NCBI GenBank assembly: GCA_030645615.1
Contig: JAUSNB010000057.1
Location: 12,384-76,383 of the forward strand
Origin: Actinomycetota bacterium
GTDB taxonomy: Bacteria > Actinomycetota > Actinomycetes > S36-B12
Length of the DNA: 64,000 nt
Direction: 5' to 3'
Program-made: the position numbers and the translations under genes
Part shown: in pieces, positions 1-64,000 of the stretch
How the letters are laid out: the number at the start of each line of letters is the position of its first letter
How positions within the stretch are numbered: the first letter of the stretch is position 1
The notes under the pieces: generated by a model
What the model saw: only the letters and a program-made list of their open reading frames with translations
The model's database searches: none
What the model was told of the DNA's origin: nothing

Positions 1-592
1 GTCCCCAAGGGTGCGCAAGACCGTCAAGCCGACCCTCGAGGTACTGGCAGGCATCCCGACCGTCGTATTCGGCTTCTTCGCGCTGGAGTTCCTTACCCAG
101 GTCGTGCTGGTCAAGATCTGGCCCGACATCGACATCTTCAACGCGCTCTCCGCCGGCCTGATCATGGGCGTCATGATCATTCCCACCATCGCATCGCTCT
201 CCGAGGACGCCATGTCCGCGGTGCCGTCGGGCATGCGCGACGGCTCGTATGCGCTCGGCTCATCGAAGCGCCAGACAGCCATGTTCGTGGTGATCCCCGC
301 TGCACTGTCGGGCATCGTGGCCGCTTTCGTCCTGGGCATCTCGCGAGCCATCGGCGAGACGATGATCGTGACTATCGCCGCCGGACTGCAGCCCAACCTC
401 TCCTTCAACCCGCTGGAGGGGATGCAGACCATGACGTCGTACATCGCCGCGGCCGGTTCGGGTGACCTCTCGACCGGGAGCATCGAGTACAAGTCGATCT
501 TCGCCGTTGGCCTGCTGCTGTTCATCATCACGTTCTTCATGAACACCATCAGCATCGGGCTGGTCCGCAAGTTCCGGCAGGTGTACCAGTGA
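1..592 (+). CDS. pstC: Phosphate ABC transporter permease PstC, C-terminal part (5' end lies upstream of the window)
   Basis: The frame is open from base 2. The ORF 11..592 translation is polytopic and has the ABC-permease EAA-type loop (SRAIGETMIVTIAAG). It is followed by pstA-pstB-phoU and shares a GTGA start/stop overlap with pstA. Confidence 0.85.
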   Translation, partial: SPRVRKTVKPTLEVLAGIPTVVFGFFALEFLTQVVLVKIWPDIDIFNALSAGLIMGVMIIPTIASLSEDAMSAVPSGMRDGSYALGSSKRQTAMFVVIPAALSGIVAAFVLGISRAIGETMIVTIAAGLQPNLSFNPLEGMQTMTSYIAAAGSGDLSTGSIEYKSIFAVGLLLFIITFFMNTISIGLVRKFRQVYQ

Positions 593-1482
593 GCACGGAC
601 ACGGAACTCACCGACATCGTCGGCGGACTCCAGAGCAAGGGAACGCCTGTTCGGGACCGCATCTTCATGTGGGCGCTGCTCGTCACGCTCTTTATCGCGA
701 TTTCGACACTGCTGGTGCTGATCGCCTACGTCACGATCAAGGGCTGGCCCCGCCTTGATCCGAAGCTGTGGCAGAACATGCCCTCGATCCGCCGACCCGA
801 GAACGCGGGAGCCCAGTCCGCGATCATGGGGACCCTGTGGGTGATCAGCCTCACGGCGCTTTTTGCTCTGCCCACCGGGATCCTCGCGGCGCTGTATCTG
901 GAGGAGTTCTCCCACCCGGACAGCAAGTTCCAGCGGTTCGTCGAGGTGAACATCCAGAACCTCGCGGCAGTTCCCTCGATCGTCTACGGCATCCTCGGCC
1001 TGGCCGTCTTCGCGAGGGCCATGGCTCTGGGCCAGACGGTCATCACCGCCTCGTTGACATTGGCCCTGCTGATCCTGCCGGTCCTCATCATCTCGACTCG
1101 TGAGGCCCTGAGGGCAGTGCCACGCAACATCCGCGACGGCTCGCTGGCCCTCGGCGCCACCGAATGGCAGACCGCGTGGAAGCAGACCCTTCCCGCGGCC
1201 ACCCCGGGCATCGCCACGGGCATCATCCTGAGCCTCTCCCGAGCGATCGGTGAGGCCGCCCCGCTGCTGCTCTTGGGCGCGGTCACCTTCATCACCTTCA
1301 ATCCGACCGGCCCGCTCTCCGGTTACACGACGCTCCCGATCCAGATCTACAACTGGACAAAGGACTCCCGTGAGGAGTTCCAGATCCTCGCCGCCGCGAC
1401 GATCGTCCTGCTCCTGGTGATCCTGCTGCTGATGAACTTCACGGCCATCTGGATCCGCAACAAGACGCAGAAGCGCTGGTAG
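589..1482 (+). CDS. pstA: Phosphate ABC transporter permease PstA
   Basis: 297-aa polytopic protein with the permease loop LSRAIGEAAPLLLLG. It sits between pstC and pstB. Confidence 0.9.
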   Translation: MSTDTELTDIVGGLQSKGTPVRDRIFMWALLVTLFIAISTLLVLIAYVTIKGWPRLDPKLWQNMPSIRRPENAGAQSAIMGTLWVISLTALFALPTGILAALYLEEFSHPDSKFQRFVEVNIQNLAAVPSIVYGILGLAVFARAMALGQTVITASLTLALLILPVLIISTREALRAVPRNIRDGSLALGATEWQTAWKQTLPAATPGIATGIILSLSRAIGEAAPLLLLGAVTFITFNPTGPLSGYTTLPIQIYNWTKDSREEFQILAAATIVLLLVILLLMNFTAIWIRNKTQKRW

Positions 1483-1485
1483 ACA

Positions 1486-2397
1486 ATGGCAACGGACCTG
1501 CATGACCCCCACCATGACCTCCAGGAGGCAGGCATGACCACCCCGAACCAGCCCGGGATCCGCCTTGCGGTGTCCGCGCCGGGCATGGCGGAGGCCTCCA
1601 TCCTGGACTCCGACATCGACAAGACCGAGGTGTTCCGGCTCGATGACGTCACGGTCCGCTACGGCGACTACCGGGCCATTCGCAACGTGTCACTCGAGGT
1701 CTACAAGAACGAGATCACGGCGTTCATCGGTCCCAGCGGCTGCGGCAAGTCGACGCTCCTGCGTTCGTTCAACCGGATGAACGACCTCATCCCAGGGGCA
1801 CGCGTCGAGGGAACCATGACCTATCACGGCACGGACCTCTACGGGCCGAAGGTCGACCCGATCGAGGTCCGTCGGCGGATCGGGATGGTGTTCCAGAAGC
1901 CAAACGTGTTCCCCAAGTCCATCTACGACAACATCGCGTATGGTCCCAAGGTTAACGGGATCAAGGGGAAGATGGACGACCTGGTCGAGGAGAGCCTCAC
2001 CAAGGCGGCGCTCTGGGACGAGGTCAAGGATGACCTCAAGAAGAGCGCCTATGCCCTGTCCGGCGGGCAGCAGCAACGACTGGTGATCGCCCGCTGCATC
2101 GCCGTGCGCCCCGAAGTGATCCTCATGGACGAGCCGTGCGCGTCCCTGGATCCGATCGCCACAGCGAAGATCGAGGACCTCATGAAGGAACTCGCTGTCG
2201 ACTACACGATCGTGATCGTCACCCACAACATGCAGCAGGCTGCTCGGGTGTCCGACCGCACGGCCTTCTTCACTGCCGAAGTCGATGCGGACGAGGTCCG
2301 GCACGGGAACCTGGTCGAGGTCGGCAGCACGAACGCGATGTTCACCAACCCCCGTGATCCGCGCACGGAGGACTACATCTCCGGCCGGTTCGGCTAG
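1486..2397 (+). CDS. pstB: Phosphate ABC transporter ATP-binding protein PstB (start uncertain; internal ATGs at 1534 and 1585 are alternatives)
   Basis: Walker [10 protein letters not shown], signature LSGGQQQR, Walker B ILMDEP, and a PstB-type C-terminus ([18 protein letters not shown]). Confidence 0.93.
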
Positions 2398-3101
2398 TGA
2401 AGGGGCGCGACATGACGGGAAGGGAGACGGTCTTGCGGACCGCGTACCACACGAAGCTCGAGGAGCTTCGCGGCGATCTCGTGCGCATGTGCGACATGGT
2501 GGCGGGAGCCATGGGGCAGGCGACCACGGCGCTGCTGGAGGCAGACCGCGAACTGGCTGAGGTCGTCATCGGCGGTGACACGGAGATCGACCTGCTCACG
2601 GAGGCGATCGAGGGTCACTGCACCGAACTGCTGGCCCTTCAGGCTCCAGTCGGACACGACCTCAGGGCTGTCGTCGGGGCACTTCGGATCTCGGCGTCCC
2701 TTGAGCGCATGGGGGACCTCGCCGAGCACGTCGCGAAGCAGGCGCGCCTTCGGTCGCCCAGGCATGTCGTTCCGCAGGAGCTGACGCCGGTGTTCGCTGA
2801 CATGGGGCGCATGGGGGAGTCCATCGCCCGCAAGGCCGGGGAGGTGATCGACTCCCAGGATCTGTCCAAGGGGGGCGAGGTCGAGGCCATCGACAGCAAG
2901 GTGGATGCCCTTCACGCCGATCTCTTCTCGACGTTGCAGGACCCCGCCTGGGCATACGGGAACGAGACCCTCGTCGACCTGACGCTTCTCTCCCGGTACT
3001 TCGAGCGATTCGCAGACCACGCCGTGTCGATCACGCGTCGCGTGGTCACCGTGACGACCGGTGAGCCCTACGTTGGGGTTCGGCTCGAGGACCCTCGCTG
3101 A
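2397..3101 (+). CDS. phoU: Phosphate signalling regulator PhoU (GTG 2397 or ATG 2412)
   Basis: Two-repeat PhoU architecture with the ERxGDxAxxIA-like motifs SLERMGDLAEHVAK and YFERFADHAVSI. It lies immediately after pstB. Confidence 0.9.
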   Translation: MKGRDMTGRETVLRTAYHTKLEELRGDLVRMCDMVAGAMGQATTALLEADRELAEVVIGGDTEIDLLTEAIEGHCTELLALQAPVGHDLRAVVGALRISASLERMGDLAEHVAKQARLRSPRHVVPQELTPVFADMGRMGESIARKAGEVIDSQDLSKGGEVEAIDSKVDALHADLFSTLQDPAWAYGNETLVDLTLLSRYFERFADHAVSITRRVVTVTTGEPYVGVRLEDPR

Positions 3102-3105
3102 TTGG

Positions 3106-3351
3106 CTAGTTCGGACTGGCGGACGTGAGCAGGTCGCGCAGTTCCGACGGCTGGGGGACGCGGCCGGAGACGACGACCTTCTCGTCGATGACCAGCGCGG
3201 GCGTGCTCATCACGCCGTAGCCCATGATCTGGCCGTAGTCCTCGACCTTCTCGATGGTGGCGTCGAGGCCGAGCTCGGCGATGGCGTCCTTCGTGACGCG
3301 CTCGAGGTTCTTGCAGTTCGTGCAGCCGGGGCCGAGGACCTTGATGATCAT
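3106..3351 (-). CDS. Small thioredoxin-fold protein (redox-active disulfide protein 2 type), CxxC = GCTNC
   Basis: 81 aa beginning MIIKVLGPGCTNCKNL, ending in a beta-alpha-beta thioredoxin-like C-terminal half. It lies 28 nt downstream of the permease gene on the same strand. Confidence 0.8.
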   Translation of the reverse strand: MIIKVLGPGCTNCKNLERVTKDAIAELGLDATIEKVEDYGQIMGYGVMSTPALVIDEKVVVSGRVPQPSELRDLLTSASPN

Positions 3352-3379
3352 GGCGTTCTCCTGTGTCGGGTCGGTGGTG

Positions 3380-4432
3380 TCAGGCGAGGATGAAGTTGAA
3401 CAGGTAGCCGATGGCGATGATGCCGCTCCCGACGACCGCGATGAACAGGGCGAGGAGCTGGGGCTTGAGGACGCGTCGGAGCAGGATCATCTCCGGCAGC
3501 GAGAGGGCGACGACGGCCATCATGAAGGCGAGGAGGGTGCCCATGGGCAGGCCCTTCTCGTACAGGGCCTGGACCATGGGCATGATGCCCGCGGCATTGG
3601 AGTACAAGGGGATGCCGATGGCGACGGCGATCAGGACGCCGAAGGTGCTGCCTGGCCCGGCATAGGTGGTGAAGAAGTCGGTCGGGACCCAGCCGTGGAT
3701 GACGGCGCCCAGGCCGATCCCGACGAGCAGGTACGGCCAGATCTTACGCAGGATGGTGGCGGCTTCCTCGATGCCCATCTGGATCCGCTGCTCCATGGTC
3801 AGCCCGGCGGCCGGATCGATGGACTGGCCGCCGAGGGTGGTCTCGAAGACGAAGGGCTCGACCCACCGCTCGGCCTTCACCCGGCCGAGGATCCAGCCCG
3901 CCACGATGGCGACGGTGAGGCCGGCGACGACGTAGATGGCCGTGACCTTCCACCCGAAAAGGGTGAGCAGCATGCCGATGGCTATCTCATTGACCAGGGG
4001 GCTGGCAATGAGGAAGCTCATCGTCACCCCGAGGGGGACGCCGGCGGCGACGAAGCCGATGAAGGCCGGCACGGCGCTGCACGAGCAGAACGGGGTGATC
4101 ACGCCCAGCCCCGCAGCCATGACGTTGCCGACACCTTCGCGCTTGCCGCCCAGCAGCGCTCGCGTGCGTTCCACGGACATGAAGGAGCGAAGCACCGTGA
4201 CGATGAAGATGATGCCGACGAGCAGCAGGGCGATCTTGGCGGTGTCGTACAGGAAGAAGTGGATCGTCTCGGTCGCCCGTGACAACGGGTGCAGCCCGAG
4301 TGCGCCGTACAGGACCCAGTCCCACACGTGCTCGTTGAGCAGGTAGAGGCCCACCCATGCCATTGCCGCGCCGACGAGACCCCAGACCTGCCCGCGACGG
4401 GTGGTGGGGACGTGGTCGACAAGGAGTGACAT
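3380..4432 (-). CDS. Polytopic permease of the COG0701 / DUF318 (ArsP-like) type with a TPFCSCS motif
   Basis: 350 aa with many hydrophobic segments. The conserved cysteine motif is GVITPFCSCSAVP. Its partner thioredoxin-fold gene lies downstream and an ArsR-type regulator is divergent. Confidence 0.8.
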   Translation of the reverse strand: MSLLVDHVPTTRRGQVWGLVGAAMAWVGLYLLNEHVWDWVLYGALGLHPLSRATETIHFFLYDTAKIALLLVGIIFIVTVLRSFMSVERTRALLGGKREGVGNVMAAGLGVITPFCSCSAVPAFIGFVAAGVPLGVTMSFLIASPLVNEIAIGMLLTLFGWKVTAIYVVAGLTVAIVAGWILGRVKAERWVEPFVFETTLGGQSIDPAAGLTMEQRIQMGIEEAATILRKIWPYLLVGIGLGAVIHGWVPTDFFTTYAGPGSTFGVLIAVAIGIPLYSNAAGIMPMVQALYEKGLPMGTLLAFMMAVVALSLPEMILLRRVLKPQLLALFIAVVGSGIIAIGYLFNFILA

Positions 4433-4450
4433 GGGTGGGCCTCTCGTGCC

Positions 4451-4582
4451 TCAGCAGCAGGACGAGGCGGCGGCGTCCTTGGGTGCGTCGCCGCAATCAC
4501 AGTTGCATCCGCAGCCCTGCGCGGAGGCCTCGGGGGCGTCGGTGGTCGTGTCGGTGGTCGTGTCGGTAGGCGTGGCGCTCAT
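4451..4582 (-). CDS. Unlisted 43-aa Cys-rich mini-protein MSATPTDTTTDTTTDAPEASAQGCGCNCDCGDAPKDAAASSCC
   Basis: ATG at 4582..4580 is preceded by AGGAGG with a 5-nt spacer. The TGA at 4453..4451 lies 18 nt before the permease ATG. 37 of 42 third codon positions are G/C, as in genuine genes here. In the ORF track it is hidden as the C-terminal tail of a spurious 234-aa ORF. Confidence 0.55.
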   Translation of the reverse strand: MSATPTDTTTDTTTDAPEASAQGCGCNCDCGDAPKDAAASSCC

Positions 4583-4605
4583 GCAGACCTCCTGGGTAGG
4601 TATTC

Positions 4606-4668
4606 GACGTGTGTCTAAATCAATAGTCGCGACCTCTTGGACGTATGTCAAGTAGGTGCGATAGTTGA
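4606..4668. promoter_or_regulatory. Divergent promoter/operator region of the ArsR-type gene and the Cys-peptide operon (repeat-bearing, locally AT-richer)
   Basis: Direct repeat GACGTGTGTC (4606..4615) / GACGTATGTC (4640..4649). Inverted pair TCAATAGTCGC (4620..4630) / GCGATAGTTGA (4658..4668, reverse complement TCAACTATCGC). Internal palindrome GTCGCGAC. Confidence 0.3.
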
Positions 4669-4672
4669 CCCC

Positions 4673-5032
4673 ATGCCGAAGACCCTGCCCATGCTCACCG
4701 ACACCTCCCCGATCTGCTGCACCCCCCTGGGCGCGAGCACGGCCCTGACCGAGGCCGATGCGCTGGGGCTGGCGATAAGGCTCAAGGCGCTCGCGGACCC
4801 AACCCGGCTGCGTCTGCTCGGATACATGCTCGACCAGCCCGAGCAGGAGGCCTGCACGTGCGAGATGGCCCCGTACGTGGGCCTGTCCGAGCCGACGGTC
4901 AGCCATCACCTTAAGACGTTGGAGAGCGCCGGGCTGGTCACCAAGGAGCGTCGCGGGATGAGCGTGCACTACCAGGTGGTCCCCGAGGCCATCCACGCGA
5001 TCGCGAAGGCCCTGCACCTGCAGTGCTGCTGA
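4673..5032 (+). CDS. ArsR/SmtB-family metal(loid)-responsive repressor with three cysteine pairs
   Basis: Winged-HTH core LADPTRLRLLGYM...VSHHLKTLESAGLV. CTC lies in the position of the ArsR ELCVCDL site (EACTCEMAP). There is also an N-terminal ICC and a C-terminal QCC. ATG 4673 is preferred over TTG 4637. Confidence 0.85.
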   Translation: MPKTLPMLTDTSPICCTPLGASTALTEADALGLAIRLKALADPTRLRLLGYMLDQPEQEACTCEMAPYVGLSEPTVSHHLKTLESAGLVTKERRGMSVHYQVVPEAIHAIAKALHLQCC

Positions 5033-5045
5033 GCGGCGGAGGCGG

Positions 5046-5768
5046 TCAGCCGCTGGCGCGAGGACCGTGGTGGATGGGGTCGGGCAGGTCGAGCGGCTCG
5101 GCGGCGCCCGGCCTCGGGTAGAGGTACTCGGTGAGCAGCGCGCCGATCGCGGCACCCACGACCTGGAACACGATGAACATCGGCACGTCGGCCGGGGCGA
5201 TGCCTGAGAACGAGTCGGTGAGGCTGCGACCGATGGTCACGGCGGGATTGGCGAACGACGTCGATGACGTGAAGAAGTAGGCCGCCCCGATCCAGGCCGG
5301 CACCAGCGCCGGGCCGAGGTGGCCGCGCCCCGTCCGCGTCAACGCACCGATCACGAGCAGCAGGCCCGCGGTCGCAACGACCTCGCCGAGCCAGACCGGC
5401 CCGCCCTCGCGCACGTTCGCGGACACATCCCAGGCCGGCAGGCCGAACATCGCATCGGCGAGCGCGACGCCACCGAGTGCGCCGAGGACCTGGGCGGCGA
5501 TGTACAGCACGCCCTCGCCCGCGGGCATCTCGCGGCGGGCCAGCTCGACGCCGGTCACGACCGGGTTGAAGTGCGCGCCGGAGATCGGGCCGAGCATCCA
5601 GATGAGCACGCCGAGGGCGGCGACGGTGGCGAGGGCGTTGATGAGCAGGACGACGGCGAGGTCGTCGGACAGCAGCGTGCCCATGATCCCCGAGCCGACC
5701 ACGGTGGCGACCAGGAGCCCGGTGCCGAGGAATTCCGCAACGGCGCGGCGGGGGAGCGGGGACGTCAT
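5046..5768 (-). CDS. MIP-family channel (aquaglyceroporin-like, probable arsenite/solute channel)
   Basis: 240 aa from ATG 5768. The two half-helix signature boxes are SGAHFNPVVT (NPV instead of NPA) and FANPAVT. The longer ORF-track N-terminus is R/S/W-rich and spurious. Confidence 0.85.
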   Translation of the reverse strand: MTSPLPRRAVAEFLGTGLLVATVVGSGIMGTLLSDDLAVVLLINALATVAALGVLIWMLGPISGAHFNPVVTGVELARREMPAGEGVLYIAAQVLGALGGVALADAMFGLPAWDVSANVREGGPVWLGEVVATAGLLLVIGALTRTGRGHLGPALVPAWIGAAYFFTSSTSFANPAVTIGRSLTDSFSGIAPADVPMFIVFQVVGAAIGALLTEYLYPRPGAAEPLDLPDPIHHGPRASG

Positions 5769-5787
5769 GGCGGGTCCTCTCGGGGGG

Positions 5788-5826
5788 TTGACAGCGCAGA
5801 GTACCTCAATAATCATTGACTCAATG
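5788..5826 (+). promoter_or_regulatory. Candidate promoter plus ArsR-type operator overlapping the start of the ArsR-ArsC fusion gene
   Basis: TTGACA (5788..5793), a 17-nt spacer, then AATCAT (5811..5816), 7 nt before ATG 5824. TCAAT/ATTGA half-sites at 5806..5810, 5815..5819 and 5821..5825 form TCAATAATCATTGA and the perfect palindrome CATTGACTCAATG. Confidence 0.35.
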
Positions 5827-6546
5827 AACCTTGAAGCGAAGCGCGACCAGGTGCCTGAGCCGCCGGCCGAACGCGCCCGTCGGGCCCGCGTGCTCGCGGC
5901 GCTGGGCGACCCGACCAGGCTGGCCGTGGTCGACCTGCTCCAGGTCCAGGACCTCTCCCCGGACGCCCTCGCGGCAGCGCTCGAGGTCCCGGGCAACCTC
6001 CTCGCCCACCACCTGAAGGTGCTCGAGTCAGCGGGGGTCGTGAATCGGCACCACTCCCAGCGGGACCGTCGCCGCACCTACGTCCGGCTGCTGCCGGACT
6101 CGCTTGAGGGGCTGCTGCCGGCGGCTTCGGGCACGCCCGCCGCCCGCGTGGTGTTCGTCTGCACCCACAACTCCGCCCGCTCGGTGCTGGCGGAGGCGTT
6201 GTGGCAGTCGGTGAGTGACGTCCCCGCCGCGTCGGCGGGCTCCGAGCCTGCCGAACGGGTGAACCCGCAGGCGCTGGCCGCGGCCGCGCGGGCCGGCCTG
6301 GCGGTGGCGAAGTCCCGGCCCGAGTCTGTCGAGGACGTCCTTCGGGCCGGCGACGTCGTCGTGACCGTGTGCGACGCCGTAAACGAGTCGCTCGACATCC
6401 CGCCGCACCTGCACTGGTCCGTGCCCGACCCCGCTGCCATCGGCTCGCCCGCGGCATTCGACGAGGCGATCACCGACCTCCGCGAGCGGGTCACCTTCCT
6501 TGCTCCTCGCATTACGCAAACCCATCCCAGAAGGGCACCACGATGA
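5824..6546 (+). CDS. Fusion protein: ArsR-type winged-HTH domain + low-molecular-weight phosphatase-type arsenate reductase domain
   Basis: The N-terminal half has LGDPTRLAVVDLL...LAHHLKVLESAGVV. The C-terminal half has the CX5R(S/T) P-loop VFVCTHNSARS and the ...VTVCDAV...HWSVPDP pattern. ATGA overlap with the next gene. Confidence 0.8.
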   Translation: MNLEAKRDQVPEPPAERARRARVLAALGDPTRLAVVDLLQVQDLSPDALAAALEVPGNLLAHHLKVLESAGVVNRHHSQRDRRRTYVRLLPDSLEGLLPAASGTPAARVVFVCTHNSARSVLAEALWQSVSDVPAASAGSEPAERVNPQALAAAARAGLAVAKSRPESVEDVLRAGDVVVTVCDAVNESLDIPPHLHWSVPDPAAIGSPAAFDEAITDLRERVTFLAPRITQTHPRRAPR

Positions 6547-7196
6547 CCGACACCCACCCGCACGACGACATCCCGCTCGAGCACCTCGTCGTGCTGCGGT
6601 CCTCCTCGGCCCTGCTGCAGCGGGAGTTCGAGGGCACGTTCGGCACCGAGACGATCGAGCGGTTCCTGCACTCGTCCTACGACGACTTCGGCGCCCGGCT
6701 GACGAACGACCGCTACCTCACCACCTTCGCCGAGCGGTTTGCCCGCGAGCGGCTCAACGCCTTGGCGCGGGTCGAGGGCAAGAGCGACGACGGGCGGCCG
6801 ATCGTGCTCTTCCTGTGCACCCACAACGCCGGTCGGTCGCAGATGGCCCTGGGCTTCTTCCGCGCGCTGGCCGGCGACCGCGCGCTCGCGTGGTCCGGCG
6901 GGTCGGAGCCCGGGAACCAGGTGAACCCGGCAGCGGTGGCCGCGATGGCCGAGCTGGGGATCGACATCTCCGGTGAGTACCCCAAGCCGTGGACCGACGA
7001 GATCGTCCGTGCGGCCGATGTCGTCGTGACCATGGGATGCGGCGATGCCTGCCCGGTGTTCCCGGGCAAGCGCTACGAGGACTGGGTCCTCACGGACCCG
7101 GCCGGGCTCGATGTCGATTCGGTGCGGCCGATCCGCGACGAGGTCAAGGCGCGCGTCGAGGATCTGCTGACCCGTCTGGACGTACCGGTCGGCTGA
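6543..7196 (+). CDS. arsC: Arsenate reductase, LMW-PTP / thioredoxin-coupled type, with an ~85-aa N-terminal helical extension
   Basis: P-loop LFLCTHNAGRS plus the resolving cysteine pair in VVTMGCGDACPVFPG...DWVLTDPA. The N-terminal ~85 aa has no phosphatase motifs. Confidence 0.85.
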   Translation: MTDTHPHDDIPLEHLVVLRSSSALLQREFEGTFGTETIERFLHSSYDDFGARLTNDRYLTTFAERFARERLNALARVEGKSDDGRPIVLFLCTHNAGRSQMALGFFRALAGDRALAWSGGSEPGNQVNPAAVAAMAELGIDISGEYPKPWTDEIVRAADVVVTMGCGDACPVFPGKRYEDWVLTDPAGLDVDSVRPIRDEVKARVEDLLTRLDVPVG

Positions 7197-7247
7197 GGAC
7201 TCGCGGCTCGTCACAAGGCCGCCAACCGGGATGGGCCGGACATGGAG

Positions 7248-7284
7248 CCGGGACGCGCCGCCGGAGGATGGTGGCGCGTCCCGG
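7248..7284. terminator. Bidirectional hairpin between convergent arsC and the dsrE-like gene
   Basis: Perfect 12-bp stem CCGGGACGCGCC (7248..7259) / GGCGCGTCCCGG (7273..7284) with a 13-nt loop. No U-tract, as is common in high-GC actinobacteria. Confidence 0.5.
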
Positions 7285-7301
7285 AGCCTGGGACCTTCCG
7301 G

Positions 7302-7811
7302 TCAGATGAACAGCAGCTGGGCGCCGTCCGTCATCTCGATGAAGTCGCTCGCACTGATGATCCCGTCGACGCCGTCCCAGAGGTCGTCCTTGGTCAGGTG
7401 GTTCATGTCGGCGCTGAGCCGGCAGGCCCACACGTGCCCGCCCGAGCCCTTGATGAGTTCGAGGAACTCCGGCACCGGCGGGATGTCGAGGGCGTCCATC
7501 GACTTCTGCATCATGCGGGTCGCCATCTTGGTCATCCCGGGCAGCGGGGTCAGTGCCATCGGCATGTGTGCGGCAGTGTTGCCGACGGGGGTGAACTTCA
7601 GGCGTTCCATCCGGCCTTTCGTGATCATGTCGAAGCCCCAGAACGTGAAGAACAGGTGCAGTTCGACGCCCTCGCCCAGTGCGGCGTTGCCGAGGATCAG
7701 GCCCGGGTAGGCCATGTCGAGGTTGCCCTTGGAGCAGATGATGGCCAGCTTGCGATAGGAGTTGTCATCGTCATCGAAGCTCGGGACGATCATGTCCTGC
7801 GTTGCGGTCAT
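7302..7811 (-). CDS. DsrE/DsrF-family sulfur-relay protein (DsrE3-like)
   Basis: 169 aa from ATG 7811. Rossmann-like DsrE pattern KLAIICSKG...FFTFWG and a candidate active-site Cys in GGHVWACRLS. It is the last gene of the sqr-tusE-dsrE string. Confidence 0.75.
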   Translation of the reverse strand: MTATQDMIVPSFDDDDNSYRKLAIICSKGNLDMAYPGLILGNAALGEGVELHLFFTFWGFDMITKGRMERLKFTPVGNTAAHMPMALTPLPGMTKMATRMMQKSMDALDIPPVPEFLELIKGSGGHVWACRLSADMNHLTKDDLWDGVDGIISASDFIEMTDGAQLLFI

Positions 7812-7836
7812 GGCAGTGCCTTTCAGGGGATGGGGG

Positions 7837-8151
7837 CTAGACACAGCCGAGCGGCTTCGGCAGGCCGGCGATGTACGCCATCTTCTTGGCCGGCTTCTTG
7901 GGGAACAGCACGAACAGCTGCTTGGTGTCGACGCCGCCCGCGGTGGAGACGCGGCGGATGGTGGGGGTCTCGCCCTGCGCCTTGAAGTCCTCGCGCAGGA
8001 AGCGGATGACGTTCCAGTGCTCGTCGGTCATGTCGACCCCGATGGCCGCGGCCAGGGCCTTGCCCATGTCCTCGTCCCACTGGTCGTACTGGGTCATGAA
8101 GCCCTCGTCGTCGACGGCGACGTCGCGCCCGGCGATGGTGGTAGTTGGCAT
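7837..8151 (-). CDS. TusE/DsrC-family sulfur carrier (TusE-type, single penultimate Cys)
   Basis: 104 aa ending ...IAGLPKPLGCV. Strong SD GAAGGAGAG upstream. No second Cys ~11 residues before the terminal Cys. Confidence 0.8.
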   Translation of the reverse strand: MPTTTIAGRDVAVDDEGFMTQYDQWDEDMGKALAAAIGVDMTDEHWNVIRFLREDFKAQGETPTIRRVSTAGGVDTKQLFVLFPKKPAKKMAYIAGLPKPLGCV

Positions 8152-8182
8152 GTCCTGCTCTCCTTCGTGCGTGGTGCGTCGG

Positions 8183-9430
8183 TTACTGGGTGGTGGTGAG
8201 GTCGGTGCGCTTCCCGGACATGGACATCAGCGCGGGAACGGGCATGGAGCGGCCGGGCACGAGGACGTTCCAGTACACCCACTTGAACGCCAGCTTGCCC
8301 ATGTGGTTGAGCCGGGTCTCCTTGAGCAGGCTCATCGGCCCGATGCCGGCGACCGGGTACTTGCCGGGCAGCGGCTCGGTGTCGTAGTTGAAGTCGATCA
8401 GCATCGCCTTGCCGCCACCCGTCTCGATGAAGCAGTTGGCGTGCCCGTCGAACTGGTGCGTCATCTCCTTGCCGGCGATGTGCTGCATGAAGTTCTCGAC
8501 GAAGATGTCGATTTCGAAGTGCGCCACCGACCCGGCTTTCGAGGCCGGAATGTCGTTGGCGTCGCCGAGGGCGAAGATGGAGTCGTACTGCTTCGACAGC
8601 TGCGTGAACTTGTCGACGGGCACGAGGTTGAGCTCGTTGCCCAGGCCAGACCTCGTGATGAAGTCGGCGCCCATGTTGAGCGGGATGGTCACGAGCAGGT
8701 CGAACGGCACCTCGCGCTCGTCGTACGACACGAGGGCCTTCTTCTCGGAGTCGACCTCCATCAGCATGAAGTCCGGCTCGACCGCGATGCCCTTCTCGTC
8801 CAGCGAGTTGCCGAATGCCTGCGCGGCGATTGGCTTGGTGAAGGCGGCGGGCAGCGGCGTCACGTAGGTCATCTCGACCTTGTCCCTCATGCCGCGGCCC
8901 TTGAAGAAGTCGTCGGCGAGGAAGGAGAACTCCAACGGTGCCACCGGGCACTTGATCGGCATCTCGACGATGTTGATGACGAGCCGGCCGCCGGGCCAGT
9001 CGTGCAGCTTCTTGGCGAGGGCGACGGAGCCCTCGTAGGTGTAGAACTCGTGGACGCTCACGCCCCACTCGTCGCTGAGCATCCCGGGTGTCTGGTCGGG
9101 CCGCGGGGTGACCCCGGTGGCGATGATGAGCATGTCGTAGTCCAGCCGCGTGCCATCTGCGAGGACAATGGCCTTCTCGTCGGGCAGGACCCTGTCGATC
9201 TCGCCGTAGACGAGCGGGACGTCCTTGTTCAGGACCTTCCGGCGGCTCTTGGTGACCTGGTCGGGCCGGTAGGTGCCGAACGGCATGAACAGGAAGCCGG
9301 GCTGGTACCGATGGTCGTCGTCGGCATCGACGACGGTGATCTGCCAGTCATTGGCGGGCAGCATCCGGCGCAGCTTGTTGGCGGCCATGGTGCCGGCGGT
9401 TCCCCCGCCGAGGATGAGGAGATTTCGCAT
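8183..9430 (-). CDS. sqr: Sulfide:quinone oxidoreductase-like FAD-dependent pyridine-nucleotide-disulfide oxidoreductase
   Basis: N-terminal dinucleotide fold LLILGGGTAGT. Candidate redox cysteines in EMPIKCPVAPLE and GHANCFIETG. ALGDA motif. ATG 9430 is preferred (GTG 9439 is the alternative). Confidence 0.8.
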   Translation of the reverse strand: MRNLLILGGGTAGTMAANKLRRMLPANDWQITVVDADDDHRYQPGFLFMPFGTYRPDQVTKSRRKVLNKDVPLVYGEIDRVLPDEKAIVLADGTRLDYDMLIIATGVTPRPDQTPGMLSDEWGVSVHEFYTYEGSVALAKKLHDWPGGRLVINIVEMPIKCPVAPLEFSFLADDFFKGRGMRDKVEMTYVTPLPAAFTKPIAAQAFGNSLDEKGIAVEPDFMLMEVDSEKKALVSYDEREVPFDLLVTIPLNMGADFITRSGLGNELNLVPVDKFTQLSKQYDSIFALGDANDIPASKAGSVAHFEIDIFVENFMQHIAGKEMTHQFDGHANCFIETGGGKAMLIDFNYDTEPLPGKYPVAGIGPMSLLKETRLNHMGKLAFKWVYWNVLVPGRSMPVPALMSMSGKRTDLTTTQ

Positions 9431-9488
9431 ACCCCCCACGGTATGGGGTGCCGGGTCGCCGAATGCAGGGCCGAAATGCGGGTTATCG

Positions 9489-9504
9489 GGGGACGTTGGT
9501 CCCC
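9489..9504 (-). terminator. Small hairpin just downstream of ppa
   Basis: GGGGAC-GTTG-GTCCCC, 14 nt after the ppa stop codon on the minus strand. Weak evidence only. Confidence 0.3.
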
Positions 9505-9517
9505 ACTTCGGACCCGG

Positions 9518-10018
9518 TCAGTAGCCGCCGTGCTCGTCGTGACGGACCCAGGATTCGTGGATCTCCGCCTCGGCCTCGGTGCGCCCGGTCCAGGTCGCCC
9601 CCTCGACGCTCTTGCCCGGCTCGAGGTCCTTGTACACCTCGAAGAAGTGCTGGATCTCCAGCCGGTCGAACTCCGAGACATGGAAGATGTCGCGCAGGTG
9701 CTCCAGCCGGGGGTCGCGGGAGGGAACGCACAGGACCTTGTCGTCGCCGCCCGCCTCGTCGGTCATCCGGAACATGCCAACGGTGCGGCATCGGATGACT
9801 ACGCCGGGGAAGGTCGGTTCCGACGTCATGACGAGGGCGTCGAGGGGGTCACCGTCGAGCCCGAGGGTGTTGTCGATGAAGCCGTAGTCATGGGGGTACC
9901 GGGTGGACGTGAACAGCATCCGGTCCAGCCTGATCCGCCCGGTCTTGTGGTCCATCTCGTACTTGTTGCGGCTGCCCGCAGGGATCTCGATCGTGACGTC
10001 GAACTCGAGCGGTTCCAC
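9518..10018 (-). CDS. ppa: Inorganic pyrophosphatase (family I)
   Basis: 166 aa from GTG 10018 with SD GAGGAG. Motifs [27 protein letters not shown]. The long ORF-track N-terminus is spurious. Confidence 0.92.
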
Positions 10019-10112
10019 AGGACTCCTCGCTTCTCGCGGCCGGACACCGCGCGGCATCGGCGGTTCGCCGCCGTGCCCTAGTGTTCCGTACGTCCCGGCG
10101 GGAGGAGGACGG

Positions 10113-11438
10113 ATGCGGTCAACGACCGCCCTTCGGCTCCTCGGCCTCGCGTGCGTGGGGCTGCTGGCCGTCCCCGGCTCCGCCGCAGCGGACACGTCGC
10201 TCCCCGATCCCCCAGCTCCGGCGGTCCTCGCCCCCGCCGTGCCGGGGTCCGGCGTCGCGCCGACGGCGGCGGGCGTATCGGGGCAGATCGGCAGCCTCGT
10301 CGACGCGCGGCTGGGCACCGGGTCGGTCATCGTCCTCGACGCTGCGACCGGTGCTGTGCTGTTCGACCAGCGATCGGACAGGTCGCTCATCCCGGCGTCG
10401 ACCCTCAAGCTCGCCACGGCCACGGCTGCCCTGGAGGTGCTCGGCCCGCAGACCCGGCTGGCGACCGTGGCATCCGCCTACGGGGACGTCGTGTACCTCG
10501 TGGGCGGCGGCGACCCGACGCTCGTGCGGTCGGGCGGGGGCAACCCGCTTGCCGGCGGCAGTGCGTCCCTCCGCGACCTCGCCGAGCAGGTCGCGAGGTC
10601 CTTCACGGCGAACTCCTCGATCCGGGTGATCTACGACGATTCCGCCTTCGAGGGCCCACGTCTCGGGCCCGGGTGGCCTCGGTCGTTCCCCTCGGCCGGC
10701 GTGGTGGCCCCGGTGACCGCGCTCGTCGTGGACGGCGGACGGGTGCGACCGGGTGCCGTGTCCCGCGTGTCCGACCCGGCCCTGCAGGCGGCGAAGGCCT
10801 TCGCCGGCTTCCTGAAGGCCCAAGGGCTGGACGTCACCGCCGTGCGTGCAGGCACGGCGAAGCCCGACGCCACCGAGATCGGCCGGGTCGAGTCGCCGAC
10901 CGTCGAGGAGATCGTCCAACGGATGCTGACCGACTCCGAGAACAACTACGCCGAGGCCCTGGCCCACCTTGTCGGCGGCGCATCGGCGGGCAGCCCCACC
11001 TTCGCCGGCGGTGCCCAGGCCACCGAGGACGTCCTGTCCGGCCTGGGGATCGACACCACCGGGCTGGACCTCGCCGACGGCAGCGGGCTCTCCGGTCGCA
11101 ACCGGCTCACGGCCAGCGCGCTCGCCGAGGCCCTTCACCTCGCCAGCGGCGGCACCGACCCAGGGCTGGCGGCGATCGGGCCTGGCCTGGCGGTGGCCGG
11201 GCTGACCGGGACCCTCGCCGATCGGTACCAGACCGCTGCCACTCGGCCCGGACGAGGGTTCGTCCATGCGAAGACCGGAACCCTCACCGGCGTGGTCAGC
11301 CTGGCCGGGACGGCACTCGCCCGGGACGGCCGGGTCCTGGTCTTCGCCATGATCGCCAACAGGGTGTCCTCGCTCGCGGGCATGCGGGACACAATGGACC
11401 GAATCGCGAGCCGGCTGGCGACCTGCGGCTGCTCATGA
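10113..11438 (+). CDS. dacB: D-alanyl-D-alanine carboxypeptidase/endopeptidase (PBP4 / DacB family)
   Basis: ATG 10113 after GGAGGAGG. Signal peptide [18 protein letters not shown]. Active-site SxxK as PASTLKL and KTG as HAKTGTL. Confidence 0.85.
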
Positions 11439-11442
11439 CCTG

Positions 11443-12549
11443 ATGACCGAAGGGACCCGCGCGATGCTGCCGATCGTTCTGCCGGTCAACCAGTTCGACC
11501 ACTTCTACCGAGGCGGCGACCGCATCGGCGCGCTGCGCCACGGCCCCGGTGGCCCCCAGCGCCCGGAGGAGTGGATCGGGTCGACGACGGCCCGATTCGG
11601 CCAGGCGCCGCAGGGGCTCAGCGCGCTCCCGGACGGCCGGCTGCTCGTGTCCGCGATCGAGGCCGACCCGCAGGCCTGGCTGGGCGCGGATCACGTCCAC
11701 CGCTACGGCGCCAGCACGGAACTGCTGGTCAAGCTCCTCGACCTCGACCAGCGGCTGCCCGTCCACCTCCACCCCAATCGAGCATTCGCCCGCGCGCATC
11801 TCGGGCTGGCGCACGGCAAGACCGAGGCCTGGTACGTCCTCGACGCCCCGCCAGGCGCGGAGGTGGGGGTGGGTTTTGCCGAGACGACCGGCCTCGGGCA
11901 GGTCGAGGCCTGGGTGGCCGACCGCGACAGCGAGGCTTTGCTCGGCGCCCTGCGCAGGCGAGCCGTCCGCCCGGGCGATGCCATGCTCGTCCCGGCCGGG
12001 CTGCCCCACTCGGTGGGCGCCGGCGTGTTCGTCCTGGAACTGCAGGAGCCGACCGACCTGTCCATCCTGCTGGAGTGGCAGGGCTTCGCGGTCGATGGCG
12101 CCAAGGATGGCCACCTCGACCTCGGCTTCCCGACCGCCCTGCAGGCCCTCGACCTGGCGGCTGTGTCTCCCGCCGACCTGGACCGACTGGTGCTGCCGCG
12201 CGAGGAGATCGAACGGGCCGGCCTGGCCTCTGTCCTGCCGCCGGCTGCCGAGGGCTACTTCCGGGCCCACCGGGTGGATACCTCCGCAGGGCCCGTGTCC
12301 CTCGCTGCGGGCTTCGCCATCGTCCTCGTGCTGGACGGCCGCGGCATCCTGGCCAGCCCGGGCGGCTCGCTGGAGGTCGCGCGCGGCGACGTCGTGCTGG
12401 TCCCGCACGCATGCGGCGACTACACGCTCCACGGGCAGGCGAAGCATGGGGGCCATGCGCCGGACGCCGTGGTGGCCATCGTGTGCCGCCCGCCCGCCCC
12501 GGATGCACCGCTGCCCGAGATGACCGCGGCACCCGGGGAGCTCGCGTGA
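11443..12549 (+). CDS. Class I mannose-6-phosphate isomerase-like cupin protein
   Basis: Motifs LVKLLD...LPVHLHP, GKTEAWYVL, VPAGLPHSVGAGVFVLELQEPTD. Confidence 0.7.
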   Translation: MTEGTRAMLPIVLPVNQFDHFYRGGDRIGALRHGPGGPQRPEEWIGSTTARFGQAPQGLSALPDGRLLVSAIEADPQAWLGADHVHRYGASTELLVKLLDLDQRLPVHLHPNRAFARAHLGLAHGKTEAWYVLDAPPGAEVGVGFAETTGLGQVEAWVADRDSEALLGALRRRAVRPGDAMLVPAGLPHSVGAGVFVLELQEPTDLSILLEWQGFAVDGAKDGHLDLGFPTALQALDLAAVSPADLDRLVLPREEIERAGLASVLPPAAEGYFRAHRVDTSAGPVSLAAGFAIVLVLDGRGILASPGGSLEVARGDVVLVPHACGDYTLHGQAKHGGHAPDAVVAIVCRPPAPDAPLPEMTAAPGELA

Positions 12550-13586
12550 CCGAGCCGATCGACTGGGACCTCGCGGTCGCCACCGCGAGCCGGCTGGCCC
12601 CCAAGGGCCCCGACCTGCCGGCCGACGAGGCCCGCGCTGCCGTGCGCATGCTGCGCGAGCTGGCCGCGGAGGCGGTCGCGCCGGTCCAGGAGGTGACCGG
12701 ACTGTCCGCGCCCGTGACCAGCCGCGCCGTCGTCGTGGATCGGGTCGGATGGGTGGCGTCGAACGTGGAAGGCATGCGGATCGTGCTGTCGCGCTGGGAC
12801 GACCTCGCCGAACGCACGGAGGCGGCTCCGGCCATGGTGCGGAGCCTGGGCTCGCGCGGCACAGCCCTTCAGCTCGGCGCGGTGCTCGCCTGGATGTCCG
12901 GCAAGGTGCTCGGGCAGTACGAGGCGTTCACCCGGGCGGGCGAACCGGGGCGGCTGCTCCTCGTCGCACCCACGATCGTCAACGTCGAGCGCAGCCTGGA
13001 CGTGCCCTCCCGCGACTTCCGGTTCTGGGTGTGCCTGCATGAGGAGACCCACCGCGTGCAGTTCGGCGCGGTCCCGTGGCTCGGCGAGTACCTGGCCGAC
13101 CGGCTGACCGCGCTGCTGGAGGCGTCGGACCTCAGCACGCGGGAATCCCTGCAGCGACTGGTGGCCTTCTTCTACGCGCTGGTCCGCTCGCTGCGTTCGG
13201 ATTCCGACGTCAGCGTGGTCGAGGCAATCCAGACCCCGGAACAGCGAGTGATCTTCGACGAGCTGACCGCGCTGATGTCCCTCCTCGAGGGCCACGCCGA
13301 TGTCGTGATGGACGATGTCGGCCCGCAGGTCGTGCCATCCGTGGCGCTCATCCGCGACAGGTTCAGCCAGCGCCGGCAGCAGCCGGGGACCCTGGACGCC
13401 CTTGCGCGCAAGGCGATCGGCATGGATGCCAAGCTGCGCCAGTACAGCGACGGCGCAGCGTTCGTCCGGCACGTAGTGGACCGGCGCGGCATGGCCGGCT
13501 TCAACCGCGTCTGGGCGTCGGCAGACCTCTTGCCGTCCCGAGCCGAGCTGCACGACCCGGACGCCTGGCTGGCGAGGCTGGGATGA
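12546..13586 (+). CDS. Zinc-dependent metalloprotease of the DUF2342 type (actinobacterial, upstream of tilS)
   Basis: HExxH as LHEETHRVQF. GTGA overlap with the preceding gene and ATGA overlap with tilS. Same position as the conserved hypothetical gene next to mesJ/tilS in mycobacteria. Confidence 0.75.
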   Translation: MTEPIDWDLAVATASRLAPKGPDLPADEARAAVRMLRELAAEAVAPVQEVTGLSAPVTSRAVVVDRVGWVASNVEGMRIVLSRWDDLAERTEAAPAMVRSLGSRGTALQLGAVLAWMSGKVLGQYEAFTRAGEPGRLLLVAPTIVNVERSLDVPSRDFRFWVCLHEETHRVQFGAVPWLGEYLADRLTALLEASDLSTRESLQRLVAFFYALVRSLRSDSDVSVVEAIQTPEQRVIFDELTALMSLLEGHADVVMDDVGPQVVPSVALIRDRFSQRRQQPGTLDALARKAIGMDAKLRQYSDGAAFVRHVVDRRGMAGFNRVWASADLLPSRAELHDPDAWLARLG

Positions 13587-14581
13587 GCAAGCGGGCCTCG
13601 GTGCCGGCCGTGGTCTCGGTGCGCACGGCGGCCGCGCAGGCCCTCGAAGACGTGCCACACGGCGCCGTGGTGGTGGCCGCCTGCTCCGGCGGACCGGACT
13701 CCCTGGCCCTCGTGGGCGCGTCGGCGTGGGTCGCGCACCGCCGCGGCATCGACCTGCACGCGGTCGTCATCGATCATGCGCTGCAGCCGGGCTCGGCGGC
13801 CATCGCCGCCAATGCCGCAGACGCGGCGCGCGCCCTGGGCGCCAAAGTCGCGCGGGTCATGGCGGTGGACGCCTCGGGACCTGGTGGCCCGGAGGCGGCG
13901 GCCCGCCGGGCCAGGTACGCCGCGCTCGAGCAGGCAGCCGTCGATGCGTCGGCGGCCGCCATCGTGCTCGGCCACACGCGCGAGGACCAGGCCGAGACCG
14001 TGCTGCTCCGGCTGGCGCGGGGGTCGGGCGCTCGATCCCTGGCGGCCATGCGGGCGGTCAGCGGCCCGTACCGGCGCCCCTTCCTGCACCTGCCCCGGGC
14101 CGAGGTCCGGGCCGCCGCCGATGCCATGCTCGCGCCGCTCGGCCGGCAGGCCTGGGCCGACCCGCACAACGAGGACCCTGCGTATGCCCGGGTCCGCGTG
14201 CGGGCGCTGGTCGACGGGCTCGAGGGCGCCCTGGGGCCTGGCGCGGTGCTGGGCCTGGCCCGGTCCGCCGACCTCCTGCGCGACGACGCCGATGCGCTGG
14301 ACGTCCTCGCCTCCTCGGCCATGGCCGAGCTCGTCGTGACCGAGGACGGGTCGGTCAACGCGTCGTGCGACGCGCTCGCCGCCCTGCCGCGCGCGGTCCG
14401 GACCAGGGTGCTGCGCCTCATGGCCCTTCGTGCAGGCGCCCCGGCGGATGACCTGGGGATCGGGCACGTCGGATCGCTGGAGGCACTGGTGTCGGACTGG
14501 CGCGGGCAGGGGGAAGTCCGGATGCCGGGCCGTGTAGTGGGCACCCGTCGCTATGGCAGGCTGTGCCTGGTTCGGAGCTGA
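13583..14581 (+). CDS. tilS: tRNA(Ile)-lysidine synthetase
   Basis: PP-loop motif VVAACSGGPDSLAL and the downstream HTREDQAETVLLRLARG pattern. Confidence 0.88.
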   Translation: MSKRASVPAVVSVRTAAAQALEDVPHGAVVVAACSGGPDSLALVGASAWVAHRRGIDLHAVVIDHALQPGSAAIAANAADAARALGAKVARVMAVDASGPGGPEAAARRARYAALEQAAVDASAAAIVLGHTREDQAETVLLRLARGSGARSLAAMRAVSGPYRRPFLHLPRAEVRAAADAMLAPLGRQAWADPHNEDPAYARVRVRALVDGLEGALGPGAVLGLARSADLLRDDADALDVLASSAMAELVVTEDGSVNASCDALAALPRAVRTRVLRLMALRAGAPADDLGIGHVGSLEALVSDWRGQGEVRMPGRVVGTRRYGRLCLVRS

Positions 14582-14610
14582 CCGATCACTGGGCTTGACC
14601 GATCACTGGG
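14579..14610. repeat. Tandem direct repeat TGACCGATCACTGGG x2 (2-nt spacer) spanning the tilS stop and the hpt ribosome-binding region
   Basis: Copies at 14579..14593 and 14596..14610 are identical over 15 nt. The first includes the tilS TGA. The second ends in the G-run preceding GTG 14620. Confidence 0.8.
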
Positions 14611-14619
14611 GGAGCACTC

Positions 14620-15174
14620 GTGGATCCCGAGCACATCCCGTCCGAACTGCAGCACGTACTGCTCACCGAGGACGAGATCCGAGGCCGGCTCAATGAGCTC
14701 GCCGCGCAGATCGACGCCGACTATGCCGGCAAGGACCTCCTTCTCGTAGGCGTCCTCAAGGGCGCGGTGATGGTCATGGCGGACCTCGCCCGTTCGTTGT
14801 CGCGGTCGGTCGACATGGACTGGATGGCAGTCTCGTCCTATGGCTCCGGCACGACCTCCAGCGGCGTCGTGCGGATCCTGAAGGACCTCGACGCCGATCT
14901 CAACGGGCGCAACGTCCTGGTGGTCGAGGACATCCTCGATTCGGGACTGACCCTGTCCTGGCTGCTGAAGAACCTCTCCTCGCGCGGCCCGGAGTCCGTG
15001 GAGGTCTTCACCCTCCTGCGCAAGCCGGACGCGCAGAAGGTCAACGTCGCGCCGCGGTACATCGGCTTCGACATCCCCAACGAGTTCGTCGTCGGTTACG
15101 GCCTGGACTACGCCGAGCGCTACCGCAACCTTCGGTGCGTCGGCACCCTGGCTCCGCACGTCTACGGCGGCTAG
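14620..15174 (+). CDS. hpt: Hypoxanthine-guanine phosphoribosyltransferase
   Basis: PRPP-binding motif [14 protein letters not shown] and the terminal [13 protein letters not shown] pattern. Confidence 0.92.
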
Positions 15175-15186
15175 GCCCGGATTGCC

Positions 15187-15219
15187 CGGTCCCCTTTCGC
15201 CCGGGGCGTAAGGGGACCG
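15187..15219 (+). terminator. Stem-loop after hpt
   Basis: 10-bp outer stem CGGTCCCCTT / AAGGGGACCG plus a 4-bp inner stem, beginning 13 nt after the hpt stop. Confidence 0.5.
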
Positions 15220-15267
15220 CCCCTGAGCGCGGTCGGCGGCCTCGGGGGCTGCTAGTACCCTGAGGTA

Positions 15268-17274
15268 GTGGACCTGAGGAAGCTCCTGCGAGGCCCGATC
15301 TTCTGGATCGTGCTCGCTGTGCTGTTCGTGCTGATCGGGTCTAGCTTCATCTCCAACATCGGCGCGCCCACCCAGGTCGATACCAGCCAGGCCATCACGG
15401 AGATCCAGGCCGGCAACGTCGACACCGCCACCATCGTCGACCGCGACCAGATCCTGGAGCTCACCCTCAAGGACGGGACCAAGGCCAGGTCGTCCTACGT
15501 CGACGGCCAAGGCGTCAAGCTGCAGGAGATGCTCCAGGCCAAGGCCGATGAGGGGAGCCTTCCCGGCGGCTACAACGTCGTCGTCCCCACCGAGAGCATC
15601 CTGGTCACGCTGCTCATCTCGCTGATCCCCGTCGCGCTGATCGTCCTGCTCTTCTTCTTCCTCATGAGCCAGATGCAAGGCGGTGGCTCGCGGCTGATGA
15701 ACTTCGGCAAGTCCAAGGCGAAGCTGGTCAGCAAGGACATGCCGCAGACGACGTTCGCCGACGTGGCCGGGGCCGAGGAGGCGGTCGAGGAGCTCCAGGA
15801 GATCAAGGACTTCCTCGCCGATCCCGCGAAGTTCCAGGCCGTAGGCGCCAAGATCCCCAAGGGCGTGCTGCTATATGGCCCGCCCGGCACGGGCAAGACC
15901 CTGCTCGCCCGGGCCGTGGCCGGCGAGGCGGGCGTGCCCTTCTTCTCGATCTCCGGCTCCGACTTCGTCGAGATGTTCGTCGGCGTGGGTGCGAGCCGGG
16001 TGCGCGACCTGTTCACCCAGGCCAAGGAGAACGCGCCCGCGATCATCTTCGTCGACGAGATCGACGCGGTCGGCCGCCACCGCGGAGCCGGGCTCGGCGG
16101 CGGTCACGACGAGCGCGAGCAGACCCTCAACCAGATGCTGGTCGAGATGGACGGCTTCGACGTCAACGCGAACGTCATCCTCATCGCGGCGACCAACCGT
16201 CCGGACATCCTCGACCCTGCCCTCCTGCGCCCGGGGCGCTTCGACCGTCAGATCGCCGTCGAGCGCCCGGACCTCAACGGCCGGCACGAGATCCTCAAGG
16301 TGCACGCCAAGGGCAAGCCCATGGCGCCCGAGGTCGACCTTCTCGCGGTGGCCAGGCGCACCCCGGGTTTCACCGGCGCCGACCTCGCGAACGTGCTGAA
16401 CGAGGCGGCCCTGCTCACCGCCCGCACCTCCGGCCAGGTCATTGATGACGCTGCGCTGGACGAGGCCATCGACCGGGTCATCGCCGGGCCGCAGAAGCGC
16501 ACCCGCGTGATGGACGAGCTGGAGAAGAAGATCACCGCGTACCACGAGGCCGGGCACGCCCTCGTCGCCGCGGCGCTGCCCGGCAACGACCCGGTGCACA
16601 AGATCACGATCATGCCGCGAGGCCGCGCGCTGGGCTACACCATGGTCCTGCCCGACCAGGACAAGTACTCGACCACCCGCAGCCAGATGCTCAACCAGTT
16701 GGCCTACATGCTCGGCGGCCGAGCCGCGGAGGAATTGATCTTCCACGATCCCACCACGGGTGCGTCCAACGACATCGAGAAGGCAACCGCCGTGGCGCGT
16801 GCCATGGTGACCCAGTACGGCATGACCGAGCGGCTGGGCGCGATCCGGTACGGCCAGGAGCAGAACGAGGTGTTCCTCGGCCGCGACATGGGCCACATCC
16901 GCGACTACTCCGAGGAAGTCGCCGCCGCGATCGACGAGGAGGTGCGCGCGTTCATCGAGACCGCGCACCAGGAGGCCTACGACATCCTCGTCGCCAACCG
17001 CGACGTGCTCGACGCCATGGTGCTCGCGTTGCTGGACCGGGAGACCCTGGACAAGGCCGAGATCGAGGAGATCTTCGCCGAGCTCTCCTTGCGAGAGGTG
17101 CGCCCCGCGTGGACCGGCTCCGCCCGTCGACGGCCGGATGAACGCGGCCCCGTGCTCACCCCGACGGAGATCGGCGGCAGCGTCGGCTCGAACGGACACG
17201 GCGGACCGAACGGCGCGAACGGGCACGGTGGGCCGACCGACCCGGAGGCCATAGAGGTGAGTGGCACCGCATGA
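15268..17274 (+). CDS. ftsH: ATP-dependent zinc metalloprotease FtsH
   Basis: Walker A GPPGTGKT, Walker [12 protein letters not shown] region, HEAGHAL zinc site, two N-terminal TM helices. Confidence 0.97.
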
Positions 17275-17882
17275 GCGGTGTCGACCCGGTGTCGCTGGAC
17301 GAGGGCAGGCAGCTGGCTGCCTTCGATGAGCCCGCTGCCCAGCGAGCCGTCCGCGACCTGCTCATGGCGATTGGGGAGGACCCGGACCGCGACGGCCTGC
17401 GGGACACCCCGGCACGGGTGGCGCGGGCGTACGCGGAGGTGTTCCGAGGCCTGTACATGACCGCCGACGACGTGCTCACCACGACGTTCGACATCGGCCA
17501 CGACGAGATGGTCCTGGTGAAGGACATCGAGCTCTACAGCACGTGCGAGCACCACCTCGTCCCATTCCACGGTGTAGCGCACGTCGGCTACATCCCGAAC
17601 GAGAACGGCCGCATCACGGGGCTGTCGAAGATCGCCAGGCTCGTCGACGTCTTCGCCAAGCGGCCGCAGGTGCAGGAGCGACTCACCACGCAGATCGCGG
17701 ACTCGCTCATGCGGATCCTCGAGCCGCGCGGCGCCATCGTGGTGCTCGAGGCCGAGCACCTGTGCATGTCGATGCGCGGTGTGCGCAAGCCCTCGGCGCG
17801 CACCATGACGAGCGCCGTGCGTGGCAGCCTGCGCGACCCGGCCACCCGAGCCGAGGCGATGTCGCTCATCCTGAGTCGATGA
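17271..17882 (+). CDS. folE: GTP cyclohydrolase I
   Basis: Motifs [21 protein letters not shown] and QVQERLT. ATGA overlaps on both sides. Confidence 0.95.
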
Positions 17883-18742
17883 TCGCGCAGCCTCAGGGGC
17901 TGCCCGCCCACCTCCGCGATCTGGGCCGCACGGTCATCATGGGGGTGCTCAACGTCACGCCGGACTCCTTCTCGGACGGCGGGCGCTACCTGGATCCGCA
18001 GGCTGCCGTCGGCCACGGCATCGCCCTTCACCACGGCGGGGCCGACCTCGTCGACGTGGGCGGGGAGTCGACCCGGCCCGGCGCCCGGCGGGTCTCCACC
18101 GACGAGGAGGCCGCGCGCGTACTGCCCGTCATCAAGGGCCTCGTTGCGGCCGGCGTGCCCGTGAGCATCGACACCATGCACGCCGACACGGCGACCATGG
18201 CGGTCGCTGCGGGGGCGTGCGTCGTCAATGACGTGTCCGGCGGCCTGGCCGACCCGGGCATGTACGCAGCCGTCGCTGCGATGGGCGTTCCGTACATCGT
18301 CATGCACTGGCGCGGGCACAGCGATCACATGGCGGACTTGGCTCGCTACGACGATGTCGTCATCGACGTAATCGCCGAGCTCGGCCAGCGGGTGGACGAT
18401 GCGCGCGCCGCCGGGATCTCCGGGGGCAGCATCGTCATCGACCCGGGCCTGGGCTTCGCCAAGGAGGCCCAGCACAACTGGGACCTGTTGCGCAGGCTGC
18501 CGGAACTCCTCGACCTCGGCTTTCCCGTGCTCCTCGGCGCGTCGCGAAAGCGGTTCCTCGGCGCCCTGCTCGCTGGCCCCGATGGCGAGCCTCGGCCCGC
18601 TGCGGAACGTGATGCGGCGACCGACGCCATCACGGCGATCGCAGCCGTCATGGGGGTCTGGGCCGTGCGCGTCCACGACGTGCGAGGCAGCAAGGACGCG
18701 GTCCGGGTAGGGGCCGCCTGGACGAGGAGGCCCGGTGCCTGA
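17879..18742 (+). CDS. folP: Dihydropteroate synthase
   Basis: Motifs [25 protein letters not shown] and [12 protein letters not shown] 17879 overlaps the folE stop. Confidence 0.93.
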
Positions 18743-19100
18743 CCAGATCGCGATCCGCGGGATCCGGGGTACCGGGCGGCACGGGGTATTCGAGCATGAG
18801 CGCGCCGATGGCCAGGAGTTCGTGATCGATGTCGTCCTCGACGTGAGCACGGCTGCGGCGGGCGCGTCGGACGCACTGGTCGATACCGTCGACTACGGGG
18901 AAGTCGCGGTGGCCGTGCACGCACTGATCGTGGGAGAGCCGGTCGATCTCATCGAGGCACTTGCCGAGCGGGTGGCCGGGGCCTGCCTGGGATTCCCCGG
19001 GGTTCTTCAGGCCGAGGTCACGGTGCACAAGCCGCATGCGCCCGTTCCCGTGCCCTTCGACGACGTGACGGTGCGGATCGTGAGGTCCGCCGATGCCTAG
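18735..19100 (+). CDS. folB: Dihydroneopterin aldolase
   Basis: 121 aa with IRGIRGTGRHGVFEHERADGQEF...VDYG, positioned between folP and folK. Confidence 0.9.
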   Translation: MPDQIAIRGIRGTGRHGVFEHERADGQEFVIDVVLDVSTAAAGASDALVDTVDYGEVAVAVHALIVGEPVDLIEALAERVAGACLGFPGVLQAEVTVHKPHAPVPVPFDDVTVRIVRSADA

Positions 19101-19599
19101 CGTGGCGCTCGCGCTCGGATCGAATGTCGGCGACCGGCTGGCGACGCTGCAGGGTGCCCTGGACGACCTGGCCACGGTGCCCGGCCTGGACCTCGGCCTG
19201 GTCTCGTCGGTCTACCAGACCGCCCCGGTCGGCGGGCCCGAGCAGGACGACTTCCTCAACGCCGTGGTGGTGGGGAGCACCACCCTCGAGCCCTTGGCCC
19301 TGCTGGCGGCCACGCAGGGGGTCGAGGATCGCTGGCACCGCACGCGCGACGTGCGCTGGGGGCCACGCACCCTCGACATCGACATCCTCGCCATCGGCGC
19401 TGACCACGTCGACCTGCCTGGCCTCGTGGTGCCGCACCCGCGAGCGCACGAGCGGGCCTTCGTGCTTGTCCCGTGGGCGGAGGTCGCCCCGCAGCAGGAA
19501 GTCGTCGGGCACGGCTTGGTCGCCGCCCTCGCGGCCGCCGTCGGCAGCGACGGGGTGCAGCCCACCACGCATCGCCTGACGGTCCGAGGGGAGGGCTGA
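19093..19599 (+). CDS. folK: 2-amino-4-hydroxy-6-hydroxymethyldihydropteridine diphosphokinase
   Basis: Motifs ALGSNVGDR, RWGPRTLDIDIL and PHPRAHERAFVLVPW. Confidence 0.9.
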   Translation: MPSVALALGSNVGDRLATLQGALDDLATVPGLDLGLVSSVYQTAPVGGPEQDDFLNAVVVGSTTLEPLALLAATQGVEDRWHRTRDVRWGPRTLDIDILAIGADHVDLPGLVVPHPRAHERAFVLVPWAEVAPQQEVVGHGLVAALAAAVGSDGVQPTTHRLTVRGEG

Positions 19600-19602
19600 G
19601 CG

Positions 19603-20064
19603 ATGCAGCCAACGCGGGTTCGCACGCTGGTGGCCCTTGCTGTCGTGCTGGGTGCCGTCGGCTGGGGCGTGGTTCAGGTCGTCAACTCCTGGACGGGCCG
19701 GCTGCTGCCGGTGCCGTGGCTCGCCGCTGCCGCCATGTGGCTGCTCGCCGGAGCGACCGCCTACTGGGCATTCAGCGCGCGCCCCCGCCTGCAGGGTCGG
19801 CCGGGCGTGCGCCCGATGCCTCCGGTCGTGGCGGCGCGCAGTGCCGCGTTGGCCATGGCCGCCTCCCGTGGCGGGGCGATCGTCCTGGGCTTCTACGCCG
19901 GAGTGGCGATCGCCATGGTCGGGTCGATCGGAACCCCGTCCGGATTCACGGCCTTCTGGTCGGCCGCGCTCGCGGCCGTCGGGGCACTGGGCCTCGTCGT
20001 CGCGGCCCTGTGGCTGGAGTACCTGTGCCGATTGCCGGTCGGGCCGGACGATCCGCCCCGCTGA
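19603..20064 (+). CDS. DUF3180-type four-helix membrane protein
   Basis: 153 aa with four hydrophobic segments, at the conserved position right after folK in actinobacteria. Confidence 0.75.
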   Translation: MQPTRVRTLVALAVVLGAVGWGVVQVVNSWTGRLLPVPWLAAAAMWLLAGATAYWAFSARPRLQGRPGVRPMPPVVAARSAALAMAASRGGAIVLGFYAGVAIAMVGSIGTPSGFTAFWSAALAAVGALGLVVAALWLEYLCRLPVGPDDPPR

Positions 20065-20087
20065 CCGGCCGGGATAGGGTCGGCGCC

Positions 20088-20378
20088 ATGAGCGACGTCG
20101 CCCTCGAAGACCTGCCCTTCGACGATCTGCGCCAGCGCGCCTTCAAGGTTGCCGAGCGGCACATGGACGTCGGCTTCTTCACCGACCTCTTCTCGCACAT
20201 GCCGGGAATGTCGGCGATCGAAGGCGAGGGCGGCGACCTCGGCGCCGTCGGCGGGACGTTCATCGAGACGGTCCGGGCGGTGCGCGAGATGTTCGGCGGC
20301 GAGAACCTCGACGAGACGACCGAGGTGCTGCTGCGGGCCCGCTTCGTCACGTATTTGCGCGAGCACGGCGAGGAGTGA
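20088..20378 (+). CDS. Hypothetical acidic 96-aa protein
   Basis: An in-frame ATG 20088 inside ORF 19473..20378. The part from MSDVALEDLPFDD... has normal composition, unlike the R/G-rich upstream extension. No family recognised. Confidence 0.5.
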   Translation: MSDVALEDLPFDDLRQRAFKVAERHMDVGFFTDLFSHMPGMSAIEGEGGDLGAVGGTFIETVRAVREMFGGENLDETTEVLLRARFVTYLREHGEE

Positions 20379-20405
20379 GCGCAGCGAGCCCCAACACCGT
20401 TGAAC

Positions 20406-20453
20406 GGCCAGTCCTGGGGCCGATTCCACGAGGAATCGCCCCCACGACTGGCC
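20406..20453. terminator. Long imperfect hairpin between convergent genes
   Basis: GGCCAGTC-C-TGGGG-C-CGATTCC / loop ACGA / GGAATCG-C-CCCCA-C-GACTGGCC. This gives 20 bp paired with two C.C mismatches. Confidence 0.55.
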
Positions 20454-20467
20454 ACTCGGCATAGGGG

Positions 20468-21619
20468 CTAGCGGTCGATGTCGCCCACGACGAAGGTGAA
20501 CGACATGAGCGCGTCGGCCAGCCGGTCATACGGGACCCCGACCAGCGCCGGCACCATCGCCTGGGCATTGCCGAACGAGGCGGACCGCACCTTCAACCGC
20601 CACGGGGTCCGCTCCCCGGTGCTGACCAGCAGGCACCCCGTGATGCCGAGCGGACCTTCGACCCACGCATAGCCGGTCCCCTCCGGGACCCGGACCGACT
20701 TTGGCAGCAGCACGTCGACCGGTCCGTCTCCGAGGGCGTGCAGCCTGTCGGCGCAGGCACCCATGAGGGCGAGGCTCACCGGAATCTGCGCGGCGAGGAC
20801 GCGATACCGGGCCGCAGCATCCCCGGCCCGCTCGACCGGGACGACCAGCAGGTCGCCCAGTTCCGAGTAGGCCGCGTAGGGGTCGTCCCGGCGCAGGTCC
20901 CAGTCCAGGCCACTGGCTCGGGCGACCGACCCGCTGGCGCCGAGGTCGACTGCCTGCTCGCGGGTGAGCACGGCCAGGCCGGCGAGCCGTTCGGACAGGG
21001 CCTCCGCCACCTCGACCGCGCCCGCCGCAGCGGCGGCGAGCCCGGCCGAGACCCCGGTTGCGTGGCTGATGTCGGCACGGACCCAGGGCGCGGCCACCCC
21101 GCCGATGCGGGTGAACATCGGGTGCACGCGGGCACCGGTCAATCTTTCCTGTAGGGCGAGCAGTCGCTCCCGCCCGTCCTGCAGCAGGCGGCGCTGCCCG
21201 GGCTGCGGCGCAGCCGCCGCAAGGAATGCAAACGCGGCGGCGACCCGATTGGCCTCGGCCAGGAAGGTGCGCATCCAGGTGGCCCGCTCGGGCGGGGTGA
21301 TTCCCGTCGCGGCCTCGACGGCGAGGGCGATGACGAGCTCGGAGGAGAACGGCGACAGCCAGTCGTGCCGGTTGGCCAGCATCATCAACTGGCGGTAGTC
21401 GCGCGCCTCGAACAGCTTCTCCGAGCCGCGATGCATGAGCCCGACGCGCAGGTCGGCCGAGGCAACGCGACCTTCGCTCACGTCGACGGCGAGCTGGAAG
21501 CCCGGCTGGGCCGACGGATGCCCTTCCGCCAGGTCCAAGACGGCGTCGCACTCCAGGTAGCCGGCCACGCCCACGCCCAGGAGGAGCGATTGCGTCAGGG
21601 GAGCCACTGAACGAGCCAC
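20468..21619 (-). CDS. Stand-alone NuoD / NDUFS2 (49-kDa subunit)-like protein (start uncertain)
   Basis: Motifs RVGLMHRGSEKLFE, ...ANRHDWLSPF..., ITPPERATWMRTFLAEANR, RVHPMFTRIGGV, and a C-terminal ...FVVGDIDR like the NuoD MGDVDR end. No other nuo genes are nearby. Confidence 0.8.
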   Translation of the reverse strand: MARSVAPLTQSLLLGVGVAGYLECDAVLDLAEGHPSAQPGFQLAVDVSEGRVASADLRVGLMHRGSEKLFEARDYRQLMMLANRHDWLSPFSSELVIALAVEAATGITPPERATWMRTFLAEANRVAAAFAFLAAAAPQPGQRRLLQDGRERLLALQERLTGARVHPMFTRIGGVAAPWVRADISHATGVSAGLAAAAAGAVEVAEALSERLAGLAVLTREQAVDLGASGSVARASGLDWDLRRDDPYAAYSELGDLLVVPVERAGDAAARYRVLAAQIPVSLALMGACADRLHALGDGPVDVLLPKSVRVPEGTGYAWVEGPLGITGCLLVSTGERTPWRLKVRSASFGNAQAMVPALVGVPYDRLADALMSFTFVVGDIDR

Positions 21620-22497
21620 CAGAAGTCGTCGGGAGCCGGGGTCGGCTCAAGGCTAGTGGCCGTGGCTTCGACGGCCGCTGCGCACGCATCGAGGGCGACG
21701 TGGGCGGTGAGGTTGACCGACCCATCCAGGCGAGGACGGGTGACCCTGCCCCGGTGGTAGCCCACGAGGCTGCCGCCGTCCCATCGACCCGACGTCCGCG
21801 CGCGGCGATCGTGCGCATAGTCGATCGCGATCGCCAGGCCCGGCCGGACCAGCCGGCACATCGCCCACCAGGCGAGGTCCCGCAGCAGGCCGGCCTCGAT
21901 TCGGGCCGCGGGCTCACGTCGTGGCCACCAGCACTCGCACCACGCCGCGAGCGCGGGCCCGTCGACTCCAGCCTCCGCGCACGCCGCAGCGTCCGTGAGC
22001 AGGGGCCCGAGCCGCTCCTGCCCGTCGTCGTCTACGAGCAGCAGCCGCAAGCGACCCGCCTCGTCCGGCTCGACGATGTCGCAGGGGATGTCGTCGAGGA
22101 ACTCGTGCGCGATCACCAGCCCCGGAGCGGGTGCCAGGCCTGAGGCCGAGGCCATGGCCTCGCCGCGGATCCACTGGACCTGGGCATCCAGCCCGGTCGG
22201 CCTTTCAGCGAGGTCCAGGGCACGCCAGACGGTCCGTTCGGCAAGGTCCTTCGGCCACATCGCGATGAGTTGCTCGAGCAGGAGCCCGTCCGCCGCACCA
22301 GCATCGGTGACGGTGACGCACCCGTGCTCGTCCGCGAGGGGCCCGAGCACGGGGAGCGCGACGTCGGCGATGGACTGCGCGACCGCCGGGCCCTGCGTGA
22401 CCGCGGTGGCGAAGTGCTGCCTCGCCGGCTCGCGGGAGTAGAAGCCGTCGATCGCCGCCCGCCATGCGACGGACCAGGGTCGCGCGTGATCCGCCAC
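21595..22497 (-). CDS. SAM-dependent methyltransferase, MidA / NDUFAF7 (DUF185)-like
   Basis: 300 aa with the glycine-rich SAM pocket VTVTDAGAADGLLLEQL, then AHEFLDDIP and DYAH...G.L..Y elements typical of the family as I recall it. It sits directly upstream of, and overlaps, the NuoD-like gene. Confidence 0.65.
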   Translation of the reverse strand: MADHARPWSVAWRAAIDGFYSREPARQHFATAVTQGPAVAQSIADVALPVLGPLADEHGCVTVTDAGAADGLLLEQLIAMWPKDLAERTVWRALDLAERPTGLDAQVQWIRGEAMASASGLAPAPGLVIAHEFLDDIPCDIVEPDEAGRLRLLLVDDDGQERLGPLLTDAAACAEAGVDGPALAAWCECWWPRREPAARIEAGLLRDLAWWAMCRLVRPGLAIAIDYAHDRRARTSGRWDGGSLVGYHRGRVTRPRLDGSVNLTAHVALDACAAAVEATATSLEPTPAPDDFWWLVQWLP

Positions 22498-22532
22498 GGG
22501 CGATCACGCTAGTGCGGTCTAGGCTCCGTCGC

Positions 22533-23432
22533 GTGAGCACGTCGGGTCCACCGAGGCTACGGGTGGGCATCGTCGGCGCCGGACGCGTCGGGGCGGTGCT
22601 CGGCGCCGCTCTGGCCAGGGCCGGACATGACATCGTCGGCGTCACCGCCGTTTCGGACCTGTCGCGCCTGCGCGCCGAGGCCTTGCTGCCGGGCGTCCCG
22701 GTCCTGCCGGTCCCCGAGGCCCTCGCGGACGCGGACCTCGTCCTGCTCGCCGTCCCCGACGACGTACTGCCAGGCCTTGTCGCCGGCCTTGTAGATGCGG
22801 GCGTGATCCACGCCGGTCAGTTCGTCGCGCACCCATCCGGCCGTTACGGGGTAGGCGTCCTTGCGCCGGCTCGGTCCGTGGGGGCGGTGCCCCTTGCCCT
22901 CCACCCGGTCATGACCTTCACCGGGACGAGCGTCGATCTGGCCAGGCTGGCGGACTGCCCGTTCGGCGTGACGGCGGACGATGCGGTGCGTCCCGTGGCC
23001 GAGGCCTTGGTCGTCGAGATGGGCGGCGATCCCGTGTGGGTCCCGGAGGAGTCGCGGGTCCTGTACCACGCTGCCATCGCGTTCGGCGCGAACTTCCTCA
23101 TGACAGTCGTCCTGCAGTCCGTCGACCTGCTGCGCGAGGCCGGGATGCCCGAGCCGGAGCGGCTGATGGCCCCGTTGCTGAGCGCATCGCTCGACAACGC
23201 CCTCCGGCACGGGGACGCCTCGCTCACCGGGCCCGTGGCGCGTGGTGATGCCGGCACGGTGGCCGGTCACCTCGACTGCCTTGACGAAGCCGCCCCCGCG
23301 GCTGCCGCTGCCTATCGGGCCCTCGCCCGGCTCACCGCCGATCGGGCGATGCACGCTGGGCTCATCGACCTGACCGCGGCGAGTGCCTTGCTCGAGGTGC
23401 TCGCCGCTCCGGCGGACGGACGCCACCCGTGA
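22533..23432 (+). CDS. Rossmann-fold / DUF2520 protein (ketopantoate-reductase-like, conserved upstream of panC)
   Basis: VGIVGAGRVGAVLG dinucleotide fold. GTG 22533 avoids overlap with the divergent methyltransferase gene. GTGA overlap with panC. Confidence 0.75.
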   Translation: MSTSGPPRLRVGIVGAGRVGAVLGAALARAGHDIVGVTAVSDLSRLRAEALLPGVPVLPVPEALADADLVLLAVPDDVLPGLVAGLVDAGVIHAGQFVAHPSGRYGVGVLAPARSVGAVPLALHPVMTFTGTSVDLARLADCPFGVTADDAVRPVAEALVVEMGGDPVWVPEESRVLYHAAIAFGANFLMTVVLQSVDLLREAGMPEPERLMAPLLSASLDNALRHGDASLTGPVARGDAGTVAGHLDCLDEAAPAAAAAYRALARLTADRAMHAGLIDLTAASALLEVLAAPADGRHP

Positions 23433-24277
23433 TGGTCGTCACCGCTGCCGCGGAGTTGCCTGCCCCCGGCCCGCGGAGCGGCCCAAGGGCGGTCGTCATG
23501 ACCATGGGAGCGCTGCACGAGGGTCACGTCGAGCTGCTCCACGTCGCGCGGCGCGAGGCTGGTGACGACGGCCTGGTGATCGCCACGATCTTCGTCAACC
23601 CGACGCAGTTCGGGGCAGGAGAGGACTTCGGGCGCTACCCGCGCGCCCTCGAAGCCGACCTCGCCGCATGCGAGGCCGCGGGCGTCGACGTCGTGCTGGC
23701 GCCCGACGTTCGCGAGCTGTACGGGGACACTGGTGGGTTTCGCGCCGACTCGATCACGATCGATCCCGGGCCGCTCGGCGACGTGCTGGAGGGCACGGCG
23801 CGGCCGGGGCACTTCCGCGGGATGCTGACCGTGGTCCACAAGCTCATGTGGCTGACCCAGCCGGAGATCGCGCTCTACGGCGAGAAGGACTACCAGCAAC
23901 TGGTGCTGATCCGGCGCATGGTCGCCGACCTGAGCATGCGGGTGCGGGTCGTGGGCGTCTCGACGGTACGCGAGCCGGACGGGCTGGCCATGAGCAGCCG
24001 CAACCGCTACCTGAGCGACGGCGGCAGGCGGGCGGCGCTGGCTGTTCCTCGGGCACTGGACGCAGTCGTGGCAGCACTCCCGGGAGGGGTGGAGGCGGCG
24101 ATCGCCGCGGGTAGGGCCGTCGTCGACGCGGAGCCGGCGGTGGCGCTGGACTATCTGGTGGTCACGGATGCCGCGCTGCGGCCGGCCCCCGCCGGGGGCC
24201 CCGCACGCGCCCTCATTGCAGCGGTCGTGGACGGCACCCGCCTCGTCGACAACCAGCCCTGCGTGGTCGGCCCGTGA
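23429..24277 (+). CDS. panC: Pantoate--beta-alanine ligase
   Basis: Motifs MGALHEGHVEL, IFVNPTQF, YGEKDYQQ and GLAMSSRN. Confidence 0.93.
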   Translation: MMVVTAAAELPAPGPRSGPRAVVMTMGALHEGHVELLHVARREAGDDGLVIATIFVNPTQFGAGEDFGRYPRALEADLAACEAAGVDVVLAPDVRELYGDTGGFRADSITIDPGPLGDVLEGTARPGHFRGMLTVVHKLMWLTQPEIALYGEKDYQQLVLIRRMVADLSMRVRVVGVSTVREPDGLAMSSRNRYLSDGGRRAALAVPRALDAVVAALPGGVEAAIAAGRAVVDAEPAVALDYLVVTDAALRPAPAGGPARALIAAVVDGTRLVDNQPCVVGP

Positions 24278-25917
24278 GTGGGCTGGCCCGCCGGCTGCGC
24301 GCGGCGGAACCGGGCTGGACGGCCCGTGCCGACGTCATCGTCGTCGGCTCTGGCGTAGCCGGGCTGAGTGCTGCGCTCCGGGCCCGCGCCATCGGCCGCA
24401 CCGTCCTGCTGGTGACCAAGGCCCAGGTGAACGAGGGTTCCACCTGGTGGGCCCAGGGCGGCATCGCAGCGGCCCTGGCCGAGGACGATTCACCCGAGGA
24501 CCACCTGCGTGACACGCTCGTGGCGGGCGTCGGGCTCTGCGATGTTGATGCCGTTCGCGTGCTCGTCACGGAGGGACCTGCGGCGGTACGGGACCTCATG
24601 ACCACGGGAGCGCGGTTCGACCGGGATGCCTCTGGTGCGATCGCGCTGACCCGCGAGGGCGGCCACCACCGCGACCGCATCGCCCATGCCGGCGGCGACG
24701 CCACGGGCGCCGAGGTCTCGCGTGCCCTGGTCGCGGCGGTCCGCGACGACCCCGGCATCGAGGTGGTCGAGAACGCCCTGGCCATCGACCTGTTGCGCGA
24801 CGACACCGGGGCGGCGCAGGGCATCACCCTGCACGTCATGGGCTCTGGCCAGCGCGACGGCGTGGGAGCGGCGCTTGCCCCGATCGTCATCCTGGCCACC
24901 GGGGGGTTCGGCCAGGTGTTCGGGCAGACGACGAATCCCTATGTCTCGACGGGCGACGGCGTCGCGCTCGCGCTGCGGGCTGGCGCCGACATAGCCGATC
25001 TGGAGTTCGTGCAGTTCCACCCGACGGTGATGTGGCTCGGGCCGCTCGCCCAGGGACAGCAGCCACTCGTGTCCGAGGCCGTGCGTGGCGAGGGAGCCGT
25101 GCTGCTCGACGCCTCCGGCTGCGCGTTCATGCGCGACGAGCACCCGCTGGCAGATCTTGCCCCCCGCGACGTGGTGGCCAAGGCGATCATGCGGCGGATG
25201 CGTGCCGAGGGGTCGGCGCACGTGTGGCTGGACGGTCGGCGGCTGGGTGCGGACATGTGGCTGCAACGCTTTCCCACCATCCTGGAGTCCTGCCGGTCCC
25301 GGGGGATCGACCCGGTCACCGACCTGATCCCCGTGGCCCCTGCCCAGCACTTCGTGTCGGGCGGCATCCGCACCGACCTGTGGGGCCGCGCCTCCATCCC
25401 CGGGCTGTATGCCTGTGGCGAGGTCGCCTGCACGGGGGTCCACGGCGCGAACCGGCTCGCCTCGAACTCCCTGCTCGAGGGCCTGGTCTTCGCGCGCCGC
25501 ATCATCGCGGCTGTCAAGGAAGACCCGGTCGAGGCCTGCGAGCCCGTCGCCCCGGCCGGCCCCGCCGACTTGCTCCCCCATGTGGTGCGCCGTCCCATGC
25601 AGCAGGTGATGGACGCGCATGCGGGCGTGCTGCGCAGTGCCGTATCCCTCACGCGCGGGCAGGTCGACCTCGCCGCCCTCGCCGATGCCGAGGGTGCCGC
25701 CCCCTCGACGGAGGACTGGGAGAGCACGAACCTGCACCAGATAGCCACGGTGCTGGTACGGCAGGCCCTGGCCCGCGAGGAGACGCGCGGCTCGCACTGG
25801 CGCGAGGACTTCCCCGATCGTGACGACGAGCGCTGGCGGTGCCGGCTCGTCACTAGAGTCGCGGACGACGGTGAACTCGTCACCCGCAAGGAACCGGTCT
25901 TCGGGGAGGATTCATGA
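24274..25917 (+). CDS. nadB: L-aspartate oxidase
   Basis: FAD fold VIVVGSGVAGLSAA, with HAGGDATG, the QFHPT motif (EFVQFHPTV), GGI and NRLASNSLLEG motifs. Confidence 0.93.
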   Translation: MSGLARRLRAAEPGWTARADVIVVGSGVAGLSAALRARAIGRTVLLVTKAQVNEGSTWWAQGGIAAALAEDDSPEDHLRDTLVAGVGLCDVDAVRVLVTEGPAAVRDLMTTGARFDRDASGAIALTREGGHHRDRIAHAGGDATGAEVSRALVAAVRDDPGIEVVENALAIDLLRDDTGAAQGITLHVMGSGQRDGVGAALAPIVILATGGFGQVFGQTTNPYVSTGDGVALALRAGADIADLEFVQFHPTVMWLGPLAQGQQPLVSEAVRGEGAVLLDASGCAFMRDEHPLADLAPRDVVAKAIMRRMRAEGSAHVWLDGRRLGADMWLQRFPTILESCRSRGIDPVTDLIPVAPAQHFVSGGIRTDLWGRASIPGLYACGEVACTGVHGANRLASNSLLEGLVFARRIIAAVKEDPVEACEPVAPAGPADLLPHVVRRPMQQVMDAHAGVLRSAVSLTRGQVDLAALADAEGAAPSTEDWESTNLHQIATVLVRQALAREETRGSHWREDFPDRDDERWRCRLVTRVADDGELVTRKEPVFGEDS

Positions 25918-26813
25918 GCAGCGGCCCGCGCGTCGATGCTGCCATCCGCGCCCAGTTGGTCGAGGCCGGCCTGGATCCCGTCGCCATCGAGCGACTTGTC
26001 GCCGTGGCGTTGGACGAGGACCTCGACGGAGGAGTCGACGTCACCACGGTCGCCACCGTGCCGGTTGAGCAGCGCGCCACGCTCGACCTTGTCGCGCGGG
26101 CGCCCGGCGTCGTGGCCGGGATTCCTGTTGCGGCAGCGGTCTTCTCGCACGTCGGCGGGCAGTCCGTGCGAATCATTCAGGCCCGGCCCGATGGGTCCGC
26201 CGTCGATGCCGGGGACGTCCTGCTCTCCGCGACCGGGCCAACCCACGTGCTGCTTCAAGCGGAGCGGCCGGCCCTCAACCTCCTGTGCCACCTCAGCGGC
26301 ATCGCGACGGCCACCGCGCGGTGGGTGGACGCCGTGTCCGGCACGAGCGCGCGCGTGCGTGACACGCGCAAGACGACGCCAGGGATGCGCCGGCTGGAGA
26401 AGTACGCCGTGCGATGCGGGGGAGGGGTCAACCACCGGATGTCCCTGTCGGACGCGGCCTTGGTGAAGGACAATCACGTGGTCGCTGCCGGTGGCGTGGC
26501 GGCCGCATTCGATGCCGTGCGGCAGCGGTTCCCGGGCATCGACGTCGAGGTGGAGGTCGACTCGCTCGATCAACTCGACGACGTGCTCGCGGCCGGAGCG
26601 GACCTCGTCCTGCTCGACAACTTCACGGTCGACGACATGCGCGTCGCGGTGCACCGCACTGCCGGCCGGGCGAGGCTGGAGGCCTCAGGCGGCCTGTCCT
26701 TGGATGTGGCGGCCGAGGTCGCCGGCACCGGGGTCGACTACCTTGCCGTGGGGGCGCTCACCCACTCGGCGCCGGTGCTCGACATCGGCGCGGACCTGCG
26801 TCAGGAGGACTAG
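25914..26813 (+). CDS. nadC: Nicotinate-nucleotide diphosphorylase (carboxylating)
   Basis: Motifs ERPALNLL, DTRKTTPG.R.LEKYAV.CGGG.NHR and MLDN-like LLDNF. Confidence 0.92.
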   Translation: MSSGPRVDAAIRAQLVEAGLDPVAIERLVAVALDEDLDGGVDVTTVATVPVEQRATLDLVARAPGVVAGIPVAAAVFSHVGGQSVRIIQARPDGSAVDAGDVLLSATGPTHVLLQAERPALNLLCHLSGIATATARWVDAVSGTSARVRDTRKTTPGMRRLEKYAVRCGGGVNHRMSLSDAALVKDNHVVAAGGVAAAFDAVRQRFPGIDVEVEVDSLDQLDDVLAAGADLVLLDNFTVDDMRVAVHRTAGRARLEASGGLSLDVAAEVAGTGVDYLAVGALTHSAPVLDIGADLRQED

Positions 26814-27577
26814 TGCTGCTCGCCATCGACGTCGGCAACACGAACACGGTGCTCGGGCTGTTCGACGGCGAGTCCCTGGTGTCGTCGTGGCGCATCAAGA
26901 CCGATGCGCGCTCCACGGCCGACGAGATCGTCCTCACCTTCCGCGGACTGCTCGCCGGCGGTCCGGAGGTGGATGGCATCGCGCTGTGCAGCACCGTCCC
27001 GGCGGTGCTGCGCGAGCTTCGGCTGATGCTGTCCCGCTACTACGCCGATCTCCCGACCGTCATCGTCGAGCCGGGCACCAAGACAGGGGTGCCGGTCCTC
27101 ACGGACAACCCCAAGGAGGTCGGCGCCGATCGCATCGTGAACACGATCGCCGCGCACCACGAGTTCGGCGGCCCGTGCATCGTCGTCGACTTCGGTACGT
27201 CGACGAATCTCGACGTCGTGTCGGCCAAGGGCGAGTTCCTCGGGGGTGCCCTCGCGCCAGGGATCGAGATCTCCATTGAAGCCCTCGCCGCCCGGGCCGC
27301 GCAGCTGCGCAAGGTCGAGCTGGTCCGCCCGCGATCGGTCATCGGCAAGAACACGGTCGAGGCACTGCAGTCAGGGGCCCTCTACGGCTTCGCCGGGCAG
27401 GTAGACGGCCTCGTCGACCGGATCACCGACGAGCTGGGGCCAGTCACGGCCGTGGTCGCCACTGGCGGGCTTGCCCCGATCGTCGTCCCCGAGTCACGCA
27501 CGATCACGCATCACGAGCCGGACCTGACTCTCGTGGGCCTGCGGCTCGTGTACGACAAGAATGTCGACCACGACTAG
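26813..27577 (+). CDS. coaX: Type III pantothenate kinase
   Basis: GTG 26813. Motifs LLAIDVGNTNTV, GADRIVN and VVDFGTSTN. Confidence 0.9.
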   Translation: MLLAIDVGNTNTVLGLFDGESLVSSWRIKTDARSTADEIVLTFRGLLAGGPEVDGIALCSTVPAVLRELRLMLSRYYADLPTVIVEPGTKTGVPVLTDNPKEVGADRIVNTIAAHHEFGGPCIVVDFGTSTNLDVVSAKGEFLGGALAPGIEISIEALAARAAQLRKVELVRPRSVIGKNTVEALQSGALYGFAGQVDGLVDRITDELGPVTAVVATGGLAPIVVPESRTITHHEPDLTLVGLRLVYDKNVDHD

Positions 27578-27607
27578 CGGTGCGCGGGCCGGCTGCCCCG
27601 ACGTGGA

Positions 27608-28315
27608 TCATCGAAGGGCGTCATTGACCCCGGCCACCACGGCAGGCACGGCGGCCAGCCCGTGCGTGCGGCCCGCCGTTCGCGGCAGGATCAAGGTGCG
27701 CAGGCCAAGGCTGCTTCCGCCGCCGTCATCGTGGGCGTTGTCGCCCACCATGAGGACCCGCTCCGCAGGAAGGCCGAGCCGCTGCAGGGCCGCCTCGAAT
27801 ATGCGATGGTCAGGCTTGACCGCGCCCACCTCGTACGAGAGCACCACGGCGTCGACCCAGGGGCTGATCCCCTCCCGATCGAGCACCGCGCGGATGGGCA
27901 CGCCGGCGTTGGACAGCAGGCACGTGCGGATCCGCTGCTGCCGAAGCGCCGCCAAGGCCGGGACGGCATCGTCGTAGGCGTGCCATGTGTCGAGCATGAC
28001 CTCGTAGAGGGCATCGGCCAGACCGCGGTCGATGAGCGGGCCCGCCGCGATGAGCTCGTGGAAGACCCGCGAGTGGTCGGCGAAGGACAGGTCCCGGGTG
28101 CTCAACGGGTCGCTGATCCGTGCCCCCTCCCAGATCCGGTCGAGGAAGGCGACCTGCGCCGCCCTGACCCCCGCCTCGCCGGGACGTGGTGCGATGGCGA
28201 GCGCGGCATCAAGCCAGGCGGCCGCCTCGCCCTGGTCGACCAGGGTAGAGTGGATGTCGAAGATGACCCCGTCGATGGGTCCGGCGACGGGCCAGCCGCG
28301 CTCCCGATCAGCCAT
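27608..28315 (-). CDS. HAD-superfamily hydrolase
   Basis: From ATG 28315: motif I as VIFDIHSTLVD, then LLSNAG and MVGDNAHDDGGG. The ORF-track upstream extension is discarded. Confidence 0.7.
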   Translation of the reverse strand: MADRERGWPVAGPIDGVIFDIHSTLVDQGEAAAWLDAALAIAPRPGEAGVRAAQVAFLDRIWEGARISDPLSTRDLSFADHSRVFHELIAAGPLIDRGLADALYEVMLDTWHAYDDAVPALAALRQQRIRTCLLSNAGVPIRAVLDREGISPWVDAVVLSYEVGAVKPDHRIFEAALQRLGLPAERVLMVGDNAHDDGGGSSLGLRTLILPRTAGRTHGLAAVPAVVAGVNDALR

Positions 28316-28361
28316 GGTCACCAACCCTAGACGCTGAGGCCATCCCATACCCTGTACCGCT

Positions 28362-29873
28362 GTGACCACCGACGACGCCGTTCCCGCCGAGGATGACCTG
28401 CCCGAGCAGATGCGCATCCGCCGCGAGAAGCGTGAGCACCTGGTCGCGCGCGGCGTCGATGCCTACGCCATCGGGCTGCCCATCACCGCGACCATCGCCG
28501 AGATGCGCGCGGGCTTCCCCGACCTGCCGCCGGACACGGCCACAGGGACCCGGGCCGGACTTGCCGGTCGCGTCATCTTCGCCCGCAACACCGGCAAGCT
28601 CTGCTTCGCGACGCTGCGGGCCGGGGATGGCACGGAGATCCAGGCCATGCTCTCCCTCGACAAGGTGGGCGCGGACGTGCTGCAGGACTGGAAGGACCTC
28701 GTCGACCTCGGTGACCACGTCTTCGTTTCCGGTGAGGTGATCACCTCGCGGCGAGGCGAGCTCTCGATCCTCGCGGACGAGTGGCGGATGGCGGCCAAGG
28801 CACTGCGGCCGCTTCCCGTGGCGCACAAGCCGCTCGGCGAGGAGACGCGTGTGCGTCAGCGCTATGTCGACCTGGTCGTTCGGCCCGAAGCGCAGCGCAT
28901 GGCGCGCATGCGTCCGGCCGTGGTGGCGTCGGTCCGGCAGAGCATGGACCGACGTGGCTTCATCGAGGTGGAGACCCCGATGCTGCAGACCCAGCACGGC
29001 GGCGCGACGGCTCGGCCATTCGTCACGCGCTCCAATGCATTCGACCTCGACCTCTACCTGCGCATCGCGCCCGAACTGTTCCTCAAGCGCGCAGTGGTCG
29101 GTGGACTTGAGCGGGTCTTCGAGATCAACCGCAACTTTCGCAACGAGGGGGCCGACTCCACGCATTCCCCCGAATTCACGATGCTGGAGTTCTATCAGGC
29201 ATACAGCGACTACCAGGGCATGGCCACCATCACTCGCGAGGTCATTCAGGAGGCCGCCCTGGCCGGGTGCGGCTCGCTCATCGTGACCCACGCGGATGGC
29301 TCGGAGCACGACCTCGGCGGCGTGTGGCCCCAGGTCGATCTGTACGGCTCGTTGTCCGACGCGCTCGGCGAGCAGGTCACGCCCGCCACGGATCGGGCCC
29401 GGCTCGAGGCGCTGTGCGCGCAGGCCGGGATCGAGGTCAAGGCCACCGACGTGTCGGGCAAGCTCGCCGAGGACTTGTTCGAGCACTACGTCGTGCCGTC
29501 ATTCACCAGCCCGACATTCGTCATGGACTACCCCGTCGACACGTCGCCCCTGGTGCGCGGCCATCGAACCAAGCCTGGGGTGGTCGAGAAGTGGGACCTG
29601 TACGTCGATGGCTTCGAGAGCGGCACCGGCTATTCGGAACTCGTCGATCCGGTCGTCCAGCGCGACCGCCTCATGCAGCAGGCCGCGCTCGGTGCCCGCG
29701 GCGACGACGAGGCGATGCGCGTGGACGAGGACTTCCTGCGTGCGATGGAGCACGGCATGCCGCCCATGGGCGGGGTCGGCTTGGGAATCGACCGCCTGCT
29801 CATGCTGCTGACCGGGCAGGGAATACGGGAGACCATCCTGTTCCCGCTCGTCAAGCCGGAGCGGGCGCAGTGA
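28362..29873 (+). CDS. lysS: Lysine--tRNA ligase (class II)
   Basis: OB-fold N-domain and class II motifs FRNEG...[11 protein letters not shown] and [14 protein letters not shown]. Confidence 0.95.
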
Positions 29874-30379
29874 CCGGCGCCGGGGAGGTCACCGTCCGGC
29901 CCGCACGTACGACGGACATCCGGGCGATCCGGTCCTTCATCGACCAGTACTCAACCGACGGACGGCTGTTGTCGAAGGCGACCGTGACCTTGTTCGAGGA
30001 TGTCCAGGAATTCCTGGTGGCCGAGGCCGACGGCGAGGTGGTCGGCTGCGGCGCGGTGCACGTCATGTGGGAAGACCTCGCCGAGGTCCGCACCCTGGCG
30101 GTCGATCCGGCCCGCGTGGGGCACGGGATCGGGTCATTGCTCCTGCAGGCCCTCATGGACCGCGCCAGGGAACTTGGGGTCAAGCGGGTCTTCTGCCTGA
30201 CCTTCCGGGTGCGCTTCTTCGAGGCCCACGGCTTCGTCGAGATCGAGGACACCCCTGTTGACGCTGGCGTGTATGCGCAACTGCTGCAGTCATACGACGA
30301 GGGCGTGGCGGAGTTCCTGGGCCTCGAGCGAGTCAAGCCCAACACCTTGGGCAACCACCGGATGCTGGCGACGCTGTGA
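29870..30379 (+). CDS. GNAT-family N-acetyltransferase (amino-acid N-acetyltransferase-like)
   Basis: GTGA overlap with lysS. Acetyl-CoA motif [20 protein letters not shown]. Confidence 0.75.
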
Positions 30380-31161
30380 ACCGCGGCGCCTGGGCGGCCA
30401 CGGTAGCCGCAGGAGCGGTGGTGCTGGGGTTCCTGGCCTGGTCCCCGCCTGTCGCCGCGGACCCCCCGGTCACGGAATCCTCGCGTGCGGCGACGCGCCC
30501 GTTGGCGGGTCGTCTCATCGTGCTCGACCCCGGGCACCAGCTCGGCAACTCCAACCCGAAGTTCGCCAAGCAGATGAGCCAGACCATGTTCAACGGGTCG
30601 ATCGTGAAGGGCTGCAACACCTCGGGCACGGCCACCAACGCCGGCTACCCGGAGTCCACGTTCAACTGGCGCGTCGCGAAGCGGCTGAAGACGTTGCTCG
30701 AGGACGCGGGGGCGCGCGTGGAGATGACCCGGACGACGAACTCGTACGATGACTGGGGCCCATGCGTGTGGGATCGCGCAGGCGTCGCGAACCGCCTCGG
30801 GGCCGACGCCATGATCAGCATCCACGGTGACGGCGCGGGATCGAGCAGCAAGGGCTTCTTTGCCATTGCGCCGGTGCGCATCAACGGCTGGACGGACGAC
30901 GTGGTCGCCGTCGACCGGCGCCTGGCCAAGGCCATGATCGCCGGCATGATCGCAGCGGGTGCCGTCCCCGCCAACTATGTCTCCGGCCAGTTGCTTCTTT
31001 CGCGAGACACGACATCGCTGAACCTCAGCAACGTGCCGACGACGACCATCGAGCTCGGCAACATGCGCAACGCGCAGGACGCCCGGCGGATGAGCTCGGC
31101 GAGCGGGCAGGAGCAGTACGCGCGGTGGCTGCTGGCCGGACTGGAGCGCTTCTTCCGGTAG
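30376..31161 (+). CDS. N-acetylmuramoyl-L-alanine amidase (Amidase_3 type), secreted
   Basis: Signal/anchor [15 protein letters not shown]. Motifs VLDPGHQ, ISIHGDG and ELGNMRN. Confidence 0.8.
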
Positions 31162-31165
31162 TCCT

Positions 31166-31705
31166 TCAGTCGCCGAAGGCCCGGACGAGAGTCCGGAGCA
31201 GACCGGCCAGCGCGGCCCGGCCGGCAGGATCCAGCACGGACAGCAGCGCCTGCTCGCGATCGAGCAGGTCACCCATGGCTGCGTCCACCACCGCCCGCCC
31301 GGACACCGTGAGCTCCACCCGGACGCCGCGGCGGTCAGTGGGGTCCGGGGCCCGTCGGACCAGGCCGCGCTCCTCGAGCCGGTCGACGCGGTTGGTCATG
31401 GTGCCGCTGGTCACCAGCGTCTCCGCGCCCAGGGAGCCGGGGGACAGGGAGTAGGGCGGCCCGGACCGTCGCAGGGCGGCCAGGACGTCGAACTCCCACG
31501 TCTCCAGGCCGTGCTCGGCGAAGGCCTGGCGCCGGGCCAGGTCCAGGTGCCAGGACAGCCGGGTGACCCGGGACAGGACCTGGAGCGGGTCCACGTCGAG
31601 GTCCGGCCGCTCGCGCTGCCAGGCCCGGGCGATCCGGTCGACCTCGTCGGCGCCGTCGACCCGTGATCGATCCTCGACCCGGTCGGCAGGCTGGGGTGCG
31701 GTCAC
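31166..31705 (-). CDS. MarR-family transcriptional regulator
   Basis: From GTG 31705: wHTH pattern FDVLAALRRSGPPYSLSPGSL...TSGTMTNRVDRLEERGLVRRAPDPTDRRGV. Divergent from the MMPL gene. Confidence 0.8.
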   Translation of the reverse strand: MTAPQPADRVEDRSRVDGADEVDRIARAWQRERPDLDVDPLQVLSRVTRLSWHLDLARRQAFAEHGLETWEFDVLAALRRSGPPYSLSPGSLGAETLVTSGTMTNRVDRLEERGLVRRAPDPTDRRGVRVELTVSGRAVVDAAMGDLLDREQALLSVLDPAGRAALAGLLRTLVRAFGD

Positions 31706-31718
31706 CCGACCATGGTAG

Positions 31719-31747
31719 GTCAAGTCTCTTGACGTCGAGACTCTTGA
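31719..31747. promoter_or_regulatory. Candidate MarR operator in the MarR/MMPL divergent region
   Basis: Palindrome GTCAAG-TCT-CTTGAC (31719..31733) overlaps the inverted repeat AGTCTC-N8-GAGACT (31723..31742). CTCTTGA is repeated 15 nt apart. Confidence 0.35.
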
Positions 31748-31800
31748 AGGTCGCCCTATCCGGCAGGCCTCCGGCCGCCGGACCCGTGGCCTAGGACAGG

Positions 31801-34800
31801 ATGGCGCCCATGACCCGCTGGCCCGTCCACCATCCCGTCCTGGCATTGGTTGCATGGGCCGTCCTCCTCGTCGGGATAGCCGGCGCCGCGGTGGGCGTCG
31901 GCGGCTCCTTCAATGACACCTTCGCCCTCCCCGGCGTCCAGTCGACCACCGCCCAAGACCTGCTGACCAAGCTTGAGGGCTCCCCGTCGAAGACCACCAC
32001 CGTCCAGGTGGTCTGGTCGCCGGCCACGGGCAAGGCCGGCGACCCCGCGACCCAGCAGGCGATCGAGCCCACCCTCAAGGCGCTCGGGGAGCTGGGCTTC
32101 GTCGAGTGCGTCGTGGGGCCCTACGGCACGAACTACGGGACCACCTGCCCGAAGGCGACACCGACCGACCTCAAGGCAGCCGTCCTGGCCGGCATCCGCG
32201 CGGAGCTGGCCAAGAAGACGGGCATCCCCGAGGACGAGCTTGCCGAGGCCGCACGGCTCCTGAACGAACTGGCGCCGGTGCAGGACGCCGACCCGGCCAC
32301 GCTGGCCGCGATCGCTCGCACGCTGCCGGCGATCGCGCAGGTGGCCTCGGCGCCGAAGAAGGTCCTCGACACGCTGGCTGCCATCACTCCCAAGGACCTG
32401 CAGTTCCTTGTCGGGCTGGACAAGGCCGACATCACGGCAGGTCTCACGGCCGTGGGCGGCCTCGCTGCCTTCGCGAACCTGCCGGCCACGTCGCTGAAGG
32501 CACTTGCGGCCACCGATCCGGGGGATCTGGCCGCGTTCGCGAAGGCACTGCCCGGCGATGTCGCTGGCCTGGAGAAGGTGATGTCCGGCCTAGCGTCCGC
32601 GGCAGCATCGGACCCGGCGCTGGCCGCCGCGATCGCCGATGTCGCCAAGGCGACCGGCCTGACCAAGAAGCAGGTGCGGGCCGCCGCGACGCTGATGGAC
32701 CAGATTGCCCCGCTGGCCAACGCGGACCCGGCGCGGCTGGCAGCGATCGCGAAGGCGCTGCCCGACCTCGCCTCACTGGCCCGCGCCGACAAGGCCAGCC
32801 TCGACGCCCTGGCCGACCTGAGCCCCGCGGACCTGTCCTTCCTCGTCGGGCTGACGAAGCAGGACATCAAGGACGTGACTGCGGCGTTCGGCAATCTCCG
32901 CAAGTTCGCCGACCTACCCCCGGCAACCCTCGCGTCGCTCGCGGCCGCGAGTCCCAAGGCGCTGGCGGCTATGGCGCGGGGCATCCCCAAGGACGTGGCC
33001 AAGGCGACCAAGGCCATGGCGGAGATCAAGGCCAAGGCCAAGGTGCTGGGGGAGGCGGCCGAGGCCACGCAGAAGGCCACGTCCGCGATCTCGCCCAACG
33101 GCAAGGTCGCCTATGCGACGGTCACCCTCAACGGCACGGCGGTATCCACTCGCGATGCCGTGCAGTTCGTCGACACCGCCATCGCCGGCAACTCGGCGGC
33201 CCTCACGGTCGGGGTCTCGGGTGCGGCGCTTGAAGGCACCGTCTCGGGGCCGGACTCATCCGAGGGCGTCGGCCTCATCGTCGCCATCATCATCCTGCTC
33301 ATCGCGTTCGGCTCGCTCGTTGCGGCCGGGCTTCCGATCGTCGTGGCCCTGACCGGCCTGGTCGCGGGCCAACTGCTGGTCCTCATCGCCGCCCGGTTCA
33401 TGGACGTGGCGACATTCGCACCTACACTGGCCGCGATGATCGGCCTCGGTGTCGGCATCGACTACGCCCTGTTCATCCTGAACCGGTTCCACCAGGGCGT
33501 CCAGCAGGGCCTGGCCCCGAAGGAAGCCGTCCTCGCCTCGACCGGCACGGCGGGCAAGGCCGTGGCCTTCGCCGGCACGACCGTGATGGTGGCGCTGCTG
33601 GGCATGTTCGTGCTGCGCATCACCTTCTTCAACGGCCTGGCGGTGGCCGCGGCCGCGGCCGTGCTGATGGTCATGCTCTCCGCCCTGTGGATGCTCCCGG
33701 CGCTGCTCTCCCTGCTGGGTGCCCGCGCGCTGTCCCTGCGGATGCCCTGGGCCCGCCACCCGAGATACGTCGAACCCGAAGCGTCGAAGTGGGCCAAGTA
33801 CGGGGCGCTGATCCAGAAGATGCCGGCCATACCGGCCGCCTTGTCGTTGGTGCTGATCGGCTTCCTGGCCGCACCGGCCCTCTCGATGCAGATGGGCTTC
33901 CCCGACGACTCGTCGGAGACCCCCGGCACGCCCCTCCGAGTCGGCTTCGACCTGCTGGCCGAGGGCTTCGGGCCCGGCGTCAACGGCCCGTTCTTCGTGG
34001 CCGTCGAGACGACAAAGGCGGACGACTACTCCGCGCTGGGCGCGGTCGTGAAGGCGCTCGAGGCCACCCCAGGGGTGGCCTCGACGATCCCGTCGTCGGG
34101 GATGCTGCCATTGATGGAGGCGGGCAAGCAGGGCTTCGGGGCCGACGGCATGATCACGTCGGTCATCGTGCGGCCGTCGACCGCACCCTCCGACGAAGGC
34201 ACGGCCGACCTGCTGGACCGCATCCGATCCACCACCGCAGAGCAGATCGCGGCCGATTCCGGCGCGACGATCTACGTAGGCGGCACCCAAGCGGTATCCG
34301 AGGACTTCACGACGGTACTCGTGGGCGCGCTGCCGCTGTTCCTCCTGCTGGTCGTGGGGCTGGGATTCCTGGCCCTCATGCTGCTGTTCCACTCGCTGCT
34401 CATCCCCTTGACGGCGGCGGTGACATCTCTCCTGTCCTTCGCGGCGGCACTGGGCATCACGGTCGCCGTGTTCCAGTGGGGCATCGCCGACACGATCCTG
34501 GGTGTCGGCGGGACAGGCCCGATCCTGCCGTTCCTGCCGATCATGGTCTTCGCGATCCTGTTCGGCCTGTCGATGGACTACCAGGTGTTCCTGGTCACCC
34601 GGATGCGCGAGGAATGGCAGGTGCATGGCAACAACCGCGATGCCGTGCGCCTGGGGTTGGCCGGCTCCGGCCGGGTCGTCGTCATCGCGGCCACGATCAT
34701 GACCAGCGTGTTCCTGTCATTCGTGCCGACGCCGGTCGACACGATCAAGGTGTTCGGCGTGGCCCTGGCATCAGCGGTCATCATCGATGCCTTCGTCGTC

Positions 34801-34902
34801 CGGCTTGTGCTGGTGCCTTCGCTCATGAGCCTCTTCGGCAAGGCCAATTGGTGGCTGCCTCGCTGGCTCGACAAGATCCTGCCGACCATCAAGCTGGAGT
34901 AG
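31801..34902 (+). CDS. MMPL/RND-superfamily transporter with a greatly expanded first extracytoplasmic loop
   Basis: 1033 aa. One N-terminal TM is followed by ~460 aa of soluble Ala-rich sequence, then two 5-6 TM bundles with MMPL motifs (GVGIDYALFIL..., GLSMDYQVFLVTRMRE). Confidence 0.85.
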   Translation: MAPMTRWPVHHPVLALVAWAVLLVGIAGAAVGVGGSFNDTFALPGVQSTTAQDLLTKLEGSPSKTTTVQVVWSPATGKAGDPATQQAIEPTLKALGELGFVECVVGPYGTNYGTTCPKATPTDLKAAVLAGIRAELAKKTGIPEDELAEAARLLNELAPVQDADPATLAAIARTLPAIAQVASAPKKVLDTLAAITPKDLQFLVGLDKADITAGLTAVGGLAAFANLPATSLKALAATDPGDLAAFAKALPGDVAGLEKVMSGLASAAASDPALAAAIADVAKATGLTKKQVRAAATLMDQIAPLANADPARLAAIAKALPDLASLARADKASLDALADLSPADLSFLVGLTKQDIKDVTAAFGNLRKFADLPPATLASLAAASPKALAAMARGIPKDVAKATKAMAEIKAKAKVLGEAAEATQKATSAISPNGKVAYATVTLNGTAVSTRDAVQFVDTAIAGNSAALTVGVSGAALEGTVSGPDSSEGVGLIVAIIILLIAFGSLVAAGLPIVVALTGLVAGQLLVLIAARFMDVATFAPTLAAMIGLGVGIDYALFILNRFHQGVQQGLAPKEAVLASTGTAGKAVAFAGTTVMVALLGMFVLRITFFNGLAVAAAAAVLMVMLSALWMLPALLSLLGARALSLRMPWARHPRYVEPEASKWAKYGALIQKMPAIPAALSLVLIGFLAAPALSMQMGFPDDSSETPGTPLRVGFDLLAEGFGPGVNGPFFVAVETTKADDYSALGAVVKALEATPGVASTIPSSGMLPLMEAGKQGFGADGMITSVIVRPSTAPSDEGTADLLDRIRSTTAEQIAADSGATIYVGGTQAVSEDFTTVLVGALPLFLLLVVGLGFLALMLLFHSLLIPLTAAVTSLLSFAAALGITVAVFQWGIADTILGVGGTGPILPFLPIMVFAILFGLSMDYQVFLVTRMREEWQVHGNNRDAVRLGLAGSGRVVVIAATIMTSVFLSFVPTPVDTIKVFGVALASAVIIDAFVVRLVLVPSLMSLFGKANWWLPRWLDKILPTIKLE
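32242..33027 (+). repeat. Intragenic tandem duplication: two ~117-aa Ala-rich repeats in the MMPL loop
   Basis: Repeat 1 covers aa 148-264 (32242..32592). Repeat 2 covers aa 293-409 (32677..33027). My ungapped manual alignment gives 57/117 identical residues, for example ADPAxLAAIAxxLP and DLxFLVGLxKxDI. Confidence 0.8.
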
Positions 34903-34912
34903 GAGTGCCGGG

Positions 34913-35659
34913 TCAGCTGTCCTTGATGACCAGGCGCGGCTTGGCCTCCATGTTCTCCAGGCCGTTCCAGGCGAGATTGACCAGGTGGGAGACGACCTCG
35001 TCCTTCCTGGGCTTTCGGACGTCCAGCCACCACTGGCCGGTCTGGGCGACCATGCCCACGAGCATCTGCGCGTAGAGGGGGGCCCACTTGGGGTTGAGCT
35101 TGTGCGCCCGGAATTGCGCCTCGAGCAGGTCGGTGACCTTCGCGGCCACATCCACGATGACCGTCGCAAAGGTCCCGGTGAAGCCCACGCCGCCTGCGTC
35201 CGGGTCGCGCACGACAGGGGTGTCGCGCACGAGGATCCGGAAGCCGTCGGGGTACCGCTCGATGTAGTCGAACAGGGCCATGCCGGCGCGCTCGAGGAGG
35301 ACGCGAGCGGAGGTGTCGTCATCGGTTGATCCGAGTGCCTTGATCATCGAGTCGAGCAGGTAGGACATCTCACGGTCGACGACCACCGCGTACAGGCCTT
35401 CCTTGCCACCGAAGTGCTCGTAGACAACAGGCTTGGAGACGTTGGCCTTTGCGGCGATCTCCTCCACGCTGACGACCTCGAAGCCCTTCTCTGCGAAGAG
35501 CTTGCGACCGACGTCGAGCAGTTGCAGGCGGCGCTCCTGCCCGCTCATGCGAACCCGCTCGCGCGGATGCGCATCGGCGCGGGCAGTGCGGACCACTAGC
35601 GGAGTCACGTTCGTCGGGGCATCGTCCTCGACGGCGTCGTCGACGGGATCGGGCGTCAT
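34913..35659 (-). CDS. TetR-family transcriptional regulator
   Basis: From ATG 35659 (ATGA overlap with the desaturase stop). HTH region FAEKGFEVVSVEEIAAKANVSKPVVYEHFGGKEGLY. The rest of the 528-aa ORF in the track is an out-of-frame read-through over the desaturase gene. Confidence 0.85.
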   Translation of the reverse strand: MTPDPVDDAVEDDAPTNVTPLVVRTARADAHPRERVRMSGQERRLQLLDVGRKLFAEKGFEVVSVEEIAAKANVSKPVVYEHFGGKEGLYAVVVDREMSYLLDSMIKALGSTDDDTSARVLLERAGMALFDYIERYPDGFRILVRDTPVVRDPDAGGVGFTGTFATVIVDVAAKVTDLLEAQFRAHKLNPKWAPLYAQMLVGMVAQTGQWWLDVRKPRKDEVVSHLVNLAWNGLENMEAKPRLVIKDS

Positions 35660-36651
35660 GCCGACGCCCCGACGCTCACCGCCGCCTTGTCGAGCCCCCG
35701 CACCCGCGCCCGCATGGCCGGGTCCTTGAGCTTCGCTGCGATGCGCTCGGGCTTGGGCCAGCGCACGTCGTGGGCCAGTCGGAGCTTCTCCAGCGCGCGG
35801 ATGATGCCTGCGCTCACGTCGATCTGCCCGCGCAGCACCCCGTGCCGGGCGGAGGTCTGGTCGACGTGGTGCAGGTTGTGCCAGGACTCGCCCATCGACG
35901 GGATGGCCAGCCAGGCCACGTTGCTGGAAAGGTCCCGGGACTCGAACGGCCGCTTGCCGAACACGTGGCAGATGGAGTTGATGGACCAGGTGACGTGGTG
36001 GACGAGGGCGATGCGCACGAGGCCCGCCCAGAAGAAGGCGGTGAGCGCCCCCATCCATGACCAGGTGACGAGGCCGCCCACGAGGGCGGGGAGCAGCAGC
36101 GTGGTCACGACGACCGCGGGAAAGTAGCGGGACAGTGCGCGCAGGTCCTTGTCGGCCGCGATGTCGGGGGCGTACTTGGCGATCGAGGTGTTCTCCGAGT
36201 CGAAGAACCAGCCCACGTGCGCGTAGTACAGGCCCTTGGCCACCTGCCGGCGCGAGGTGCCGAAGCGCCACGGCGAGTGCGGATCGCCGACCTCGTCCGA
36301 GAACTTGTGGTGCTTGCGGTGGTCCGCGACCCACTGGTCCAGGGAGCCCTCGAGCGCCAACGAGCCCATGAGGGCCAGCGCGATCTTGACCGGGCGGCCC
36401 GCCTTGAACGAGCCATGAGTGAAGAAGCGGTGGTAGCCGACCGTGATGCCCAGGGCGGTGATGACCCACATGACGAACACGAGGGCGATATCGAGCCACG
36501 ACAGCCAGCCTCCCCAGGCGACCGGGATCGCCGCGACGACTGCCAGCAGCGGCACCACGACGAAGTAGGCGATGGTGATCCGCATGCCGAGGCCATTGAG
36601 CTGCACGGGCTCGGTGGCTTCGGCGGTCTGGCTTTGGGTGGAGAGGGTCAT
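35656..36651 (-). CDS. Membrane acyl-CoA/acyl-lipid desaturase (stearoyl-CoA desaturase family)
   Basis: From ATG 36651 with SD GAGGAG. The three histidine boxes are HRFFTH, HRKHH and HNLHH. Confidence 0.88.
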   Translation of the reverse strand: MTLSTQSQTAEATEPVQLNGLGMRITIAYFVVVPLLAVVAAIPVAWGGWLSWLDIALVFVMWVITALGITVGYHRFFTHGSFKAGRPVKIALALMGSLALEGSLDQWVADHRKHHKFSDEVGDPHSPWRFGTSRRQVAKGLYYAHVGWFFDSENTSIAKYAPDIAADKDLRALSRYFPAVVVTTLLLPALVGGLVTWSWMGALTAFFWAGLVRIALVHHVTWSINSICHVFGKRPFESRDLSSNVAWLAIPSMGESWHNLHHVDQTSARHGVLRGQIDVSAGIIRALEKLRLAHDVRWPKPERIAAKLKDPAMRARVRGLDKAAVSVGASA

Positions 36652-36680
36652 CGGGCTCCTCGATCGGGCGGAAAGAACGC

Positions 36681-36715
36681 TACCTACGCTTCCGTAAGTT
36701 ACGGCACCGTAGGTA
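36681..36715. promoter_or_regulatory. 35-bp near-perfect palindrome upstream of the desaturase-TetR operon (candidate TetR operator)
   Basis: TACCTACG-CTT-CCGTAA-G-TTACGG-CAC-CGTAGGTA. 15 of 17 symmetric positions pair. Centred at 36698, 30-64 nt upstream of the desaturase start. Confidence 0.4.
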
Positions 36716-36773
36716 CGGACGTCAAGCACGCCGGTCCCGACCCGGGGTGCCCGTCTAGGGTTGGCGTGCACGT

Positions 36774-36844
36774 TCCCGGGTCGTCTAATGGCAGGACAGC
36801 GGACTTTGAATCCGTGAACAGAGGTTCGACTCCTCTCCCGGGAG
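36774..36844 (+). tRNA. tRNA-Gln (anticodon UUG)
   Basis: Manual cloverleaf. Acceptor TCCCGGG/CCCGGGA. D stem GTCT/GGAC. Anticodon stem GCGGA/TCCGT with loop CTTTGAA. T arm AGAGG-TTCGACT-CCTCT. Discriminator G. CCA is not encoded. Confidence 0.9.
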
Positions 36845-36959
36845 CCTTCGTGCCCGACGCGGCATCGCCCGGCAACGCACGCGGACCGCCCGGTAGGGTG
36901 AGCACGCCTTCCCCGGCCGTCGCGAGGCGACACCTCGCCCGACCCGCTGAGGACCAGAT

Positions 36960-38447
36960 GTGACCAGCACGCGCCCGTCCGTCGTGGTGATCCTCGCCGC
37001 CGGTGAGGGAACGCGGATGAAGTCGGCGACCCCGAAGGTCCTGCACGCCGTCGCCGGCCGCTCGCTGCTCGGCCACGTCATCGAGGCCGCCAGCACCATC
37101 GAGCCCGAGCACCTCGTCGTCGTCGTGGGCCATGGCCGCGAGCAGGTCATCGCGCACGTCGAGGAGATCGCTCCCTGGGCGCTGACGGTCGTGCAGGACC
37201 AGCAGCACGGCACCGGGCATGCCGTGCGGGTGGCCCTCGACGACCTCGCCGCGCGCGGCATTGCCCTCGGCCAGGGCCCCGTCGTCATCCTCACGGGCGA
37301 CACTCCGCTGCTGACCGGCCACACCCTCGTCGGGCTGCTCGTCGACCATTCCGGCACGCAGGCGTCGGCGACCGTGCTCACCGCGCGCCTCGCCGATCCA
37401 TCCGGCTACGGCCGGATCGTGCGCGATGCAACGGGCACCGTCGTCGCCATCGTCGAGCAGAAGGACGCCACCGACGAGCAGCGACGGATCGACGAGATCA
37501 ACTCCGGCATGTATGCGTTCGGAATCGACCGCCTCGCGGCGGGCCTGGCCCGGCTGACCACCGACAACGCCCAGGGCGAGCAGTACCTCACCGATGTCAT
37601 TGGCCTGCTGCGCGGCGATGGCGACGTGGTGTCGGCCTCGGTGTGCCCCGATCCAGACGAGATCCTCGGAGTCAACGACCGGGTCCAGCTGGCCGAGGCC
37701 GCCTCGATCCTGCGCGACCGGATCAACGCCCGTTGGATGCGGGCCGGGGTGTCGATGCTCGATCCGGCGTCGGTATGGCTCGACGTCGATGTCGAGCTGC
37801 AGCCCGACGTCGTGATCCGGCCGAACGTCACCCTCCGGGGGCCGACGTCCGTGGCGTCCGGTGCCGTGCTGGGCCCGGGCACCACCCTCGCCGCGTGCGA
37901 GGTCGGCCCGGGAGCCGAGGTCATCCATACCTGGGCCGAGCTGGCGGTCATCGGCGAAGGCGCCCACGTCGGGCCATTCACCTACTTGAGGCCAGGCACG
38001 ATCCTGGGCCGGGGCACCAAGGCGGGCGCCTACGTCGAGATCAAGAACTCCACGATCGGCGACGGCTCGAAGGTCCCGCACCTGTCCTACGTGGGCGATG
38101 CCGAGGTCGGTGAGGGCTCGAACATCGGGGCCGCGACCGTCTTCGTCAACTACGACGGCGTGGCCAAGCACCGGACCGTTGTCGGCGACCACGTGCGCAT
38201 CGGGAGCGACTCGATGCTGGTGGCCCCGGTGACCATCGGTGACGGTGCGTACACCGCAGCCGGGTCGGTGATCACCGACGATGTCCCGCCCGGTGCCATG
38301 GCGGTCGGCCGCGCGAAGCAGCGCAATGTCGCGGGCTGGGTCGAGCGCAAGCGACCGGGCACCGCATCGGCCGAGGCCGCCGGCCGCGCCAACGACGCCC
38401 AGGCATCAACCGAGCACGAATCAACCTCGCCCGATCCAACTACGTAG
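36960..38447 (+). CDS. glmU: Bifunctional UDP-N-acetylglucosamine diphosphorylase / glucosamine-1-phosphate N-acetyltransferase
   Basis: [12 protein letters not shown]-terminal motif and a C-terminal left-handed beta-helix with hexapeptide repeats. Confidence 0.95.
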
Positions 38448-38455
38448 GAGCCTCG

Positions 38456-39457
38456 TTGTCCCAGCTCACGGTCCCCACCCAGAAGCGGCTCGTCGTGCTC
38501 GCGGGGCGCTCCTACCCAGCACTCGCAGAGGAGGTGGCGGCCAACCTCGGAGTCACCTTGTCGCCCACGACTGCCTACGACTTCGCGAACGGCGAGATCT
38601 TCATCCGCTTCCAGGAGTCCGTCCGCGGCTGCGACGCCTTCGTGCTGCAGAGCCACACCACCCCCATCAACACCTGGATCATGGAGCAACTGATCATGGT
38701 CGACGCGCTGAAGCGCGCCTCGGCAAAGCGCATCACGGTCGTCATGCCGTTCTACGGGTACGCCCGCCAGGACAAGAAGCACAGGGGCCGGGAGCCGATC
38801 TCGGCCCGGCTCATGGCCGACCTCTTCAAGACCGCGGGCGCCGATCGGCTCATGACGGTCGACCTGCACACCTCGCAGATCCAGGGCTTCTTCGACGGGC
38901 CGGTCGATCACCTGTTCGCCATGCCCTTGCTGGCCCGGCACGTGTCGTCCCGAGTGGCCCTCGATCGCATCACCGTCGTCTCCCCTGACGCTGGCCGGGT
39001 CCGCGTCGCCGAACGGTGGACCGACGTCCTGGGCGCCCCGCTGGCGATCATCCACAAGCGCCGCGATCCCGACGTGCCCAACCAGGTCCGCGTGTTCGAG
39101 GTCGTCGGCGACGTGCGGGATCGGGTGTGCGTCCTCGTCGACGACATGATCGACACCGGCGGCACGATCGTGAAGGCGGCGGAGACACTGTTCGAGAACG
39201 GCGCCGCCGACGTGATCGTGGCCGCCACCCACGGCATCCTCAGCGAGCCGGCGAAGGAGCGCCTCGAGGCGTCGGACATCTCCGAGGTCATTGTCACGAA
39301 CACCCTGCCCATCTCGCAGGAGCGTCAGTTCGAGAAGCTGACGATCCTGTCGATCGCCCCGATCCTGGCCAAGGCCATCACGGAGGTGTTCACCGAGGGC
39401 TCGGTGACCTCGATGTTCGAGGAGCCGTTGACCGCTCCCGAGGCGTCCTCCCACTGA
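38456..39457 (+). CDS. prs: Ribose-phosphate diphosphokinase
   Basis: TTG start after AGGAG. Motifs YARQDKK, DLH..QIQGFF and VDDMIDTGGT. Confidence 0.95.
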   Translation: MSQLTVPTQKRLVVLAGRSYPALAEEVAANLGVTLSPTTAYDFANGEIFIRFQESVRGCDAFVLQSHTTPINTWIMEQLIMVDALKRASAKRITVVMPFYGYARQDKKHRGREPISARLMADLFKTAGADRLMTVDLHTSQIQGFFDGPVDHLFAMPLLARHVSSRVALDRITVVSPDAGRVRVAERWTDVLGAPLAIIHKRRDPDVPNQVRVFEVVGDVRDRVCVLVDDMIDTGGTIVKAAETLFENGAADVIVAATHGILSEPAKERLEASDISEVIVTNTLPISQERQFEKLTILSIAPILAKAITEVFTEGSVTSMFEEPLTAPEASSH

Positions 39458-39596
39458 CGGCAGGGCTCCCGCGAGCGGGTACACTTCCCTCATCCTCGGC
39501 GAGGGTGCCGGCCCCTAGGGTTCGGCCACCGTGATCGACGTGGTCGGCGCCACCCGGCGTTGCCGAGGCGACCGACGATGATCGAGGAGTATTGAC

Positions 39597-40157
39597 GTGA
39601 CCACCGTTGCACTGTCCGCCGTTGCCCGTTCCGACTTCGGCAAGGGCGCTGCCCGCCGGATCCGGCGCGACGGCCACATTCCCGCCGTGATCTACGGCTC
39701 GGGCACCGAACTGGTCCACGTGGCGCTGCCGGCCCACGACCTCGACCTGGCCCTGCGCAAGCCGCGCGTCGTGCTGTCCGTGGAGTTCGACGGATCGTCC
39801 GTGCTCGTCAAGCCGCGTGACGTCCAGCGCGACCCGGTCAAGCGATCCCTCGAGCACATCGACCTCGTGATCATCACCCAGGCCGAAGCGGTCGAGCGCG
39901 GCGAGATGGCAGACGCCATCAAGGCCGCCACGGCGGCCGCCGAGGAAGCCGGCATGGATGCCGCGTCCGCGGTGCAGGCACTGGAGGAAGCCGTCGCCGC
40001 GGGCGAGGATCCGATGGCCGCCGCGCAGCATGCCGTCGCCGACGCGGAGAGCAAGGCCGAGGAGTACTCCGAGGCGAATGCCCATGAGGCCGAGGTCGAG
40101 GCCGCCGAGGCTGCGGCCAACGCCCCCGAACTCATGGACATCCCCGCGGCGGAGTAA
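39597..40157 (+). CDS. rplY: 50S ribosomal protein L25 / general stress protein Ctc form
   Basis: Motifs RSDFGKGAARRIRRDGHIPAVIYG and VKPRDVQRDPV, with an acidic Ala-rich C-terminal tail. GTG after GAGGAG. Confidence 0.9.
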   Translation: MTTVALSAVARSDFGKGAARRIRRDGHIPAVIYGSGTELVHVALPAHDLDLALRKPRVVLSVEFDGSSVLVKPRDVQRDPVKRSLEHIDLVIITQAEAVERGEMADAIKAATAAAEEAGMDAASAVQALEEAVAAGEDPMAAAQHAVADAESKAEEYSEANAHEAEVEAAEAAANAPELMDIPAAE

Positions 40158-40160
40158 CCG

Positions 40161-40748
40161 ATCAGCGCGCCCTGGCTGGTCGTTGGCCTCGGCAACCCGG
40201 GTCCGGAGTACGCGGCAACGCGGCACAACGTCGGCTTCCTCGTCGTCGACGCGCTCGCCGAGGCGCACCGGATCCGGCTGGCCCGGCACAAGCGGGCGCA
40301 TGCCCAGGCCGGGGAGGGGCGATTCGTCATCCCGGGGCCGCATGTCGTGCTGGCCGAGCCGATGTCATTCATGAACGAGTCGGGCGGTCCCGTGAAGGCC
40401 CTGATGGCCTTCTACGACGTTGCCCCTGCGCAGCTCATCGTCGTGCACGACGAGCTGGACATCCCCTTCGGCGCGATCCGGGCCAAGCTCGGCGGAGGCG
40501 ACAACGGGCACAACGGCCTGCGCAGCCTGCGCAGGTCACTCGGCACCGGTGACTTCTACCGGATCCGGGTGGGAATCGGCCGGCCCCCCGGCCGGCAGGA
40601 CCCGGCGGCCTTCGTGCTCAAGGGTTTCGGCTCCACCGAGCGTTCGGAGGTGCCGGCCATCGTCGAGCGTGGTGCAGATGCCGTCACCATGCTCATCTCG
40701 GATGGGCTTGAATCGACGCAGAACAGGTTCCACGCCGACCCGGCGTGA
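40161..40748 (+). CDS. pth: Peptidyl-tRNA hydrolase (no canonical start codon; ATC 40161 or CTG 40176 proposed)
   Basis: The frame reads ISAPWLVVGLGNPGPEYAATRHNVGF... directly after the rplY TAA. GGAG lies 6 nt upstream of ATC 40161. The ORF track only reports the internal GTG at 40347. Confidence 0.85.
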   Translation: MSAPWLVVGLGNPGPEYAATRHNVGFLVVDALAEAHRIRLARHKRAHAQAGEGRFVIPGPHVVLAEPMSFMNESGGPVKALMAFYDVAPAQLIVVHDELDIPFGAIRAKLGGGDNGHNGLRSLRRSLGTGDFYRIRVGIGRPPGRQDPAAFVLKGFGSTERSEVPAIVERGADAVTMLISDGLESTQNRFHADPA

Positions 40749-41587
40749 GCCTCCCGCCAGCCAGGAAGGCGCGCATGCCCGCCAGATCAGATGCCGAGCT
40801 CTCCCGCGACGTTGCCCGGTTGGCGGGTGCCCTGCTCCTCGAGCTGCGGGCCGGCTTCGGCCCGATCGACGGCGCCGACGAGGCCAACGCCCTGCGCAAG
40901 CAAGCCGATCGTTCGGCCCATGAACTGATCATGGCGGAGCTGACGGCCGCCCGTCCGGGTGACGCGATCCTCAGCGAGGAGGGCAAGGACGACGATCGCC
41001 GGCTGTCTGCCGACCGGGTGTGGATCGTCGACCCGCTCGACGGGACATGGGAGTACGGACAGGGTCGCAACGACTTCGCTGTCCATATCGCCCTGTGGGA
41101 GCCGGGTTCCGCGACGCTGTCGGCGGCGACCGTCGACCTGCCCGGCCAAGGCCTCAGCCGCACGGTGCTCGACACGCCACCCGCGCCTGCTCCGCTGCCG
41201 CAGGACCGACCCCTGCGCATCGTCGCGTCGCGGAGCAGGCCACCGGCGAGCTTGCCGCTCACCGTGGCGCTGCTCTCGAGACGACTCGCCGATGCAGGCA
41301 TCACCGATCGCGGTGTCGAGGTCGTCGACGTGGGATCGGTCGGTGCCAAGGTCAACGAGCTCATCTGCGGGCGGGCCGAGGCCTATGTCCACGACACCGG
41401 CTTCTATGAGTGGGACGTCGCCGCGCCCTACGGCGTGGCCCAGAGCTACGGCTTCGTTCCGGCGCACGTCGACGGCAGCCCGGTGACCTTCAACCACATG
41501 CCTCCCTACGTCACAGACCTCGTGGTCAGCCACCCCGACCTGGTCGTGCACCTGCGTGCCGCCATTGCGGAGGCGCTCGCATCGTGA
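40745..41587 (+). CDS. cysQ: Inositol-monophosphatase-family 3'(2'),5'-bisphosphate nucleotidase (CysQ-like)
   Basis: Motifs ILSEEG and WIVDPLDGT. GTGA overlaps on both sides. Confidence 0.75.
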   Translation: MSLPPARKARMPARSDAELSRDVARLAGALLLELRAGFGPIDGADEANALRKQADRSAHELIMAELTAARPGDAILSEEGKDDDRRLSADRVWIVDPLDGTWEYGQGRNDFAVHIALWEPGSATLSAATVDLPGQGLSRTVLDTPPAPAPLPQDRPLRIVASRSRPPASLPLTVALLSRRLADAGITDRGVEVVDVGSVGAKVNELICGRAEAYVHDTGFYEWDVAAPYGVAQSYGFVPAHVDGSPVTFNHMPPYVTDLVVSHPDLVVHLRAAIAEALAS

Positions 41588-44500
41588 GCCTGTCCGCGCT
41601 GCTGGCGTGCCTGGACGGTGAGCCGGGGTTCGACCTCGTCCGCGACCTTGCCGCGAGCGGCACGGGTGCCGTCGTCGAGGCGACGCCCTCGATCCACCCG
41701 CTTGTCGTCGCCCAGATCGTGATGCACCGAAAGGCGGGCGAGCCGGTATTCGTCGTCACGGCCACGGGCCGCGAGGCGGAGGACGTTGCGGCGGCGCTGC
41801 CCGGCCTCGTGCCGGGACTCCAGGTGGCCGTCTTCCCGTCCTGGGAGACCCTCCCGCACGAGCGGCTGTCGCCGTCATCGGACACCGTGGGCCGGCGGGT
41901 GGCCGTCATGCGTCGCCTGGCCCACCCGGATCCGCAGGACCCGATGGCCCTGCCCGTCGACGTCGTCGCCACGTCGGTGCGTGCCTTCCTGCAGCCCGTC
42001 GTCGCCGGCATCGCTGACGTGGCCCCCGTCCGGTTGTCGCCGGGAGACGAGGCCCCGCTGCACGGACTGGTCGAGCGCCTCGTCGGCATGGGATACGACC
42101 GGGTGGACCTTGTCGAACGCCGCGGCCAGCTCGCCGTTCGAGGCGGCATCCTCGACGTCTTCCCGCCGACCGACGAGCATCCGGTGCGCGTGGAGTTCTG
42201 GGGCGACACCGTGGAGGAGGTGCGTTCCTTCTCCGTGGCGGACCAGCGCTCGCTCGAGCTCGCACCGCACGGGCTGTGGGCCCCGGCCGTGCGCGAACTA
42301 CTGCTGACCGAGGCGGTGCGCGAGCGAGCCGCTGCCCTGGCACGCATCTCCCCGGTGCTCGCGGAGATGTGCGACCGACTCGCCGACGGGGTGCCCGTCG
42401 AGGGCATGGAGGCCCTGGCTCCCGTGCTGTCCGATGGCATGACCACCCCGCTCGAGCTTGCGGGTGGTTCGTCACACGTCGTGCTGCTGGAGCCGGAGCG
42501 GATCCGCAAGCGTGCCCACGACATCGTGCGCACGGCACAGGAGTTCCTCATGGCGTCGTGGCACAACGCCACGGTGGGCAATGCGGCCCCGATCGACCTC
42601 GCGGCGGCCAGCTACCGCGAGCTGGCCGACATGCGCGAGACGGCTCGCGATCTGGGCAGCGGATGGTGGGCAGTCACCCCCCTGCTCAGCGACGCCGAGA
42701 TGGACCATCCGGAACCGGGCGACCCGGGCCGAGACCGCGTGGACAGCCGGATCCGGGTGGTGGCATCCGGCATCGAGTCCTATCGCGGGGATGCTGCTCG
42801 CGCCATGGCCGACCTCCGAGCATGGGCAGCCGGCGGCCAACGCGTGATCGTCCTGGCCGAAGGGCACGGCTCGGTCGACCGCCTGGTCGAGGAGCTCGCC
42901 GACGCCGACGTGCCTGTCGCGATGACCGAGGACCTTGCCGAACGACCCGACCCCGGAGTCGTCGCGGTCGCGCAGGGGCGGCTGCTGCACGGGTTCAGCG
43001 TCCCGGGGCAGGGGCTCACCGTGGTCACCGAGACGGACATCGCGGGCCAGCGCAGCTCGACGAAGGACATGCGCCGGCTGCCCTCGCGGCGGCGGCGGTC
43101 CATCGATCCGCTGACCCTGGCTGCGGGCGACTACGTCGTCCATGAGCAGCACGGCGTCGGCCGCTACGTCGACATGATCGTGCGGACGGTGGCGGGTGCC
43201 GAGCGCGAGTACCTCGTCCTGGAATACGCAGCGAGCAAGCGCGGGCAACCGGCGGACCGGCTGTTCGTCCCCATGGACCAGCTCGACATGGTCACCAAGT
43301 ACGTGGGCGGCGAGGCGCCGTCCGTCCATCGGCTCGGCGGTGCCGACTGGCAGAAGGCGAAGGGCCGGGCGCGCAAGGCCGTGAAGCAGATCGCCGCCGA
43401 GCTGATCAGGCTGTATGCGGCCCGACAAGCGAGCAAGGGCTTCACGTTCTCGCCGGACACCCCGTGGCAGCGAGAGCTCGAGGATGCCTTCCCGTACGTC
43501 GAGACGCCGGACCAGGGAGCCTGCATCGACGAGGTCAAGGCCGATATGGAGCGGCAGATCCCGATGGACCGGCTGATCTGCGGCGACGTGGGCTATGGCA
43601 AGACGGAGATCGCCGTGCGCGCGGCGTTCAAGGCCGTGCAGGACGGCAAGCAGGTGGCCGTCCTGGTGCCGACCACCCTGCTCGTCCAGCAGCACATGTC
43701 CACTTTCGCCGAACGGTACGCGGCTTTCCCGATCAAGCTCGCCGCCCTGTCGCGCTTCAACTCGGACAAGGAGGCGAGGCAGGCCCTCGAGGGCGTGGCC
43801 GACGGCACGGTCGACGTCGTCATAGGAACGCACCGGCTGCTGACCTCGGGAGTCCGGTTCAAGGACCTCGGGCTCGTGGTGATCGACGAGGAGCAGCGCT
43901 TCGGCGTCGAGCACAAGGAGCACCTCAAGGCCCTGCGCACGAACGTCGACGTGCTCGCGATGTCGGCGACGCCGATCCCGCGCACGCTGGAGATGGCGGT
44001 CACAGGCATCCGTGAGATGTCGGTGATTCAGACCCCTCCCGAGGAGCGGCACCCCGTCCTCACGTTCGTCGGACCATACGACGACAAGCAGATCGCCGCG
44101 GCGATCAACCGGGAGCTCATGCGCGAGGGCCAGGTGTTCTTCGTCCACAACCGGGTCGAGAGCATCGACCGGGTGGCCCGGCGGATCGGCGACCTCGTCC
44201 CGGACGCGCGCATCGCGATCGCCCACGGGCAGATGAACGAGGGCGCGCTGGAGCAGGTCATCGTCGACTTCTGGGACAAGCAGATCGACGTCCTCGTCTG
44301 CACGACGATCGTCGAGTCGGGCATCGACATCGCCAACGCCAACACTCTGATCGTCGACCGCGCGGACACGTTCGGCCTGTCGCAGCTGCACCAGCTCCGC
44401 GGCAGGGTCGGCCGGGGCCGCGAGCGGGCATACGCCTACTTCATGTACGCGCCGGATCGCCCGCTGACGGAGACCGCCCACGAGAGGCTGGCGACCATTG

Positions 44501-45159
44501 CCCAGCACACCGACCTTGGCTCGGGCATGCGGATCGCCCTGAAGGACCTCGAGATCCGCGGTGCCGGCAACCTCCTCGGCGGGGAGCAGAGCGGGCACAT
44601 CGCCGACGTCGGCTTCGACCTGTATGTGCGGCTCGTCGGGGAGGCGCTGGCGGAGTACAAGGACGAGCCAGTCACGACGGCGGCGGAAGTGAGGGTCGAG
44701 CTGCCGATCGATGCCAACATCCCGGCTGACTACCTGCCGCACGAGCGGCTCCGGCTTGAGGCGTACAAGCGGCTGGCCGACGCCACGTCGGCCGCTGCGG
44801 TCGAGGAGGTGGCGGCAGAGCTGATGGATCGCTACGGACCGCTTCCGGCTCCCGTCGAGGCGCTGCTCGCGGTCGCTCGGTTCCGCGTCCTCGCCCGGGC
44901 GGCCGGGCTCAGCGAGGTGATCGTCCAGGGATCCAGCGTGAAGTTCGCGCCGGTCGCCCTGCCGGAGTCCGGCCAGCTCCGGTTGGCCCGCCTCTACCCG
45001 CGCACGATCGTCAAGCCGGCGGTACGTACGATCATGGTGCCGCGCCCGGCCACCGCCCCTGTGGGAGGTGCGCCGTTGCGCGGAACCGACCTGCTGGCCT
45101 GGGCGGCCGATCTCGTGACCGCCGTCCTGCTGCCCGCACCGCCTGGGGAGACGTCATGA
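41584..45159 (+). CDS. mfd: Transcription-repair coupling factor
   Basis: GTG 41584. UvrB-homology N-terminus, RNAP-interaction region (YVVHEQHGVGRY), SF2 motifs GDVGYGKTE and DEEQRFG, and a TRG motif region. Confidence 0.96.
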   Translation: MSLSALLACLDGEPGFDLVRDLAASGTGAVVEATPSIHPLVVAQIVMHRKAGEPVFVVTATGREAEDVAAALPGLVPGLQVAVFPSWETLPHERLSPSSDTVGRRVAVMRRLAHPDPQDPMALPVDVVATSVRAFLQPVVAGIADVAPVRLSPGDEAPLHGLVERLVGMGYDRVDLVERRGQLAVRGGILDVFPPTDEHPVRVEFWGDTVEEVRSFSVADQRSLELAPHGLWAPAVRELLLTEAVRERAAALARISPVLAEMCDRLADGVPVEGMEALAPVLSDGMTTPLELAGGSSHVVLLEPERIRKRAHDIVRTAQEFLMASWHNATVGNAAPIDLAAASYRELADMRETARDLGSGWWAVTPLLSDAEMDHPEPGDPGRDRVDSRIRVVASGIESYRGDAARAMADLRAWAAGGQRVIVLAEGHGSVDRLVEELADADVPVAMTEDLAERPDPGVVAVAQGRLLHGFSVPGQGLTVVTETDIAGQRSSTKDMRRLPSRRRRSIDPLTLAAGDYVVHEQHGVGRYVDMIVRTVAGAEREYLVLEYAASKRGQPADRLFVPMDQLDMVTKYVGGEAPSVHRLGGADWQKAKGRARKAVKQIAAELIRLYAARQASKGFTFSPDTPWQRELEDAFPYVETPDQGACIDEVKADMERQIPMDRLICGDVGYGKTEIAVRAAFKAVQDGKQVAVLVPTTLLVQQHMSTFAERYAAFPIKLAALSRFNSDKEARQALEGVADGTVDVVIGTHRLLTSGVRFKDLGLVVIDEEQRFGVEHKEHLKALRTNVDVLAMSATPIPRTLEMAVTGIREMSVIQTPPEERHPVLTFVGPYDDKQIAAAINRELMREGQVFFVHNRVESIDRVARRIGDLVPDARIAIAHGQMNEGALEQVIVDFWDKQIDVLVCTTIVESGIDIANANTLIVDRADTFGLSQLHQLRGRVGRGRERAYAYFMYAPDRPLTETAHERLATIAQHTDLGSGMRIALKDLEIRGAGNLLGGEQSGHIADVGFDLYVRLVGEALAEYKDEPVTTAAEVRVELPIDANIPADYLPHERLRLEAYKRLADATSAAAVEEVAAELMDRYGPLPAPVEALLAVARFRVLARAAGLSEVIVQGSSVKFAPVALPESGQLRLARLYPRTIVKPAVRTIMVPRPATAPVGGAPLRGTDLLAWAADLVTAVLLPAPPGETS

Positions 45160-45770
45160 GTGCAGCCCGCCGCCCGCGCCGAGCAGCCATCGCTGCTGCC
45201 CTTGCCACTGCCGCGCTGTTCCTGAGCGCATGCGCCGGCCAGCAGGCTGGATCTGCGGCCACGTTAGGCACGGACAGGATCACGGAGCAGGCACTTGCGT
45301 CGAACGTCGAGGAGGTCTTCGCCGCCCAGGGCCTGCCCACCGACAGCGCAGACGAGCTCATCACCCAGGAGACGCTCAGCCGCATGATCATCATCGACCT
45401 GGTCGACATCCTCGCCGAGCGGACCGGTGTCGTTGTGAGCCAGGGCAGGCTGGACCAGGAACTCCAGTCCTACATCGCCCAGTCGGGGGACCGCGACGCC
45501 ATGGTTGCCTCCTTCACCCAGCAGGGGATCGCCCCCTCGATGATCGAGGACATCATCAGGCTCAACCTGTTGGCGACCGATCTGGGCGTCGCGCTGGCGC
45601 CGGATGGCGCACCCGAGGAGCAGGGGCAGGCTGTGTTCGATGCCGTGTCTGCGTTGAGCGTCGAACTGGGCGTCGAGACGAGTCCGCGCTTCGGCACCTG
45701 GGACCCGACGGCCCTGCAGGTCGGACCCGTGTCCGACGACCTCGCGATCCTGCCTGCCCTGGCTTCGTGA
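45156..45770 (+). CDS. Lipoprotein with SurA-N-like chaperone region
   Basis: Lipobox LFLSAC after a basic N-terminus. ATGA overlap with mfd. Family assignment is tentative. Confidence 0.6.
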   Translation: MSAARRPRRAAIAAALATAALFLSACAGQQAGSAATLGTDRITEQALASNVEEVFAAQGLPTDSADELITQETLSRMIIIDLVDILAERTGVVVSQGRLDQELQSYIAQSGDRDAMVASFTQQGIAPSMIEDIIRLNLLATDLGVALAPDGAPEEQGQAVFDAVSALSVELGVETSPRFGTWDPTALQVGPVSDDLAILPALAS

Positions 45771-46471
45771 CGGACGGCGATCCGCCCCCGAACCCTGCCT
45801 CGGCCAGGCCGGGGGAGCGCCTGCTGCAACTCGTCTCCGTCATGGATCGCCTACGCGGGCCGGGCGGATGCCCGTGGGATGCGAAGCAGACGCACGCGTC
45901 GCTCGTGGAGTACCTCATCGAGGAGGCGTACGAGGCGGTCGAGGCGATCGAGACCAGCGACACGGCCCATCTGCGCGAGGAACTCGGCGACGTCTTGCTC
46001 CAGGTCGTCTTCCACGCGCGCATCGCCAGCGAGGCCGAGGGCTGGGACATCGACGACGTTGCGCAGGGCATCGTCGACAAGCTGGTCGACCGGCATCCGC
46101 ATGTGTTCGCGTCGGGTGCCGACGCGGTCACGGCCGACACACCGGAGCAGGTGGAGGCCAATTGGCACGCGCTCAAGGCCCGCGAGAAGGGCCGTGCATC
46201 GGTTGCCGATGGCATTCCGGCGGCCCTGCCGGCGCTGCTGCAGGCGGGCAAGGTCGTCAACCGCAGTGCTGGGATCGCTGATCGGTTGCCGCCCCTGCCC
46301 GGTGTGCAGGCTGCCACCACCGCGATGCCAGTGGGCCAGACCGAGGACGACCTTGGCGACCTGCTTTTCGCCATCGTCTCGATCTCCCGTGAGCGCGGCA
46401 TGGACGCCGAGTCGGCCCTGCGCGCAGCCACCAGGCGACGAGCCGACGCGATACGCGCCGCGGGACTGTGA
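45767..46471 (+). CDS. mazG: Nucleoside triphosphate pyrophosphohydrolase MazG
   Basis: Motifs CPWDAKQTHASL..YLIEEAYEAVEAI and EELGDVLLQVVFHA. GTGA overlap with the preceding gene. Confidence 0.88.
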   Translation: MTDGDPPPNPASARPGERLLQLVSVMDRLRGPGGCPWDAKQTHASLVEYLIEEAYEAVEAIETSDTAHLREELGDVLLQVVFHARIASEAEGWDIDDVAQGIVDKLVDRHPHVFASGADAVTADTPEQVEANWHALKAREKGRASVADGIPAALPALLQAGKVVNRSAGIADRLPPLPGVQAATTAMPVGQTEDDLGDLLFAIVSISRERGMDAESALRAATRRRADAIRAAGL

Positions 46472-46484
46472 CGGACGCACAACC

Positions 46485-48110
46485 GTGAACCCGACGAGCG
46501 ATTTCCGCAGCCTCGCCGAGCGGATCGTCGACGACCTGCTCGAGGCGGACCCCGTGGCAGCAACGTCGCTCGGGGACCACCGCTTCGATGACCGGCTGAC
46601 TGGCGTCAATGCCCCGGCCGCTCGCCGCGATCGCCTGGACGACCACGTGGCCATGCTCGATGCGATTGACGACGTTGAACTCGGGGTCGCCGACTTCGTG
46701 GACCTGGAGATCCTGCGGGCGCGCGTACTGCGCGATCGCTTCACGCTCGCGGAGCTTCGACCGCACGAGTGGAACCCGATGTGGTGGAACCCGGGGACCG
46801 GCCTGCACTTGCTGGTCTCGCGCGACTTCGCCCCAGCCGACGAGCGAGCGGTCGCGATGCGCGGGCGCCTCGCTGCGATCCCCGATCACCTCGAGCAGGC
46901 GCGGGCGATCCTCCACGAGATGCCTCGCATCCATGTCGAGACCGCCATCGAGCAGTTCCAAGGCACCCGCTCCATGATCCGCGGGGATGCCGCCCTGCTC
47001 GCCGGTGACGACGCGGTCGTGCATGCGGCGGCGGTTGCCGTCGAGCACTTCGAGGAGTGGCTGTCGGCCCAGCTACCGGAGTCCCAGCGGGACCCTCGCC
47101 TCGGCCCGGACCTCTACGCCGCCGCCTTGTGGCATGCGCTGGACGAGGACACAACGGCCGACACCCTGCTGGCCGACGCCCTCGAGCAACTGGACCGAGT
47201 AGGCACGGAACTGCGTGACCTGGCCGCGACATACCTGGGCCTGAGAGAAGCCGATGACGCTGCCGTGCGGGTGGCGCTCAATGAGGTGGCGTCGTCGGCG
47301 CCCGTGACGGATGCCTCGGTCCTGCCGCTGATGGAGGCGGCCCTCGAGCGGACCACCGCCTTCGTCCGTCGGGAGGACCTGGTGACGGTTCCCGATGTGG
47401 AAGTGCGGATGGTGGAGATGCCGGAGATCCACCGGGGCACCGCTGTCGCCTACTGCGACGCGCCCGGCCCCCTTGAGGAGTCGGTGGTGGCCACGTACGT
47501 GGCGGTCGCGCCGACACCCCTGGGCTGGGATGTGGAACGGGTGGCCTCGTTCTATCGCGAGTACAACAGCGTCGCATTGCATGGACTCGTTGTGCATGAG
47601 GCGATGCCCGGCCATGTTCTGCAGTTGGCCCACGCCCGCACCCTCGAGTCAGAGACGCGAGTTCGCCGCCTCGGTCGAAGCGGAGTGTTCGTCGAAGGCT
47701 GGGCGGTGTACGCCGAGCAGATGATGGTGGCCGCGGGCTACCAGCCCCACGACGATCAGCGGAGCGCACTGGCCATCGCGCTGCAGCAACGCAAGATGCT
47801 CCTGCGCGGCATCATCAACACCGTCCTCGACATCAGTGTGCATGCGCGTGGGATGCAGGAGGCGGAGGCCATGTCCTTGATGGTCGACCGCGGGTTCCAG
47901 GAAGTGGGGGAGGCGGCTGGCAAGTGGCGTCGGGCGCTTCTCACCGCAGCCCAACTGCCCACCTACTACGTTGGCTTCCGCGCGGTCGAGACGATCGCTG
48001 CCGACCTCCGGGTGCTTCATCCGGACTGGTCCCATCGTCAGGTGCACGACCTCATGCTCGCGTTCGGCTCGCCGGCCCCTCGTCACTTGCGGGCCGTGTT
48101 GGGCATCTAG
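46485..48110 (+). CDS. DUF885-family protein (putative metallopeptidase-like)
   Basis: 541 aa from GTG 46485. HEAMPGHVLQ motif and the overall DUF885 layout as I recall it. Confidence 0.7.
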   Translation: MNPTSDFRSLAERIVDDLLEADPVAATSLGDHRFDDRLTGVNAPAARRDRLDDHVAMLDAIDDVELGVADFVDLEILRARVLRDRFTLAELRPHEWNPMWWNPGTGLHLLVSRDFAPADERAVAMRGRLAAIPDHLEQARAILHEMPRIHVETAIEQFQGTRSMIRGDAALLAGDDAVVHAAAVAVEHFEEWLSAQLPESQRDPRLGPDLYAAALWHALDEDTTADTLLADALEQLDRVGTELRDLAATYLGLREADDAAVRVALNEVASSAPVTDASVLPLMEAALERTTAFVRREDLVTVPDVEVRMVEMPEIHRGTAVAYCDAPGPLEESVVATYVAVAPTPLGWDVERVASFYREYNSVALHGLVVHEAMPGHVLQLAHARTLESETRVRRLGRSGVFVEGWAVYAEQMMVAAGYQPHDDQRSALAIALQQRKMLLRGIINTVLDISVHARGMQEAEAMSLMVDRGFQEVGEAAGKWRRALLTAAQLPTYYVGFRAVETIAADLRVLHPDWSHRQVHDLMLAFGSPAPRHLRAVLGI

Positions 48111-48326
48111 CCCGATTCGTGTGTCAGTGCCCTTCCACGGGGGCTGGTCACGGAGATGGGTTCCGGCCGATCCCGCGGACGCCGACGCTCCTCGGCGGTG
48201 GCGGCATGCTGTCAGGCGGTCGCTCAACCGGGCGCAGTGATTTCTCGGGGGTGACCCGCGAAACCGTTGTGGATCAACGGTTTGCGTGCTGGGTCGACTG
48301 TCAGAGGCATGTCATAGCTTGTCGAC

Positions 48327-49688
48327 ATGACCAGCACCCCGGACATCCTGAGCGGAACCGTGGGTGATCTGCTGGCTTTCGTGGCTTCAATGGAGCCCGG
48401 TCCTTTCGCGCAGTCGATCCTGCTAGGGATCGATGCCATGACCTTGTCGCCTGAGGATGCCTTGGCCTACACCCGGGAACACCGCCGGGTCGCGTCGTGG
48501 TGGGCATCGCTGGAAACCCGGGCGCTCGTGGCGGCGGCGTCGGGGCATCGGCGGGTGGAGGAGATCCTGGTCCTGGACCCGGTGAGCGACTCCGAGCGGA
48601 CGGTGCGGATCGCCGATGCTGTGCGGGAGGAGATCGCCGCAGCCCTGCGGCTATCGCCGGTCACGGCGCAGCAGCGGATCGACACCGCCCGGCTGCTCGC
48701 CGGCCCGTTGCGTGCGACACACGCGGCGTTGGCCGCCGGAGAGGTCAGTCCCTCCCACGTCAGCGTCATCGTCGAGGCCGCGGCTCGCCTCGACGGCGTG
48801 TGGGAGGCCGACGGCCCAAACGCGGACACGTTCCGGGAGTCCTGCGCCGCGTTGGAGGCCCGGGTGCTGCCCGTCGCCCGCCGCTCCACCCCCGGCATGA
48901 CCCGCGCCGCGGCCCGCCGCGCGGTCCTGGTGGTCGACCCGCACGGGGCCCGCCGCCGCAGGCAGGCCGCCCGCTGCACCCGGGACGTCCGGGTCATCGA
49001 CGAGCCCGACGGGACCGCCGTGCTGCTCGCCCGCATGGCCACCGTCGACGCCCACGCCATCCTCGCTGCCGTCAACCACCACGCCGCGCAGGTCGATGCA
49101 CCGACTGTCGGGGAGGCCCGCGCGCAGGCGTTGGCCGACCTCGTGCTGGGTCGCGACGAGACCCGCACCGAGCCCGGCCAGGCGCCGCTCGGCGTGCACC
49201 TGGACGTGGTGATCGACCTGGCCACCCTGCTGCGCCTGCGCGAGGACCCCGCCACCCTGCACGGATCCGGGCCGATCGCCGCGGACGAGGTCCGCGACCT
49301 CATCGCCGGCCTCCCCGCCGAGGCAGCCCTGACGATCCGCCGGCTTGTCGCCGACCCGATCACCGGCCACCTCCTGGACGCCGGCCGGCGCACCTACCGC
49401 ATCCCCGGCCACCTACGCGCGTTCATCACCGCCCGCGACCACACCTGCCGGTTCCCCGGCTGCGCCCGCCGCGCCGACCGCTGCCAGGTCGACCACGCCA
49501 CACCCTGGGACGACCACGGCACCACCAGCCCAGCCAACCTCGGCGCACTGTGCACGCGGCACCATCAATTGAAGACCCACGCCGGCTGGCAGATCACCCA
49601 ATCTGCCGCCGACGGGTCATGCACCTGGCACTCCCCCATGGGCCACACCTACCCCCACGCACCCCCCGACATCCGCGGCAGCGGATAG
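48327..49688 (+). CDS. DUF222 / HNH endonuclease protein (REP13E12-type)
   Basis: The C-terminal HNH signature is TCRFPGCARRADRCQVDHATPW...NLGALCTRHHQLKTHAGW. The long Ala/Arg-rich N-terminal DUF222 region is typical of this actinobacterial selfish-gene family. Confidence 0.85.
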   Translation: MTSTPDILSGTVGDLLAFVASMEPGPFAQSILLGIDAMTLSPEDALAYTREHRRVASWWASLETRALVAAASGHRRVEEILVLDPVSDSERTVRIADAVREEIAAALRLSPVTAQQRIDTARLLAGPLRATHAALAAGEVSPSHVSVIVEAAARLDGVWEADGPNADTFRESCAALEARVLPVARRSTPGMTRAAARRAVLVVDPHGARRRRQAARCTRDVRVIDEPDGTAVLLARMATVDAHAILAAVNHHAAQVDAPTVGEARAQALADLVLGRDETRTEPGQAPLGVHLDVVIDLATLLRLREDPATLHGSGPIAADEVRDLIAGLPAEAALTIRRLVADPITGHLLDAGRRTYRIPGHLRAFITARDHTCRFPGCARRADRCQVDHATPWDDHGTTSPANLGALCTRHHQLKTHAGWQITQSAADGSCTWHSPMGHTYPHAPPDIRGSG

Positions 49689-49731
49689 CTGGCGTCCCCT
49701 CAGCCCGCACGCCACGCCTTAGGCTCGGTCG

Positions 49732-50898
49732 GTGGCCGACTGGCAGCGCATCGATGCGGCAACGGCGGACCTGCCTGCGCCCCTGGCCGCGGTCGACATG
49801 GCCGCGCTCACCGCGAATGCCGATGACCTCGTCCGCCGGGCCGGTGGCACGCCCATCCGCATCGCGACCAAGTCCGTGCGGGTGCGTGGGCTGCTCGAGT
49901 GGGCCCTGGCCCGACCCGGCTTCCAGGGACTGATGGCGTACGCGCTTCCCGAGGCCATCTGGCTCGTGCGCAATGGAGCGACCGACGTCCTCGTGGCCTA
50001 TCCCACGGTCGACCGGGACTCGCTCGCGGACCTGCGCGCCGATCCGGCCCTGGCCTCCGCGATCACCGTGATGGTCGATGATCCCGAGCAGCTCCGGCTC
50101 ATCGCGAGCGCGCCCGGTGCCGGGCAGGTCCGGGTCTGCCTCGACATCGACGCCTCCCTTCGGCTGGCGCGCAGCCACCTCGGCGTGCGCCGATCGCCGG
50201 TGCATTCCGTCAGCCAGGCCGTCAACGCCGCCCGTGCCATCGTGGCCGAGCCGGCAACCCGTCTGGTCGGGTTGATGTTCTATGACGCGCAGATTGCGGG
50301 GATGCCGGACACGGGCGCAGACGTGCGTGCCATGAAGGCCGCCTCGGCGCGCGAGCTGCGGCATCGCCGGCCGCGCATCGTCGAAGCCGTGTCGCGGCTG
50401 TCCACGCTTGACATTGTCAATGCAGGCGGCACCGGCAGCATCGACGTCGTGGCCGACGACCCTTGCCTGACGGAGGTGGCGGCAGGATCGGGACTGTTCG
50501 GTCCCACCTTGTTCGATGACTACCGCGACTTCACTCCGCAACCAGCCTTCGCCTACGCGCTTCCCGTCACCAGGCGGCCGGCCCCCGACATCCGCACCCT
50601 GTTCGGCGGGGGCTACATGGCATCGGGCGAGGTCTCGTCCACCCGGCAGCCCACGCCGGTCTGGCCGGAGGGCCTGCGGGTCCTGCCCCGCGAGGGGGTG
50701 GGAGAGGTGCAGACACCCATCACAGGCACGGCTGCCGCGGCGTTGCGCGTCGGCGACCGGGTGTGGTGGAGGCACCCGAAGGCGGGCGAGGTGTGCGAGC
50801 GCTTCGCGAGCGTGCATCTCGTCGACGTGGCCGATGACGGTGAGGGGAGTGTCGCTAGCGTCCCGACCTACCGCGGCGAGGGCAGGTGCTTCGGGTGA
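49732..50898 (+). CDS. PLP-dependent fold-type III enzyme (alanine-racemase N-terminal domain; D-Ser dehydratase / D-Thr aldolase-like)
   Basis: IRIATKSVRV (candidate PLP lysine) and a TIM-barrel-like N-terminal half. GTG start. Confidence 0.65.
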   Translation: MADWQRIDAATADLPAPLAAVDMAALTANADDLVRRAGGTPIRIATKSVRVRGLLEWALARPGFQGLMAYALPEAIWLVRNGATDVLVAYPTVDRDSLADLRADPALASAITVMVDDPEQLRLIASAPGAGQVRVCLDIDASLRLARSHLGVRRSPVHSVSQAVNAARAIVAEPATRLVGLMFYDAQIAGMPDTGADVRAMKAASARELRHRRPRIVEAVSRLSTLDIVNAGGTGSIDVVADDPCLTEVAAGSGLFGPTLFDDYRDFTPQPAFAYALPVTRRPAPDIRTLFGGGYMASGEVSSTRQPTPVWPEGLRVLPREGVGEVQTPITGTAAAALRVGDRVWWRHPKAGEVCERFASVHLVDVADDGEGSVASVPTYRGEGRCFG

Positions 50899-52199
50899 CT
50901 GCCACCTGGACGAACTGGGCCGGGACGGCCACCGCGACCCCTGCGGCGCTGGCCCGTCCGGAGAGCACCGACGACGTGAGCCGTGCAGTGCTCTGGGCCG
51001 GCGATCGCGACATGCGGGTCAAGGCGGTGGGCAGCGGTCACTCGTTCACGCCCATCGCCGTCACTGACGGCCTGCTCTTGGGCCTGGACCGGCTCGCCGG
51101 CATCGTGGCCCATGACGCCGTGTCGGGGCGGGTGACGGTTCGTGCGGGCACGCGCCTGCACGACCTCAACCGCGAGCTGGCCAGCCGCGGGCTGGCGATG
51201 GAGAACCTAGGCGACATCGACCGCCAGACCATCAGTGGCGCCCTCGCGACCGGGACGCACGGCACGGGGGCTCGTTTCCGGGGGCTCGCGGCATCGGTGC
51301 TCGGCATGCGAATCGTCCTGGCCGATGGGTCCGTCGTGGATTGCGATGCTGAACGAGACCCGACCCTGTTCGAGGCAGCGAGGGTTGGACTGGGAGCCCT
51401 AGGGATCGTCACCGAGCTGACCCTGCAGTGCGTGCCGGCGTTCCTGCTGCAGGCCCGCGAGGAACCCGGGAGCCTCACCGAGACGCTGGCTCGGCTGGAC
51501 GAGATCGTCGCCAGCACCGACCACGTCGAGTTCTACTGGTTCCCGCACACGGACAGGGTGCTGCTCAAGCGCAACCGGAGGCTCCCGCTCGAGGCGGGAG
51601 AGGACCCGCTGTCCCGCTGGCGGGCCTGGCTCGATGACGACTTCCTCTCGAACTCGGTCTTCGAGGTGGTCAACCGGGTGAGCTCCGCCCGCCCTGCGTG
51701 GGTGCCTCGAATCAACGCGATGAGCAGCCGCATGCTGTCCTCCCGGGAGTTCACGATGCCGTCGTTCGAGGTGTTCGCGTCCGAGCGCCGGGTGCGCTTC
51801 CGAGAGATGGAGTACGCGATCCCGCGCGAGGCGGTCATCGACGCGCTGCTGTCGCTGCGGGATTTTGTCGACAGCAGCGGAGTCCACATTCCCTTTCCGG
51901 TGGAGGTCCGGTTCGCGGCGGCGGACGACATCTGGCTCTCGACCGCGACAGGGCGCGAGTCGGCGTACATCGCGGTGCACCAGTACCACCGCATGGACCA
52001 CCGCTCCTACTTCGATGGTTTCGAGGCCATCGCGCGGAGCGTTGACGGCCGACCGCACTGGGGAAAGATGCACGGCAGGTCCTATGGGGATCTGCAGCCG
52101 GCCTATCCGCATCTGGCCGACGCCGTGGCCGTTCGCGACCGGGTGGACCCCGAGCGTCGCTTCGGCAACGATTACCTCGCCCGCGTGCTCGGCTCCTGA
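50895..52199 (+). CDS. FAD-linked sugar-1,4-lactone oxidase/dehydrogenase (ALO/GULO family)
   Basis: Motifs WTNWAG and VKAVGSGHSFT, with a C-terminal ...RPHWGK... ALO-domain pattern. GTGA overlap with the PLP enzyme gene (alternative start 50886). Confidence 0.8.
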   Translation: MTATWTNWAGTATATPAALARPESTDDVSRAVLWAGDRDMRVKAVGSGHSFTPIAVTDGLLLGLDRLAGIVAHDAVSGRVTVRAGTRLHDLNRELASRGLAMENLGDIDRQTISGALATGTHGTGARFRGLAASVLGMRIVLADGSVVDCDAERDPTLFEAARVGLGALGIVTELTLQCVPAFLLQAREEPGSLTETLARLDEIVASTDHVEFYWFPHTDRVLLKRNRRLPLEAGEDPLSRWRAWLDDDFLSNSVFEVVNRVSSARPAWVPRINAMSSRMLSSREFTMPSFEVFASERRVRFREMEYAIPREAVIDALLSLRDFVDSSGVHIPFPVEVRFAAADDIWLSTATGRESAYIAVHQYHRMDHRSYFDGFEAIARSVDGRPHWGKMHGRSYGDLQPAYPHLADAVAVRDRVDPERRFGNDYLARVLGS

Positions 52200-52537
52200 C
52201 CCGGTCGGGCCCAGCGCCACACGGTCCGCGCCGCCCCGTAGCAGGCGGCCGCGATCATGGCGAAGACCATGAATACGACGTAGCGGCTGGCCGTGCCGCC
52301 CGGCGCCCCAGGTCCGCCGAGCAGGGAGTCCAGCACGCTGCCGGTGCCGGCGATGTTCTGCCAGCCGAACCACACGGCCGGGTTGAACACCTCGGTCCAC
52401 GAGGCGTCGCCGATCATGACGAAGCCGGACACAACCTGCTGGACCAGCGCCAGCGCGGCAATGAGGCCCGCCCAGATCCCGATCGGTCCCGCGACTGCCG
52501 ACACGAGGACCGCTGTCGTGACCCGCCCCGCGCGCAT
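52172..52537 (-). CDS. Small hypothetical membrane protein (about 3 hydrophobic segments)
   Basis: From ATG 52537, 32 nt downstream of the NERD-helicase stop on the same strand. High GC3 and TM-like composition. The 3' end overlaps the convergent oxidase gene by 28 nt. Confidence 0.5.
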   Translation of the reverse strand: MRAGRVTTAVLVSAVAGPIGIWAGLIAALALVQQVVSGFVMIGDASWTEVFNPAVWFGWQNIAGTGSVLDSLLGGPGAPGGTASRYVVFMVFAMIAAACYGAARTVWRWARPGQEPSTRAR

Positions 52538-52569
52538 GCTCGAAGCCTGCCGCGCGGGACTGACACGTG

Positions 52570-54252
52570 TCAGCGGGGCGGGACGGCAATCGTCGGCGGC
52601 GGCCACTCGGGGTTCGCTCCGCGGCGCAGGCGGCGCAGGACCTTCTCGCCGACGATCGGCTTGAGCAGTTCTCCCGACCCGACAACGATGAGCAGGTCCC
52701 GCGCCCGGCTCATGCCGGCGTACATCACCGAGCGTGAGTCGATGCCCGGGTGGAAGCCATCCACGGCCAGGACCACGGCAGGACGTTCGAGCCCCTTAAA
52801 TCCGGAGACAGTGGAGTAGAAGACGCCGTCGTTTGCCCAGAGATCCGCCCAGTAGGCGGCCTTGTCATCGCCGAACTGCGCGTGCACCGGATGACGATGC
52901 TGGGTCGTCAGCAGGGCGACGTGCTCGGGCAGCCACCCCCGCCGCTCGACCAGGTCCTCGACGGCAGTGTCCGCGGCATCGAGGGCTCCTCCCGGGGTGC
53001 TCTCGATGAACTCGACGGGGAAGCCCTCGCCGCCCCGAGCCTGCACCTTCGTGGTGATCAGGGGGCGGAAGGTGTCGACGACCTGGTGGGCGTTGCGCAG
53101 GTTCTCGTCCAGCAGCAAGGTCACCAGTCCGACGTCGGGACCGCCTTGCCGGTCGCTGAACACGGACTGCTCGTCGTCGCGAAACACCGCCAGCCGATAC
53201 TGCGGATCCGCTGCGGCCGAGAGAAGTGCCGGCCACCAAGAGTCGGCGAAGTCCTGGGCTTCGTCGATCACGAAGGCGGTGTAGCGCTCCTCGGGGGCCA
53301 ACGCCCGGCCGGCGGCTGCCATCTCGACCGGTGCCCGTTGCTCCCAGAAGTCCTGGCCGTCGCCTTCGGTCGCATGCACTCCCCAGCGGTAACCGAGCTG
53401 GTGGAAGGTGCCGACGAACGCCGGTCGCGCCGCCGAGGGGAGGCTGGCCATGGCACGGGTCGCCATCTCCGCCACGCCGCGGCCATATGACACGAAGCAC
53501 ACGCGCTGCCCTTCCTCTGCCCACCGGCGTGCCTGCTCCATGGCCAGCCATGTCTTGCCGGTCCCTGCTGCGCCGCGCACCTCGAACCGCGGGTTGGCCC
53601 GCACCGCTGCGAGGATCGATGACTGCGCCGCGGTCAACTGGTCGGCATGGCGCAGCCGCGCGGCTGTTCGTCCAGCGATCTCGGCCGGCGCATCCGCCGC
53701 GCCGATCAGAGCACGGACGGCGGCATCGACCCAGCCGGCAGCGGGGATCCCGCACTGCAGCGCCTGATCCCAGAGCCGGTTGTAGATCGTGTCGCGGGCA
53801 AGCTCCAGGCCGTCCTCGTCGATGACGGCTGCGCGTGGGGCTTCCGGTCCAAGGTCGGTGCCCTCGTGGGCGTAGGGGAACGCCAGCACCCAGGTCGACC
53901 GCACCCGGCCTCGGGACCAGTCGGGCCGCTCCTCGAGGTACCTCCTCAGCGCGTAGACGCCCTTCCTTGCCTGCCCAACGGGATCGATGGAGTGAGTCGT
54001 CCTGCCGTCGGACTGCGTCCAGCCGCCCTCGGAGTACCGCACGAAACCGCCCTTCACCTCGATGACGGCTGCGCCGATGTCCGGCATCAGGACGAGGAGG
54101 TCGATCTCGACCTCGCCGGCTTCGCGGTCGGTGAAGCGGACACCGTGCATGAGGACGTCCTCGTCGCGGAGGGTGCTGGCGAGTGCGTCCCACACGATGC
54201 GCTCGGACTCGTCCGCGAAGTCCGGGCTGTGGGGGTAGGTCGTCGCTGCCAT
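52570..54252 (-). CDS. NERD (PD-(D/E)xK-like nuclease) domain fused to a UvrD-like SF1 helicase/ATPase
   Basis: N-terminus: EVEIDLLVLMPDIGAAVIEVKGG. Walker A: GAAGTGKT. Walker B: FVIDEAQDF. Late helicase motifs: STVSGFKGLERPAVVL and VMYAGMSRARDLLIVVG. Confidence 0.8.
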   Translation of the reverse strand: MAATTYPHSPDFADESERIVWDALASTLRDEDVLMHGVRFTDREAGEVEIDLLVLMPDIGAAVIEVKGGFVRYSEGGWTQSDGRTTHSIDPVGQARKGVYALRRYLEERPDWSRGRVRSTWVLAFPYAHEGTDLGPEAPRAAVIDEDGLELARDTIYNRLWDQALQCGIPAAGWVDAAVRALIGAADAPAEIAGRTAARLRHADQLTAAQSSILAAVRANPRFEVRGAAGTGKTWLAMEQARRWAEEGQRVCFVSYGRGVAEMATRAMASLPSAARPAFVGTFHQLGYRWGVHATEGDGQDFWEQRAPVEMAAAGRALAPEERYTAFVIDEAQDFADSWWPALLSAAADPQYRLAVFRDDEQSVFSDRQGGPDVGLVTLLLDENLRNAHQVVDTFRPLITTKVQARGGEGFPVEFIESTPGGALDAADTAVEDLVERRGWLPEHVALLTTQHRHPVHAQFGDDKAAYWADLWANDGVFYSTVSGFKGLERPAVVLAVDGFHPGIDSRSVMYAGMSRARDLLIVVGSGELLKPIVGEKVLRRLRRGANPEWPPPTIAVPPR

Positions 54253-54350
54253 GGGATCAGCCTGTCAGGGACGCCCGGCCCGCGGGTCTTGTCGGCAGAC
54301 CAGCGCCGGAGCAGACTGGCCGCCGCGGGGGTCGGGCGTCAGGAGGACCC

Positions 54351-54653
54351 ATGGCCGACAGGTACGGAACCGTCATGGTGGGCAGGCTCAAGGTCTCCCA
54401 CGAGCAATTCCAGGAAGCGGGGGAGCGTTGGTCGCGCGAGCGGCATCCCGTCGGCTTCCTGCATCAGGACGTCATGCTCTGCGATGACGGCGTCACGTTC
54501 GTCATGAGCGTCTTCTTCGACACCGAGGAGAACTACAAGGCGCTGGCGGACGATCCGGCCCAGGCGGAGTGGTACGAGTCCGTGCTCATGCCCATGCTGG
54601 ATGGCGAGCCGCAGTGGTTCGACGGCCACTGGCGCTCGGCGAGGGAGGGCTAG
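54351..54653 (+). CDS. Small ferredoxin-like (ABM/Dabb-type) hypothetical protein
   Basis: ATG 54351 after AGGAGG. 100 aa. Fold assignment is tentative. Confidence 0.5.
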   Translation: MADRYGTVMVGRLKVSHEQFQEAGERWSRERHPVGFLHQDVMLCDDGVTFVMSVFFDTEENYKALADDPAQAEWYESVLMPMLDGEPQWFDGHWRSAREG

Positions 54654-54675
54654 GCCGCGCCCGTAGAATCCGCGG

Positions 54676-55887
54676 GTGCGGGACTACCTGGAGTACATCA
54701 GGATCCCGGGGGTCAAGCCGCTGTTGTTCGCGTCCACCTTCGGGCGTTTCGCGTACTCGATGGTGTCCTTGGCCGTCTTCTTCCAGGTCGAGGGCGTGAC
54801 CCAGAGCGTCGGGACGGCCGGGCTGGCCGTAGGCATCTCGGCGGGCCTGGGCGCCCTGACGGCAGGACCCCGTGGCCACCTCGTGGACCGGTTCGGCCAG
54901 ACCCGTCCGCTGCTGGCGTTCGTCCCCGCCTATGCGATCAGCTGCCTGCTGCTGGCGACCCTGGGCCAGGGTGCCCTGATGGCCGTGTTGCTGAGCGGGC
55001 TGATCGGGCTCACCGCCCCACCGCTGAACATCAGCATCCGGCCGCTGTGGCTGGACATCGTCGGGCAGGAACGCGTGCGCATGGCGTACAGCGTCGACAC
55101 CGCGTACGCGAACCTGATCATGCTTCTCGGGCCCGTGGTCTCGACCCTCGTGGCACTGCACTTCTCGCCGCGGCTGGCGATCGCCGCCGTGGGCTTCTTC
55201 ATGCTGGTCGGCGGCATGCTGCTGGCGGTCAACCCGCACTCGCGGGCCTGGGTGCCAGAGGCCAAGGATCATGGCGAGCACGGCCTGCTCCGCTCGCCGG
55301 CGATGCGCCTGCTGGCTCTCGAGGGGGCAGCCATGGGCCTGTCCGCCGGCTTCGTCACGATCGGCATCCCGGCCGCGGCCACGTTGTCGGGGCAGCAGGA
55401 ACTGACCGGACCGGTGATGGCCGCTATGGGAGTCGGCGTCATCATCGGGACGATCTGGGCCGGGGCCAAGGCCAAGGACATCGCGCCAGCCAACGGGCTA
55501 CGGGCGTCGACCTTCCTGTTCGCCATCGCGCTGCTGCCGCTGCCGTTCGTGCCGGTGGGTCCGTGGATGATGCTTGTGGTCATGGTCGCTTGGGCGTTCC
55601 TCGGCCCGGCGAACGTGTTCTACCTCGAGACCATCGATGTGGTGCGGCCTCGCGGAACTGCGGTCGCCGCCCTCGGCACGCTGTGGATGATCGAAGGATC
55701 GGCCGCGGCCATCGGGAACGCGGTCGGGGGAAACGTCGCGGTGTGGATCGGCCCCCAGGCGACCCTCGCCCTCGGCTGCTTCTTCGTGATCTTCTCGCCG
55801 CTCATCTTCACGGTCGGCATCCGCGGCGTGCTGAAGCCCACCAGCAGCGCCGCACCTCGGGAGTCTTGGGCGCCGGTCCCCGAATAG
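54676..55887 (+). CDS. MFS transporter
   Basis: 403 aa with about 12 hydrophobic segments in a 6+6 layout. Confidence 0.8.
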   Translation: MRDYLEYIRIPGVKPLLFASTFGRFAYSMVSLAVFFQVEGVTQSVGTAGLAVGISAGLGALTAGPRGHLVDRFGQTRPLLAFVPAYAISCLLLATLGQGALMAVLLSGLIGLTAPPLNISIRPLWLDIVGQERVRMAYSVDTAYANLIMLLGPVVSTLVALHFSPRLAIAAVGFFMLVGGMLLAVNPHSRAWVPEAKDHGEHGLLRSPAMRLLALEGAAMGLSAGFVTIGIPAAATLSGQQELTGPVMAAMGVGVIIGTIWAGAKAKDIAPANGLRASTFLFAIALLPLPFVPVGPWMMLVVMVAWAFLGPANVFYLETIDVVRPRGTAVAALGTLWMIEGSAAAIGNAVGGNVAVWIGPQATLALGCFFVIFSPLIFTVGIRGVLKPTSSAAPRESWAPVPE

Positions 55888-57174
<1,287 letters not shown>

Positions 57175-57205
57175 TCACCTCAGGGTTTCGTGACACGATC
57201 AACGA

Positions 57206-57652
57206 GTGAGCGAGCCGGACACTGAGGTCCGCCCGCGGGAGCAGGTGCGCCCGGCGGGCGCCCCACCCGTTCGGCCGTCCTTCACCGGGCGGGCCGTCAT
57301 GCTGGCCATCGTCGCCGGCATCCTGCTGGTGACCCTCGCCGTACCCGTTCGGGCATGGTTCGCGCAGCGCGCGACCATCGCCACGCTTCGGGCCGACGTC
57401 GAGTCTGCGCAGCAGCGGGTCGAGGAACTGCAGGTGAGCAAGGAGCGCTGGGAGGACCCGGCCTTCGTAGCGGCCGAGGCTCGCCGACGCCTCCACTTCG
57501 TCCTTCCCGGTGAGGTCGGGTTCGTGACCCTGGGCTCGGGTGCGGGGCCAGCGGCCGAAGCCGAGGCGGGCGCGGCCCAAGGTCCTTGGTACTCGGAGCT
57601 CTGGGGCGCGCTCCGGCAGGCGGACGAGCTGCCGGCGACCCCTGCCGGATGA
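57206..57652 (+). CDS. ftsB: Septum formation initiator (FtsB/DivIC family)
   Basis: A single TM followed by a coiled coil (LRADVESAQQRVEELQVSKERWEDP), at the conserved position after eno. Confidence 0.75.
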   Translation: MSEPDTEVRPREQVRPAGAPPVRPSFTGRAVMLAIVAGILLVTLAVPVRAWFAQRATIATLRADVESAQQRVEELQVSKERWEDPAFVAAEARRRLHFVLPGEVGFVTLGSGAGPAAEAEAGAAQGPWYSELWGALRQADELPATPAG

Positions 57653-58152
57653 CGGCCGACGGGCTCAACGCTGCCGACACTGCAGCAGTGACGTGGCAAC
57701 TCGGCCGGGCCCCGCGCGGCGTCGTGCGGGTCGCCCATCGCTGCCCGTGCGGGGACCCTGACGTGGTCATGACCGCGCCACGCCTGCCGGACGGCACCCC
57801 ATTCCCGACCCTGTACTACTTCACGTGCCCTAGGGGTGCTGCGGCGATCGGCACCCTCGAGGGTTCAGGCCGCATGCGCGCGCTGGAAGGGCAACTGGCG
57901 GACGACGCAGGGCTTGCGGCCGCCTATCGCGCTGCCCACGAGGCGTACCTGGCGGAGCGGAAGGCCGTCGAAGCCGTTCCGGAACTCGACGGGATCAGCG
58001 CGGGCGGCATGCCGGCCCGGGTCAAGTGCCTGCACGTCCTCGTCGCACATGCGCTGGCCGGGGGAGCGGGAGCCAACCCTGTCGGCGACCTTGCCCTCGC
58101 CGAGTTGCCGGACTGGTGGGCGCGTGGCGGCTGCGCGGCGGAGCGCGGGTGA
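57649..58152 (+). CDS. DUF501 protein
   Basis: ATGA overlap with ftsB. Motifs RCPCGDP...PFPTLYYFTCP and VKCLH, at the conserved position before ppx. Confidence 0.75.
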   Translation: MTADGLNAADTAAVTWQLGRAPRGVVRVAHRCPCGDPDVVMTAPRLPDGTPFPTLYYFTCPRGAAAIGTLEGSGRMRALEGQLADDAGLAAAYRAAHEAYLAERKAVEAVPELDGISAGGMPARVKCLHVLVAHALAGGAGANPVGDLALAELPDWWARGGCAAERG

Positions 58153-59075
58153 CCACGGTCGCGGCCATCGACTGCGGCACGAACTCCGTGCGGCTGCTCG
58201 TGGCGGACCTGGCTCCCGATGGGAGTGTCTCCGAGCGGGCGCGCCTCATGCGCATCGTCCGGCTGGGCGAGGGCGTCGACCGCACGGGCGCATTCAGTGC
58301 CGACGCCCTGGGCCGCACCTTCACGGCGCTCGACGAGTACGCGGAGGTGCTGGCCCGCGAGGCCGTGGAGCGGGTGCGCTTCGTGGCCACGTCGGCGAGC
58401 CGTGACGTCTCCAACCGCGACGCGTTCGCGGCAGGCGTCGTCCAGCGAGTCGGAGTGCTCCCGGAAGTGATCTCGGGGGAAGAGGAGGCCGCGCTGTCCT
58501 TCCTCGGTGCCGTGCGTGGGCTGCCCGCGGGCGCCGTTCGGCCACCCGCGCTGGTGGTGGACATCGGCGGCGGTTCCACCGAGTTCGTGCGGGGGTCGGC
58601 TGCCGTCGACTCGGCCGTGAGCGTCGACATCGGCTGCGTGCGCATGACCGAGCGACACCTGCACGGGGATCCGCCGACGGCCGCTGAGGTCGCGGCAGCG
58701 CGCGCGGACATCTCCGCCGAGGTTCGCCGGGCCGATGGCGTGATCGGGCTCGCGGGTGCGAGGACCATGGTCGGGCTGGCTGGATCGGTCACCACCGTGG
58801 CGGCGATGGCACTGGGCCTGGAGCGCTACGACGCGGAGGTCCTGCACGGATCCCTGATCGGAGTGGATCAGGTCGCTGACGCCACCGACCGGCTCACCGC
58901 CATGACCAGGTCCGAGCGGTCCGCGCTGCCCTACATGCATCCCGGGCGCGTGGACGTGATCGCGGCCGGGGCCATGATCCTGCGAGAGGCGATGCTGGTC
59001 GGGGGCTACCCCGAGGTTCGGGTCTCCGAGACCGACATCCTGGATGGCATCGTTTACAGGTTTGCCCAACTATGA
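58149..59075 (+). CDS. ppx: Exopolyphosphatase / guanosine pentaphosphate phosphohydrolase family protein
   Basis: AIDCGTNSVRLLVA and DIGGGSTEF actin-like ATPase motifs. GTGA overlap with the preceding gene. Confidence 0.85.
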   Translation: MTTVAAIDCGTNSVRLLVADLAPDGSVSERARLMRIVRLGEGVDRTGAFSADALGRTFTALDEYAEVLAREAVERVRFVATSASRDVSNRDAFAAGVVQRVGVLPEVISGEEEAALSFLGAVRGLPAGAVRPPALVVDIGGGSTEFVRGSAAVDSAVSVDIGCVRMTERHLHGDPPTAAEVAAARADISAEVRRADGVIGLAGARTMVGLAGSVTTVAAMALGLERYDAEVLHGSLIGVDQVADATDRLTAMTRSERSALPYMHPGRVDVIAAGAMILREAMLVGGYPEVRVSETDILDGIVYRFAQL

Positions 59076-59157
59076 CCGGATAACGGGTTGCGACCTTTCA
59101 TGTAACCGCTTGTGTCACGGAGTCCGGCTTGCCTAGACTCGCTGGCCAGGAGGTTCC

Positions 59158-60168
59158 GTGGGCATCACGATCAAGGACGTCGCCGACGCCGCTGGAGTTT
59201 CCACGGCGACGGTTTCGCGTGCCTTGCGAGGGCTGCCCAACGTCGACTCCGCGACCCGGGAGCGAATCCAGCGCATCGCCGGCGAACTGGACTACGTCAT
59301 CTCCCCGAGCGCCTCGCGGCTCGCCAGCGGCCGCACCGGCTGCGTGGCCGTGATCACGCCATACATCGCGCGGTGGTACTTCAGCACGGTGCTGTCCGGG
59401 GTCGAATCGGTCCTGCAGAGCGCCGGCATGGACCTGCTCCTGATGAGCGTCAGCACGCCGGACGGCCAGCACCGGCTGCCGCCGGCCCCCAGGCTCCGGC
59501 GCCGCGTCGACGGCGTGCTGGTGATTGCGCTGCCCCCGCAGGACTCGCAACTGCAGGAAGTCCTCGCCCTCGGGATGCCGACCAGCCTCATCGGGCTGTC
59601 GATGCCGAGCGTGCCGAGCGTCGCCATCGATGATGTGCTGGCTGGCCAGATCGCGACCCAGCACCTCATCAACCTCGGGCACGAGCGGATCGGTGTCATC
59701 AACGGAGCCCCGATCGTGTCGCCCTACACCGCCGAGAACGACCGATACCGAGGCTTCGAGCAGGCGATGCTCGGTGCGCACCTGACGGTCGACCCGATGC
59801 TGGAGGCGTACGGATACTTCACCATCGCCGGTGGCGAGCAGGCGATGACCGCACTGCTGACCCAGAAAGTGCCGCCCACGGCGGTCTTCGCGATGTCCGA
59901 CGAGATGGCATTCGGCGCCATGAAGGCCATGCGAGCCCACGGCATCACCCCTGGCAAGGAGATCTCGCTGGTCGGGGTCGACGGCCATGACATGTCCGAG
60001 TTCCTCGACCTGACGACGGTCGTGCAGCCGGTGCAGGACCTTGGTCGCATTGCGGCGGAGGCGCTCGTGCTCCAACTGCGGTCCGCGAGCCCGGAGATCG
60101 CCGGAGAGTCGATCCGGCTGCCCACGCAGTTGATCGTGCGCGGCTCCACCTCGCCGCGCCGGGCCTAG
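59158..60168 (+). CDS. LacI-family transcriptional regulator
   Basis: GTG after AGGAGG. HTH ITIKDVADAAGVSTATVSRALRG and a periplasmic-binding-protein-like effector domain. Confidence 0.9.
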   Translation: MGITIKDVADAAGVSTATVSRALRGLPNVDSATRERIQRIAGELDYVISPSASRLASGRTGCVAVITPYIARWYFSTVLSGVESVLQSAGMDLLLMSVSTPDGQHRLPPAPRLRRRVDGVLVIALPPQDSQLQEVLALGMPTSLIGLSMPSVPSVAIDDVLAGQIATQHLINLGHERIGVINGAPIVSPYTAENDRYRGFEQAMLGAHLTVDPMLEAYGYFTIAGGEQAMTALLTQKVPPTAVFAMSDEMAFGAMKAMRAHGITPGKEISLVGVDGHDMSEFLDLTTVVQPVQDLGRIAAEALVLQLRSASPEIAGESIRLPTQLIVRGSTSPRRA

Positions 60169-60170
60169 CC

Positions 60171-61847
60171 GTGCCAGGCATAGCCGAGCCGGCGCCGCTG
60201 CCCTGGTGGCACCGCGCCGCGGTGTACCAGGTCTATCCACGCTCGTTCCGCGACCTCAATGCCGACGGCACGGGGGACCTGCGCGGCGTGATCCACGAAC
60301 TGCCCTACATCGCAGCCCTCGCCGTCGACGCACTATGGCTGTCGCCGTTCTACTCATCGCCACAGAACGACTCCGGGTACGACGTTGTGGATCCGCGTTC
60401 CGTCGACCCGATCTACGGGACGCTCGAGGATGCCCAGGAGCTGATCGACCAGGCGCACTTCCGCGGGCTGCGCGTTCTCGTCGACGTCGTGCCCAACCAT
60501 TCCTCGATCGACCGGCCGTGGTTCCAAGAGGCCCTGGCGGCGGGACCGGGCAGCCCTGAGCGTGCGCACTATCACTTCCTCGATGGACGCGGCCCGCTCG
60601 GCGATGAGCCGCCGAACAACTGGGTGAGCATGTTCGGGGGTTCGGCCTGGACGCGTATAACGGAGCCTGACGGCTCACCGGGCCAGTGGTACCTGCACCT
60701 GTTTGACGCGACGCAGCCGGACCTGAACTGGTCCAACCCGCACGTGCACCTCGATGCCCTCGACACGCTCAGGTTCTGGCTGGACAAGGGTGCCGACGGG
60801 TTCCGGGTCGACGTGGCGCTCGGGCTGGCCAAGGACATGGACTACCCGGACATCGACGACCCCGAAGGGCTTGTCCTCGCGCTGCGGATGGACCTCGACG
60901 ACGGATCGGCCGAGGCCGGCGCCCGGCGGCGGCGGGTGGCGAACTCGCCGATCCTGGATCGCGATGAGGTGCAGGACATCTACCGGGAGTGGCGGGCCGT
61001 CCTCGACAGCTATCCCGGTGACCGCATGGCGGTCGCCGAGGCGTGGGTCCCCCCTGAGCGAGCCGCGCGCTACGTCGCGTCCGACACCCTGCATCAGATC
61101 TTCAACTTCGACTTCATGGCGGTCGGCTGGGACGCGGATCGGATCCGAACGGTCGTCCAGCAGACGCTCGACGGTCTGCGAGACGTCGGTGCGCCGCCGA
61201 CCTGGGCCCTGTCCAACCACGACACCCCGCGGGTGGTGACCCGGCTCGGCGGCGGGGACGTGGGCCGGCGCCGGGCGCGGGCCATGGCGCTCGTGGCGCA
61301 CTGCCTGCCGGGCTCGGTTTACGTGTACCAGGGCGAGGAGCTCGGCCTCGAGGACGCCGATATCCCGGACGAGGCTCGGCGGGATCCGGTCTGGTTCCGC
61401 ACCAAGGGTGCGCAGCGGGGCAGGGACGGCGGGCGGGTGCCCCTGCCATGGGCGGGTGCGTTGCCTCCCTATGGGTTCCACGACGCCACGGAGGCCGAGG
61501 TCCAGCCCTCCCTGTGGCTTCCGCCACCGCCGGACTGGGCATCCTTCACCGTCGAGGCGCAGTTGCGCGACGCGAGCAGCACGCTCGGGCAGTACCGCGC
61601 GATGCATCGACTCCGGCACGCACACCCAGGCTTCGTCGACCTCCACAACGTCACCTGGCCAGACGCTGAGCCGGGGGTGTTCATCGTGCGTCGTGGCTGC
61701 GGTTTCGCGTGCGTGGTCAACTGCACAGACCGGGAGATCACTAGCCCGATCGAGGGGTACGTGATGACGGCGAGCGATGCCTCGGTTCGGCTCGAGCGCA
61801 ACGTCGTCACGCTCCCGCCGGACACCGGGGCCTGGATTCAGGCCTGA
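60171..61847 (+). CDS. aglA: GH13 alpha-glucosidase / oligo-1,6-glucosidase
   Basis: Conserved GH13 regions VDVVPNHSS, GFRVDVALGL, AEAW and LSNHDTPR. Confidence 0.88.
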   Translation: MPGIAEPAPLPWWHRAAVYQVYPRSFRDLNADGTGDLRGVIHELPYIAALAVDALWLSPFYSSPQNDSGYDVVDPRSVDPIYGTLEDAQELIDQAHFRGLRVLVDVVPNHSSIDRPWFQEALAAGPGSPERAHYHFLDGRGPLGDEPPNNWVSMFGGSAWTRITEPDGSPGQWYLHLFDATQPDLNWSNPHVHLDALDTLRFWLDKGADGFRVDVALGLAKDMDYPDIDDPEGLVLALRMDLDDGSAEAGARRRRVANSPILDRDEVQDIYREWRAVLDSYPGDRMAVAEAWVPPERAARYVASDTLHQIFNFDFMAVGWDADRIRTVVQQTLDGLRDVGAPPTWALSNHDTPRVVTRLGGGDVGRRRARAMALVAHCLPGSVYVYQGEELGLEDADIPDEARRDPVWFRTKGAQRGRDGGRVPLPWAGALPPYGFHDATEAEVQPSLWLPPPPDWASFTVEAQLRDASSTLGQYRAMHRLRHAHPGFVDLHNVTWPDAEPGVFIVRRGCGFACVVNCTDREITSPIEGYVMTASDASVRLERNVVTLPPDTGAWIQA

Positions 61848-61860
61848 TTCCGCCCTGCAA

Positions 61861-62937
<1,077 letters not shown>

Positions 62938-63047
62938 GGTGATGCATCCCTTCACCGGCAGGAACGTGCCGGACGATCCGAAGTGAAACGGGTCCTCGCA
63001 CCGTAGCGGAGCGGGGCTCGTCCCGCGAGGGACTTTCGAGGGTCCGA

Positions 63048-63061
63048 TGTAACGCGTTACA
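63048..63061. promoter_or_regulatory. Perfect 14-bp palindrome TGTAACGCGTTACA in the divergent msiK / binding-protein promoter region (candidate LacI-family operator)
   Basis: Perfect dyad symmetry. A second LacI-like site, TGACAGCGTTTACG, lies at 63156..63169. Confidence 0.5.
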
Positions 63062-63245
63062 GATACGGGAGCCGCCTTCGTATATCAAATCGTGATGCAG
63101 GAGTGGAGGTTTTCTTGCTGTAGGGGTTGCAACAGCCGTACATCACGCGACAGGATGACAGCGTTTACGTCGGGACCGACGTGTTGGCCCGACAACCATC
63201 GGCCGGGGACCTTCCCCGTCGAATCTGTGAGGGCAAGGAGATTCC

Positions 63246-64000
63246 ATGACCGCAACCATGCGGCGCCGTGGCGCAGTTCTCCTCGTCGGTGGCGTTGCAG
63301 CAACCATGCTGCTCGCAGCCTGCGGGAGTTCCAGCACCACGAGCGAAAGCAGTGCAGCACCGGCCGAGTCTTCGGCCGCCCCGAGTGAGGCCGCCAGCGA
63401 AGCCCCCAGCAGCGAAGCCGCTGTCCCGGCCGGCTGCGAGGCATACGCGGCCTACACGGGCAGCGAGGGAACCTCGGTGACCCTGTTCACCTCGGTCCTG
63501 CCGCCCGAGCAGCAGCGCTACGAGGATGCCTGGAAGCCGTTCGAGGACTGCACCGGCATCGACATCGTCTATGAAGGCAGCGATCAGTTCGAGGCCCAGC
63601 TGCCCACGCGCATCGCCGGTGGCAACGCCCCCGATCTGGCGTGGATCCCGCAGCCTGGCCTGCTGGCCAAGCTCGTCCAGGCCGGCGGCCCCGTCCCGGC
63701 ACCCCAGGGTGTCAGCGACAACGTCGACCAGTACTACAACCCGGCGTGGAAGGCCTACGGCACGGTGGACGGCACGTTCTACGCCGCGCCCAACAGCTCG
63801 AACATGAAGTCCTTCGTCTGGTACTCCCCGAAGGTCTTCGCTGAGAAGGGCTACACCGTCCCGACCACGTGGGATGAGATGTTCGCGCTCAGCGACCAGA
63901 TGGTTGCCGACGGCATCAAGCCGTGGTGCGGTGGCATCGAGTCCGGTGGCGCCACCGGTTGGCCGGCGACTGACTGGATCGAGCAGATCGTGCTGCGCCA
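63246..64000 (+). CDS. Sugar ABC transporter substrate-binding lipoprotein, N-terminal part (3' end beyond the window)
   Basis: ATG 63246 after AAGGAG. Lipobox LLAAC followed by a Ser/Ala/Glu-rich linker. The frame stays open to base 64000, so it is absent from the stop-bounded ORF track. Motif WYSPKVF...GYTVPTTWDEM. Confidence 0.8.
   Translation, partial: MTATMRRRGAVLLVGGVAATMLLAACGSSSTTSESSAAPAESSAAPSEAASEAPSSEAAVPAGCEAYAAYTGSEGTSVTLFTSVLPPEQQRYEDAWKPFEDCTGIDIVYEGSDQFEAQLPTRIAGGNAPDLAWIPQPGLLAKLVQAGGPVPAPQGVSDNVDQYYNPAWKAYGTVDGTFYAAPNSSNMKSFVWYSPKVFAEKGYTVPTTWDEMFALSDQMVADGIKPWCGGIESGGATGWPATDWIEQIVLR

Follow-up and report, generated by a model that had tools for sequence, protein, structure and literature searches.

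The window analysed here comprises 64,000 nucleotides of contig JAUSNB010000057.1 (assembly GCA_030645615.1) from an Actinomycetota bacterium, and in it an ArsR/SmtB-type regulator gene lies divergent from a minus-strand run formed by a 43-codon Cys-rich ORF, a permease gene and the gene for a small thioredoxin-like protein (Table 1). The short ORF opens with ATG (4582..4580), closes with TGA (4453..4451) and encodes the 43-residue peptide MSATPTDTTTDTTTDAPEASAQGCGCNCDCGDAPKDAAASSCC, whose last 20 residues hold six Cys in the pattern CxCxCxC ... CC-stop. The AGGAGG Shine-Dalgarno (SD) sequence is separated from the ATG by TCTGC (4587..4583), and it is collinear with the SD sequence plus ATG of the permease gene in relatives that lack the peptide, for example L083 (CCAGGAGGcCTcATG). 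A sequence-only reading of this DNA had pointed out the AGGAGG, the 5-nt spacer, the ATG at 4582, the 43 codons and the stop 18 nt before the permease, and all of these are present in the sequence.

Table 1. Features in and around the regulator-peptide-permease region (positions in the window)
Feature	Position	Strand	Basis
Thioredoxin-like protein, 81 aa, CxxC (GCTNC; C10-T-N-C13)	3106..3351	minus	PF13192, TIGR00412
ArsP-family permease (PF03773), 350 aa, TPFCSCS motif	3380..4432	minus	Pfam ArsP_1
18-nt spacer from peptide stop to permease ATG at 4432, with weak GAGAGG SD sequence	4433..4450	minus	sequence
Cys-rich small ORF, 43 codons, first cistron of the operon	4451..4582	minus	read directly in the sequence
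In-frame 12-nt tandem repeat, three copies, encoding TDTTTDTTT	4538..4577	minus	repeat search (family D2); peptide alignment
SD sequence AGGAGG, separated by 5 nt from the ATG at 4582	4588..4593	minus	sequence
Second dyad, probable operator 2, located over the site where transcription is predicted to start	4603..4618	minus	alignment
Candidate -10 box GACTAT (weak), 17 nt past TTGACA	4623..4628	minus	alignment
Imperfect dyad, probable ArsR operator 1	4637..4651	minus	alignment of relatives
ArsR/SmtB regulator, 119 aa, Rv2640c-like, divergent	4673..5032	plus	NF033788, NF041413
MIP-family channel, aquaglyceroporin-type	5046..5768	minus	PF00230 (97 bits); gene call
ArsR-HTH fused to low-molecular-weight phosphatase domain (ArsC-type)	5824..6546	plus	HTH_20/HTH_5 and LMWPc
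LMW-phosphatase-type arsenate reductase candidate	6543..7196	plus	Phosphatase-like_N and LMWPc
DsrE2-like gene beside the cluster	7302..7844		family scan

At codon positions 1, 2 and 3 the GC content of the short ORF is 0.50, 0.75 and 0.86, and the third-position value is gene-like, as had been claimed, since neighbouring genes range from 0.85 to 0.98; the true intergenic stretch 4583..4672 contains 51% GC. In the list of ORFs the peptide appears solely as the tail of a 234-aa ORF that starts with GTG (4451..5155, minus strand). This longer ORF was rejected as a real gene, as it crosses the oppositely oriented ArsR gene in antisense and as SD sequence, ATG and homologues are confined to its last 43 codons. 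The expectation that annotation pipelines could miss the short ORF was not borne out: gene callers used on public assemblies called it as well as three of its relatives, and the exact 43-aa ORF is among the gene calls of a public contig with 100% identity to window positions 3199..7651. The repeat-encoded TDTTTDTTT stands in the place of the N-terminal CC pairs of the relatives, so that four N-terminal Cys are lost. An AlphaFold2 model of the peptide has a mean pLDDT of 59 and no secondary structure; such a structureless, low-confidence model is compatible with an apo-metallothionein and is not evidence for one.

The region between the regulator and the peptide contains two dyads. The first (TTGACATACGTCCAA) includes TTGACA (4651..4646, minus strand), the likely -35 box, and its TTGAC and GTC are invariant in 12 aligned loci, be the peptide present or absent; in the second (TTAGACACACGTCGAA) TTAGA..TC.AA is invariant in the same way in 12 aligned loci. 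The candidate -10 box GACTAT aligns with CATACT or CACACT of relatives, and in L091 a consensus match, TTGACA-16-CATAGT, aligns with this region. The promoter of the window was assigned solely by alignment with relatives, and because a consensus promoter scan called no site in the window, the -10 box is regarded as a weak candidate. From the SD sequence and the conserved promoter and operator elements, transcription is predicted to start about 25-35 nt upstream of the peptide ATG. Wherever Cys-rich peptides were found, they start 15-35 nt past the shared control region TTGACA...GTC / TTAGA...TC.AA. A structured RNA or riboswitch in 4350..4750 was considered and rejected, as Rfam gave no match there at E ≤ 1 and the RNA fold of this stretch is unremarkable (z = -1.38).

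Searches of family collections agree with the earlier remark that no described family was recognised for the peptide. Pfam gave no match to the window peptide at E ≤ 1 and none to seven relatives at E ≤ 10, no NCBIfam model matches the peptide or its relatives, and keyword searches of the open-access literature found no description of such peptides. The window peptide gave no match in a word-indexed homology search, and phmmer against 1.84 billion representatives returned just two repeat-driven false matches; both results are uninformative because these libraries appear to be devoid of products under about 50 aa. In exact look-ups, six of seven peptides (24-58 aa, that of the window included) are missing from the 1.84-billion collection, as is the L060 ORF when it is read as a longer product of 63 aa.

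At least four other actinobacterial lineages have, as first cistron in this position, small ORFs rich in Cys pairs and ending in CC-stop, and homologous or analogous CC-terminal ORFs are found there in L075 (53 aa), L089 (identical to P0003; 51 aa), L140-145, L060 (58 aa) and L146/147. The counterpart P0004 has 53 aa and is present on 16 contigs, and P0005 was called as 68 aa and its match to the 58-aa ORF of L060 begins at an internal Met. The relatives carry up to 12 Cys in 53 aa and all members found end in CC-stop. A layout divergent from arsR is seen in the window, L043, L060, L075, L088-L091 and L140-147. The frequency of such ORFs was estimated by scanning both strands of 1.02 Mb, the window and fetched loci together, for ORFs of 15-90 aa with ATG and SD sequence; among the 1,933 small ORFs obtained, 24 have at least four Cys and at least 13% Cys, and 18 of these 24 are the window peptide or counterparts that adjoin an arsR gene.

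The alignment of subfamily A retains all Cys columns amid varying other residues and contains synonymous TGC/TGT changes, and dN/dS within peptide subfamilies is 0.27-0.51. For the window peptide compared with subfamily A, dN/dS is 0.58-0.67, so that constraint on this peptide may have relaxed. What subfamilies A, B and C have in common is little more than M-(T/S)-x-C-C, CC pairs and CC-stop, and from their sequences common descent is not established. Taken with counterparts that keep position, frame and Cys at dN/dS below 1, the proposal that the ORF is a genuine first cistron and not the tail of the 234-aa ORF was upheld, and the 43-codon ORF is very probably a real gene, the first of an ArsR-controlled efflux operon.

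The presence of the peptide is patchy. The two closest relatives of the permease, L001 (90% identity) and L002 (89%), have no peptide ORF, nor do L003, L054, L064, L071, L080 and L083-L087, and most modules of permease plus thioredoxin-like protein occur without any peptide. The 150-nt leader of L001 was inspected for a decayed peptide gene and this candidate was rejected, as no similarity to the window ORF was found. Conservation among relatives, which the sequence-only reading had suggested as a check, held across lineages and failed for L001, L002 and five other divergent-type loci; that reading had named absence from close relatives as an outcome that would count against the ORF, and such absence is what L001 and L002 display. 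Because the nearest permease relatives and other divergent-type loci lack the ORF, the peptide is an accessory and patchily distributed gene, not a fixed part of the module, and because of the same absences it is dispensable for permease function.

This distribution would also be expected if the ORF were non-functional, open by chance or already out of selection in this genome, and such decay could account for an N-terminal half made of a slippage repeat without the Cys pairs of the relatives and for the lack of sequence matches in large protein libraries. However, the C-terminal CxCxCxC...CC-stop block of the window aligns with L089 and P0004, SD sequence, ATG, frame and stop are intact with a coding-like GC3, and the chance scan indicates that such ORFs are very rare by chance. 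The library results carry no weight here, as the window peptide is missing from those collections and yet gene-called on a contig. Decay is thus regarded as improbable.

In four loci the peptide stands alone. In L088, L090 and L091 (24 aa, MTFCC...SCC) and in L043 (26 aa, MSDCC...GCC) it is the sole gene divergent from the regulator, the permease is absent and a convergent gene follows. By analogy to the SmtB/SmtA layout, these four regulator-peptide loci suggest a peptide that works on its own, independently of the permease.

The stand-alone loci also bear on the possibility that the ORF is a cysteine-sensing leader, in which scarcity of charged tRNA-Cys, for example when arsenic drains thiol pools, would make ribosomes pause and, through RNA structure or coupling, tune permease translation, so that the act of translation would matter and the peptide would not. 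Mycobacteria, which are also actinobacteria, possess polycysteine short ORFs that act in this way as leaderless, cysteine-responsive attenuators with a run of Cys, preceding cysteine-metabolism genes (10.1101/834739). The window ORF resembles them as a Cys-rich short first cistron of the kind left unannotated in actinobacterial operons, it ends 18 nt from the permease start, and the minimum-energy fold pairs its Cys-coding block with its own 3' end. In L075, L089 and L140 the spacer is 4 nt (TGAnnnnATG), implying translational coupling. On the other hand, the four stand-alone loci have no downstream gene to regulate, and cysteine-metabolism genes are not among the genes downstream of the others. 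The window ORF has a strong SD sequence and a predicted 5' leader, and so is not leaderless; its Cys are patterned (CxCxCxC, spaced CC pairs, terminal CC) and do not form one run; dN/dS is below 1 at non-Cys positions too; the context is arsenical; and the ordinary fold, without Rfam match, does not suggest a sequestered downstream ribosome-binding site. A leader function is therefore held to be rather unlikely.

The genes that accompany the peptide point to arsenic. The permease matches Pfam ArsP_1 with 248.7 bits (cut-off 32.3) over profile positions 4-294 of 294, and 423 relatives of it were confirmed in genome contigs. The thioredoxin-like protein scores 102 bits with PF13192 and 109.5 bits with TIGR00412 ('MTH895/ArsE family'; cut-off 62), and its gene lies directly 3' of the permease gene in 80 of 80 related loci; a CVC-type ArsR precedes the permease in 65 of these 80. 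The permease-thioredoxin pair had been described as having no resolved function, and this does not wholly apply, as PF03773 is the ArsP family and the NCBI thioredoxin family is MTH895/ArsE. PF03773 includes a characterised methylarsenite efflux member, and efflux of trivalent organoarsenicals has been shown solely for ArsP from Campylobacter jejuni (PMC6205960). The window permease shares membership in PF03773 with this methylarsenite and roxarsone(III) exporter, and the CxC within its TPFCSCS motif can be likened, at the family level only, to the Cys pair of C. jejuni ArsP. According to Chen et al. (2015) this Cys pair is reportedly important in ArsP. To our knowledge, the C. jejuni ars operon contains no such peptide.

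The regulator, whose start at 4673 was set by a public gene call and homologues, scores 81.9 bits with the general metalloregulator model NF033788 (cut-off 55) and 142 bits, just under the cut-off of 155, with the Rv2640c-family equivalog NF041413; its best match among solved structures is SmtB. Its Cys15-Cys16 (ICC), C60xC62 (CTC) and terminal Cys118-Cys119 (QCC) align with the CC of CgArsR (6j0e), Cys61 in alpha-3 of SmtB and the CC of AfArsR (6j05). With Cys at all three known arsenite-site positions of ArsR proteins, the regulator looks, by sequence, like an arsenite sensor. The Cys motifs that had been listed for the regulator (ICC, CTC, QCC), the permease (TPFCSCS) and the thioredoxin-like protein (GCTNC) are all present and, with those of the peptide, bear out the description of the module as thiol-rich throughout. 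The genomic context is arsenical, with the MIP channel, the ArsR-ArsC fusion and ArsC in the window, and Acr3, ArsM and ArsI near homologous regulators: the same type of regulator heads arsR-acr3-arsC in L140-144 and homologous regulators face an ArsM-like gene (L082) and ArsI/CadI (L103, plasmid H1).

The constant company of a thioredoxin-like CxxC protein and permease in the 80 loci could also mean that the CC pairs are a redox or sulfur carrier which alternates among the dithiol, disulfide and persulfide states, serves as dedicated substrate for the neighbouring thioredoxin-like protein and does not chelate metal, for instance in reduction of pentavalent organoarsenicals or in carriage of sulfane sulfur. 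A DsrE2-like gene adjoins the cluster, and a long ORF at L043 resembles, as judged by eye, a CoA-disulfide reductase with a rhodanese domain, and these two genes are compatible with a persulfide or redox role. Nevertheless, the stand-alone peptides of L088, L090 and L091 have no adjoining thioredoxin-like gene, most permease-thioredoxin modules are peptide-free, and alternating CxCxCxC blocks are typically found in metal-thiolate clusters, not in redox-active sites. Such a carrier without a metal is given a low probability.

Also, with its many Thr, Ser and Cys residues and a membrane protein gene as its neighbour, the peptide might be the precursor of a modified or exported product, either RiPP-like or a thiol peptide that the permease secretes. 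The window peptide, however, has neither a signal peptide nor a leader-core architecture, no modification enzyme, protease or ABC exporter was found near any of a dozen loci examined, the neighbours are instead ArsR, the permease, the thioredoxin-like protein and ars genes, and the permease belongs to a family of small-molecule efflux proteins. A precursor function appears very improbable.

The best fit, by analogy, is a metallothionein or metallochaperone, and the peptides probably bind arsenic or other thiol-seeking metals. We propose, with a probability of roughly 55%, that the peptide is a thiol peptide induced by arsenic or soft metals, a mini-metallothionein that buffers its ligand and may pass it on to the permease. 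The Cys-rich ArsR repressor would silence the operon as long as no trivalent arsenical or other thiol-seeking metal is present, and once it is released, a small cytosolic thiol peptide without a predicted fold of its own would be made first and be translated best. With its CxCxCxC block and C-terminal Cys-Cys the peptide would bind the metalloid, because of which it would act as mini-metallothionein or buffer; in permease operons the ligand may then move by thiol exchange to the CxC of the ArsP-family permease and be exported, and the CxxC of the thioredoxin-like protein would hold the thiols reduced. The sequences show the anatomy of the genes, a common control region, such peptides recurring in one slot, selection on the Cys pattern and an arsenical gene context; ligand binding, the identity of the ligand, the hand-off to the permease and the role of the thioredoxin-like protein are what we infer. 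Instead of As, the peptide could bind Cd, Hg, Cu or Zn; cadI, the neighbour of Rv2640c, is known to be induced by cadmium.

A close analogue of this proposed mini-metallothionein is cyanobacterial SmtA/SmtB (PF02069), where a small Cys-rich peptide gene is likewise divergent from, and presumably repressed by, an ArsR/SmtB sensor, and window-type peptides include stand-alone regulator-plus-peptide pairs as well. In size and Cys content the window peptide is comparable to SmtA/BmtA, with six Cys in 43 aa and CxCxCxC and CC motifs. Unlike SmtA, it matches neither PF02069 nor any other Pfam metallothionein family, it has no His ligands and no zinc-finger-like fold, vicinal CC pairs are abundant, and window-type peptides sit in arsenic clusters, often fused into a permease operon. 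Vicinal Cys pairs are also used by ArsD to bind As(III). ArsD is an arsenite metallochaperone that delivers As(III) to the pump subunit ArsA (PMC6205960). The window peptide is proposed to be similar to it as a cytosolic, ars-operon-encoded Cys-pair binder of As(III) that would feed efflux, but ArsD, at about 120 aa, has a thioredoxin-like fold and an ATPase partner, whereas window-type peptides have 24-58 aa and no predicted fold, the window peptide has no ArsD match in Pfam or NCBIfam, and any partner would be a secondary permease.

A comparable trio is known from the SAO locus of anaerobes, which encodes the 'CC-COOH' protein SaoC, the ArsP-family efflux protein SaoE and the thioredoxin-like SaoT (10.1101/2022.07.06.499078). 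In both cases a transporter of the ArsP family is accompanied by a small thioredoxin-like protein and by a product ending in Cys-Cys-COOH, and the matches of the window proteins to the corresponding models are weak, with 105 bits for the permease against SaoE (cut-off 325) and 13.7 bits for the thioredoxin-like protein against SaoT (cut-off 65). The mean length of SaoC is 158 aa, and it carries a signal or lipoprotein peptide (10.1101/2022.07.06.499078), whereas the actinobacterial peptides of 24-58 aa are acidic or polar, have no hydrophobic N-terminus and no signal peptide, and have no NCBIfam match. Similarly, a Sulfuricella plasmid encodes a GDCCVxC (NF041374) (seleno)protein of 72 aa with 12 Cys, CC pairs included (111.5 bits), immediately upstream of a permease of the same family in the slot of the window peptide; its gene overlaps the start of this 51%-identical permease by 4 nt within an arsC-acr3-...-arsM operon. 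In contrast to the window peptide, the GDCCVxC protein comes from a proteobacterium, is built on a zinc-ribbon-type domain (CxxC...CxxC plus GDCCVFC) and is encoded by a cistron other than the first, and neither the window peptide nor its relatives match NF041374.

A more far-reaching version, to which a fairly low probability is given, would make the peptides a new, Actinomycetota-specific class of arsenic-responsive micro-metallothioneins, dedicated carriers that would take up As(III) or MAs(III) on vicinal Cys pairs and deliver it to the CxC gate of the permease via their C-terminal Cys-Cys, with thiols reset by the thioredoxin-like partner. If true, no metallochaperone would have been described before for an arsenic exporter that is not an ATPase, and this version would explain why the unrelated SaoC, GDCCVxC and window-type peptides are repeatedly paired with this permease family. 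Arsenic-resistance operons are among the best-catalogued resistance systems, and yet several lineages of actinobacteria have, downstream of a conserved ArsR operator, a peptide without a Pfam or NCBIfam match, alone or fused to an ArsP-type operon. Should this peptide bind trivalent arsenicals, secondary-permease efflux would gain a step of cytosolic buffering or hand-off, the obligate pairing of permease and thioredoxin-like protein would become easier to explain, and very short natural tags for arsenic or soft metals (24-58 residues) would be available for biosensing or bioremediation. Functional genes of fewer than 50 codons escape the large protein libraries that were searched, and on GC-rich DNA spurious long ORFs easily mask them.

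Regarding plasmids, tblastn of the L075 peptide gave no match in them, and a 56-aa 'hypothetical protein' in the regulator-facing slot of a Streptomyces plasmid (L150) is not Cys-rich. Rv2640c-type regulators carried by plasmids mostly lie opposite ArsI/CadI or a FAD oxidoreductase.

The Shine-Dalgarno (SD) sequence, the spacer, the ATG, the 43 codons and the 18-nt gap to the permease start were all read in the sequence as the sequence-only reading had described them, and every cysteine motif that it had quoted was found. Its statement that the small ORF is visible only as the tail of a longer ORF and might escape annotation holds for a mechanical ORF list, but the exact product is called as a gene on a public contig that is 100% identical to window positions 3199..7651. 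The longer ORF, a 234-aa GTG ORF (4451..5155), was rejected as spurious because it runs antisense through the regulator gene. GC3 of the small ORF is 0.86 as compared to 0.85-0.98 in neighboring genes, and the untranslated region 4583..4672 has a GC content of 51%. Within the peptide subfamilies, Cys columns do not vary and dN/dS lies at 0.27-0.51; TGC/TGT synonymous differences are present and length differences are in-frame. Among 1,933 small ORFs with ATG and SD in 1.02 Mb of DNA, 24 are Cys-rich and 18 of these 24 are of the present peptide class; Cys-rich small ORFs of this type are rare by chance. The small-ORF region matched no Rfam family and its RNA fold is not unusual. Judged by its sequence, the small ORF is very probably a genuine gene.

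Features of the small-ORF module and of the adjoining genes (window positions)
Feature	Position	Strand	Remarks
SD sequence AGGAGG	4593..4588	-	5-nt spacer, then ATG at 4582
Small ORF, 43 codons	4582..4451	-	TGA 4453..4451; stop 18 nt ahead of permease ATG
Permease gene, 350 aa	start ATG 4432	-	full-length PF03773 (ArsP_1), 248.7 bits
Thioredoxin-like gene, 81 aa	3351..3106	-	3' of permease; PF13192 and TIGR00412 (MTH895/ArsE family thioredoxin-like protein)
MIP channel gene	5046-5768		adjoins module; divergent from both ArsC-type genes
ArsR-HTH fused to LMW-phosphatase (ArsC-type) domain	5824-6546	+	domain matches
Second LMW-phosphatase-type ArsC with Phosphatase-like_N domain	6543-7196	+	4-nt overlap with ArsR-ArsC fusion gene
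DsrE2-like sulfur-carrier gene	7302-7844	-	adjoins ars cluster; PF13686, 103 bits; NF047629, 96 bits (below cut-off 210)

As the MIP channel gene, the gene for the ArsR-LMW-phosphatase fusion and the second arsC gene adjoin the module, it lies in an arsenic-resistance cluster. The idea that the small ORF encodes a RiPP-like precursor finds no support among its neighbors. The divergent regulator (4673-5032, plus strand) is an ArsR/SmtB metalloregulator which scored 142 bits with the Rv2640c equivalog model, just under the cut-off of 155. On comparison with solved structures, the first Cys of its CTC motif aligns with Cys61 of SmtB, the position of CVC in R773 ArsR. Cys15-Cys16 fall on the CC of Corynebacterium ArsR (6j0e), and the terminal CC falls on Cys95-Cys96 of Acidithiobacillus ArsR (6j05). 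The regulator may sense at multiple sites or respond to a broad range of ligands. Cys residues occupy all three sites used by differently characterized arsenite-sensing ArsRs (CgArsR N-terminal CC, alpha-3 CxC and AfArsR C-terminal CC).

A genome survey with the permease as query and one genome per species yielded 80 actinobacterial loci, and in 80/80 a thioredoxin-like gene is located directly 3' of the permease gene. A co-directional CVC-type ArsR stands immediately upstream of the permease in 65 loci, 9 have a divergent regulator of the window type and 6 have neither. Seven of the nine divergent-regulator loci show a leader of 87-150 nt and no small ORF, and these include the closest permease relatives L001 (90% identity) and L002 (89%). 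Positional conservation of the ORF, raised by the sequence-only reading, is therefore not seen in the nearest relatives, and a Cys-rich ORF was found ahead of the permease in the L075, L060, L089 and P0004 loci. The L001 leader (3851-4000, 150 nt) contains the conserved operator; it lacks a Cys ORF and does not resemble the small ORF of the window.

Long leaders with a Cys-rich ORF are present in the other two divergent-regulator loci, L075 and L060 of Cryobacterium sp. MP_M3, which encode the peptides MTTCCATTESGAACCTSVAPSAVAVLEATKAKTACECDCACECTDGKCSPGCC and MKSRCGG...GGCCGS...DCCSPS...VTCC, respectively. A metagenome survey with the regulator as query added loci in which the peptide is located ahead of a permease (L089, MTACCTPTQSTACCTPAEAQGTVLTEAAPKATCNCDCTCNSTEDAKASACC) or is not followed by one (L088, L090 and L091, 24-aa peptides of the type MTFCCEAEAVEALE(V/T)C(D/C)P(S/T)ETSCC, among them the 24-mer MTFCCEAEAVEALETCCPTETSCC). 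An unbiased scan of all retrieved DNA revealed one further stand-alone case (L043, MSDCCDTTDCCPTPEDKQGCCDTGCC), which is divergent from another CC/CxC-type ArsR and has a hairpin and a convergent gene on its 3' side. In a protein library search, the 53-aa relative P0004 was found on 16 contigs, every time in the arrangement regulator <-> peptide-permease-thioredoxin, and P0005, which has four CC pairs, is related to the L060 peptide. In L140-144, acr3 and arsC follow the regulator gene in an arsR-acr3-arsC operon. It might be argued that the ORF is a cysteine-sensing leader of the mycobacterial kind (10.1101/834739), but stand-alone loci exist, the ORF is SD-led and its Cys residues are patterned.

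The window, L060 and the L075/P0004 clade are located at three separate positions in the permease tree, each next to peptide-less relatives. Presence of the peptide is patchy, with repeated loss or transfer having occurred, and the permease does not depend on the peptide. No homologues of the window peptide were found in large protein libraries, a result of little weight since products shorter than about 50 aa are apparently missing there. The window peptide is a called gene on record, yet it is missing from the clustered protein collection, and for micro-proteins the lack of a homologue in large libraries is not evidence of absence.

The window peptide aligns with subfamily A in its C-terminal half only (CxCxCxC...CC). 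Its N-terminal half contains an in-frame 12-nt tandem repeat in 3 copies (4538-4577, minus strand) encoding TDTTTDTTT, which stands where relatives have two CC pairs. This looks like recent slippage that would have displaced the N-terminal Cys pairs. The lowered Cys count of the window copy agrees with a decaying insertion, although this explanation is unlikely. The three peptide subfamilies have motifs in common, with homology between them not demonstrable.

The control region is conserved: its elements TTGAC(A)...GTC and TTAGA...TC.AA are invariant in all aligned loci, with or without peptide, and the start codon of the first cistron is located 15-35 nt past the second dyad. In the window, CCAGGAGGtCTgCATG lines up collinearly with the SD and start of the permease gene in L083, which lacks the peptide. 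From peptide stop to permease start there are 4 nt in L075, L089 and L140 and 18 nt in the window. In L060 (3899-3994), this spacer is about 100 nt long and contains the inverted repeat GGCGTGGG...CCCACGCC, which may be a partial terminator favoring peptide output over permease. Upstream of the Rv2640c-type regulator gene (3001) of L101, about 9 copies of the hexanucleotide GGCAGT form a microsatellite (~2900-2960) directly past an operator-like dyad.

The AF2 model of the window peptide (pLDDT 59) shows no secondary structure. Patterned Cys residues without a predicted fold, the first-cistron position with a strong SD, control by a Cys-rich ArsR and stand-alone occurrence under the same operator suggest that this is most likely a thiol peptide that binds metal(loid)s, with synthesis that would be switched on by a sensor of thiophilic ligands, as in SmtB/SmtA. 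The Cys-rich ArsR would hold the operon off until a thiophilic ligand turns on peptide synthesis. A trivalent arsenical is the most likely ligand, as indicated by ArsC and the MIP channel of the window, Acr3-ArsC placed under the same regulator, the CVC-type ArsR ahead of most permease relatives, the ArsM-like and ArsI/CadI proteins that homologous regulators have as partners, and the Cys positions of the regulator; Cd, Hg and other soft metals are also possible. For peptides in a permease operon we infer throughout a plausible hand-off, in which the ligand would be passed by thiol exchange to the CxC motif of the permease and the CxxC thioredoxin-like protein might serve as reductant. A redox or sulfur-carrier role for the peptide is possible, as a DsrE2-like gene is in the vicinity and a long ORF beside the L043 peptide looks, by eye, as if it encoded a CoA-disulfide reductase that has a rhodanese domain; sulfur-trafficking genes may recur near Cys-peptide modules. 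Of the earlier proposal, a metallothionein, metallochaperone or thiol shuttle encoded by the first cistron of an ArsR-controlled module, the real gene without a modeled family stands, but the gene is accessory rather than fixed, and its function is read from sequence.

The closest functional paradigms for a metal(loid)-binding peptide of this type would be SmtA/SmtB and ArsD, and none of eight peptides (window and relatives) matched a Pfam or NCBIfam model. The SAO locus encodes the ArsP-family SaoE, the thioredoxin-like SaoT and SaoC, a 158-aa lipoprotein ending in CC-COOH (10.1101/2022.07.06.499078). This locus is one of the two nearest contextual analogues, and the other is the GDCCVxC-domain protein (NF041374) of Sulfuricella with 72 aa and 12 Cys. 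In an ars operon of a Sulfuricella denitrificans plasmid (L151, NC_022358), with the gene order arsC-acr3-X-permease-...-arsM, the gene for a GDCCVxC-domain (seleno)protein (2286-2504) reaches 4 nt into the start of the gene for a permease with 51% identity. Here, another small Cys protein takes the slot that the window peptide has. Small Cys-pair proteins that are unrelated to each other have thus been recruited repeatedly beside the ArsP-type permease family, and the actinobacterial peptides add another case, without a model in Pfam or NCBIfam. A Citrobacter amalonaticus plasmid (L152, NZ_CP011133) carries permease, thioredoxin, rhodanese and DUF2703 genes (2033-4549), with a 75-aa zinc-ribbon protein encoded divergently from this enterobacterial module, and a homologous permease is present on 67 Citrobacter and 20 Klebsiella plasmids.

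Follow-up and report, generated by a model that had tools for sequence, protein, structure and literature searches.

What does a gene for a NuoD-like protein do when it stands apart from the other genes of respiratory complex I and overlaps a gene for a putative methyltransferase? Such a pair lies in the window analysed here, a 64-kb stretch of an Actinomycetota genome. A sequence-only reading had taken the two genes for a methyltransferase-substrate couple working outside complex I. In the explanation favoured here, which we hold to be rather probable, the NuoD-like protein (NuoD2), though encoded apart, serves as the D subunit of a second complex I-like enzyme, an 11-subunit type without the NADH module, and the methyltransferase dimethylates Arg64 of NuoD2.

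Results

Locus layout

The first gene of the operon encodes the methyltransferase (21595..22497, minus strand; 300 aa, GTG start) and the second encodes NuoD2 (20468..21619, minus strand; 383 aa). The co-orientation and overlap noted from the sequence alone were confirmed: the methyltransferase stop and the NuoD2 start share 25 nt (21595..21619, minus strand), or 13 nt if the alternative GTG at 21607 starts NuoD2, and the codon-position GC of the two ORFs (0.77/0.52/0.89) indicates that both are genuine coding genes. The 25-nt overlap suggests translational coupling of the methyltransferase and NuoD2. The pair is inserted, as had been read, between a folate block (folE-folP-folB-folK-DUF3180) on one flank and a Rossmann/DUF2520-panC-nadB-nadC block on the other, and no further nuo genes are found elsewhere in the 64-kb window. 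The 89-nt gap between the NuoD2 gene and a convergent 96-aa ORF holds a nested hairpin (20396..20460; -49.5 kcal/mol; z = -7.8; 0 of 200 shuffles equally stable), a probable bidirectional terminator that lacks a T-tract and closes the operon. At the other end, a very short divergent intergenic region (22498..22532), presumed to be the promoter region, separates the methyltransferase start from the DUF2520-panC operon, in which DUF2520 has three candidate starts (22512, 22533, and 22563). A consensus scan of the locus returned no promoter or terminator, including no sigma-70 promoter, a result that is uninformative and expected at 72% GC.

Families and folds of the two proteins

The upstream protein is a short, divergent methyltransferase of the MidA/NDUFAF7 family by Pfam, profile, and fold, in agreement with its earlier reading as a DUF185/MidA-type enzyme. 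It matches PF02636 (Methyltransf_28/MidA) with 47.9 bits against a gathering cut-off of 23.3. A single-sequence search of the PDB with the protein returned no match, and a family profile was needed to reach 4f3n (5e-13), 1zkd (3e-11), and the Dictyostelium MidA 5ztz (6e-5). With its AF2 model (pLDDT 91), the top six Foldseek matches are all COG1565/MidA structures (4f3n, 4g67, 5zu0, 5ztz, 1zkd; E 4e-13 to 1e-9), and the next methyltransferase class follows at 4e-5; the TM-scores to MidA folds reach only 0.47–0.70, since MidA is about 100 aa longer. Identity to characterised MidA proteins is 13–21%, over a length of 300 aa compared with about 400 aa. By family alignment, the SAM-binding loop is VTDAGAADG (motif I, residues 63–71; 22285..22311, minus strand), which was compared with D/E-x-G-x-G-x-G and reads D-A-G-A-A-D-G; G67 and G71 are family-invariant, and the middle Gly of most relatives is Ala in the window's clade. 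The hallmark motif NLTAHVALD (residues 262–270; 21688..21714, minus strand) is aligned to 4f3n/1zkd, and AHEFLDDIP (22084–22110, minus strand) and IDYAH (21811–21825, minus strand) also agree with MidA motifs, the family forms being ANE(F/W)xDxxP, DYG, and D(L/I)TAHVDF.

The downstream protein had been called NuoD-like, and this was confirmed: it matches PF00346 (Complex1_49kDa; E=9e-41, 140 bits against a gathering cut-off of 24), NuoD/NDUFS2 structures are its top hits in the PDB (E=5e-40), and its AlphaFold (AF2) model (pLDDT 87, pTM 0.89) presents the NuoD/[NiFe]-hydrogenase large-subunit fold, with Foldseek TM-scores of about 0.8 (0.79–0.86) to NuoD/NDUFS2/NdhH. None of the NuoD equivalog cut-offs of NCBIfam/TIGRFAM is reached (NF004739, 228 against 360; TIGR01962, 195 against 459; NF008974, 199 against 522), and a segment of 34–46 residues of canonical NuoD is absent from it. 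The protein is 45% identical to Streptomyces NuoD2 (L087 protein) over 380 aa, full length, and 44% identical to proteins of Microbispora and Nonomuraea, and its gene occupies the same pan/nad-fol interval as Streptomyces nuoD2. All NuoD2 family representatives carry [ND]RHDW, HRGxEK, and GD[IVL]D[RK], seen here as NRHDW, HRGSEK, and a C-terminal VGDIDR and in Streptomyces as RHDW, HRGAEK, and GDIDK, whereas canonical NuoD reads DRxDY and GE[VI]DR. Judged by these sequence features, the window protein is an ortholog of streptomycete nuoD2 and a member of a large actinomycete paralog family, which is near-universal in Streptomyces and is found also in Nanopelagicales-like MAGs. One family member bears the name 'subunit D-related protein' in RefSeq/UniRef. 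In the literature, no paper was found to contain 'SCO3392', to treat NuoD-like or NuoD-related paralogs of this kind, or to describe the function of nuoD2.

N2-facing arginine patch and quinone site

The HRGSEK motif of NuoD2 (residues 63–68; 21416..21433, minus strand) was placed by alignment to Paracoccus and Drosophila NuoD. Its Arg64 (codon 21428–21430, minus strand), the predicted target of symmetric dimethylation, had been proposed to retain the methylated arginine of NDUFS2, and it indeed aligns with bovine Arg-85 in ...GLLHRGTEK (PMC3750175); its counterparts are Arg-85 of bovine and human NDUFS2, Arg-65 of P. denitrificans Nqo4, and R121 of Y. lipolytica. Symmetric dimethylation of the HRGxEK arginine is known in mammals, yeasts, and P. 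denitrificans (PMC3750175), and an arginine of the HRGxEK type lies 3.7 Å from cluster N2 and is required for N2 stability (PMC8042128). This Arg is kept in 164 of 164 NuoD2 paralogs, and the HRGSEK loop has a pLDDT below 50 in the isolated NuoD2 model. Of the other residues that face N2, R84 of the RHDW signature (residues 84–87; 21359..21370, minus strand) corresponds to Y. lipolytica R141 in the second sphere of N2, and His166 of RVHP (residues 164–167; 21119..21130, minus strand) lines up with the His that canonical NuoD has next to N2, which we take to be the redox-Bohr histidine (Thermus H169). His166 is present in 163 of 164 paralogs but in only 3 of 10 canonical representatives. R64, R84, and H166 are invariant in 163–164 of the 164 paralogs, while the quinone-site elements drift.

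Two quinone ligands, His and Tyr, had been read as replaced. In the window protein this is so: Gln38 (codon 21506–21508, minus strand), in the degenerate beta1-beta2 loop HPSAQPG (residues 34–40; 21500..21520, minus strand, by alignment), stands in place of the ligand His (Thermus H38), and W87 of RHDW stands in place of the ligand Tyr (Thermus Y87). The Trp extends to the entire family, being found in 164 of 164 paralogs against the Tyr of canonical NuoD, but the loss of His is lineage-specific, and many paralogs, including those of Streptomyces, retain it. The Asp-bearing loop, whose Asp is the acidic partner (Thermus D139), is shortened in the window NuoD2, and this partner is gone. These losses, together with the scores below the equivalog cut-offs, are in line with the earlier view that the protein is not an ordinary complex I subunit. 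With the family-wide Tyr-to-Trp exchange and the loss of His and of the Asp loop in the window's lineage, the quinone site of NuoD2 is remodelled, and its acceptor chemistry is probably unlike that of canonical complex I. Because His, the Asp loop, and Tyr are all lost in the window's clade while the methylatable Arg patch is retained, the couple may no longer serve quinone reduction there and may act with another acceptor or as a methyl-arginine-dependent non-redox module (assembly, gating, or regulatory), possibly in genomes without a nuo2 membrane partner; we see this as unlikely.

A separate observation speaks against the D-subunit explanation itself: a NuoD2 without His, the Asp loop, and Tyr, as in the window, could mean that the protein has no redox-enzyme role any more.

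A second nuo cluster without a D gene

The complete chromosome of Nonomuraea gerenzanensis carries a canonical nuoA-N operon with its own nuoD, and no nuo genes lie in the 50 kb upstream of this operon. It contains exactly two NuoD-like loci, compared with two NuoB-, two NuoC-, and three NuoH-like loci, and the only further NuoD-like gene besides the canonical nuoD is an orphan RHDW paralog. A second cluster, nuo2, is arranged A2-[M48 peptidase]-B2-C2-H2-...-I2-J2-K2-L2-M2-N2 and has no D, E, F, or G gene. Streptomycetes possess nuoA-N plus nuoA2, B2, and H2-N2, with nuoD2 encoded apart (PMC8388888, PMC3765725), and it is on the one complete genome and this Streptomyces literature that the link between NuoD2 and nuo2 rests. 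The sequence-only reading had named, as one outcome that would refute it, a gene that is the only nuoD copy and serves a split nuo system; a split system is what Nonomuraea shows, but NuoD2 as the sole copy is ruled out at least there by the nuoD of the canonical operon.

The two D subunits differ at the methylation site. In Nonomuraea, M. intracellulare, and Tsukamurella, the canonical subunits have HTGIEK (NuoD) and AGRV (NuoB), and HTGIEK is seen again in the NuoD of the M. smegmatis structure 8e9g; Thr therefore occupies the site in all four canonical actinobacterial NuoDs examined (three from genomic nuo operons and one from a solved structure). Nonomuraea NuoD2 has HRGAEK and NuoB2 has SGTV, with all four N2 cysteines of NuoB2 retained. 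Since canonical NuoD has Thr, NuoD2 is the sole NuoD-type protein with an NDUFAF7-type Arg in the actinobacterial cases examined, and among the NuoDs of the one complete genome the target Arg is confined to NuoD2. The Thr of NuoB2 and the Arg of NuoD2 are the reverse of the canonical pair, so NuoD2 most likely partners NuoB2, with which it is predicted to assemble physically.

Alternatively, the couple might belong to no complex I-type assembly at all and be, for instance, a sensor, regulator, or assembly factor that is soluble and bears methyl-arginine, the NuoD scaffold having been recruited anew. The genomic isolation of NuoD2 would fit this, as it is encoded away from the other nuo genes in every locus sampled; across 165 loci (1.8 Mb), no nuo genes occurred up to 10 kb from NuoD2 in the loci sampled by NuoD2, or up to 6 kb from the methyltransferase in the metagenome loci. 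So would the quinone-site degeneration in the window's lineage, where Gln38 and Trp87 occur and the Asp loop is deleted, the scores under the NuoD equivalog cut-offs, the missing canonical segment, and the 'subunit D-related protein' name given to one member. Yet no residues of the family are better conserved than those facing N2 on NuoB, the second Nonomuraea nuo cluster lacks a D gene and its NuoB2 lacks exactly the Arg that NuoD2 supplies, the streptomycete literature places nuoD2 in the nuo2 set, and the Actinomarina NDUFAF7 gene belongs to an 11-subunit operon neighbourhood. A stand-alone role appears improbable to us on this evidence. Of the original proposal, the couple itself is supported by the linkage of the genes and by the Arg that only NuoD2 has among NuoD-type proteins, whereas its placement outside complex I is not supported, in view of the nuoD2 orthology, the lack of a D gene in nuo2, and the Arg/Thr swap.

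NuoD2 has also to be weighed as an inhibitor-insensitive alternative D that takes the place of NuoD in the canonical 14-subunit enzyme and guards it against quinone-site inhibitors such as actinomycete piericidin, the methyltransferase being needed for assembly. Tyr-to-Trp mutants are strongly resistant to rotenone and quinazoline inhibitors, the same exchange in 'NuoD' of piericidin-producing Streptomyces was read as natural resistance (PMC4758237), and the canonical operon is also present in NuoD2-bearing genomes. However, canonical NuoB already has the N2-facing Arg (AGRV), and NuoD2 would give two Arg per site, while NuoB2 (SGTV) fits; the second cluster without D, moreover, needs a D subunit. 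The distribution of the paralog, throughout Streptomyces and in Nanopelagicales-like MAGs, is not restricted to inhibitor producers; the Nanopelagicales-like lineages are not known as makers of quinone-site inhibitors. An alternative D for the canonical enzyme is accordingly considered very unlikely.

Linkage of the two genes across genomes

The locus is a real two-gene operon, conserved widely across actinomycetes, and the co-occurrence on which the idea of a couple depends was observed from both genes. Sampling by NuoD2 placed the methyltransferase directly upstream in 53 of 74 loci, with a gap between the adjacent genes of about -30 to +40 nt in 50 of the 53 and of 90, 431, and ~1650 nt in the other three. 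Sampling by the methyltransferase found an RHDW NuoD2 within ~4 kb in at least 46 of 66 loci, where the genes are co-oriented, convergent, or interrupted. The linkage spans Nanopelagicales-like MAGs to Streptomyces. Candidate Rosetta-stone fusions (P0103, P0109, P0274, and others) were rejected as over-called ORFs running antisense through DUF2520, and P0316 was rejected as a fusion protein because it is a probable frameshift chimera.

Adjacency might also be inherited synteny in the conserved pan-fol neighbourhood, the methyltransferase acting on another protein, a small molecule, or a nucleic acid. Such a reading would accommodate the 20 of 74 NuoD2 loci, mostly from one clade, that lack the methyltransferase and show no compensating change in NuoD2: no residues were found that distinguish NuoD2 with from NuoD2 without the methyltransferase, and the retention of Arg64 in these loci means that methylation is not obligatory or that the gene has moved. 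It would equally suit Thermobispora, where the methyltransferase is at the site with no NuoD2 adjoining, the methyltransferase paralog in a PKS region of S. armeniacus, and the divergence of the subfamily, whose substrate specificity is predicted only. Wolbachia MidA expressed in E. coli was reported to methylate DNA, in a study that describes MidA as alpha-proteobacterial in origin and its prokaryotic function as 'only inferred in silico' (PMC12455994). On the other hand, the pairing of the two genes has persisted across inversions, insertions, and moves to sites apart from the fol genes, and their frequent overlap suggests translational coupling. The sole characterised substrate of the family is the same Arg of the NuoD orthologue (PMC3829151, PMC3750175), an Arg that is absent from the four canonical actinobacterial NuoDs and, in the one complete genome, occurs only in NuoD2. 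Another substrate is regarded as unlikely.

Discussion

Proposed role of the couple

If NuoD2 serves a second enzyme as its D subunit, the ten remaining genes of that enzyme (nuoA2, B2, C2, H2-N2) would form a separate cluster without a D gene, and a nuo2 cluster would be expected in the window's own genome. In the canonical actinobacterial complex I, NuoD contributes Thr, and it is the Arg of NuoB that packs against N2, the terminal Fe-S cluster. The second enzyme would have these roles swapped, with Thr on NuoB2 and the Arg coming from NuoD2 (Arg64, in HRGSEK). As NDUFAF7 does with Arg-85 of NDUFS2, the co-translated methyltransferase most likely dimethylates Arg64 before NuoD2 docks onto NuoB2.

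The conserved operon of a MidA-type enzyme and a NuoD-family protein provides strong genomic-context evidence for an enzyme-substrate relation beyond mitochondria and alpha-proteobacteria, in lineages whose canonical NuoD is without the target Arg, and Streptomyces is a genetically tractable system for testing the relation between MidA and NuoD2. One cell would hold two N2 solutions, an Arg on NuoB in an unmethylatable context and an Arg on NuoD2 with a dedicated methylase, which could clarify the effect of arginine dimethylation on cluster N2. The D-subunit explanation would further supply the missing D subunit of a poorly understood EFG-less actinobacterial enzyme, with a quinone site that is systematically altered (Trp for Tyr). 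Thousands of database entries from the NuoD2 family carry the plain name 'NADH-quinone oxidoreductase subunit D'.

Comparison with known systems

The nearest system is the streptomycete nuoD2/nuo2 set, with which the window shares orthology, RHDW, HRGxEK, GD(I/V)D(K/R), the pan/nad-fol interval, and a D gene apart from the other nuo2 genes. The window protein is a more degenerate subtype (His to Gln, shortened loop without the acidic partner), and its gene overlaps the methyltransferase gene in a tight operon, whereas the streptomycete methyltransferase is co-oriented, convergent, or several kb off. NDUFAF7/MidA acting on NDUFS2 in human and Dictyostelium, and the Arg-65 of Paracoccus Nqo4, represent the same enzyme family, target family, and conserved HRGxEK Arg (PMC3829151, PMC3750175, PMC9006661). 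In contrast to these, the window enzyme is actinobacterial, far shorter, and highly divergent, and its methylating activity is predicted; it is predicted to act on a paralog whose quinone site carries Trp, not on the canonical subunit, and the two genes form an operon.

In Ca. Actinomarina, an 11-subunit (EFG-less) nuo operon is followed by NDUFAF7, htpX, and pspE (bioRxiv 10.1101/2021.02.01.429150, PMC7771536). Here too an N-module-less complex I is linked to a PF02636 gene and an HtpX/M48-type peptidase, the latter matched by the M48 peptidase of Nonomuraea nuo2, but the Actinomarina nuoD is inside the operon with the methyltransferase after nuoN, whereas the D and methyltransferase genes of the window are a separate pair. 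The sequence-only reading was aware of no description of such a pair. The orphan nuoD2 gene was already annotated, and the Ca. Actinomarina study had pointed out NDUFAF7 next to an 11-subunit nuo operon (bioRxiv 10.1101/2021.02.01.429150); no paper was found on the pairing of nuoD2 with a MidA-type gene.

The quinone-site mutants Y144W and Y87W likewise have Trp in place of the quinone-ligand Tyr. Y87W in piericidin-producing Streptomyces was regarded as rare and tied to inhibitor production (Degli Esposti 2015, PMC4758237), whereas the Trp described here is an invariant hallmark of a ubiquitous paralog family. That observation may have sampled the NuoD2 paralog and may need reinterpretation.

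Finally, the complex I of Thermus thermophilus and mycobacteria, with Thr on NuoD and Arg on Nqo6/NuoB, uses the same solution as the canonical complex I of NuoD2-bearing genomes (PMC8042128). NuoD2/NuoB2 show the opposite, mitochondrial-type arrangement, with Arg on D and Thr on B, which would make a MidA-type methylase relevant to the second enzyme only.

Gene pair and its surroundings

Two co-oriented, overlapping ORFs lie on the minus strand between the folate block and the DUF2520-panC block, exactly as the sequence-only reading had described. The methyltransferase ORF (21595..22497; 300 aa) and the NuoD2 ORF (20468..21619; 383 aa) share 25 nt, or 13 nt should the GTG at 21607 be the true NuoD2 start, and both show a codon-position GC of 0.77/0.52/0.89, the pattern of genuine high-GC genes. 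One flank comprises folE, folP, folB, folK, a DUF3180 gene, and a 96-aa ORF, and the other a Rossmann-like/DUF2520 gene, panC, nadB, and nadC. The isolation of the pair from other complex I genes was also borne out, as tblastn queries with the full set of 13 Nuo subunits from E. coli detected no further nuo gene in the 64-kb window. A very stable hairpin in the 89-nt gap 3' of the NuoD2 gene (-49.5 kcal/mol, z = -7.8) probably marks the end of the operon.

The 96-aa ORF (MSDVALEDLPFDDLRQRAF..., 20088-20378, plus strand) is convergent to NuoD2 and has no Pfam match. Since a similar-sized unannotated ORF occupies the same position in three related loci (L001, L002, and L088), it represents a conserved small protein of the DUF3180-NuoD2 gap. 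On the opposite side, the longest mechanical DUF2520 ORF (plus strand), beginning at 22464, would run into the divergent methyltransferase start at 22497 (region 22464-22563), and a later GTG start (22512, 22533, or 22563) is more plausible. Over-extended antisense ORFs across DUF2520 explain several "long" NuoD2 database entries.

Protein families and target arginine

HMM searches confirmed both of the families initially proposed. The window NuoD2 matches Pfam Complex1_49kDa (E=9e-41), its closest solved relatives in the PDB are complex I D subunits (E=5e-40), and its AlphaFold model (pLDDT 87, pTM 0.89) superposes on NuoD/NDUFS2/NdhH with a TM of ~0.8 in Foldseek. It scores well under every NCBIfam NuoD equivalog cut-off, e.g., 228 vs 360 bits. 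The upstream product, proposed to be a DUF185/MidA-type enzyme, exceeds the Pfam gathering score for Methyltransf_28 (PF02636). A single-sequence PDB search with it returned no match; a profile of 32 family members matches the COG1565/DUF185 structures 4f3n and 1zkd and Dictyostelium MidA (5ztz). The six best Foldseek matches of its AlphaFold model (pLDDT 91) all belong to the COG1565/DUF185 (MidA) family, five orders of magnitude ahead of other methyltransferase classes. The MidA motifs are found in the window methyltransferase, with the middle Gly of motif I being Ala in its clade; the protein falls short of characterised MidA proteins by ~100 residues and shares only 13-21% identity with them.

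The residue predictions for NuoD2 held as well. In the alignment, Arg64 of HRGSEK corresponds to the arginine in ...GLLHRGTEK, which is Arg-85 of the bovine and human proteins, and the quinone-ligand His and Tyr are replaced by Gln38 and Trp87, respectively. Arg-85 is symmetrically dimethylated in bovine and human complex I; the Paracoccus denitrificans residue is dimethylated too, whereas that of E. coli is not (PMC3750175). The HRGSEKLFEA loop that bears Arg64 (window 21428-21457, residues 63-72) is the sole internal stretch of the otherwise confident model with pLDDT <50, which fits a segment that would gain order only on contact with a partner, be it NuoB2 or the methyltransferase.

NuoD2 paralog family

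The window NuoD2 is a member of a large paralog family, every member of which carries [ND]RHDW and a C-terminal GD[IVL]D[RK], whereas canonical NuoD representatives have DRxDY and GE[VI]DR instead. A Streptomyces member aligns with it over the full length at 45% identity, has all signatures in common, and is likewise located in a pan/nad-fol interval. The paralog is near-universal across Streptomyces (88-97% conserved), where it is always labelled plainly as "NADH-quinone oxidoreductase subunit D". It is the nuoD2 of the streptomycete literature, in which a full nuoA-N operon is accompanied by a second set, nuoA2, B2, and H2-N2, without the NADH module, and nuoD2 is encoded apart from that set (PMC8388888, PMC3765725).

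The residues facing N2, the terminal Fe-S cluster on NuoB, are R64, R84, and H166, and they are invariant in 163-164 of 164 paralogs. Of the quinone-site elements, the His, the acidic residue that partners it, and the loop bearing that residue are retained together in only 19/164 paralogs, compared with 10/10 canonical sequences, and the window NuoD2 falls in the more degenerate quinone-site subtype. A segment of 34-46 residues of canonical NuoD is absent from three aligned paralogs, and the PDB alignment of the window NuoD2 shows the same gap. Mutagenesis of the quinone-site Tyr to Trp strongly lowered decylubiquinone reduction and conferred inhibitor resistance (PMC4758237).

Linkage of the two genes

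Co-occurrence at other loci was found in two samples drawn from opposite ends of the pair. Among 74 NuoD2 loci with enough flank from species-representative genomes, 53 show the methyltransferase gene immediately 5' of NuoD2 in the same orientation, usually with an overlap or a gap of a few bases. Twenty of the 74 are without it, mostly in one clade and with no compensating change in NuoD2. Of the complete MAG chromosomes OZ245718.1, OZ257128.1, and OZ257127.1, OZ257127.1 has no methyltransferase gene adjoining NuoD2. In the methyltransferase-based sample, an RHDW-type NuoD2 lies within ~4 kb at no fewer than 46 (>=46/66) of the metagenome loci, with the pair co-oriented, convergent, or split by inserted genes. 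The genes are also associated in Streptomyces, Microbispora, and Nonomuraea, and they stay associated where inversions have occurred or where the pair has moved away from fol. As exceptions, Thermobispora has the methyltransferase alone at the site, and S. armeniacus (CP031320.1, L085 10001-10966) has a MidA-like paralog close to the end of the chromosome, in a PKS/NRPS region rich in transposases that contains no NuoD2. The family may thus act on further, newly acquired substrates.

At locus L009, nothing near NuoD2 resembles the methyltransferase except a short fragment in inverted orientation (6841-7215, minus strand; 52% identity). It may be a remnant in decay, which would agree with a secondary loss of this gene in clades close by. 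In a metagenomic protein fragment of 291 aa (P0316), the C-terminal part of a methyltransferase (75% identity) runs into the N-terminal part of a NuoD2 (72%); a true fusion was rejected, the likeliest cause being a frameshift where the two genes overlap. At 23/171 loci, mainly Streptomyces-like (e.g., L089 7526-9969, L170 12360-14191, L171 8108-10038), two bPH_2 (PF03703) membrane-protein genes stand beside or between the methyltransferase and NuoD2 genes; this bPH_2 pair is missing from the window and might provide a third component in certain lineages. Seven lake or estuary MAG contigs (L025, L032, L034, L047, L057, L070, and L073) are titled "Bifidobacterium breve" or "Rubrivirga sp."; they show the actinomycete fol-NuoD2-methyltransferase-panC synteny of Nanopelagicales MAGs, and these names look wrong.

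A second nuo cluster and the D/B arginine swap

Across 165 loci, no nuo gene was detected in the vicinity of the pair. The genome-wide test covered one complete chromosome, that of Nonomuraea gerenzanensis (11.85 Mb), taken from a plasmid collection. The record, NZ_LT559118.1 (L172-L175), is listed in PLSDB as "Nonomuraea gerenzanensis plasmid I" with only 10 features annotated; it carries the fol, pan, and nuo core operons and is evidently a chromosome filed as a plasmid. It encodes a canonical nuoA-N operon, nuoD included, and NuoD2 in the pan-fol interval with the methyltransferase 4.3 kb upstream. A second cluster, nuo2, lies ~56 kb downstream of the canonical operon in the order A2, an M48/HtpX-like peptidase gene, B2, C2, H2, three ORFs, I2, J2, K2, L2, M2, and N2, and is without D, E, F, and G, 188 nt separating the end of C2 from H2. 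The three ORFs between nuoH2 and nuoI2 (582, 134, and 371 aa) have no Pfam matches; the peptidase gene and these ORFs are covered by L174 23701-25395 and 27907-31262. The chromosome holds exactly two NuoD-like loci, two NuoB-like, two NuoC-like, and three NuoH-like. With nuo2 lacking a D gene and only two NuoD-like loci present, the orphan NuoD2 is the only candidate D subunit of this 11-subunit-type enzyme.

In Thermus, the methylation position of NuoD is occupied by Thr, and Nqo6/NuoB provides the arginine that faces N2 (PMC8042128). Canonical actinobacterial complex I follows this pattern: the NuoD sequence is (Y/F)LHTGIEK for Nonomuraea, for M. smegmatis (PDB 8e9g), and for M. intracellulare and Tsukamurella, and NuoB, readable in three genomes, has IVAGRVSQKMAP in each. 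Nonomuraea NuoD2 has HRGAEK, and NuoB2 has IVSGTVTDKMAP, as in E. coli NuoB, with all four N2 cysteine ligands retained. Mitochondrial NuoB presumably has the same IVSGTVTDKMAP reading. NuoD2, which supplies the arginine itself, thus fits NuoB2 and not the canonical NuoB with its own arginine. Among the NuoD-type proteins of this genome, only NuoD2 has the NDUFAF7-type target arginine, which is also absent from the other canonical actinobacterial NuoDs examined.

Proposed role and comparison with known systems

The sequence-only reading proposed a methyltransferase-substrate couple working outside complex I. The couple is supported by the conserved linkage and the target arginine; its placement outside complex I is not, as the evidence favours a split second nuo system, an outcome that reading had itself named as contrary to it, although in Nonomuraea the gene is not the only nuoD copy. 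From these comparisons we infer Arg64 methylation, NuoD2-NuoB2 assembly, and a nuo2 cluster in the window's own organism. The operon would allow the methyltransferase and NuoD2 to be produced together, and the methyltransferase most likely dimethylates Arg64 on a loop that is modelled with low confidence and is probably flexible in the isolated protein. Methylated NuoD2 would then dock onto NuoB2, completing the Q-module (quinone part) of a second complex I-type enzyme devoid of the N-module (NADH part), whose quinone pocket is altered by the Trp that replaces Tyr across the whole paralog family.

We found no published account of a methyltransferase-NuoD2 operon, of RHDW as a family-wide signature, or of the arginine swap between D and B. 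The orphan nuoD2 is already annotated, and the link between NDUFAF7 and nuo genes has been noted once, in Ca. Actinomarina, where an 11-subunit nuo operon lacking E, F, and G is followed by NDUFAF7 and htpX genes (bioRxiv 10.1101/2021.02.01.429150). This neighbourhood is an independent precedent, and the M48/HtpX-like peptidase gene between nuoA2 and nuoB2 of Nonomuraea echoes its nuo-NDUFAF7-htpX arrangement.
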